Assembly: GCA_031548165.1 (NCBI GenBank)
Contig: JAVBRI010000001.1
Coordinates: 53,150 to 85,149, forward strand
Direction: 5' to 3'
Source: Lachnospiraceae bacterium
GTDB lineage: Bacteria; Bacillota; Clostridia; Lachnospirales; Lachnospiraceae
DNA: 32,000 bases
Position 1 is the first letter of the stretch. Every line of letters begins with the position of its first letter. Shown here one piece after another: positions 1-32,000 of this stretch. The translations under genes were made by a program, and so were the position numbers. Under the pieces are notes generated by a model. That model saw nothing but the letters and a program-made list of their open reading frames with translations, searched no databases and was not told the DNA's origin.

Positions 1-2
1 TT

Positions 3-488
3 TCACAAGAAAATATAAATGAATATTTTGAAATTGTGGAGGTTCCAATTGATATGATTCAGGAAAACAGCATTACATCGCTTGAAGAGGTAGGAGAATA
101 TATTATCAAATGTGATATGCAAAAGAAGGAACAGTTAACAATCAATAAGGCTTTAAATATATCTTCTGATATAATTGGAAAATACAAAGAACCAGTAGAA
201 GTATCATTAATGGTGGATAAGCTATCAGATGCAGTTGCAGGAACATTATGTAAGGGTAATCGAGTAGATATAGTAGCAAAAAGTGAAGATAAAGATGGAA
301 TAGCAGTTGTACTTGAAAATGTCTATATTTCAGGTGCATATGACAGTAATGGAACAGAAGTATATGCTAATGCAGAAATATCTAGTATAGTGTTTAATTT
401 CATTATTGAAAAAGAAGATTATCTAACCTTTTTATCAGGTGTAGCCCTTGGAGATGTGCAATTGGTTAAGGTATCGGACATTGATTAA
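3..488 (+). CDS. CpaB/RcpC-like Flp (Tad) pilus assembly protein, 5'-truncated by the window edge
   Basis: The frame is open from nt 3, so the GTG at 36 listed in the ORF track is probably internal. The layout is CpaB-like: 'VSLMVDKLSDAVAGTLCKGNRVDIVA' then 'AVVLENVYISGAYD', resembling the CpaB 'V.VD.V.GVAGF..PGDRVDV' core. Confidence 0.5.
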   Translation, partial: SQENINEYFEIVEVPIDMIQENSITSLEEVGEYIIKCDMQKKEQLTINKALNISSDIIGKYKEPVEVSLMVDKLSDAVAGTLCKGNRVDIVAKSEDKDGIAVVLENVYISGAYDSNGTEVYANAEISSIVFNFIIEKEDYLTFLSGVALGDVQLVKVSDID

Positions 489-523
489 GAAACAATTCAA
501 ATATATAAATGGAGGAAAGCATT

Positions 524-1363
524 ATGGAAGACATTTTACCATATTTGGTGTATGAAATTCGTGACGAAGGAATAAGCAAAAGCCTAGAGCCAAAGGAAAT
601 ATTAAAATGTGCTTTTGAAACAAGGAAGTTAGCTGAAAGTTTTGTTGAGTATCAAGCTACTATAAGTGATGTAAAATTTAAAGTGAAAACAACCAAAAAG
701 ATTCAGGCTAAGAATATTTCTCATACATTTGTGCAAGAGCATAGAAAGAAATTATTAGATATAAAAAATAGTTCTCTTAATACAACAGTAGTTATAAATG
801 CATATGGAGGGGCAGGAGCAGGGAAAACGACTGCATGTTTAGAAATTGCCAAGGAATTAAAGAAGAGAGGCTTTGTTACAGAATATGTTCAAGAATATCC
901 AAAGGAATTAGTGTGGGAAGAAAGATTTGATTTACTGGATGGTACTAAAGAACATCAATTTGATATTTTAGGAGAGCAATTAAAAAGAATGGATAGGCTT
1001 TATGGAAAGGTAGATTTTATTGTAACAGATTCGCCAATATTATTAAATCAAATATATAATAAAGAATTGACTCCAGAATATGAAAGTATGCTTACAAAAC
1101 TTTACTCACAATATGATAATTTTAATTTTGTCGTAGAAAGAGATCCAGATCCTACAAAATTTGAGAAGCAAGGCAGAATACATAGTTTAAAGGAGAGTGT
1201 ACAAAAAGATAGTGAAGTGAAGCAAATGTTAGATAAGTCAAAGCTTTATTACGGAACATACAATCATTCTACAATAGGTAAGATTGTGGATAATTCTATA
1301 AAAACACATGAAAGGGTATCGGAAGGATGCAACCAAGATATTCGATTTAAAAGAAGTAGGTAA
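524..1363 (+). CDS. P-loop NTPase (AAA/ParA-MinD-like or kinase-like ATP-binding protein)
   Basis: Walker A 'GGAGAGKTT' and Walker B-like 'VDFIVTDSP'. The ATG at 524 sits 7 nt after GGAGGA (511-516); the ATG at 509 given in the ORF track lies inside that RBS. Confidence 0.5.
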   Translation: MEDILPYLVYEIRDEGISKSLEPKEILKCAFETRKLAESFVEYQATISDVKFKVKTTKKIQAKNISHTFVQEHRKKLLDIKNSSLNTTVVINAYGGAGAGKTTACLEIAKELKKRGFVTEYVQEYPKELVWEERFDLLDGTKEHQFDILGEQLKRMDRLYGKVDFIVTDSPILLNQIYNKELTPEYESMLTKLYSQYDNFNFVVERDPDPTKFEKQGRIHSLKESVQKDSEVKQMLDKSKLYYGTYNHSTIGKIVDNSIKTHERVSEGCNQDIRFKRSR

Positions 1364-1390
1364 AAAAACAATTTTAGCGAGGAGGAGGAA

Positions 1391-1690
1391 ATGGCTAGAA
1401 CAAGAAAAGAACCTTTATCTGATGAAGAGAAGAAAATAGCAGATGAATATAATAAAAAAATATTAAAGGTTAAAAAGGAAAAGGCAGAAGCACTGAAAAA
1501 GGCTAATGAACAAAAAAGAATTCAGCAATATAACATGGCATTAGGAATAATGATGAAGCTTCAAGATATTTACGGGAATATCAATGGAGATATTTGTGAA
1601 AGTTTTGTTGAATATATGGAAAAAAACAGATCAGAAATAAAAGAAAAAATTGCTTTGGTTATGGTAAAGGGAGATGAATCTAAGGAGTAA
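1391..1690 (+). CDS. Hypothetical Lys/Glu-rich coiled-coil protein
   Basis: 99-aa ORF with a strong RBS (GGAGGAGG) directly upstream. No recognisable motif. Confidence 0.5.
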   Translation: MARTRKEPLSDEEKKIADEYNKKILKVKKEKAEALKKANEQKRIQQYNMALGIMMKLQDIYGNINGDICESFVEYMEKNRSEIKEKIALVMVKGDESKE

Positions 1691-1745
1691 ATAATTAAAC
1701 ATTTAGAATGAATTTGAAAATGATAATAGACATCTAATAATTTAT

Positions 1746-1786
1746 GCTACAAAAAAGTCCTTCAAAACGAAGGACTTTTTTGTAGC
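1746..1786 (+). terminator. Rho-independent terminator
   Basis: Perfect 18-bp stem GCTACAAAAAAGTCCTTC / GAAGGACTTTTTTGTAGC around an AAAAC loop. The T-run lies within the 3' arm. Confidence 0.7.
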
Positions 1787-1854
1787 AAGAATGCACTACT
1801 TGTAGTTAGTCAATATGATATCTTCAAATTACAAAGTTTGTAAGGAGGAAGCAT

Positions 1855-2814
1855 ATGGAACTAATTAATTTTGATGAATACCAACAAAACAAAAGATTTT
1901 ATGGAGGGAGAGCAGGAAGGAAATTAGGAATTAATTATAACGGAGATAACTACATTATAAAGTTTGCAGAAAGTCTTAAAGAAAAAAATTTTAAAAACAT
2001 AAATCTTAGTTATTCCAATAGTCCGATAAGTGAATATATAGGATCACATATTTATGAAATATTAGGAAAAGATGTTCATGATACTATATTAGGAACAAGA
2101 GGGGGTAAACTAGTAGTTGCCTGTAAAGATTTCTGTGAAAATGGTGATGTTCTATACGAATTTGAAAAACTAAAAACAACATTTGAACCAAAGCTTTTAA
2201 ACATAGAGGGTGAGGTGACAAATGGAGAAGGCACAGAATTAGATATTGTTCTTCAGGTTATAAGAGAGCATCCAACATTAAGTAAAATTGATGGAGTAGA
2301 AGAGCACTTTTGGGATATGTTTGTAGTAGATGCCTTAATAGGAAATGGTGATAGAAACAATGGAAATTGGGGAATTATTATATCAAGTGATGGAACAGAA
2401 AAAATATCTCCTGTGTTTGATAACGGTAATTCATTAAATAATAAATGGGCTGATAAAAAAATGTTAGAAACATTACTTGACGAAAATTCAATAAGAACAT
2501 CGGCTTATAATGGAAGCGTTTGCATTTTTAAAAGAGATGAAAAAAGAATTAATCCATATCATATGTTGAAGAAACATGAATATACAGAATTAGATAATGC
2601 TCTTTTGAGAATGGTACCCCAAATAAATTTAAAAAGAAATGAGATAATAAATCTTATAAATGATATATCGATAATATCTAATACTAAGAAACAATTCCTC
2701 AATACTATTGTAGATACGAGGATTGACAATGTGTTAATACCATCCTATAATGAAATTAGTAAAAGTAAGATTGATATAGTGGAGCCGAGGTTGAATTTAA
2801 AAAGAGGTAGGTAA
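1855..2814 (+). CDS. HipA-like / CtkA-like Ser/Thr protein kinase
   Basis: Catalytic-loop-like motif 'DALIGNGDRNNGNWGII' (HipA_C-type GN.D.H/N..N), followed by 'FDNGNS'. RBS AGGAGG. No HipB-like HTH gene upstream. Confidence 0.55.
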   Translation: MELINFDEYQQNKRFYGGRAGRKLGINYNGDNYIIKFAESLKEKNFKNINLSYSNSPISEYIGSHIYEILGKDVHDTILGTRGGKLVVACKDFCENGDVLYEFEKLKTTFEPKLLNIEGEVTNGEGTELDIVLQVIREHPTLSKIDGVEEHFWDMFVVDALIGNGDRNNGNWGIIISSDGTEKISPVFDNGNSLNNKWADKKMLETLLDENSIRTSAYNGSVCIFKRDEKRINPYHMLKKHEYTELDNALLRMVPQINLKRNEIINLINDISIISNTKKQFLNTIVDTRIDNVLIPSYNEISKSKIDIVEPRLNLKRGR

Positions 2815-2847
2815 GGTATACAGTTGTTTAGAAAGTAGGTGAGACTT

Positions 2848-3060
2848 ATGTATATAGATGAAGAAGTAAAAATAGATTTTGAGGTTCCTAAATCTCTAAA
2901 AAATGATTTTGAAGAATTGCAAAAATATTATATTGCAAATGATTGGTTAAGCTATGCATTGCTTTATGAAGCCATGGAAAATTCAATTAAATGCTATTGT
3001 CTCACAGGAAAGTTGACAGATGATCAAGGAGATATATTGCTTAGCAAGTATCTTTGGTGA
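2848..3060 (+). CDS. Small acidic hypothetical protein (70 aa) immediately downstream of the HipA-like kinase
   Basis: ORF with AGGTGA 6 nt upstream of the ATG at 2848 (ORF track starts at the GTG at 2839). It ends just before hairpin copy A. Confidence 0.45.
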   Translation: MYIDEEVKIDFEVPKSLKNDFEELQKYYIANDWLSYALLYEAMENSIKCYCLTGKLTDDQGDILLSKYLW

Positions 3061-3082
3061 AAAATTATATAAATATTATATT

Positions 3083-3111
3083 AAAAATCCCTCGTGACGA
3101 GGGATTTTTTT
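3083..3111 (+). terminator. Hairpin family copy A (AAAAATCCCTCG-TGA-CGAGGGATTTTT plus T-run), bidirectional-terminator-like
   Basis: 12-bp stem with a 3-nt loop, an A-tract 5' and a T-tract 3'. It is one of 7 near-identical hairpins in the window. Confidence 0.75.
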
Positions 3112-3191
3112 GTGAAAAAGTATTAAAAGTGTTCAATCTTTTCTAAGTGTTTGTACTATTCTAAATAAAAAAAGAAAAGAGGAAAATTTAT

Positions 3192-5348
3192 ATGAGCAAA
3201 CCAAAAGCACTATTAATAGCAGAAAAACCCTCATTAATGAGAACTATTAAGTCTGTATATGAAAAGCATAAGGAAGAAGTTGATTATGAAATCGATTTCT
3301 TATCACAAGCAGGACATCTACTGACATTGAAAACACCTGATGAATTAGGTCTACAGGGAGAGGATAAAAAAACTAAACTTCCTATTTTTCCTGATGAAGA
3401 AAGTGGATGGCAGTATAAGTTAATACCAGGTGTAGAAAAATTGTATAATGATATAAAGGGAGCTATACAAAGCGGAAAATATGAGTATATTATTCATGCA
3501 GGGGATCCCGATAGGGAGGGACAATTACTGATAGACATTGTTTTGGATGCAGTTGATTGTGATAAGTATATAAGTAAGAGATTGAGGTTTTGGTCTAATG
3601 ATACAACGGAGACAACTGTTTTTAACGCACTTAAAAACATGGAAGATGGTAAAAACGTACATTTAATAAATCTAGGAAAGGCAGGAGTTGTAAGACAACA
3701 TTTTGACTGGTTATTTGGCATGAATGGAAGTAGTGCAGCAAGATTAAAAAGTAGAAAAAGAGAAGCTGTGGGAAGAGTCAAAACGGTAGTTGTTAAAATG
3801 ATTGTTGACAGAGAAGAAGAAATTAAAAATTTTAAGCCAAGAACAAAGTATAAAGTAGAAGTGTTGTATGTAAATGAGTTAAGATGTACAATGTTTAATC
3901 CAAAAGTAAAGGATGAAGGTGAAGAGGAATATAAAAAAGAAGATATTGGAATTGTATACTTTGAAACTGAGCAGGAAGCAAAAGCGTTTATTGAAAATAT
4001 AAAAAACATAGATAATGGAGTAGTAAAATCGGTTATTAGCAAAGAAAGTAAAACATATGCTCCAGAATTATATAAAATGTCATCTTTACAGGTAGATGCA
4101 TCAAATAAATATAATATAAGGCCAGATGATACACTAAGCATAGTACAATCGTTATATACTTCTGGATATATGACATATCCAAGAACGGATTGTGCATTAA
4201 TCAGTTCAAACACAGATTTCTATAAATTAATTAATGTTGTAGGAAAAATTGAAGATTATTCATTGTTTGCAACATCAGTTTCTGATGAAGATATTGCCAG
4301 AATAAAGAAGACAAAAACATATGTAAACGATGAAGAAATGGCAAAACATGGACATACAGGTCTTTGTCCTACAGAAAAAAGTCCAGATTTAGATAAGTTA
4401 AGCGAGAATGAGTTAAAGATTTATAAGCTTGTATGTAACAGGTTTTTAGCAATATTTTTAAAGCCTTTGGTACAGAGTAAAACCGAAATTATTACACAGG
4501 TTAACAAAGATGATAGTACATATTTATTTAAATGTAAAGGAAAGACATTGTTAAGCAAGGGATATACAGAACTCACAGGAGTAATGACTACAGACGTATT
4601 ATTACCTGTTGTTAAAGAAGGTGATTTAATACAAATACGTGAGTATGGAATTAGCTCAAAAACAACATCTTGTCCTTTAAGGTTTACTAATGCGTTACTG
4701 ATATCAGCAATGGAAACACCAGGTAAATTTTTTACTGATGAATCAATAAAAAATACTCATAAAAGTATAAAGCTTGGAACAGAAGCGACTAGGTCGGAGA
4801 TTATAAAAACGCTTATTGAAAAAGATAACTATTTACAGTATGTAAAGTCTGGTAAGAGTGAGTATATTATTCCAACTGAAAATGGTGTTTATCTAATAAA
4901 TATGCTTGGTGAATTAGATATTTGTAAAGTAGATATGTCTGCTCACTGGGAAGATGTTCTTGATCAAATTAAAGATGGGGAGTTATCTGTAAGTGAAGCG
5001 GAAATACAAGTAAAAAGAGCAGTTACAAAGCTAGTAGAAGATATAAGTAAAAGGGATATTGAACCAGCGCAAGGCAATAGTAAAAGTAAGAATTATGTGT
5101 GTGATTGTCCATGTGGTGGAGATATTATAGCAGCAGAAAAGAATTATTTTTGCAGTAACTATAAAAGTGGATGTAAGAATTCGATGTTTAAAAATTTTCT
5201 AGGTGCAACAATTACTAATAGTGATATGAAAAAGCTTATACAAGATAAAGGAACAATTATTAAGAAGCTTAAGAAAGATGCTTCTACGTGGGAACAGATA
5301 CTTAAGTATAGTTTTGAGGATCATAAATTAGAATTTTGCAAGAAATAA
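3192..5348 (+). CDS. topB: Type IA DNA topoisomerase (topoisomerase III-like)
   Basis: Toprim start 'ALLIAEKPS', 'DPDREGQ', active-site Tyr context 'GYMTYPRTD', and a C-terminal Cys-rich zinc-ribbon region 'CDCPCGG...FCSNYKSGCK'. Confidence 0.9.
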   Translation: MSKPKALLIAEKPSLMRTIKSVYEKHKEEVDYEIDFLSQAGHLLTLKTPDELGLQGEDKKTKLPIFPDEESGWQYKLIPGVEKLYNDIKGAIQSGKYEYIIHAGDPDREGQLLIDIVLDAVDCDKYISKRLRFWSNDTTETTVFNALKNMEDGKNVHLINLGKAGVVRQHFDWLFGMNGSSAARLKSRKREAVGRVKTVVVKMIVDREEEIKNFKPRTKYKVEVLYVNELRCTMFNPKVKDEGEEEYKKEDIGIVYFETEQEAKAFIENIKNIDNGVVKSVISKESKTYAPELYKMSSLQVDASNKYNIRPDDTLSIVQSLYTSGYMTYPRTDCALISSNTDFYKLINVVGKIEDYSLFATSVSDEDIARIKKTKTYVNDEEMAKHGHTGLCPTEKSPDLDKLSENELKIYKLVCNRFLAIFLKPLVQSKTEIITQVNKDDSTYLFKCKGKTLLSKGYTELTGVMTTDVLLPVVKEGDLIQIREYGISSKTTSCPLRFTNALLISAMETPGKFFTDESIKNTHKSIKLGTEATRSEIIKTLIEKDNYLQYVKSGKSEYIIPTENGVYLINMLGELDICKVDMSAHWEDVLDQIKDGELSVSEAEIQVKRAVTKLVEDISKRDIEPAQGNSKSKNYVCDCPCGGDIIAAEKNYFCSNYKSGCKNSMFKNFLGATITNSDMKKLIQDKGTIIKKLKKDASTWEQILKYSFEDHKLEFCKK

Positions 5349-5428
5349 AGGTATCAAAAACGCACATCATATTTTGGGGAAATATGATAACTTAGTTTTG
5401 AAAGAAAATATGCAAGGAGGTAATTAAG

Positions 5429-5860
5429 ATGAACAAAGTTGCTTTGTCTGGAAGGTTAACAAGAGATCCAGATGTACGTTATTCACAGGGAGATAGTTCA
5501 CTGGCAATTGCAAGATTTACATTGGCTGCAAATAAGTTAAAGAGAAAAGAGGAAGAACAAACAGCGGACTTTATTCCATGTATAGCATTTGGAAAGACAG
5601 CTGAAATCTGTGAGAAGTATTGCAAGCAGGGAACAAAGTTGATTGTTGAAGGTCGAATTCAAACAGGGAAGTACAATGATAGAGAGGGTCTTACACGCTA
5701 TAGCATAGGAGTGGTAATATCACATTTAGAATTTTGTGAAAAGAAGCTAGATGGAAGTGATAAAGTGGTAGGAAAGGAAATTCCTGAAGAAATATCGACA
5801 GATATAGAAGGTTTTATGCAAATAGCAGGATCTATTGAAGATGTATTACCTTTTAGTTAG
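5429..5860 (+). CDS. ssb: Single-stranded DNA-binding protein
   Basis: 'MNKVALSGRLTRDPDVRY' OB-fold N-terminus. The acidic C-terminal tail ends 'IEDVLPFS' (DDxPF-like tip). RBS AGGAGG. Confidence 0.85.
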   Translation: MNKVALSGRLTRDPDVRYSQGDSSLAIARFTLAANKLKRKEEEQTADFIPCIAFGKTAEICEKYCKQGTKLIVEGRIQTGKYNDREGLTRYSIGVVISHLEFCEKKLDGSDKVVGKEIPEEISTDIEGFMQIAGSIEDVLPFS

Positions 5861-5871
5861 ATAAGAATAAG

Positions 5872-5906
5872 TTTAGGCATTTAGGAAAATATTCTGAATG
5901 CCTAAA
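5872..5906 (+). terminator. Hairpin downstream of ssb (possible weak terminator)
   Basis: Perfect 10-bp stem TTTAGGCATT / AATGCCTAAA with a 15-nt loop. Only a weak T-tract follows. Confidence 0.35.
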
Positions 5907-5929
5907 TTATTAGAGGAGGTGTTATCTAT

Positions 5930-6223
5930 TTGGAGTTAGAATTTGTATCACACATAAAAGGAAAGAAATTTTTGCATATTCGTACTTGTGAAAATTTTAT
6001 ATATGATTGTCAAGATATGTTTCTAATGGATATAGAAACTGGTGGTGTTGTTTTAGCATATAATACAAAGACTTATAGCAAGGATAATCAAAAAGTTGTG
6101 GATTGGAAAGTAGCAGAGTTTTATGGTGATGTAAGGGGAGTGAATTTAGGAGAGTTAAATATCATTGATAAAAGTTTTCATAATGAAAAAACAAATGAAC
6201 GCATAAAGGGGAGTAGAAGATGA
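5930..6223 (+). CDS. Hypothetical protein (TTG start)
   Basis: 97-aa ORF with GGAGG 11 nt upstream of the TTG. Its stop overlaps the next start (ATGA), which suggests translational coupling. Confidence 0.4.
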   Translation: MELEFVSHIKGKKFLHIRTCENFIYDCQDMFLMDIETGGVVLAYNTKTYSKDNQKVVDWKVAEFYGDVRGVNLGELNIIDKSFHNEKTNERIKGSRR

Positions 6224-6639
6224 TATTTGTACTGTTTACTATACTTTTTATTCAAGCTATATCAGATGCATGTACAAAAAAGGTATATTATTATTTAAAC
6301 ATAATAGGAATTATTATAGGAATGGCTTTAATGGTAAATTTACAGTTATTTGATGATGGACCATATATATTAATTTCTATAATATTTATAATACTTCACC
6401 AAAAGTTAGGAGCATATGCGAGTGGTGATTCTAAATTATTTTTCATTGTATTATCAATAATTTCAATGAGTAAAAGGAATATAGATATTCTAAATTATTT
6501 TCTAATTATAGAACTAGGAGCAATAATTATTTTTATTTTATATGTAATTCTAATTAAAATAATTACAAAGGAAAAAGAAAAAAATTATCCATATGCTCCA
6601 GCGATTTTCACGTCCACATTAATTTATCTTTTATTATAA
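6220..6639 (+). CDS. Mini A24-family prepilin peptidase-like membrane protein (CpaA/TadV-like)
   Basis: Polytopic 139-aa membrane protein. An Asp lies near the end of TM1 ('AISDACTKKV') and there is a second GxGD-type motif 'GAYASGDSKLFF' (compare GGGDVKL in TadV/CpaA). Confidence 0.45.
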   Translation: MIFVLFTILFIQAISDACTKKVYYYLNIIGIIIGMALMVNLQLFDDGPYILISIIFIILHQKLGAYASGDSKLFFIVLSIISMSKRNIDILNYFLIIELGAIIIFILYVILIKIITKEKEKNYPYAPAIFTSTLIYLLL

Positions 6640-6658
6640 AAATAGAAAGCAATCAAAT

Positions 6659-6690
6659 GGGTATAGAAATAAAAATCTATATCCTTTTTT
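6659..6690 (+). terminator. Rho-independent terminator
   Basis: Stem GGGTATAGA / TCTATATCC (one G-T wobble), 8-nt loop, then TTTTTT. A box-2-like sequence follows directly at 6691. Confidence 0.5.
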
Positions 6691-6763
6691 GTATCATAAA
6701 AGAACAACCAATTATATATTTTCTAATTAAAATTAAATTATAAATAGAAAGAAGGTAGTATTA

Positions 6764-7735
6764 ATGGAGAAAAACAATTATACAAACGAAGAGCTGGATT
6801 TTGTAAAGAATTTAAGTTTAACAAGTCTTGCTACAGATTTGGGATATAGTATAAAAAAAGTAGGCAACAATTACTCGATAAAAGAAATGGATTCAATAAT
6901 TATTTATAATGATCGTACATGGAGACGTTGGTCAAATAAAGGAGAGGTAAAAGGTGGAACAACTATCGACTTTGTAATTGCATTTGGAAACATAAATACT
7001 GTTGATAAAAAACAACAAGTGATAAATGCTATAAAATATCTTTTAGATTATTCGGGTAATCCAGAATTAAATTATATGGTATCTAAAAATAAAAGTATTA
7101 AAAAAAATAAAGAATATGAAGAAATAAAGGAATTTATTTTACCAGAGAAATACAAGGGTAGTTATAAAAGATTGTATGCTTACTTGTCTCAAAAAAGAGG
7201 AATAAGTGATAATACAATATCTTATTTTTTGAAAAAAGAATTAATGTATGAAGATAACGAACATCACAATATTATTTTTCTTGGAAAGGATTCAGAAGGA
7301 AATATAAAATTTGCAACTAAGAGAGGTACTTATGATTCAAATGGTTATCATTATAGAGGAGATGTTGCAGGTAATAATAAAAATTATGGCGTAAATATAT
7401 TTAATAATAATTCTTATGAACTAAATGTTTTTGAAGCTGTTATTGATATGATGTCTTTTTGTGATTTAGTAGAAATAGATAGGACAAATAAAATAGCACT
7501 ATCTATGTTATCGGATAATCCTTTAAAAACATTTTTACAAGAACATAGTCAAATAAAAAAGATAAACTTTTGGTTTGATAATGATAATCCGGGAAGAAAA
7601 GCAGCAACAGAACTTGAAGGAAAATATTTAGCTTTAGGGTATGAAGTAACAAATAATATTGTACCAGTTGGTAAAGATGTAAATGATTATTTGCTGCATA
7701 CATTAGACGAAGTCCAAAGAAAGAAGGGAAGATGA
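6764..7735 (+). CDS. DUF3991 / Toprim domain protein (conjugative primase-like, TraC-type)
   Basis: 'YLSQKRGISDNTISYF...HHNIIFLGKDSEGN...RGDVAGNNKNYG' (DUF3991-like). Toprim Glu in 'VFEAVIDMMSF' and the DxD motif in 'WFDNDNPGRKA'. Confidence 0.65.
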   Translation: MEKNNYTNEELDFVKNLSLTSLATDLGYSIKKVGNNYSIKEMDSIIIYNDRTWRRWSNKGEVKGGTTIDFVIAFGNINTVDKKQQVINAIKYLLDYSGNPELNYMVSKNKSIKKNKEYEEIKEFILPEKYKGSYKRLYAYLSQKRGISDNTISYFLKKELMYEDNEHHNIIFLGKDSEGNIKFATKRGTYDSNGYHYRGDVAGNNKNYGVNIFNNNSYELNVFEAVIDMMSFCDLVEIDRTNKIALSMLSDNPLKTFLQEHSQIKKINFWFDNDNPGRKAATELEGKYLALGYEVTNNIVPVGKDVNDYLLHTLDEVQRKKGR

Positions 7736-7870
7736 AATGGCAATGGAATCTAAAAAAACAACACGTTTATTAGATACTTTATTTTTAATTGTAAAAATAG
7801 AGTTGAAAAGAAATGTAAAAAGAGCAACGAAAATGCTGTCAAAAAAGCATGATAGGAGCGAATTTTCAAC

Positions 7871-8030
7871 TTTAACTGCAAAAATGCAGTTAAAAATAGT
7901 TGTTTTTTTGCAAGGGGTATTAGGGTCTCCCTAACAAGTGTATTTGTATATACAAATACGTATCTTGCCAATTCGAAGAATTGGGACAAAGCTTTTTTTG
8001 CCCAAGGACAAGCAAAAAAAGCTTATGTCC
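7871..8030 (+). promoter_or_regulatory. Candidate oriT / relaxosome assembly region (five adjacent inverted repeats)
   Basis: Five inverted repeats: IR1 7871-7894 (TTTAACTGCA aaaa TGCAGTTAAA), IR2 7920-7934 (TTAGGG tct CCCTAA), IR3 7940-7959 (perfect 20-bp palindrome GTATTTGTATATACAAATAC), IR4 7968-7984 (CCAATTC gaa GAATTGG), IR5 7984-8030 (GGACAAAGCTTTTTTTGC ... GCAAAAAAAGCTTATGTCC). The region sits immediately upstream of the relaxase start. Confidence 0.5.
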
Positions 8031-8057
8031 ACAGTACAGTTAAAAAAGGAGAAATAT

Positions 8058-9974
8058 ATGGCTATAACAAAAATGATGAACATAAGGAATTCAAAAGCAC
8101 ATCCGAGGAAGGCTGGGAAACATTTAATAAATGCGTTGAATTATATAACGAATCCAGAAAAAACAAAAGATGGATTATATGTAGGTGCAGTAAATTGTTT
8201 GGCAAATCCTAAGTCAGCATTTATTCAGATGTCAAATACAAAGAAAGCATTAAATAAAAACGGTTGCAGGCAGGCATATCATTTTGTTTTATCTTGTCCT
8301 CCAGAAGAAGGCAGTCCGAAAATAATGATGGAGATAACAGAAAAATTTATAAAAGAATATTTGAAAGATAAATATGAAGTGTTATATGCAGTTCATGATA
8401 ATACTGAAAAAATGCATAGTCATTTAATATTTAATTCAGTTAGTTTTGTTACAGGAAAAAAATATGAATATAAGAATGGTGATTGGAAAAAATCCATTCA
8501 GCCAATAGTAAATAAATTGTGTGAAGAATATGGTTTGAGTTCTATTGAATTAGATGATTATGATACAGATAAAAATAAAAAAGGTGAAGAAAATAAGAGT
8601 GATAAAAAAATAAATCATCGTGAGCAATTACAAAAAGATATTAATGATGCAATAGAAAGATGTTCATCATATGATGAGTTTTTACAAATTATGAAAAATG
8701 AAAAAGAATATAAAATTAATTATGGAAAATATCTTTCTATGAAATCAAAAATAGGATTATCATACATACGTGTTAAAAGTTTAGGTGAACTATATACTGA
8801 AGATATGATTAAATTAAAAATATCTATGAAGAAAGGAAAATTTAAAAAGTATTCATATAAAAAAATTTCAAGAGCAAAAATTGTGTGGACCAAGCAAAGA
8901 CATAAAAAAATAAATTATAAAGAAATGTCTTCATATCAAAAATGGGTTTTTAGAAAATTCATGAAACAAAAACAATTAAAAAGAAATACTTATGCAGCTA
9001 ATACTTGGAAATATAAAGAGGATGTGAAAAGCTTTAAAAAAGTTCAAGAAGAATATTTATTTATAATTAATAATAAAATAAAAAAGCCAGCGGACCTATA
9101 CATTCTTAAAAATAAATTAGAAAAGGAAAGGTTTAGCTTAATAAATGAAAGAAGAATTTTTAATCAGGAAGGAAAATTATATGCTGAAGTTATAGAACAA
9201 TATAATAGATTAAAAGAGCTAGAGGTAAGACACTTTTTATATTTAGATGATGACAATAAAACATTTAAAAAAGAATATGACGAGTATATTGAAATAAAAA
9301 ATCAAATTACATTACAAGGATATGATCTAAAAGATTTAAATACATATATGAAAGATGTTTATTATAAAAAAGATGAATTTAAAAATAAAAGTTATTATTT
9401 AAATAGAGATATAAAAATTCTAGAGAGATTAGTATTAAAAGATAATGCTGATGAAATATATAAAATATATAATTTAAAAGAAAGCAATGAAAATGTAGAA
9501 GTAAAGGAGAGCGAAAATTTTAATATATGGAGTAAAAGTTTGGTTGTACGCTCATATGAATTCGCAAGAGTTTTTAATCACAATACAGAAAATGATTATT
9601 CAAAAGAAAATAATTATATCATCTGTGATAGGTTAAATCCCCTGAATTATATAATAGTTAAATCCGAACGTGATGTTTTCGATAATGAGGAATATACAAA
9701 GTCATCATATTATGTTTATAAAAACAATGAATTTAATGGGGAGTTTAATGATGGGAGGTTTAAGGGGAGAGCTGAATACTATTGGTATGATCTTCGTAAC
9801 CGTATGAAAAATATATCAGGAATGAAGGATGATAATGTAATTTTCAATAATGAAGAAAATTATAAGAAATACTGTGATGCATATATAAAATCAAAGGATA
9901 CAAAAGAAAGGAATCCAAGTAATGAAGAAGATAGTAACATTTCCAGTTCGTATGACCATGGAAGAACGATGTAA
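8058..9974 (+). CDS. MobA/VirD2-family relaxase (relaxase/mobilisation nuclease domain) with a long Lys/Asn/Tyr-rich C-terminal region
   Basis: The N-terminus 'MAITKMMNIRNSKAHPRKAGKHLINALNYITNPEKT' is typical of this family. His-triad context 'VHDNTEKMHSHLIFNSVS'. RBS AAGGAG lies 7 nt before the ATG at 8058. The start at 7938 in the ORF track reads through the palindromic oriT-like region and is unlikely. Confidence 0.8.
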   Translation: MAITKMMNIRNSKAHPRKAGKHLINALNYITNPEKTKDGLYVGAVNCLANPKSAFIQMSNTKKALNKNGCRQAYHFVLSCPPEEGSPKIMMEITEKFIKEYLKDKYEVLYAVHDNTEKMHSHLIFNSVSFVTGKKYEYKNGDWKKSIQPIVNKLCEEYGLSSIELDDYDTDKNKKGEENKSDKKINHREQLQKDINDAIERCSSYDEFLQIMKNEKEYKINYGKYLSMKSKIGLSYIRVKSLGELYTEDMIKLKISMKKGKFKKYSYKKISRAKIVWTKQRHKKINYKEMSSYQKWVFRKFMKQKQLKRNTYAANTWKYKEDVKSFKKVQEEYLFIINNKIKKPADLYILKNKLEKERFSLINERRIFNQEGKLYAEVIEQYNRLKELEVRHFLYLDDDNKTFKKEYDEYIEIKNQITLQGYDLKDLNTYMKDVYYKKDEFKNKSYYLNRDIKILERLVLKDNADEIYKIYNLKESNENVEVKESENFNIWSKSLVVRSYEFARVFNHNTENDYSKENNYIICDRLNPLNYIIVKSERDVFDNEEYTKSSYYVYKNNEFNGEFNDGRFKGRAEYYWYDLRNRMKNISGMKDDNVIFNNEENYKKYCDAYIKSKDTKERNPSNEEDSNISSSYDHGRTM

Positions 9975-10248
9975 GCTTGAAGAAAAAGCAAAAGTTTCTA
10001 ATACTACAAAATCCGAGCTGTTACGTAAATTCATTAATGATGAAAAAATAATGGTCTATGATATGGAAGCAATCGGTGCAATGAAAAGCTTATGCAATGA
10101 AGTAAATAAAATAGGAGTTAATATAAACCAGATAGTACGCAATGAAAATATGCATTATTATAGTGAATATGAGAAAAAGAAGCTGTTTGCATTACAGCAA
10201 AAAATGCTAGAGCAATTAACTGATATTCAGGATAAGTTCTACCAGTGA
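9922..10248 (+). CDS. mobC: MobC-type relaxosome accessory protein (RHH N-terminus plus MobC motif)
   Basis: 'VRMTMEERCKLEEKAK' (RHH-like) and 'LCNEVNKIGVNINQIVRNEN' (MobC NxNQ signature). It overlaps the relaxase 3' end by 53 nt in another frame. The ATG at 9952 is an alternative start. Confidence 0.7.
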   Translation: MKKIVTFPVRMTMEERCKLEEKAKVSNTTKSELLRKFINDEKIMVYDMEAIGAMKSLCNEVNKIGVNINQIVRNENMHYYSEYEKKKLFALQQKMLEQLTDIQDKFYQ

Positions 10249-10252
10249 AAGG

Positions 10253-10279
10253 AAATCCCTCGTGACGAGGGATTTTTTT
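10253..10279 (+). terminator. Hairpin family copy B (AAATCCCTCG-TGA-CGAGGGATTT plus T-run)
   Basis: Core identical to copy A. Box 2 (GTATCAAAAACGCACCAC) follows at 10291-10308. Confidence 0.75.
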
Positions 10280-10361
10280 GAGTGAAAAAAGTATCAAAAA
10301 CGCACCACAAATAGAAGCAAATATGAATATGATTGATAAAAAGCAGGAAGGAGGAGACTTA

Positions 10362-11234
10362 GTGATTGAAAATAGCGACAAACACATTATATCTTTACTT
10401 GAGGAATACAAGGATTTTACTACTGAACTTGGAGTAGAACAAACAGAAGAAGATAGAAGCTTTTTAAAAACATGTGCATATTACGGTTTTAAACTAGAAA
10501 TAGTAAAAAGAATATATCCCTTTGATAAGGATGCAAGAAATAGGCTTTGTAAGATGTACATAAACACATTTACCATTATGGATAATACTTGCGTTTCAAA
10601 ATGGTTTGATAGAGGTGTAAAAATAACAGAAGAATATTCAACCTCTATGTACTTTAATATGTTGATTAGTACAGTTTTAAGTATTGCAGTTGACCTTAAT
10701 CATCCATATGAAGAATATCAAACATATTTCGACGAAAAAGACGACAAAGGTGATCCTATTAAAATAAGTGAATTAATTGCGATTAAAAATAGTTATCAAA
10801 ATTCAAAAGAAAAGATTAATCAACTAAAAGAAGTTTTTGAGAGAGTTCCTAATGTATTAAAACAAAATGATTTAGAATCTCAAATAAAATCATTAGAGTT
10901 AAAGGTTGTGTCTTTGTCAGATGAAGTTAATGAAAAGCAATATCAATTAGAGGAGTTGGAGAGACGAGTAAAAGAAGCAGCAGAAGAAGAGACTTCTCAA
11001 GAAAAGGCAGGTAGTAAGAAAAAGAATAAAGTATTTTTTAAGAGAAAATCAAAAAAACAATTAATATCTAGGATGATTGAAATGGGATATAATGCAGAAC
11101 GTATTAGGATAATAAAAGATGCTTTATTAAAAGGAGTTGCTGTTACAACATTAATAGGTATTGTTGAACTGGATGTGGAAACAGAGATTTTACGGGAAAC
11201 TGTAGGATGTTTACAAGGAAAGGCAAACCTATAA
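10362..11234 (+). CDS. Hypothetical coiled-coil protein, first gene of the T4SS block
   Basis: The GTG at 10362 is preceded by GGAGGAG (10350-10356). The TTG at 10278 in the ORF track would translate the conserved hairpin/box-2 intergenic module. The central coiled coil includes 'SLELKVVSLSDEVNEKQYQLEELERRVKEAAEEE'. Confidence 0.5.
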   Translation: MIENSDKHIISLLEEYKDFTTELGVEQTEEDRSFLKTCAYYGFKLEIVKRIYPFDKDARNRLCKMYINTFTIMDNTCVSKWFDRGVKITEEYSTSMYFNMLISTVLSIAVDLNHPYEEYQTYFDEKDDKGDPIKISELIAIKNSYQNSKEKINQLKEVFERVPNVLKQNDLESQIKSLELKVVSLSDEVNEKQYQLEELERRVKEAAEEETSQEKAGSKKKNKVFFKRKSKKQLISRMIEMGYNAERIRIIKDALLKGVAVTTLIGIVELDVETEILRETVGCLQGKANL

Positions 11235-11251
11235 GAGAGGAGAAAAAAAGA

Positions 11252-12241
11252 ATGGGTGATTTAAATGCAGAGGCTCAGATAGTAAAGGTAACCATGGAAG
11301 AACTTAATTTTTTCTTTAAAGTTTCAGGAAAATTAGGTGCAGAAGCTATGAAAGCCTTATTTAAGCTTATAAAGTTTTTGGGGTATGATATAGCTTATAA
11401 AAATCATAAAGAAAATAAAATTGAAAACATTAAAGGAGAGGTTGATTTTAAAAACTTTAAGAAGAAGTATAAAGGGGATGATATTTCAATTGTAGAGTTA
11501 AGTGAAGGAGATGCGAAAAAGTTTATAGATATGTGTGAAAAAACAGGAATTGCAGTAACGAGATTACCAGATCTTAATTGTGAAGATGGTAAAGTTCAGT
11601 TTTTTGTATCAAATTCAACAATGCCCAATATCAAATTTATTTTTGAGAAACTTAATCAGTATCATATGGAGCGAGGAGAGGATGTTGAACCTGGAAAAGA
11701 AATAACGGCAATGGATTATGTTAGGAGTTCTCTTGGTGAGACAGATGAAGAGAAAGTTAAGAATTTTTGTAATGAAGTAGAAAAAATGTCAAGTAAATAC
11801 GAAGACATCAGTAAAGAGCAAATTGAAGATTTAAAAAAAAATATTGGGTTAGGTAATGAAAAAGAAGTAAAGGAATTTATGACAAATGTATCAGATACAT
11901 CAAGAAAGGCACTTTTAGAAGAAAATGGATATGAAAAGGTCGAAGTATCTCAAAAACAATTTATAAAAGAGAGTAGTAATACTATTACATTTGTTGATTC
12001 AGAAGGTAAGAAGATGGAAGCAGATAAACATCTGGCCATAAAAGAAAATGGCAAAGTATTTATTTATTGTCCAAAGGATGAAAATGGTGGGTGTGGAAAG
12101 ATAATTTCAGAGGGTAAAAAACTAACTAAAGATGATATATCAAAAAGATTGAGTCAAGGAGATTCAAATAAATCAAACCAAACCAAAGATGCAAAGAAAT
12201 CTGCAAAAGCGACAAAGAAGGCAGAACCATTAAAGAAGTAG
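11252..12241 (+). CDS. PcfB-like (DUF3801) protein with a C-terminal extension
   Basis: 'KVSGKLGAEAMKALFKLIKFL...DAKKFIDMCEKTGIAVTRLPD...KVQFFVSNSTMPNIKFIFEKL' resembles DUF3801/PcfB. Its position directly upstream of the coupling protein matches pCF10-type systems. The ATG at 11252 follows GAGAGGAG. Confidence 0.5.
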   Translation: MGDLNAEAQIVKVTMEELNFFFKVSGKLGAEAMKALFKLIKFLGYDIAYKNHKENKIENIKGEVDFKNFKKKYKGDDISIVELSEGDAKKFIDMCEKTGIAVTRLPDLNCEDGKVQFFVSNSTMPNIKFIFEKLNQYHMERGEDVEPGKEITAMDYVRSSLGETDEEKVKNFCNEVEKMSSKYEDISKEQIEDLKKNIGLGNEKEVKEFMTNVSDTSRKALLEENGYEKVEVSQKQFIKESSNTITFVDSEGKKMEADKHLAIKENGKVFIYCPKDENGGCGKIISEGKKLTKDDISKRLSQGDSNKSNQTKDAKKSAKATKKAEPLKK

Positions 12242-12249
12242 GTGACAGT

Positions 12250-14553
12250 ATGAAAAACAAAACACAAGCTATTGGCAGAAAATTAAGTGCTGGCCAAAAA
12301 TCAATTTTTTTTGTTGGTGAAGTACTTTTAATTTTGGCTTCTTATATTCTAAGTGTATGTTTGTACAAAGCAGACGGAACGCTTGCTAATATGGATGAGT
12401 TTAGTTCTAACTTTGGTGCATTACAAAATGATATTTTAGTTATATTTAACTGGAAATATGTAAATAAAACATTTTTTATGATAGCAGTGTTACTATCAGT
12501 ATTTTATTTGCTACTATTTTTAGTTTGGAAATTAAAACCTAATAAATATGTTAGAGGAAGAGAGTATGGTTCTGCTGAATTTATAGATGTAAATGAAATA
12601 AACAAATTATTGGCATCAGCAGCTCTTGATTCAAAGTACATAATAAAGAGTTTTGATAAAAATAAAAAAACGGTAGAGATAAACACAGAAAATAGACCAA
12701 TTAGCAGTAATTTGAGTATAAATGTGAATGGAAATAAGGTTCATAGAAGAAACTTAAATATGTTGGTTGTGGGTGGTTCGGGAGCTGGTAAAACACAATT
12801 TGTAGTAAGACCTATATTAATGCAGCAATCAGGGAGTTTTATTATTACTGATCCTAAAGGTGAAATATTACAATCAACAGGGGAGATGTTAAAAGAGGCT
12901 GGCTATAAAATATTGGTATTCAACTTACTAGATGCAAACGGAATGTTAAAATCAAATCACTATAATCCGTTTAAGTATATTAAATCACAAACAGATATAT
13001 TAAAGCTTATAACAAACCTAATAAAAAACACAAAACCTCCAGAAGCTACACAAGGAGATCCTTTTTGGGAAAATGCTGAAAAGCTGTTATTGCAAGCTAT
13101 ATTCTTTTATGTATGGATGGAATGTGAAGAAAGGGAAAGAAATTTCAGAAAGGTTATGGAGCTTCTTGAAAAAGCAGAGTTTCAAGAAGATGCACGTGGC
13201 CAAAAGTTAGATTCGGAATTAGATAAAATATTTAGTGAGCTAGAATCAAGGGAAAAAGAAAGAAACGATTCAAACGGAAATGGCGGAGTATGTAGACATC
13301 CAGCAGTACTTGCTTATAACAAAGTAATGCGTGGAGCAGCAGATACTGTGCGTTCAATCATTATATCTGCAAATGCAAGGTTAGCTTGTATAAACAATGA
13401 AATACTAACGCTCTTAGATAGTGATGAGTTCAATATTTCAGAGATAGGGGCAGGCGTAAATTATGATGGAAAAACAAAAACAGCAGTTTTTTGTGTAATT
13501 CCAGATAATGACAAGACTTATAGTTTTCTTATAGGTATGCTATATACACAAATATTTCAGCAATTATATTTTTATGCAGACTTTCTAAGTGGAAAACGTT
13601 CATTACCAATCCCTGTAACATTCGTACTTGATGAATTTGCAAATGTGGCATTGCCAGATGATTTTTTGTCATTGTTGTCAACAATGAGAAGCAGAAATAT
13701 TAGTTCTATTCCTATAATACAAAACTTTGCACAGATAAAAGGACTGTATAAAGATAACTGGGAGAACATTCCTGGGAACTGTGATATTTTACTATACTTA
13801 GGAGGAAATGAACAATCAACACATGAATATGTTTCAAAATCTTTAGGCGAAGGTACATATGATAAGGATTCAAGTAGTGAAACAAAAGGTCGTCAAGGCT
13901 CCTCAAGTCATTCTTTTGATAAATTTGGCCGAAAACTTATGACTGAAAGTGAAGTAAGAGAAATCGATAACGAAAAGTGTCTTGTTTTTGTAAGAGGCTT
14001 TAAGCCAGTTGAAGATTTTAAGTATGATACATTCTCTCATCCTTTATGGTACAAGGTTGCCGATGCAAATTATGCACATGATGCTCGGAATAATAGAGAA
14101 GAGCAACATAGTTATAAAGAAGGCTTTGAACTAATATGTCAGGAAATGTATGAGGCGTTTAAAAAGAAGGAGGAATATGATAATGAAACAAAGCTAGAAG
14201 AAGAGCGAACTCGTACAGTATTTGAATTTACATATGAACAATTAATGGCAATATCAATAGAGGATGGTCTAGAAGAAAGTACATTGTTTTCAAAAGAGCA
14301 ATTAGAAGAAAATGAGAGAATTTGTAATAAAATGCTTAAAGATAACGAAGCAGAAAATGCTAAAGCAGAACAAATGCTTAATTCTAAGTATTTAAAAGAT
14401 GTAATGATTCTTCGTAAAAATGACTTTTCAATGGAACAAGTACAAAAGTTAATTCCTTTTTTGGATAAAGGGAAAAGTGCAGAGGACGTGCTAGTATTAT
14501 TTTCATCTAGTATGGGATTAGATGAGATAGAGGCATATGTTGAAATGATTTAG
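12250..14553 (+). CDS. Type IV coupling protein (VirD4/TraG/PcfC family)
   Basis: Two N-terminal TM helices, Walker A 'VVGGSGAGKTQ', Walker B 'VTFVLDEFAN', and an 'IIQNFAQIK' region typical of TraG/VirD4. Confidence 0.85.
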   Translation: MKNKTQAIGRKLSAGQKSIFFVGEVLLILASYILSVCLYKADGTLANMDEFSSNFGALQNDILVIFNWKYVNKTFFMIAVLLSVFYLLLFLVWKLKPNKYVRGREYGSAEFIDVNEINKLLASAALDSKYIIKSFDKNKKTVEINTENRPISSNLSINVNGNKVHRRNLNMLVVGGSGAGKTQFVVRPILMQQSGSFIITDPKGEILQSTGEMLKEAGYKILVFNLLDANGMLKSNHYNPFKYIKSQTDILKLITNLIKNTKPPEATQGDPFWENAEKLLLQAIFFYVWMECEERERNFRKVMELLEKAEFQEDARGQKLDSELDKIFSELESREKERNDSNGNGGVCRHPAVLAYNKVMRGAADTVRSIIISANARLACINNEILTLLDSDEFNISEIGAGVNYDGKTKTAVFCVIPDNDKTYSFLIGMLYTQIFQQLYFYADFLSGKRSLPIPVTFVLDEFANVALPDDFLSLLSTMRSRNISSIPIIQNFAQIKGLYKDNWENIPGNCDILLYLGGNEQSTHEYVSKSLGEGTYDKDSSSETKGRQGSSSHSFDKFGRKLMTESEVREIDNEKCLVFVRGFKPVEDFKYDTFSHPLWYKVADANYAHDARNNREEQHSYKEGFELICQEMYEAFKKKEEYDNETKLEEERTRTVFEFTYEQLMAISIEDGLEESTLFSKEQLEENERICNKMLKDNEAENAKAEQMLNSKYLKDVMILRKNDFSMEQVQKLIPFLDKGKSAEDVLVLFSSSMGLDEIEAYVEMI

Positions 14554-14580
14554 ATTTTAAGAGAATAAAGGAGATTAATT

Positions 14581-14898
14581 ATGATAACAAACAAGATAAA
14601 AAAATTAGGTTTATTAGTAACATTATTTAGTATGTCAGTAACTTCAGGTGCATTTGCATCAACATCAGGAGCAGCTTCGACGGATAGTATTCTAGCTCCT
14701 ATAAATAATTTAAAGGTATTAGTAATTGCAATAGTTGGATTAGCAGGTGTAATCATTTTAGTAAAAGAAATCATGGAATTTTCAAGTGCATATAAAGCAG
14801 CAGATGGTACAGGTATGCAATCTGCATTAAAAGGAATTATTGGAGCAGTTCTTATGATTGGAATATCAGCAGTTCTTACGTTCTTAGGTATTAAGTAA
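14581..14898 (+). CDS. VirB2/TrbC-like small membrane protein (pilin-like)
   Basis: Signal peptide 'MITNKIKKLGLLVTLFSMSVTSGAFA' followed by two hydrophobic helices, 105 aa. It lies directly upstream of the VirB6-like, VirB3-like and VirB4 genes. Confidence 0.45.
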   Translation: MITNKIKKLGLLVTLFSMSVTSGAFASTSGAASTDSILAPINNLKVLVIAIVGLAGVIILVKEIMEFSSAYKAADGTGMQSALKGIIGAVLMIGISAVLTFLGIK

Positions 14899-14921
14899 AG
14901 TAAAAGATTGGAGGGATACAT

Positions 14922-15779
14922 ATGGGTGATGCTGCAGCCAATTTTTTTGAATTAGGTATTAAGGTTTGGAACACATTGATAGAGGCAGCAATAGGGCTTC
15001 TTTCAATGTCACCTGAAACATTTAATCCAACAGCGTGGGTAATGGTTGAAAAGCTAAATAATTATTTATTTGTTCCAGTTGCACAAGGTCTTTTGATAAT
15101 ATTTTTTGTAATAGGATTTTGCGAATCAACAATAGATATCAGAAGAGAATTTAAAATGGAATCAGTAATAAAAATGCTTCTAAAAGTATGCATTAGTAGT
15201 GGTCTGGTATCATATAGCTTAACTATTACAAAAGGGATATTACAAACAGGTGCAAATTTTGCAATTGCAGTTACTCAATATTCGGGAGGGGCGACCGCAG
15301 GTACACAGTACAAATTTGACACAATGATTGCTAATATAAGAGATTTAGGTTTTTTTGAAGGTTTGGGAGTCTTGGCGCTTAATTTAATTGCGGTGCCAGT
15401 TATATGTGTTATGTCAGTTATGATTTATTATACTTGCCTAATTAGATTATTAAAAATATACACGTTAATACCGTTTGGAAGTTTAGCATTTGCAAGTGCA
15501 GCAGGAGGCCAAACAACAGGGCAATCTCAGTCTGCTTTTGTTAAATACATAATTTCTGTTGCTGGAGAAGCAGTATTTATAGTTGTTGCAATAGTTATGT
15601 CTGTTGCAATAACAAAGAATGGGGGGTTAGGCCTAGCAGGGTTGTTTGGAATAAATGTTAATACTAGTAGTTTTAGCTCAGTTGCATGTTCGTTGATAGA
15701 GGTTATAATCAATCTTTTGGTTACAGTTGGGTTAATAAAAGGCGGGCAAGGTATTTTACAAAAGGCTTTTGCATTATAG
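14922..15779 (+). CDS. VirB6/TrbL-like polytopic membrane protein
   Basis: 285 aa with about 6 TM segments, Gly/Ala-rich, at the conserved position in the T4SS operon. Confidence 0.5.
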   Translation: MGDAAANFFELGIKVWNTLIEAAIGLLSMSPETFNPTAWVMVEKLNNYLFVPVAQGLLIIFFVIGFCESTIDIRREFKMESVIKMLLKVCISSGLVSYSLTITKGILQTGANFAIAVTQYSGGATAGTQYKFDTMIANIRDLGFFEGLGVLALNLIAVPVICVMSVMIYYTCLIRLLKIYTLIPFGSLAFASAAGGQTTGQSQSAFVKYIISVAGEAVFIVVAIVMSVAITKNGGLGLAGLFGINVNTSSFSSVACSLIEVIINLLVTVGLIKGGQGILQKAFAL

Positions 15780-15790
15780 GAGGACAAACA

Positions 15791-16228
15791 TTGTTAAGAA
15801 TAAAAGTAAACAAAGATATAACAAATTATTCAGAGGGGCTTTTTTTAGGTCTTTCAATGAAAGAGATGGGCAACTATTTACTGTCTGTAATAGTTGCGGT
15901 TGCATCTATTGGATTGTTTAGTTTAATGATGCCATTTACACTTGCTGTATATGCAGCCATTCCATTTATTGCATTAACGGCATTATCAGGCCGCAAATTT
16001 GGGAATCTGAGCATAAAAGAGATAATAGAGTATTATCCAACATATAAGAGATTGAAAAAAGGAATTGAGTATTCATCAACAGAATGCCCAGAGGAGATAG
16101 AATCTGTGATAGAAAATACACAGGATACGACTAAAGAGGATATTAATAAGCAGCTCAAGAAAGCAATTATATCTATTGGTGTAGTGATTGGTATTATTAT
16201 CACTATAATATTATGGTTAGTAATTTAA
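15791..16228 (+). CDS. PrgI-family / VirB3-like membrane protein (TTG start)
   Basis: The TTG at 15791 follows AGGAGG (15778-15783). 'LFLGLSMKEMGNYLL' plus two TM helices is PrgI-like. The start at 15686 in the ORF track overlaps the preceding gene by 94 nt. Confidence 0.5.
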   Translation: MLRIKVNKDITNYSEGLFLGLSMKEMGNYLLSVIVAVASIGLFSLMMPFTLAVYAAIPFIALTALSGRKFGNLSIKEIIEYYPTYKRLKKGIEYSSTECPEEIESVIENTQDTTKEDINKQLKKAIISIGVVIGIIITIILWLVI

Positions 16229-16244
16229 AACAGAGGAGGTAACG

Positions 16245-18644
16245 ATGAAGAAAGAGAGTAAAAAAACCAAAGGTTTAAAGCTTAATTTGTGGTCTTCTAA
16301 AGTAGAAGAAATAAAAAAAGCAAGTGAACCGCTATACAAAATTCCAGAGAGAACTCAAGACTTGATTGAAATACGTAAGATATCTAAATCGGGTATATTT
16401 GAAGTTGGAAATAATAAATATTCAAAAACATACCGATTTACAGATATTAACTATGAAAGTGAGCCTGATGAGGAGCAGATTGTTAAACTTAATCAATTTT
16501 GTCGATTGTTAGATTCAGTGGGAACGGAATACAAAATTTCTTTATTAAATAGAAAAAGGGATATGTCGAAGTTCAGTAAAGAAATTTTTTATTTATATAA
16601 AGAGGATGAATTTGATCAGTTAAGAGATCTATTTAATACTGAAATTGAGAGAGGACTTTTAGAAGGGAAACAAGAGATAGAACAGATTATGTATATAACT
16701 GTTTCAACAAACAGAAAGGACTTTGAAGAGGCAAAAGCATTTTTTATAAGTCTTGAAGCTTCTATGAGTAAAAAGTTTACAGAGCTTGGTTCACAGCTTA
16801 TTTCTCTTAATGGTAATGAACGCTTGAATCTAATAAGTAGTTTATATCATTTGGGAGATGAATTTGCATTACCAATTAATATGAAAGATTATTTAAAAAA
16901 CTATAATGACTTTACAAATGATATTGCAAGTTCAAACTTTAAATATGAAAACACGGATACATTAACAATGAATGGTAAATATGGACAGCTATTATATATA
17001 TCAAAATACGCAAATAGTGTAGGGGATAGATTCCTTAAATCAATCTGTGATTTGCCTATGTATTCAATGGTATCTATAGACTATATTCCGGTACCCAAAG
17101 ATGTTGGTATAAAATATATTGAAAATAAGCTTATAGGTATTGAAAATAATATAAGTAGTCAGCAAAAAAAACGTAATAAGGTAAACGACTTTTCTTCGGA
17201 TATATCATATAAAACGAGAAGAGAAAAGGAAGAAGTAGAAGATATACTAGATGATATAAATGAAAATGACCAAAATGTATATTTTGTTGGTGTTACCATA
17301 TGTGTTTTTGCGGATAATAAGGAAGAATTATCAAGAAGAGTTGAAACAATAAGGAATGTAGTTTCGGAAGAAAGCTGTAAAGCAGATATATATATATTTA
17401 AAATGAGAGAGGCTTTTAATACGGTACTTCCATTAGGAGTTAGGCAGGTTTCTAACACACGCTTTATGTTAACGAGAGCAGCCGCATCATTATTTCCATT
17501 TAGAGTTCAAGAACTTATAGATACAAGACCAGGAAAACTATGGTATGGAAAAAATCGTATTTCTCAAAACCTTATATTTGCTAATCGTAAAAGATTAACA
17601 AATGGAAATGGTTTTGTATTAGGACCTCCAGGAGTTGGAAAGTCAGTTTCACTAAAGATGGAGATGCTAAGTGCATTTTTAAATACAGATGATGATATTA
17701 TAATCATTGATCCAACATTGGAATATAGAGATATTGTTGATTTGTTAGGTGGTGAGTATATAAATTTTACAAATAGTTCAACAACACACATTAATCCTTT
17801 AAAAGTATCACTGGATAGGCTTGATTATAGCGATATGTATGGAGAGATAGCTAGTATGTCAGAGTTTTTAATAGGTTTGTGTGAAAAAGCACTTAATCTT
17901 CAAAGTATTGATCCTATTACAACAGCAATAATTGACGAGGCGGTTAGAAATTTATTCTTTAGACAGATAAAAGAAAAAATGGAAGAGGTAACATTAGGAG
18001 AATTTATTGAGGAAGTTAAGAAGAATTCAAGACCAGAAGCTGAAAGATTGTATTATGCAATGCGTAGTTTTGTAACAGGTAACTTAAACATATTTTCTCA
18101 TAATCAAAATGTAGATATAAATAATAGAGTATCTTGTTTTGGAATAAGAGATTTAGGTGATGTACTTAGACCTATGGCAATGCTTATTACGATGGTTGGC
18201 ATTAAGAGAAAAGTTATGGAAAATTTTCAAAAAGGCAGGGCAACTTGGATATATGTCGATGAGTTCCATGAGATGTTAGGGTCTACATATACAGAAGAAT
18301 TCTTTTTTAAACTGATAAAAGAAATTCGTAAATTAGGTGGATTAGTAACAAGTGCTACACAAAATATATCTGATACCTTACAAAGCTATAAGGCAAGGAC
18401 AATGATTGATAATAGCGAATATATCTTGCTTTTAAAACAATCAACAGGAGCAATAACTGAAATTCTTGAAACAATCTCTGGAATGAAAGAAACGTATGCA
18501 GAATATCTTACGACTGCTCAACCTGGTCAAGGTATGATGAAATTTGGTTCAACTATATTTCCGGTATCTCTTCAGATTGACACTTCTGGATCCCTTTATA
18601 ATTTATTAAACACAAATATGCACGAAAAATCAGGGGCTATCTAA
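16245..18644 (+). CDS. VirB4-family conjugative ATPase (PrgJ/TraE-like)
   Basis: 799 aa. Walker A 'VLGPPGVGKSV', Walker B 'WIYVDEFHE', and the 'TSATQNISD' motif. Confidence 0.85.
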   Translation: MKKESKKTKGLKLNLWSSKVEEIKKASEPLYKIPERTQDLIEIRKISKSGIFEVGNNKYSKTYRFTDINYESEPDEEQIVKLNQFCRLLDSVGTEYKISLLNRKRDMSKFSKEIFYLYKEDEFDQLRDLFNTEIERGLLEGKQEIEQIMYITVSTNRKDFEEAKAFFISLEASMSKKFTELGSQLISLNGNERLNLISSLYHLGDEFALPINMKDYLKNYNDFTNDIASSNFKYENTDTLTMNGKYGQLLYISKYANSVGDRFLKSICDLPMYSMVSIDYIPVPKDVGIKYIENKLIGIENNISSQQKKRNKVNDFSSDISYKTRREKEEVEDILDDINENDQNVYFVGVTICVFADNKEELSRRVETIRNVVSEESCKADIYIFKMREAFNTVLPLGVRQVSNTRFMLTRAAASLFPFRVQELIDTRPGKLWYGKNRISQNLIFANRKRLTNGNGFVLGPPGVGKSVSLKMEMLSAFLNTDDDIIIIDPTLEYRDIVDLLGGEYINFTNSSTTHINPLKVSLDRLDYSDMYGEIASMSEFLIGLCEKALNLQSIDPITTAIIDEAVRNLFFRQIKEKMEEVTLGEFIEEVKKNSRPEAERLYYAMRSFVTGNLNIFSHNQNVDINNRVSCFGIRDLGDVLRPMAMLITMVGIKRKVMENFQKGRATWIYVDEFHEMLGSTYTEEFFFKLIKEIRKLGGLVTSATQNISDTLQSYKARTMIDNSEYILLLKQSTGAITEILETISGMKETYAEYLTTAQPGQGMMKFGSTIFPVSLQIDTSGSLYNLLNTNMHEKSGAI

Positions 18645-18662
18645 GCGTAAGAGAGGTGCAAT

Positions 18663-20993
18663 ATGGAAGAAAAGATAATAAGTGATTACAATCGAGTAGG
18701 TATTGTACAAGAAAAAAATAAAAGATCAGATAAAAAGGTATCGAAAATAACTATACATGGTAAAAACACAATTAAGCATCAAGCAAAGCGTACAGCAAAT
18801 AAAACTTCAGATTTAGTATTTAATGATAAAAATGATGAAGATATTAATTCAACAGAATTAAAAGCAGGAGTATATATGGGTGTGAATTCTATAAAGGCAG
18901 CGAAGAAATCACTTGTTATGACGAAAAACGGAGGTTTAAAAGTTGTAAGAGGAATAAAAATATTAGATAAAGCAAAAAAAGCAAAAATTGATAAAAATGT
19001 AAAACATTTATTTACAAATGATATTTTTAGAGAAATGTATATTAATAATACTAAAAAGCTGAAGTCTGTTAAATATGATAGTTCTCCACAGATTAGTGAG
19101 TGGAAATTCACTTCATACCCACAATATAACCGCTTTGAAGAAAGAAAAAAGCTTCAAAGATCAACAGCAGCAAAAAAACAGGAAAATACAATAAAGCTAG
19201 CAAAAAAATGTGGCGTGGAATTAGAAAAAGGCAAAATAAAAACAGATGAGATAAAAAATAAAAAAGCTTTTGAAACTGTAAATAAAGATAATACAAAGAA
19301 TAATGCATTTCAATCATCCACCACATCTGACAGAAATGATACTGTTAAGAAGCATAAAAATAAAAAAGATTCAAATGGCAAGATTAGTAATATAAAACAA
19401 TATGCAAAAAGTGCTGCCATTGGAAAGATCACATCAGGAAGTACAAGTGAAAGTACGGTAGCAAGAAAGACAGCATACTATTCTTCTGTTTTGTTAAAAA
19501 AGGCCCTTGTAACAACTATAAATTTAATTATTACCTTAATAGGTGCAGCTGGTGGATTTCTGTTAATACCAGCAATTGTGGTAGTATTAATATTTTCATG
19601 TAAAGATGTTCCACCAATTTGCTGGCTTGTAGGAGATGCATCTTCAGTTAAAGAAATTAATATAACTTATGAGGATAAGATGCATGAATTCGGTATAAAA
19701 ATAGAAGGTCTTGAACCAAATGACAGCTCGATAATAACATATAATATTGATGTGAATCAATTGCGTAAAGATGCACTATTAATATTTCTGGCGGTAAAAG
19801 GGACATCCTATGACTTTTCAGAAATAACAACAGCAGATATGGAATTATACGGAGATATTCTTTCTAAAATGTTGTGCTGCACAAGCAATATAAAATCATT
19901 TAATGAAATATACGACTATAGCCTTATTGGCCAAAGAAAAATCATAAACACGGTAAAGGCAGGATCTGATGCAAGTAATGATGTATATGTACAAAATTCT
20001 TGTAACGTACATGGTGTTACGGCAACTAGGACTGGTTCAAGAGTTATAAAGAATACATGTGAATGGTACTTTATTCCTTGTGAAGTTAGCCAATATAGTT
20101 CGTTACCTATAGGTATATGTTTACAAATGACAGACAGCCTAGGAAACAATTATGTTTTTATGGTTGTTGCAAAGAATGAACATTCAGAAAATACAGAAAA
20201 TGACTATATTTATATTTGCGGTGATTTTAGAGAAGAAAATGATACTAATATAAAAACAATTGCTTATGGTGATTTATATTACTTTTCTAAAAGTCGTTTA
20301 CACAATTATAATTTAGATGATGTCACATATGCAGGCATTCTTGACTATATCAATGAAGAAAGGAATTTTGTTTATAGGACACCTACGTCACTTATAAAGG
20401 AATTCAATATTAATAAAGTAGATGTTGAGGAGATATTTGGAGATTACTATAACATAACTGAAGAAGAATTTGTTGAAAGTAAAATATATATTCCAATAAA
20501 AGAGATATTTATCTACCAAGAAGATCTAACGATGTATAGTAAATTTTATCTTAATGATAAAGAAAAGAAAAAACTTGAAGAGCTTATATTGTGTAGGCAA
20601 GAAAATGAAGACATATATAACAACTATGTTGAGCGATTGATAGGAAATATAAACACTCAGAGCATAACCAATGAACTTATTAATGCAGAGAACAAAGAAG
20701 TAACAAGTATCGAACAATTTATATCGGATACCTATATAAAAAATGGAATATATTTACCTGCTAAAGCAAGTATTATGGCAAAATTTGTTGATGATAATAA
20801 AATGACTATTGACAAAAAAAATGTACAAAATGGAGATTTACTGTTTTATACAACAGATATGGGGACATATAAAGATATAAATCATGTTGCAATAAAAGTT
20901 TCAGGCGGATATTTAATTGAAGAAAATGGGATACTTAAGGTTAGAAAGCAATTATACGACTCGATTGTTATGTATGGAAGAATAAAGATTTAA
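18663..20993 (+). CDS. Large membrane-anchored conjugation protein with a C-terminal NlpC/P60-like (possibly inactive) domain
   Basis: Basic N-terminus and a single TM ('LVTTINLIITLIGAAGGFLLIPAIVVVLIF'). The C-terminus 'IYLPAKAS...NVQNGDLLFYTT...INHVAIKVSGGYLIEENG' follows the NlpC/P60 pattern. The usual 'DCSG' Cys position reads 'SIEQ'. Confidence 0.55.
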   Translation: MEEKIISDYNRVGIVQEKNKRSDKKVSKITIHGKNTIKHQAKRTANKTSDLVFNDKNDEDINSTELKAGVYMGVNSIKAAKKSLVMTKNGGLKVVRGIKILDKAKKAKIDKNVKHLFTNDIFREMYINNTKKLKSVKYDSSPQISEWKFTSYPQYNRFEERKKLQRSTAAKKQENTIKLAKKCGVELEKGKIKTDEIKNKKAFETVNKDNTKNNAFQSSTTSDRNDTVKKHKNKKDSNGKISNIKQYAKSAAIGKITSGSTSESTVARKTAYYSSVLLKKALVTTINLIITLIGAAGGFLLIPAIVVVLIFSCKDVPPICWLVGDASSVKEINITYEDKMHEFGIKIEGLEPNDSSIITYNIDVNQLRKDALLIFLAVKGTSYDFSEITTADMELYGDILSKMLCCTSNIKSFNEIYDYSLIGQRKIINTVKAGSDASNDVYVQNSCNVHGVTATRTGSRVIKNTCEWYFIPCEVSQYSSLPIGICLQMTDSLGNNYVFMVVAKNEHSENTENDYIYICGDFREENDTNIKTIAYGDLYYFSKSRLHNYNLDDVTYAGILDYINEERNFVYRTPTSLIKEFNINKVDVEEIFGDYYNITEEEFVESKIYIPIKEIFIYQEDLTMYSKFYLNDKEKKKLEELILCRQENEDIYNNYVERLIGNINTQSITNELINAENKEVTSIEQFISDTYIKNGIYLPAKASIMAKFVDDNKMTIDKKNVQNGDLLFYTTDMGTYKDINHVAIKVSGGYLIEENGILKVRKQLYDSIVMYGRIKI

Positions 20994-21004
20994 AAAGGAG
21001 ACTT

Positions 21005-21358
21005 ATGAATTTAAGAGATTTCTTGATAAATAAGGATAAAAGTATATTAAATGAAAGTAGTTTGAAGGAATATATTTCATTGGCACTAGGAAATGGTGAT
21101 TTGCAACAGATAGTTGTAATGATTGGATATATGAAAGGATTAAAAGACTTAAACCTTTTTGGGGCATATACATATTTAGCAACTAATTTTCATTTTGAAA
21201 GAAGTGCCCTTTTATTTCCAGAAGAGATTAAATGCAGACTTTGTGAACTTGGATATAATAAGAATTTCTATTTGGGGTATTCAAGAGCTTTATACGACTG
21301 TTCTCATATAAATATAAAAGAATATGCGTATATAATTCCTTACAAAATTTTAGATTAA
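21005..21358 (+). CDS. Hypothetical protein
   Basis: 117-aa ORF with an AAGGAG RBS. No recognisable motif. Confidence 0.4.
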   Translation: MNLRDFLINKDKSILNESSLKEYISLALGNGDLQQIVVMIGYMKGLKDLNLFGAYTYLATNFHFERSALLFPEEIKCRLCELGYNKNFYLGYSRALYDCSHINIKEYAYIIPYKILD

Positions 21359-21370
21359 GTGGAGGTTAGG

Positions 21371-22243
21371 ATGGCAACATATACAGATATGTTAAAAAAT
21401 ATATATGAATATGAGTTGGTGAATGGAGTTTCTGAAGATGATAGGCATGTTGTATATATTCCAGCAATAGGAATATATAAACCTGTAAATATGAGTAATG
21501 AGGAAGTGAAAAAAATATATGCATCAATTTCATTAGAAGTTAAACACACAGAAACTGAAGCTATAGAAGAAAGTAATATGGATGAGGATGAGATAGATAA
21601 TGATAATATAATAGAAGTTACTTCATTAAGTTTACAAGATAGTAAGATTATAGTCGCAAAGAAATTTAGTAAAGAAAAAATGGATATTGCAACATTTGCG
21701 TGTAAAAATATTAAAAATGCGGTAACGAGTTATCTATCAATTAGAACAAATAAGGCAATTGGATATAAAGTAAATGATAATATGTTCTTTTTAATGGAAA
21801 AGCAAAAAAATGACGAGTTTTCTGTTTATATGAATGATGTTGTTTTAGAAGAAGATTTTTATTACAATTACTACAAAGAATCTCTTTGCGAGTTGGTAAC
21901 ATCAATGGAGCAAGAAAGAGCAAGACAAATAGCAGATGAAAAAGCGGCTAAGGAAAGAGAAAAAGAATTATGTATAAATCCATCTTTTTTAAAAGAGTTT
22001 AATAAACAATTAAAAAAGCAAAAAAATATATGTATAAAAGGTGAGAATTTTAAGGCATTTGATTTTCGTACAATTAATTTATGTGATATAGTTTTTGTAG
22101 ATTGCGATTTTTCATATGCAAACTTTACAGATCTAAATATATGTGATACGATTTTTATCAGATGTACAATGATTGATTTGATAGAAGACGGAACAAAGTA
22201 TGAGAATGTAGAAAAATTGAAATGTAAATACATCTCAGAATAG
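21371..22243 (+). CDS. Protein with a C-terminal pentapeptide-repeat segment
   Basis: The ATG at 21371 follows GGAGG (21361-21365). Nine consecutive pentads match x-[D/N]-[L/F]-x-x: ENFKA FDFRT INLCD IVFVD CDFSY ANFTD LNICD TIFIR CTMID (about nt 22043-22177). Confidence 0.55.
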   Translation: MATYTDMLKNIYEYELVNGVSEDDRHVVYIPAIGIYKPVNMSNEEVKKIYASISLEVKHTETEAIEESNMDEDEIDNDNIIEVTSLSLQDSKIIVAKKFSKEKMDIATFACKNIKNAVTSYLSIRTNKAIGYKVNDNMFFLMEKQKNDEFSVYMNDVVLEEDFYYNYYKESLCELVTSMEQERARQIADEKAAKEREKELCINPSFLKEFNKQLKKQKNICIKGENFKAFDFRTINLCDIVFVDCDFSYANFTDLNICDTIFIRCTMIDLIEDGTKYENVEKLKCKYISE

Positions 22244-22254
22244 GAGGGAAAGTT

Positions 22255-23022
22255 ATGTTTGTAGGACAGGGTTATACGTATCCAGAGGATCAAAAGGAAG
22301 GCTTAATTTATATTGAAGATTACGATAATAACAAGATAAGTAAACTAGTTGCTCTGCATCCAATCGAAACAGCAGCAGCTGCAGCATCATTACTAAAGTT
22401 TACTATAATGGATGATGTAGACCATGAAATGCTGCTTCTTCTGGGTGTTGATGAAAATGATAAGCCAGTTGAAGTTAAAATGATATCAAGAGGTAGTGCT
22501 CATCAATGTTTTGTGTTGGACAACTCAAAACTTGCAGAATATATGTGTGTAAGTAAGTGTAGAAAGTTTATCCTGGTACACAATCATCTATCAGGAGATT
22601 TGACACCAAGTTCAGAAGATATTCGTTCGGCAGGTACTTTGGTTCAACTAGCAGCACTTATTAATAAAGAGCTTTTAGACAGTATAATTATAAGTGTAAG
22701 ACGAAATAGGTTTTATTCTCTTAGAGACGAAAAGTTATATGGCATTTTAGAAGATAAATTTTTAGTATCTTTACAAACCCTTGTAACAGCACAGGAAAAG
22801 GGTATAACAGAAATGATATGGTTAGGAGAAAAAATTGATATAGGAAAAGGTACATTTGAAATATCAAAAAAAGAAACAAAAGTGCTGGAAGATGTTCTTA
22901 CACGTGCAGATAAAGCAGCTGGAATAATGTATGAAGAAGATAAGGAAGAAATGAATAAAGAAGATGTAGATAAAAGCACTGTGATTCCATTTGATAGATT
23001 GAAAAACTTTTTAAAGAAATAA
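22255..23022 (+). CDS. radC: RadC-like JAB/MPN domain protein (DUF2466)
   Basis: JAMM-type motif 'LVHNHLSGDLTPSSEDI' (HNHPSG...PS..D). This family is common on conjugative elements. Confidence 0.8.
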   Translation: MFVGQGYTYPEDQKEGLIYIEDYDNNKISKLVALHPIETAAAAASLLKFTIMDDVDHEMLLLLGVDENDKPVEVKMISRGSAHQCFVLDNSKLAEYMCVSKCRKFILVHNHLSGDLTPSSEDIRSAGTLVQLAALINKELLDSIIISVRRNRFYSLRDEKLYGILEDKFLVSLQTLVTAQEKGITEMIWLGEKIDIGKGTFEISKKETKVLEDVLTRADKAAGIMYEEDKEEMNKEDVDKSTVIPFDRLKNFLKK

Positions 23023-23031
23023 TTAGTAAAG

Positions 23032-23065
23032 GAGCTTCTCATAAGCTAGAGAAGTTCTTTTTTTT
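23032..23065 (+). terminator. Rho-independent terminator ending the transfer operon
   Basis: Stem GAGCTTCTC / GAGAAGTTC (one G-T wobble), 8-nt loop, then an 8-T run. Confidence 0.7.
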
Positions 23066-23085
23066 GTACCAAACTAAATTTAGTA

Positions 23086-23114
23086 TTGACAAAAATATAT
23101 TATTAAATTACTAT
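23086..23114 (+). promoter_or_regulatory. SigA-type promoter for the regulator genes
   Basis: TTGACA (23086-23091), a 17-nt spacer, then TACTAT (23109-23114). It lies about 40 nt upstream of the XRE gene. Confidence 0.5.
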
Positions 23115-23153
23115 ATAAATATATAGTAGATAGTTAAGCAAAGGAGAAGATAT

Positions 23154-23360
23154 ATGACAAGATTAACAAACCTAAGAGAATTAACAGGCTTAACACAAAC
23201 AGAGTTTGCAAAGATTATTGATATATCAGTAACGACTTTGGCAAAGCTAGAAGTATCTGCGAATGATATTAAAGCTTTACGCTTTATAACAGCATTAAAA
23301 ATATCTATAGTTTTAAATATAAGTGTGGAAGATGTGCTTTTACTTCAGGAGGAAATGTAA
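23154..23360 (+). CDS. XRE-family helix-turn-helix transcriptional regulator
   Basis: 'LRELTGLTQTEFAKIIDISVTTLAKLE' is a classic Cro/C1 HTH. 68 aa. Confidence 0.75.
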   Translation: MTRLTNLRELTGLTQTEFAKIIDISVTTLAKLEVSANDIKALRFITALKISIVLNISVEDVLLLQEEM

Positions 23361-23362
23361 TT

Positions 23363-23779
23363 ATGGCAATGAAAAATAATGATGTAAGAGCCAAAGATGA
23401 GATATTTCATTCTTTTAACGGTAGAAAAGGATTTATTTCAAAAACTGGCAAACCAGTAAGTAAAAAGAGGTTAGCAGAGAAGCTTGGTGTATCAGAGCTT
23501 AAGTTACAACAGTTACAACCAACATGTACTAATCGTACATCTTTCGACAAATGGTCATTAATAGATACTTGCAATATGTCAGAGTTATTAGGTTATAGTG
23601 TAGAAGAAATGATATGTCAAGAAGATTTGCAACGGCTAAGAAAAGAGGTATTGAATAAAAAAAGAGAAGTTGCAAGAGTAGTACTAGATGAGATAGAAAT
23701 TGATGAAAAAAGGACACGTAATACTGAAGAAAGAATAAATAACTTAAAAGAAACAATAAAGAGTACTGATTCAATTTAA
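23363..23779 (+). CDS. Hypothetical protein with a possible HTH ('KKRLAEKLGVSELKLQQL')
   Basis: 138-aa ORF with an RBS (AGGAGG) inside the end of the preceding gene. The HTH assignment is weak. Confidence 0.4.
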   Translation: MAMKNNDVRAKDEIFHSFNGRKGFISKTGKPVSKKRLAEKLGVSELKLQQLQPTCTNRTSFDKWSLIDTCNMSELLGYSVEEMICQEDLQRLRKEVLNKKREVARVVLDEIEIDEKRTRNTEERINNLKETIKSTDSI

Positions 23780-23780
23780 A

Positions 23781-23797
23781 TCCCTCGTGTCGAGGGA
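23781..23797 (+). repeat. Hairpin family copy C (TCCCTCG-TGT-CGAGGGA), no T-tract
   Basis: Same 7-bp stem as copies A, B, E and G but not followed by a U-run, so it is unlikely to act purely as an intrinsic terminator. Confidence 0.7.
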
Positions 23798-23804
23798 ATG
23801 ATTC

Positions 23805-23856
23805 AAAAAACAGAGAGTAAAAGTTTATTTAAATTAACTTTTATTTTCTGTTTTTT
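23805..23856 (+). promoter_or_regulatory. 52-bp near-perfect palindrome upstream of the RHH-parA-parB genes (candidate operator or centromere-like site)
   Basis: The arms AAAAAACAGAGAGTAAAAGTT (23805-23825) and AACTTTTATTTTCTGTTTTTT (23836-23856) match at 18 of 21 positions around TATTTAAATT. Confidence 0.4.
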
Positions 23857-23886
23857 ATTATATAAAAAATGAAGGAGGATAGGTAT

Positions 23887-24075
23887 ATGGATAATAGAAA
23901 TATAACGGTGTCTTGGCTTTTAAAATATGAAAATGTTCCAGATAGAGAATTTATTGAAATATTAGAAAAGCATAAAGAATATGGATTTACGACTCGGACA
24001 AAATTAATAGCGGCTGCATTAAAAGAATATCGAGACAATCATAAAAAGACAACAGAAGATTTTAGCTTATTTTAA
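23887..24075 (+). CDS. Small RHH/CopG-like protein upstream of parA (possible partition or copy-number regulator)
   Basis: The ATG at 23887 follows AAGGAGGA (23871-23878). 62 aa. 'TRTKLIAAALKEYRDNH' resembles the second helix of RHH repressors. The assignment is weak. Confidence 0.4.
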   Translation: MDNRNITVSWLLKYENVPDREFIEILEKHKEYGFTTRTKLIAAALKEYRDNHKKTTEDFSLF

Positions 24076-24102
24076 GATAATATAACTACTACTATATAAA
24101 AC

Positions 24103-24117
24103 CCCTCGTGCCGAGGG
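24103..24117 (+). repeat. Hairpin family copy D (CCCTCG-TGC-CGAGGG), no T-tract
   Basis: It sits 21 nt upstream of the parA start and is followed by AAAATGAAGAGGAG (the RBS). The start at 24108 in the ORF track would translate the hairpin. Confidence 0.65.
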
Positions 24118-24137
24118 AAAATGAAGAGGAGAAAAAC

Positions 24138-24932
24138 ATGAGGATACCAAGTATAGCATTTTTCAATGGTAAAGGTGGATGCGGAAAAACAACTGGACTA
24201 ATAAATATTGCAGGCGTTTTGGCAAATTCAGGTGAAAAGGTATTGGTTATTGACCTAGATAAACAACGAAATAGTACAGATACTTTTCTTCAATCCAATC
24301 AATCTGAATATGAGGATGGTAAAAGTAAAACATTGTATGATGTATTTTGTAAAAAAGCAAAAATTCAAGAGATTGTAAAAAAGGCTTATTTTGTAGGACT
24401 GAGGCAGAAAAAAGAACACTATTACAATATCGATGTCCTACCAGCAGATGTAAAGTTTCAAAATGAAAATAAGTTGAAATCATTAAAAGTAGATATTAAG
24501 AATGAACTGGAAGAATTTGTAGAAGAACAAGGCTATACATATATTCTGATAGATATGCCTCCATCAAATGAAATAATAAATCAAATATGCTTTTCGCAAA
24601 TAGCAAATAACGTAATTGTTCCATTTAGTCCAGACATCTTTAGTGTTACTGGTTATGGTGACTTGATGGAAATAATAAATGATGCACGAGAGATAAATGA
24701 AAATCTACGTATCATAGGAATTTATATATCTAGGTATAGAAATAGAAATGACAATATAAGAAAAGCTTTAGAGAATTTCGGAAGTATGTTTATTAATGAA
24801 GTACAGATTCCTTTTTCAGCACAAATTGAAGATACAATCTTGGAAGGACGTCCTATTAGTTATTTAAAAAGTAAAGGAAAGAGTAGAGAGGCATTTGAGA
24901 ATCTTGTTGTTGAAATCAAAAAAAGAATTTAA
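24138..24932 (+). CDS. parA: ParA/Soj-family partition ATPase
   Basis: Deviant Walker A 'FFNGKGGCGKTT' and 'ILIDMPPS'. RBS GAGGAG. Confidence 0.85.
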   Translation: MRIPSIAFFNGKGGCGKTTGLINIAGVLANSGEKVLVIDLDKQRNSTDTFLQSNQSEYEDGKSKTLYDVFCKKAKIQEIVKKAYFVGLRQKKEHYYNIDVLPADVKFQNENKLKSLKVDIKNELEEFVEEQGYTYILIDMPPSNEIINQICFSQIANNVIVPFSPDIFSVTGYGDLMEIINDAREINENLRIIGIYISRYRNRNDNIRKALENFGSMFINEVQIPFSAQIEDTILEGRPISYLKSKGKSREAFENLVVEIKKRI

Positions 24933-24976
24933 GACGAAGTGTAATGAAAATAGACAAAGAATAGGAGAATAAGACA

Positions 24977-26197
24977 ATGGCAAAAGATTTAAGTAAACTT
25001 ACAAATGTAGTGAAGGATATATCAGCAAAAAGCTTTGAAAAAGCAAATGAAAAGAAGGTGGTTTGGATAAAGGATGAAAATCTATTAGACCATCCTTTAA
25101 ATGATGAGGACTTAACATACACTACGGATATTGAAGAGCATATAAAAACAGAAGGTTTTAGATATCCTCTAACAGTTACTAGATTTGGTATAGATGAAAA
25201 AGATAAGTATTATATTGTCTCTGGTCATAGGAGCCGTAAAGCAGGTAGGAAACTCGGAAAAGATGAGTTTCCATGCATAATTGAGGACTATGCTACAGAA
25301 GATGACGTCTACCATGCAATACTTACAGCTAATACGAGACGCAATTATGATCCACTAGATTTAGTATCAAGATATATAAAATGGAATAAGTATCTGGATA
25401 GAATTGGATATAAAGGAAGCAGAGCAGATGAAATAGGAAAACGTCTAGGTATATCGCCAAAACAAGCAGAAAAGTACAAGGCATTTACAAAAATAATACC
25501 TGAGTTTTGGCAACTTGTTAGAGAAAACGATGCAGCTAAAGATGGGCTATATCAACTTGCTCCAATGTCAGAAGAGAAGCAACATGAAATATTTAATTTA
25601 ATGGAAGAATGTAATCCAAGTAATGAAAAGATAACAGTATACTTTGAAAGAGATGTGATAGCAGCATATAGGTCAGGTATAAGAAATTATAAGGACTATC
25701 TTGAGTATATAAATGATAAGAATGAATTAAAACAAAATAAAGAGCCAGCTCATGTTAATAAAGAAACAAGTGTATTGACTGAAAGGGGTGGAACAGTAGT
25801 GAAAACTATTGATAATCAAGCAAGTCCTGTTTATGAAAAAATAGAAAAAGATGTTGCGAATAAATCAACTGAAGATTTTCCTATTATGTCTAAAGAAGAT
25901 ATGGAAGTTGCACAAAGTATAGGTGTTGATGATTCACTCAATAAGGATAATAATAAGGATGAAATAGTAATTAAAAAAGATACCATTAAAAATAAAAGAA
26001 GTGAAGAAACAAACGAAAATTATCAAGTAAAATCAAATGCATCAGAAATACTGAGAGATATGTCGGTTTTAATGTCAAAGATTAATCTTGATGGAAATTA
26101 TAAGTCAAAAGAAGATATTGATTTTATCTGTAAAATATCAAATAAGTTAATAGATAATATAGTGCTCGAACTTGAATATTTAAGCTTCAAAAAGTAA
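24977..26197 (+). CDS. parB: ParB/Srx N-terminal domain protein (partition DNA-binding protein) with a long low-complexity C-terminus
   Basis: 'YYIVSGHRSRKAGRKLG' (ParB GxRR-box variant), a downstream HTH-like 'EIGKRLGISPKQAEKY', and a position directly after parA. Confidence 0.7.
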   Translation: MAKDLSKLTNVVKDISAKSFEKANEKKVVWIKDENLLDHPLNDEDLTYTTDIEEHIKTEGFRYPLTVTRFGIDEKDKYYIVSGHRSRKAGRKLGKDEFPCIIEDYATEDDVYHAILTANTRRNYDPLDLVSRYIKWNKYLDRIGYKGSRADEIGKRLGISPKQAEKYKAFTKIIPEFWQLVRENDAAKDGLYQLAPMSEEKQHEIFNLMEECNPSNEKITVYFERDVIAAYRSGIRNYKDYLEYINDKNELKQNKEPAHVNKETSVLTERGGTVVKTIDNQASPVYEKIEKDVANKSTEDFPIMSKEDMEVAQSIGVDDSLNKDNNKDEIVIKKDTIKNKRSEETNENYQVKSNASEILRDMSVLMSKINLDGNYKSKEDIDFICKISNKLIDNIVLELEYLSFKK

Positions 26198-26239
26198 AAT
26201 ATAATGGATATAATATGCAAAAATATTTTTGAAAAATCA

Positions 26240-26268
26240 TTGACTTTTTTAGAGAAATTGCATATAAT
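26240..26268 (+). promoter_or_regulatory. Near-consensus SigA promoter driving the antitoxin RNA repeats
   Basis: TTGACT (26240-26245), a 17-nt spacer, then TATAAT (26263-26268). The first repeat begins about 13 nt downstream. Confidence 0.65.
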
Positions 26269-26280
26269 AAATACATAAAG

Positions 26281-26412
26281 ATGGTGTTTCTCTACCGAAG
26301 GCGTTGAAGTGAGAAAAGAAAAGTGTGGAGTTTCTCAGCCAAAGTCGTTGAAATGAGAAAAGATATGAGTGGTGTCTCTCTACCAAGGTCGTTGAAAGGG
26401 GAAACGATAACG
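26281..26412 (+). ncRNA. Type III antitoxin RNA precursor: three tandem 44-nt repeats (ToxI/CptI-like)
   Basis: The repeats occupy 26281-26324, 26325-26368 and 26369-26412, with a period of exactly 44 nt. The shared core is TGGnGTyTCTCnnCCnAnGnCGTTGAAnnGnGAAAnGA. Repeats 1 and 2 each contain TTTCTC...GAGAAA, which can pair. There is no ORF. The region lies between a promoter and a terminator, upstream of a ToxN-like gene. Confidence 0.75.
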
Positions 26413-26421
26413 ATTAGAAAA

Positions 26422-26457
26422 ATATGAGAAGCTTTTTATGCTTCTCATATTTTTTTT
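26422..26457 (+). terminator. Rho-independent terminator between antitoxin repeats and toxin gene
   Basis: Perfect 11-bp stem ATATGAGAAGC / GCTTCTCATAT, 7-nt loop, then a 7-T run. This is the architecture known to set the antitoxin:toxin ratio in type III TA loci. Confidence 0.75.
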
Positions 26458-26477
26458 GTTTAGGGGGGTGACAAAAG

Positions 26478-27143
26478 ATGAAGTTTAGTAACTTTGACTT
26501 TGTATACATTTCAGTTGATTATTTGAGAGAACTGCATAAAGCTGATTCGGAAGTGTTTTTTTCAGAAAATAGCAATTATGATAAAAAGCCACATTTAGGT
26601 GTTTTAGTTAATAATGAGGATAAGAAGTATGTGATACCTCTAACATCGGCTAAGCAAAAGCATAAAAAATGGGATAAGACTTCATTAACTTATTATTTGA
26701 TTTATGAACTAGTAAATATTGAAAAAACAAAGATAGGGGAAGAGGATGTGCTAACTGATGTAAGTAATTTGAAAATATTGACAGAAAGAGGTGTTTCAAA
26801 AAACGATTATTATAAGTATAAAAACCGTCTATTATCAGTATTAGAGATAAAAAAGATGTTTCCAGTAGCAGAAGGCACATATAAATATATTGATATGAAC
26901 AAGCAAGATGGGTTGAGTGAGAAGGAATTTAAGCAACTAGCCTTGCTTAAAAAGGAGTATTTATTTTGTAAAAAAATAGAAAAAGATATTGAGGAAAAGG
27001 CAAAGCAGATATATAATAAACAAGTAAAAACAAATAGAGTATTAAAATTTCATTGTGACTACAAAAAATTGGAGGAGGCATCCAAGCTTTATGTGGAAAG
27101 CATGGAAAATATAAGAGAAACTAGAATGAAAAAACATAGATAA
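26478..27143 (+). CDS. ToxN/AbiQ-family endoribonuclease toxin (type III toxin-antitoxin / abortive infection)
   Basis: 'MKFSNF...YISVDYLRELHKAD...KKPHLGVLVNNEDKKYVIPLTSAKQKHKKW' parallels the ToxN/AbiQ N-terminus (MKFY..., ...Y[LF]APL[ST]S.K.KH). The G-rich RBS GGGGGGTG lies 7 nt upstream. Confidence 0.75.
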   Translation: MKFSNFDFVYISVDYLRELHKADSEVFFSENSNYDKKPHLGVLVNNEDKKYVIPLTSAKQKHKKWDKTSLTYYLIYELVNIEKTKIGEEDVLTDVSNLKILTERGVSKNDYYKYKNRLLSVLEIKKMFPVAEGTYKYIDMNKQDGLSEKEFKQLALLKKEYLFCKKIEKDIEEKAKQIYNKQVKTNRVLKFHCDYKKLEEASKLYVESMENIRETRMKKHR

Positions 27144-27156
27144 AAGTATGGAGTAT

Positions 27157-27183
27157 AAAATCCCTCGTCACGAGGGATTTTTT
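27157..27183 (+). terminator. Hairpin family copy E (AAAATCCCTCG-TCA-CGAGGGATTTT plus T-run)
   Basis: The core is the exact reverse complement of the A/B core (loop TCA versus TGA), flanked by A and T tracts. Confidence 0.75.
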
Positions 27184-27185
27184 AG

Positions 27186-27214
27186 TTGAAAAAAATGTAA
27201 AATAATGGTATATT
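27186..27214 (+). promoter_or_regulatory. SigA-type promoter with extended -10
   Basis: TTGAAA (27186-27191), a 17-nt spacer ending in TGG, then TATATT (27209-27214). Confidence 0.5.
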
Positions 27215-27260
27215 GATAACTAATATAAAAAGTTTTGTAAAAAAATATGGAGGACAAGTT

Positions 27261-28262
27261 ATGAAAGATACAAATGATACAGGCATTGGTGTAATAGGAA
27301 TTGAGATGATAGTCATAGGAATACTTGTAGGTAAGGCAGTATATAGCTTTTTTGATTTATCATGGCAGTTAAGTACTCTTATTGCGATTTTTTCGGCAAT
27401 AGTATTTGTTACATTGTTAATGGTTAAGTATCTAGGTTTTGTTTTACAAGCAGGTATGAGTATTCTATTAACATATATTATTCTTGAGTTAATAGATAAA
27501 TTTTTTCATATGAGTGAAGATCTAAGTGAGAGACCAGTTGAGTTATGGATTATACGGATAGTAATCGGTATAATTGTTTTGTTAATACTAGAAGGGGTCC
27601 TATACATGTTAAAAAGAGATGACTATTCTAGAGACTCAAGTAAAACAACTACATACGTACATATAAAAACTGCAGATAATGTTATTTCAGGAGATTATAC
27701 TGAAGAAGATATTATTAAAGCTAGGGGACTTAGTATTATATCTGATATTATAAACAAGTTAGATAGTAAATACAAGGAAGTTGAAAGTATAGGGGAAAAA
27801 ATAAGAGAATTAGAGTTTAATGAAATGGCAATTGATAAGTTAAACGAATTTTTAAGTGAGTTTAATACAGGGTATAGAAAAATACTTGAGATAGCAGCGC
27901 CATACATGACTAAAGGGAGTTCTTACTTAGTATCTTCAATAAGTAACGATGTTAGTGAGTTAAATAAAAGATATAAAAATGTTGAAAATAGCGTAGAAGA
28001 TATGAAATCTTTAATAAGAGAAGCTGAAGTGCATAAAGAACAACGAGATAAAGAACAAAGGAAACATCAAGAAAGTACGAATAGAAAACAAGATGAGAAT
28101 CTAGATACTACATTGTTTGAAGGCTGTAATGACATCGAAAGTCTTTCAAAGAGGTATAAGAAGCTTATGCAGCTATATCATCCAGATAATATGGGTGGGG
28201 CGTCAGAAATGGCAAAGAAGATAAATAATACATATGACATTTTATGTAAGAAATATAGTTAA
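27261..28262 (+). CDS. Membrane-anchored J-domain (DnaJ-like) protein
   Basis: The ATG at 27261 follows GGAGGA (27249-27254). About 4 N-terminal TM helices, a central coiled coil, and an extreme C-terminal J-domain 'LSKRYKKLMQLYHPDNMGG..AKKINNTYDIL' with the HPD tripeptide. Confidence 0.7.
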   Translation: MKDTNDTGIGVIGIEMIVIGILVGKAVYSFFDLSWQLSTLIAIFSAIVFVTLLMVKYLGFVLQAGMSILLTYIILELIDKFFHMSEDLSERPVELWIIRIVIGIIVLLILEGVLYMLKRDDYSRDSSKTTTYVHIKTADNVISGDYTEEDIIKARGLSIISDIINKLDSKYKEVESIGEKIRELEFNEMAIDKLNEFLSEFNTGYRKILEIAAPYMTKGSSYLVSSISNDVSELNKRYKNVENSVEDMKSLIREAEVHKEQRDKEQRKHQESTNRKQDENLDTTLFEGCNDIESLSKRYKKLMQLYHPDNMGGASEMAKKINNTYDILCKKYS

Positions 28263-28311
28263 TGTTATTATGATTTATGGAAAACCTAGTTGAGTAAAAG
28301 GAGAAGAGTAA

Positions 28312-28875
28312 ATGGAAGCAATGATTCTAATGGAAGTATTAATTTTAGCAGTAGTAATTTATATAGCAATTAAGATAAAGAAGTGTGGGGAATCTAGCAA
28401 GGTAAAGGAAAGTAAGGGTCAAGAAACTAAAGATGATAGTATAGAAAAATATCCATATAAGAAGATAAAATTACTTACGGGTTCAGAATATGCATTTTAC
28501 ATGAAACTAAAGTTTAAATGTGATAAATATAATATGTTGATATGCCCAAAGGTAAGGCTAGAAGATTTTATAGATGTAACTTATGGATGGAGTATAAAAT
28601 ATAGATTACGTATCAGGTCAAGACATGTGGATTTTCTTATATGTGACAGTAAACTTAATATATTATGTGGAATAGAGTTAGATGGTGAATCTCATGAGAG
28701 CTATAAACAACAGAAAATTGATAAATTTAAAAACAACTTATTCCAAGTAATTAAAATACCATTACATAGAGTAAAGGTATCAGATGGAATTAAGTTTGAG
28801 GTTCATATAGATAGTATATTAGGAGAATATCAAACAGCACAAAAAGAAAAATTGGATAAGAATGAGCGAAAGTAG
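28312..28875 (+). CDS. DUF2726-like (restriction-endonuclease-fold) protein with an N-terminal TM anchor
   Basis: 'LTGSEYAFYMKL...ICPKVRLEDFIDV...RHVDFLICDSKLNILCGIELDGESH' matches the DUF2726 pattern (E...K-type nuclease-fold core VDF...IELDG.SH). Confidence 0.5.
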   Translation: MEAMILMEVLILAVVIYIAIKIKKCGESSKVKESKGQETKDDSIEKYPYKKIKLLTGSEYAFYMKLKFKCDKYNMLICPKVRLEDFIDVTYGWSIKYRLRIRSRHVDFLICDSKLNILCGIELDGESHESYKQQKIDKFKNNLFQVIKIPLHRVKVSDGIKFEVHIDSILGEYQTAQKEKLDKNERK

Positions 28876-28928
28876 TGATTTAGTATCTTTTTAAGGGTAT
28901 TAAATGGTAAAATTTAATATGAATGCTT

Positions 28929-28955
28929 AAAAATCCCTCATGATGAGGGGTTTTT
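28929..28955 (+). terminator. Hairpin family copy F (AAAAATCCCTCA-TGA-TGAGGGGTTTTT)
   Basis: It has the same architecture as the other copies, but the closing stem pair is changed on both arms (CG...CG becomes CA...TG), which preserves pairing. Box 2 follows at 28969-28986. Confidence 0.7.
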
Positions 28956-29055
28956 GTTATAAAAAAATGTATCAAAAACGCACCACCTATTTTTATTTAT
29001 ATATCTATTATATAGGGATAAAGTTAAAAACGAAGCAAAACTTTATACAGAAATG

Positions 29056-29084
29056 TTGACAATATCCATAAAATATATTATAAT
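29056..29084 (+). promoter_or_regulatory. Consensus SigA promoter
   Basis: TTGACA (29056-29061), a 17-nt spacer, then TATAAT (29079-29084). It lies about 100 nt upstream of the 29185 CDS. Confidence 0.6.
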
Positions 29085-29184
29085 ACATATATAAATGCAT
29101 CGTAAAATACAATTCAAATAAAAGTTGATATAGGGTAAAAAAGTATTATAATATAAATATATGAAACATAAGGAGGAATGAGAT

Positions 29185-29892
29185 ATGGATAAGTTAAATG
29201 AACTTTTTAGACAGAATAAGAAAAGTGTGATAATAGCAGCGAGTGGAATACTTGCAATAGCTATATTGATGATATCGGTGGTTGTTACAAGTCAAGGAAA
29301 ATCAAAAAATGATGAGACTACAACAATAACAACAAAGGAAATAACAAAAGTTGATTCAAGTACAGAAGAAACAACAACATTTAAACAAGAAGAAACAACC
29401 ACAGAGAATACAACAACAATTCAGGAAACGACAACTCAAGAAGAAACAACTGTTAAAAAGGAAGATGTAACAACAGTAACTATTGTTGAAACACCAAAAC
29501 AGACTGAAACAGAAAAACAACAACAGCCACAAAGTGAAACACCAAAAGCAACTGAAGCTGAAACAACAACTCTTAATTTCAAAGATGGAGACATAGTTGT
29601 AGGAGATGCATTAATTGATTTGAATAAGGATAAAACAGATGGAGGAAAGTGTCCATATAAATTAAAAGAGATAACAACTAGAAAATATACAAATGGAAAT
29701 GGAAATTATACAACATACGAAGGATATTATGCTACATGGGAAGAAATAATGGGATTATTTGACTTACAAGATGAGCTTCTTGGTAAATATGGAATAATCT
29801 ATAATGAGCATGATAAATATGATGGATGGACTCAATTTGTTGGAAAGTATAATGAAGGAGAAATTCATTTTCTGTTTTACAAAATTAAATAG
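29185..29892 (+). CDS. Membrane-anchored/exported protein with a Thr/Glu-rich linker
   Basis: N-terminal TM/signal anchor 'VIIAASGILAIAILMISVVV', about 90 aa of ETTT-type low-complexity linker, and a globular C-terminal domain. RBS AAGGAGG. Confidence 0.6.
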   Translation: MDKLNELFRQNKKSVIIAASGILAIAILMISVVVTSQGKSKNDETTTITTKEITKVDSSTEETTTFKQEETTTENTTTIQETTTQEETTVKKEDVTTVTIVETPKQTETEKQQQPQSETPKATEAETTTLNFKDGDIVVGDALIDLNKDKTDGGKCPYKLKEITTRKYTNGNGNYTTYEGYYATWEEIMGLFDLQDELLGKYGIIYNEHDKYDGWTQFVGKYNEGEIHFLFYKIK

Positions 29893-29902
29893 GAGTATTG
29901 TA

Positions 29903-29927
29903 AAAATCCCTCGTCACGAGGGATTTT
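29903..29927 (+). terminator. Hairpin family copy G (AAAATCCCTCG-TCA-CGAGGGATTTT)
   Basis: Core identical to copy E. A box-2 variant GTATTAAAAGTGCACCAC follows at 29942-29959. Confidence 0.75.
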
Positions 29928-30019
29928 GTTATGTATAGAAAGTATTAAAAGTGCACCACCTATTTTAACTTTAATATCTATTATATAGAGATAAAGTAAA
30001 AAAAAGGAGGAAAAATCAA

Positions 30020-32000
30020 ATGTTAAAGAAAAGAAAAACGCAAATAGTAACTATGGTAGTATTTATTGTATGTATTTTTTTAAGTAATTCTTATAAAGTA
30101 AGTGCAGCAGTAGATGAAGAAGACTTTTCAAGAACTATTACAATTAGTTTAAATGGTGGTACAGGAAGTAGAGTGGATTGGATAACATATGTAGATAGAA
30201 CTGGAGTTGGATATACCGTGGGTCATTCATTTCCAGGACTTGCAGTTGGAAAAACAGTACTTGATAAATATTATGTTGCACATACTATTATAGGTTATAG
30301 TGATAGCCAGACACCTATCATTGGAACATTTAAACAACATACAGATTGCATAGGAGTAACTCCATATGTTTATATCACGGAACCAACCAGAATAGGTTAT
30401 ACGTTTAATGGATGGAGTTCAAATACTACGGCAATAAAAGATTCATCATACTGGAGGTTCGAGTGTGGCTGCTATGCTGCTAGTAGTGGGAACATTACAA
30501 TAACAGCACAATGGGCAGCAAATACATATAACATAGCTTACAATGGAAATGGGTACTCTGGAGGAAGCACAGCCAACTCATCACACACCTATGGAACAGC
30601 CAAAACATTAACAGCCAATGGCTACACTCGAACCGGCTATACATTCAAAGGTTGGAATACAAAAGCAGACGGAAGTGGAACAAGTTATAGTAACAGTCAG
30701 TCAGTATCAAACCTTACAACAACCAGTGGAGCAACCATAACACTTTATGCTCAATGGACAGTAAATACATACATAGTAGCCTATAGTGGTAATGGAAATA
30801 CTGGAGGAAGTACAGCAAGTTCATCACATACCTATGGAGTAGCTAAAACATTAACAGCAAATGAGTTTACTCGAACAGGTTATACATTTACAGGCTGGAA
30901 TACGAAAGCTGATGGAAGCGGAACTAGTTATAGCAATAGTCAGTCAGTATCAAACCTAACATCAACAAATGGAGCAACAGTAACGCTTTATGCACAATGG
31001 TCAGTAAATACATACACAGTAGCATATAACGGAAATGGGAGTACTGGAGGAAGCACAGCGAGTTCATCACACACGTATGGAACAGCCAAAGTATTGACAA
31101 CAAACGGATTTACACGAACAGGATATACATTTAAAGGTTGGAATACAAAAGCCGATGGAAGTGGAACGAGTTACAGCAATAGTCAGTCAGTATCAAACCT
31201 AACAACAGCTAATGGAGGAACAATAACACTGTATGCTCAATGGACAGTAAATGCATATACAGTAGCATATAATGGTAATGGAAGTACAGGTGGAAGTACA
31301 GCAAGCTCATCGCATACCTATGGAACGGCTAAAACATTAACAGCTAATGGATATACACGAATAGGTTATACATTTAAGGGTTGGAATACAAAAGCCGATG
31401 GAAGTGGAACAAGTTACAGCAATAGTCAGTCAGTATCAAACCTAACAGCAACAAATGGAGAAACAATAACCCTATATGCTCAATGGACAGTAAATACATA
31501 TACCATAGTCTATAACGGAAATGGAAATACCGGAGGAAGCACAGCGAACTCATCACACACCTATGGAACAGCTAAAACATTGACAGCCAATGGCTACACA
31601 CGAACCGGTTATACATTCAAAGGCTGGAACACAAAAGCAGATGGAAGCGGGACAAGCTACAGCAACAGTCAGTCAGTATCAAACCTAACAGCCACAAACG
31701 GAGCAACCATAACACTATATGCTAAGTGGTCAGATGAAACAGCTCCTACAATTACTGCAGATGTTAATCCGGCCAGCTGGACCAATCAAAATGCAATAGT
31801 GACAGCTTCAGGAACTGATAATGGATCAGGAATAAAATGTGTCACTATCAATATAGGAAATGAAATGGTTTCTTATGGTACAGTAACTGCACAATATCCA
31901 CAGACATCAGAGGGAATAGTTACATATACTGCAATAGTAGAGGATAATGCCGGAAATAAAAGTAGCAAAAATGTTACTGCCTATGTAGATAAATCAGCGC
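30020..32000 (+). CDS. Large secreted surface protein with Listeria-Bacteroides (Flg_new / InlB B-repeat) type repeats, 3'-truncated by the window edge
   Basis: This ORF is absent from the ORF track because it has no stop before the window end. My own translation from the ATG at 30020 (RBS AGGAGG at 30005) gives the signal peptide 'MLKKRKTQIVTMVVFIVCIFLSNSYKVSAA'. Repeated units follow, of the form 'NTY.VAYNGNG.TGGSTASSSHTYG.AKTLTANG(Y/F)TRTGYTF.GWNTKADGSGTSYSNSQSVSNLT..NGATITLYAQW'. After them comes 'ETAPTITADVNPASWTNQNAIVTASGTDNGSGI'. Confidence 0.8.
   Translation, partial: MLKKRKTQIVTMVVFIVCIFLSNSYKVSAAVDEEDFSRTITISLNGGTGSRVDWITYVDRTGVGYTVGHSFPGLAVGKTVLDKYYVAHTIIGYSDSQTPIIGTFKQHTDCIGVTPYVYITEPTRIGYTFNGWSSNTTAIKDSSYWRFECGCYAASSGNITITAQWAANTYNIAYNGNGYSGGSTANSSHTYGTAKTLTANGYTRTGYTFKGWNTKADGSGTSYSNSQSVSNLTTTSGATITLYAQWTVNTYIVAYSGNGNTGGSTASSSHTYGVAKTLTANEFTRTGYTFTGWNTKADGSGTSYSNSQSVSNLTSTNGATVTLYAQWSVNTYTVAYNGNGSTGGSTASSSHTYGTAKVLTTNGFTRTGYTFKGWNTKADGSGTSYSNSQSVSNLTTANGGTITLYAQWTVNAYTVAYNGNGSTGGSTASSSHTYGTAKTLTANGYTRIGYTFKGWNTKADGSGTSYSNSQSVSNLTATNGETITLYAQWTVNTYTIVYNGNGNTGGSTANSSHTYGTAKTLTANGYTRTGYTFKGWNTKADGSGTSYSNSQSVSNLTATNGATITLYAKWSDETAPTITADVNPASWTNQNAIVTASGTDNGSGIKCVTINIGNEMVSYGTVTAQYPQTSEGIVTYTAIVEDNAGNKSSKNVTAYVDKSA
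30521..31735 (+). repeat. Five in-frame tandem 243-bp (81-codon) repeats inside the surface protein gene
   Basis: Unit starts (AAT ACA TA.) fall at 30521, 30764, 31007, 31250 and 31493. DNA identity between units is high, with long identical runs such as AGTCAGTCAGTATCAAACCT. Confidence 0.85.

Follow-up and report, generated by a model that had tools for sequence, protein, structure and literature searches.

A probable ToxIN-family type III toxin-antitoxin module, apparently intact, beside parA/parB on a conjugative element of a Lachnospiraceae bacterium

Main finding

The window analysed here, a stretch of 32,000 nucleotides from a Lachnospiraceae bacterium, carries what we regard with high confidence as a complete and apparently intact type III toxin-antitoxin (TA) module of the ToxIN family. 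The operon anatomy, the toxin family, the fold, the predicted catalytic residues and a pseudoknot that covaries across repeat units directly support this assignment. They agree with the first-pass annotation of this DNA, which had read the promoter-repeats-terminator-toxin layout as a type III TA system, and all elements of that layout are present. Toxicity, RNA processing, inhibition, stoichiometry, phage defence and plasmid addiction would be expected at this locus by analogy with the ToxIN family. The locus adds one example to a well-known family and is not a new type of system; the family, its architecture, its repeat-length range and its occurrence in Lachnospiraceae have been on record since 2012. 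No near-identical match to the 1-kb module was found among PLSDB plasmids or GenBank phages.

Organization of the locus

The elements follow one another as a promoter, three 44-nt tandem repeats, a terminator hairpin, a ribosome binding site (RBS), a 221-aa ORF and a second terminator, at the following positions:

26240..26268, + strand: sigma-70-type promoter (TTGACT 26240-26245, 17-nt spacer, TATAAT 26263-26268)
26279..26322, + strand: ToxI-like unit 1
26323..26366, + strand: ToxI-like unit 2, with stem 2 UCUC/GAGA intact
26367..26417, + strand: ToxI-like unit 3 (3' tail CGAUAACGAUUAG included)
26416..26458, + strand: Rho-independent terminator in the gap between the array and toxN (17-bp stem, 7-nt loop, U run)
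26463..26468, + strand: RBS GGGGGG, 9 nt before the ATG at 26478, read from the sequence
26478..27143, + strand: toxN, predicted 221-aa ToxN/AbiQ-family endoribonuclease toxin (profile, fold, catalytic residues)
27157..27186, + strand: operon-closing terminator, 11-bp stem AAAUCCCUCGU/ACGAGGGAUUU, then a U run

Section 7 of PMC5086642 defines type III loci operationally, and the promoter position, the terminator strength and the combination of repeats and toxin found here agree with that definition. The promoter (TTGACT-17-TATAAT) matches the consensus at 11 of 12 positions and is the best in the region; four + strand sites with at least 11 of 12 matches occur in the whole 32-kb window. The GGUG of unit 1 comes 14 nt after the end of this promoter's -10 hexamer, and in homologous loci 13-16 nt usually separate that hexamer from GGNG. 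A promoter-like site lies at most 70 nt upstream of unit 1 in 50 of the 59 homologous loci that bear an array, as opposed to 5/59 for the control region. Between the array and the ATG, the promoter scan found no site of comparable strength.

For the array, Tandem Repeats Finder returned a period of 44 nt and 2.9 copies (26277-26404, 78% matches) with a score of 158, whereas 100 dinucleotide-shuffled versions of the window scored 87 at most. The three full units span 26279-26410, no ORF of at least 40 aa lies across the array on the + strand, and a search of the window for further ToxI-like units yielded none beyond these three. The hairpin that follows (26416-26456; -20.5 kcal/mol, z = -6.9) was overlooked by a simple terminator scan; a comparable G+C-rich hairpin was present in every homologous locus that was read. 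We infer that this terminator sets the excess of antitoxin RNA over the toxin message. The second terminator, at 27157-27186, folds with -17.1 kcal/mol (z = -4.4). Combined, these results recover the near-consensus promoter, the three head-to-tail repeats without coding potential, the strong intrinsic terminator and the G-rich RBS ahead of a 221-aa ORF, much as the first-pass annotation had described them.

Family, fold and catalytic residues of the toxin

The earlier assignment of the ORF to ToxN/AbiQ was borne out by a profile search, in which the protein matched the Pfam family PF13958 (ToxN_toxin) with an E value of 1.1e-33 and 117 bits (cut-off 25), the alignment spanning profile positions 2-159 of 159. 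The PADLOC model for AbiQ was also matched (E 3e-23), and sequence matches in the PDB comprised ToxN of Bacillus thuringiensis (4ATO, the best match at E 7e-8), Escherichia coli (7D8O) and Pectobacterium atrosepticum (2XD0) together with AbiQ (4GLK). An AlphaFold2 model of the toxin (pLDDT 92.9) retrieved the same four chains at the top of a Foldseek search, in the order 2XD0, 7D8O, 4ATO and 4GLK, with E values of 7.5e-9 to 1.8e-7 and a target-normalised TM score of 0.81; as modelled, the toxin adopts the ToxN fold.

The catalytic residues of ToxN are Lys33, Thr52, Ser53 and Lys55, of which K33, T52 and K55 are essential for toxicity (PMC8860590). Residues K37, T56, S57 and K59 of the window toxin align with K33, T52, S53 and K55 of the pECA1039 ToxN, are invariant among 24 subfamily members, and are predicted to be the catalytic residues. 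All 34 residues that are invariant in the subfamily are present in the 221-aa protein, which shares only about 22% identity with any ToxN of characterised structure or function.

The first-pass annotation had also remarked that the toxin is about 50 aa longer than ToxN. The extra length is real and consists of an insertion and a C-terminal tail, but it is a trait of the subfamily: the insertion, of 34-40 aa at about residues 78-116, is conserved across the whole subfamily of 204-214-aa toxins and is therefore not special to this locus. A literature search found no experimentally studied member of this clostridial ToxN subfamily of 204-221 aa, or of the Group II ToxI class discussed below.

The same data bear on whether the module might instead belong to the CptIN family, in which case the RNA would fold as a CptI-type pseudoknot within a 2:2 heterotetramer. 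The first-pass annotation had leaned this way from the 44-nt period and roughly three copies, and the period does fit cptIN repeats, which average 44.8 nt (range 40-48; Blower 2012, Table 2); the hosts of the relatives, moreover, are gut Clostridia. The length cannot separate the two families, however, because the toxIN range also covers 44 nt (repeats of 31-62 nt in 1.9-5.6 copies, with toxins of 70-288 aa; Blower et al. 2012, NAR 40:6158). CptN (4RMO) gave no sequence match even at E values up to 10, whereas four ToxN/AbiQ chains did; in the Foldseek search it came fifth, with E 2.6e-4, a TM score of 0.58 and 14% identity, compared to about 1e-8 and 0.81 for ToxN/AbiQ. At the family level ToxN was the only Pfam match and AbiQ the only PADLOC match, and the repeat unit has the GGUG/UACC core of ToxI. 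A CptIN system is therefore extremely unlikely, and the suggestion of a cptIN-like fit did not hold.

The RNA repeat units and their predicted pseudoknot

With the module read as ToxIN, the repeat units would be its RNA antitoxin. In unit 1, UGGUG (26282-26286) can pair with UACCG (26293-26297) as stem 1 and UCUC (26289-26292) with GAGA (26311-26314) as stem 2, leaving a loop 1b-2b of 13-14 nt and an A-rich 3' tail, AAAGAAAA. Stem 1 of unit 2 is weakened, with UGG (26326-26328) pairing with CCA (26339-26341) and with A-G and G-A mismatches inside GGAG/AGCC. Unit 3 combines UGGUG/UACCA as stem 1 with UCUC/GGGA, including one G-U pair, as stem 2. The internal TTTCTC/GAGAAA pairing that had been noted in repeats 1 and 2 is real, but repeat 3, which had been called degenerate, retains both stems, and the array therefore holds three complete units.

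Similar arrays accompany the toxin elsewhere. Approximately 60 of 79 homologous loci have 2-3 repeat units of 36-56 nt, followed immediately by a terminator and the toxin gene; the units share the layout GGYG-N6-YRCC-linker-complement of the loop. Covariation was assessed in 27 distinct units of 44-46 nt, which align almost without gaps (one single-base deletion). The proposed pseudoknot is 90% paired in these units as opposed to 79% in shuffles, with 0 of 500 shuffles reaching the observed value, although these statistics overstate independence because the alignment is short and many of the loci are close kin. Sliding the stem partners against each other lowers pairing in the same set to 36-68%, and compensatory changes occur at four pairs, one of which is seen as AU, UA, GC and CG. 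An alignment-free comparison agrees, in that 83 of 109 units contain, further downstream, the exact complement of their own stem-2a tetramer, compared to 18% for tetramers taken from other units; the failures are mostly G-U pairs.

Covariation among homologous loci, which the first-pass annotation had named as a check on the repeats, is thus seen in both stems and points to a ToxI-like unit: from these sequence patterns, each repeat is predicted to fold as an H-type pseudoknot with single-stranded tails, following the stem and loop pattern of ToxI. Nested-only folding of the single units was no better than for shuffled sequences (z = +0.65, -1.1 and -0.1), so the pseudoknot rests on covariation and not on energy; such folding carries no information on a pseudoknot of 4-bp stems.

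Some variation among loci was also noted. Several relatives have units whose stem-2 sequences differ and are individually compensated, or that carry extra hairpins in the loop. Among closely related loci, units at the same position are 0.81-0.84 alike and those at different positions 0.74-0.78, a weak signal, and for the window no positional orthology of units 1, 2 and 3 was found. A tie between the toxin insertion and a longer RNA loop was considered and rejected, since toxins of 207-208 aa occur with 38-41-nt units (L003, L007, L008) and toxins of 188 aa with 52-nt repeats (L020, L024, L026).

The divergence of the units could be taken to mean that the module has decayed or been domesticated and no longer functions, its toxin non-toxic or its units no longer neutralising. 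The three units are 78% alike and stem 1 of unit 2 is weakened, whereas the relatives L015, L016, L038 and L052 have units that are 96-100% identical; in addition, truncated toxins beside intact arrays occur in the family (Blower 2012), and L044 appears to be one. At this locus, however, the ORF is full length with its 34 invariant subfamily residues and the four catalytic ones, the promoter, the RBS and both terminators are intact, and both stems are kept in all three units. A toxic gene lacking a working antitoxin would not stay intact. We consider decay very unlikely and an intact ToxIN module the better account.

Genomic setting and likely role

The module sits on a low-GC, Firmicute-type conjugative element. 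A ParA ATPase is encoded upstream of it at 24108-24932 (PF13614, E 4e-32), and the protein encoded directly upstream, at 24977-26197, has a weak ParB-N match (E 3e-4, under the Pfam cut-off), consistent with the placement of the module next to parAB in the first-pass annotation.

The centromeres of plasmids often consist of short direct repeats in tandem beside parAB, and the array starts 80 nt downstream of the parB-like gene. It could accordingly be asked whether the repeats act as DNA, as a parS-like centromere or as iterons of the adjacent parA/parB, with toxN nearby by coincidence. Several observations argue against this. About 60 loci combine a toxN homologue with this repeat architecture, whereas within 3 kb of toxN a ParA match is found in 0 of 79 loci and a weak ParB-like match in 1 of 79; the promoter and the terminator bracket the array exactly; and the units show compensatory base pairing, which implies selection on RNA structure. 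A DNA role for the repeats is thus given next to no probability.

Taking the repeats as antitoxin RNA, the position of the module beside parA/parB on a conjugative element suggests that its everyday role is most likely maintenance of the element (addiction), with abortive infection as a possible second role. With this locus, the maintenance region of the element (parA, parB, toxIN) gains a likely addiction and/or phage-defence module, and the presence of toxIN beside parA/parB bears on how stably conjugative elements persist.

Proposed mechanism

In the proposed mechanism, a constitutive promoter would drive the three tandem 44-nt ToxI-like units; most transcripts would end at the strong hairpin, leaving the RNA in excess, and read-through transcripts would supply the ToxN-family endoribonuclease. 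The toxin would cleave this transcript between units, within their A-rich single-stranded tails, with the conserved GA(U/A)A(A/U) stretch as the likely cleavage site. Each freed unit would form an H-type pseudoknot in which (U)GGUG/UACC(R) makes up stem 1, UCUC/GAGA makes up stem 2 and joins the hairpin loop to downstream sequence, and a conserved 14-nt loop separates stem 1b from stem 2b. The units would remain on the toxin, giving a closed, inactive protein-RNA complex. Should the supply of RNA drop, through loss of the element or phage shut-off of host transcription, the labile RNA would decay and the free toxin would then cut cellular and phage RNAs.

The clostridial subfamily unites the conserved insertion, the conserved 14-nt loop and arrays of exactly three non-identical units, and several relatives show the stem-2 and loop variation described above. 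Together these traits could mean a complex unlike the canonical 3:3 triangle of ToxIN, an idea that we hold to be conceivable but doubtful. Such a complex might place three distinct RNAs at fixed sites, or its stoichiometry might differ; in CptIN, for comparison, the longer RNA gives a 2:2 complex. If true, type III assembly would thereby have a new form.

Consequences for annotation

The first-pass annotation had described the module as probably unannotated, which applies to one half of it. Standard annotation would give the toxin a name, and homologous toxins are named in RefSeq as 'type III toxin-antitoxin system ToxN/AbiQ family toxin', whereas the RNA half would be missed, as had been predicted for ORF-based annotation. 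No Rfam family scored above threshold in the window or over the arrays of 20 homologous loci. The RNA half would go unnamed because Rfam misses even canonical ToxI: Rfam 15 gave no match to the founding ToxI of pECA1039, and RefSeq places a 'hypothetical protein' across that array. Below threshold, a match to RAGATH-35 (21 bits against 38.9) overlapped the promoter and unit 1 and was treated as chance; no paper naming that family was found. The terminator portion of another sub-threshold Rfam match, to Phe_leader, falls at 27157-27186.

Type III RNA antitoxins are thus invisible to both ORF-based and Rfam-based annotation, and this locus is a practical example. The unit alignment and its covarying pseudoknot could seed a covariance model for the Group II ToxI of gut Clostridia.

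Comparison with known systems

The module shares the order promoter-repeats-terminator-toxin with ToxIN of P. atrosepticum pECA1039 (2XD0/2XDD) and of E. coli (7D8O), as well as the modelled toxin fold (TM 0.81) and the same predicted catalytic K/T/S/K. Its units have the GGUG-loop-UACC core of the pECA1039 ToxI, whose sequence was verified in pECA1039, and are likewise predicted to form an H-type pseudoknot with single-stranded A-rich tails. The toxin is 22% identical to the pECA1039 ToxN (171 aa), from which it differs by the 34-40-aa insertion behind a strand ending near residue 78 and by a longer C-terminal helix. The unit is 44 nt long as opposed to 36 nt in pECA1039 because its loop 1b-2b has 14 nt, which are conserved (RAAGNCGUUGAAR), instead of 7 nt, and there are three non-identical units in place of 5.5 near-identical ones.

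ToxIN of B. thuringiensis pAW63 (4ATO) and AbiQ/antiQ of Lactococcus lactis (4GLK) are likewise of the ToxN family, and both are Gram-positive and plasmid-borne. They have about 2.8-2.9 repeats of about 34-35 nt. Their toxins are shorter (chains of 172-194 aa) and lack the insertion of the window toxin; the cleavage sites of these toxins are A/AAAA and A/AAA. Phage abortive infection and plasmid retention have been demonstrated as roles of these systems (PMC5086642).

CptIN of Eubacterium rectale (4RMO), another type III system from gut Clostridia, resembles the module in repeat length (40-48 nt) and in the number of copies. Its toxin belongs to another family, with no sequence match and a TM score of 0.58 to the window toxin, and its RNA has a different type of pseudoknot and forms a 2:2 heterotetrameric complex (PMC5086642).

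Within the toxIN family, Blower et al. (2012, NAR 40:6158) catalogued 'Group II' ToxI RNAs from Clostridiales and Lachnospiraceae. In this group the loop 1b-2b exceeds 7 nt, the units measure 31-46 nt when aligned and the stems have 3-4 bp; numerous Lachnospiraceae, Ruminococcus and Roseburia are among the hosts. The window unit, with its covarying 4-bp stem 2 and a loop 1a-2a of 2-3 nt, fits this class; the locus is therefore a ToxIN-family system with a Group II (long-loop) ToxI.

Operon anatomy

The first-pass annotation, made from the sequence alone, had proposed a type III toxin-antitoxin module consisting of a promoter, tandem repeats, a terminator, a G-rich ribosome-binding site and a 221-aa ORF, and every one of these elements is present within 26240-27186:

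26240-26268, + strand: promoter TTGACT-17-TATAAT, 11/12 matches, the region's top site in the promoter scan
26277-26404, + strand: repeat array, period 44 nt, 2.9 copies, 78% matches, score 158 in Tandem Repeats Finder (TRF)
26416-26458, + strand: terminator between the array and toxN, stem of 17 bp, loop of 7 nt, then a U run, -20.5 kcal/mol, z = -6.9
26463-26468, + strand: ribosome-binding site GGGGGG, 5' of the ATG at 26478
26478-27143, + strand: toxN, 221 aa, from the ORF scan
27157-27186, + strand: operon-closing terminator, a second hairpin with a U run

Only four sites with at least 11/12 matches occur on the + strand of the entire window, and the array score of 158 compares with a maximum of 87 in 100 shuffles of the 32-kb window with dinucleotide content preserved (periods of at least 20). 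The repeats lack coding potential, as had been claimed, with no + strand ORF of at least 40 aa across the array. The terminator ahead of toxN was overlooked by a simple terminator scan. Promoter placement is also kept in related loci with arrays: a site with at least 9/12 matches lies within 70 nt 5' of the first unit in 50 of 59, compared with 5 of 59 for a control region, and the distance from the end of the -10 hexamer to the GGNG motif is mostly 13-16 nt in these loci and 14 nt in the window.

The toxin

Profile searches bore out the initial reading of the ORF as a ToxN/AbiQ-type protein, with matches to Pfam ToxN_toxin PF13958 (E 1.1e-33; score 117 bits, cut-off 25; aligned over positions 2-159 of the 159-position profile) and to the PADLOC AbiQ model (E 3e-23). 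Pairwise alignment to ToxN of pECA1039, the founding ToxIN plasmid, gave 22% identity (E 4e-9) and placed K37, T56, S57 and K59 of the window toxin, which are invariant across the subfamily alignment, on K33, T52, S53 and K55; these are the catalytic residues, of which K33, T52 and K55 are needed for toxicity (E. coli ToxIN structure paper, PMC8860590).

The 204-214-aa subfamily to which the toxin belongs is common in gut Clostridia (183 matches, with one cluster on at least 1000 contigs) and is named, where the source gives any name, 'type III toxin-antitoxin system ToxN/AbiQ family toxin' or 'protein AbiQ'; the literature search found no experimental work on it.

The repeat RNA

The 450 nt upstream of the toxin were inspected in 79 genomic loci encoding relatives of the window toxin. 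TRF reported arrays in most of these (2-3.7 copies, period 37-53 nt, ending 36-98 nt 5' of the start codon), and the loci without a TRF call still carry arrays of unequal-length units when read by eye, such as the 56 + 46 + 56 nt array of L002, in which the long units have an additional hairpin in the linker. A simple pattern search found chains of 2-3 units in approximately 60 of the 79 loci, all built as GGYG and YRCC around a six-base loop, then a variable linker, a loop complement and an A/U-rich tail. The loop and its downstream partner covary, from UUUCUC/GAGAAA in the window to AUUCCC/GGGAGA, CCAC/GUGG, CUGC/GCAG and AUCAGC/GCUGAU in other loci.

The covariation check that the earlier annotation had called for was carried out on 27 distinct 44-46-nt units of the window's class, aligned nearly without gaps (one single-base deletion, in unit 1 of locus L012), taking columns 4-8 against 15-19 as stem 1 and columns 9-14 against 33-38 as stem 2. 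Pseudoknot cells were paired in 90.2% of cases, compared with 79.2% in shuffles (0 of 500 as high) and 36-68% when the partners were shifted 1-3 columns out of register. Two-sided changes occur at four pairs, and pair 13-34 occurs as AU, UA, GC and CG and is never unpaired. Pair 10-37 is unpaired in most units, which leaves stem 2 with effectively 4 bp, preceded by a loop of 2-3 nt. In an alignment-free comparison across all classes, 83 of 109 distinct units carry downstream the exact complement of their own stem-2a tetramer, compared with 17.8% for the tetramers of other units, and the failures are mostly G-U pairs (e.g., CCGC with GUGG). Single units folded with nested pairs only were no better than shuffled sequence, as expected because the pseudoknot stems are only 4 bp; this folding is therefore uninformative and the structure rests on covariation. 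Combined, these comparisons argue that the repeat unit is a pseudoknot of stem 1 and stem 2.

Several features of the related loci were observed in passing. Arrays of the closest relatives (L002, L004, L005, L067; L003, L007, L008, L044) are made from unlike units and are missed by TRF: some combine 56-nt units, whose loop 1b-2b holds an additional hairpin (UAAUCUUUGAGAUUA), with adjacent 46-nt units that lack it, and others have a third unit with a wholly different, self-compensated stem 2 (AUCAGC/GCUGAU). The L044 locus (Oribacterium sinus DSM 17245) has a complete three-unit array upstream of a toxin frame (approximately 3001-3613) that seems broken, with an ORF extension of 124 aa against a tblastn alignment of residues 1-205, and may be a toxin pseudogene with its antitoxin kept. 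The Sporomusa ovata DSM 2662 chromosome (505911-518803) carries two near-identical toxIN loci approximately 6 kb apart (L038 and L041), each with a 38-nt x 3.4 array and a 215-aa toxin.

Genomic context

The window (approximately 30% G+C) encodes a conjugation apparatus (relaxase, coupling protein, VirB4-like ATPase, PrgI and NlpC/P60 hydrolase), topoisomerase III and RadC. Genes for ParA and a ParB-like protein lie directly upstream of the module, confirming the reported parAB neighborhood. Since the array begins 80 nt past the parB-like gene, it could be read as the centromere repeats of the adjacent partition system; this reading was rejected because, within 3 kb, a ParA match occurs in 0 of 79 homologous loci and a weak ParB match in 1 of 79, and because the repeats change by compensatory pairing. 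That the antitoxin-toxin module is a decayed remnant is very improbable, given that the ORF, catalytic residues, both stems in all three units, promoter, ribosome-binding site and both terminators are intact.

Directly 3' of toxN lie genes for a 349-aa predicted membrane protein (27213-28262, +), which matches nothing but part of a DnaJ domain at its very C-terminal end (E 1e-5, under the cut-off), and a DUF2726 protein (28312-28875, +; E 1e-20); neither gene was found in the 79 related loci. A 319-aa ORF at 1855-2814 (+), which weakly matches the HipA C-terminal kinase (E 3e-5, short of the Pfam cut-off), may be a second toxin-like gene of the element, and a 12/12 consensus promoter lies within its 3' end at 2723. 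Towards the window end, where the final 2 kb reach 38% G+C against approximately 30% elsewhere, an open frame of 675 aa or more runs from approximately 29975 (+) past position 32000, with strong promoter-like sites upstream at 29056 (12/12) and 29125 (11/12). Short tandem repeats at 29487-29569, 29681-29747 and 30569-30621 (periods 22, 21 and 27; TRF scores 62-69) fall within a 235-aa ORF without a Pfam match (29185-29892; the first two) and within the long frame (the third).

Proposed working and role

All steps of the following scheme are drawn from characterized ToxIN systems. The promoter would transcribe the array, and the terminator would hold the RNA in excess over the toxin message. 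The toxin would then cut the precursor in its single-stranded A-rich tails, probably at the conserved GA(U/A)A(A/U) that lies after stem 2b and before stem 1a of the next unit; the cut sites known in the family are AA/AU, A/AAAA, A/AAA or a position inside GAAAU (PMC5086642, PMC8860590). Each pseudoknot would join toxin monomers to one another in a complex that is closed and inactive, and loss of the RNA supply would set the toxin free. The module's place among the maintenance genes of a conjugative element makes addiction the most likely role, with phage abortive infection a plausible second one.

Annotation and novelty

The module had been described as probably unannotated, which holds for the RNA half, with no Rfam 15 family reaching threshold either in the window or in the arrays of 20 related loci, and not for the toxin, whose relatives are already named. 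Standard pipelines would name the toxin half correctly and would miss the RNA half. Rfam 15 gave no match even to the founding ToxI in pECA1039 up to E 1; the RNA antitoxin class is therefore without a usable Rfam model. In the RefSeq record of that plasmid, a 'hypothetical protein' CDS (NC_011767.1 1714-1935, equal to 872-1093 of the fetched locus L080) spans the ToxI array. A sub-threshold RAGATH-35 match over the promoter and unit 1 (26208-26313; 21.1 bits where the gathering score is 38.9, E 0.4) is probably chance, and no papers mentioning RAGATH-35 were found. Above-threshold matches near toxIN in other loci were skipping-rope RNA (L010 2482-2567, 5' of the array; L052 3048-3131, 3' of the toxin) and DUF3800-I RNA (L046 4536-4648). 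The module adds a case to the known ToxIN family and is no surprise to a specialist; its finding has modest annotation value.

Comparison with known type III systems

The 44-nt period had been taken as a sign of a cptIN-like system, an assignment refuted by the toxin and by the RNA layout. The PDB sequence search matched the window toxin to 4ATO (B. thuringiensis ToxN, E 7e-8), 7D8O (E. coli ToxN), 4GLK (AbiQ) and 2XD0 (P. atrosepticum ToxN), with no match to CptN (4RMO) up to E 10. A confident AlphaFold2 model (24 subfamily sequences as input; pLDDT 92.9, pTM 0.85) placed the same four structures on top in Foldseek (E 7.5e-9 to 1.8e-7, target-normalized TM 0.81), followed by CptN in fifth place (E 2.6e-4, TM 0.58) and MazF proteins far lower. 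Repeats are 40-48 nt in cptIN and 31-62 nt in toxIN, where the copy number is 1.9-5.6 and the toxin length 70-288 aa (Blower et al. 2012, Table 2); a module of 44 nt x 3 with a 221-aa toxin is thus unremarkable for toxIN.

Compared with ToxN, the window toxin has an extra 34-40-aa insertion (approximately residues 78-116) and a longer C-terminal helix, accounting for the extra length noted previously. The insertion, modelled as a strand and two helices, all short (pLDDT 94-97), is common to the whole subfamily. Together with the conserved long loop and three non-identical units, it raises the rather unlikely idea of an assembly unlike the 3:3 triangle; the simplest form of this idea, insertion length tracking loop length, failed over the related loci.

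The canonical ToxI repeat, confirmed at 100% identity in pECA1039 (AGGUG-AUUUGC-UACCU-UUAAGU-GCAG-CUAGAAAUUC), and the window unit alike have a GGUG/UACC hairpin whose loop pairs downstream. Among 39 unique ToxI sequences aligned to the canonical template (31-46 nt, stems of 3-4 bp, loop 1a-2a 3-4 nt, loop 2a-1b 1-2 nt), Group I has a loop 1b-2b of at most 7 nt and Group II of more than 7 nt (Blower et al. 2012); with 13-14 nt, the window unit is classed by its predicted fold as a Group II ToxI. The window locus combines a ToxN homologue, a terminator before it and tandem repeats before the terminator, the arrangement by which type III systems are operationally defined (PMC5086642).
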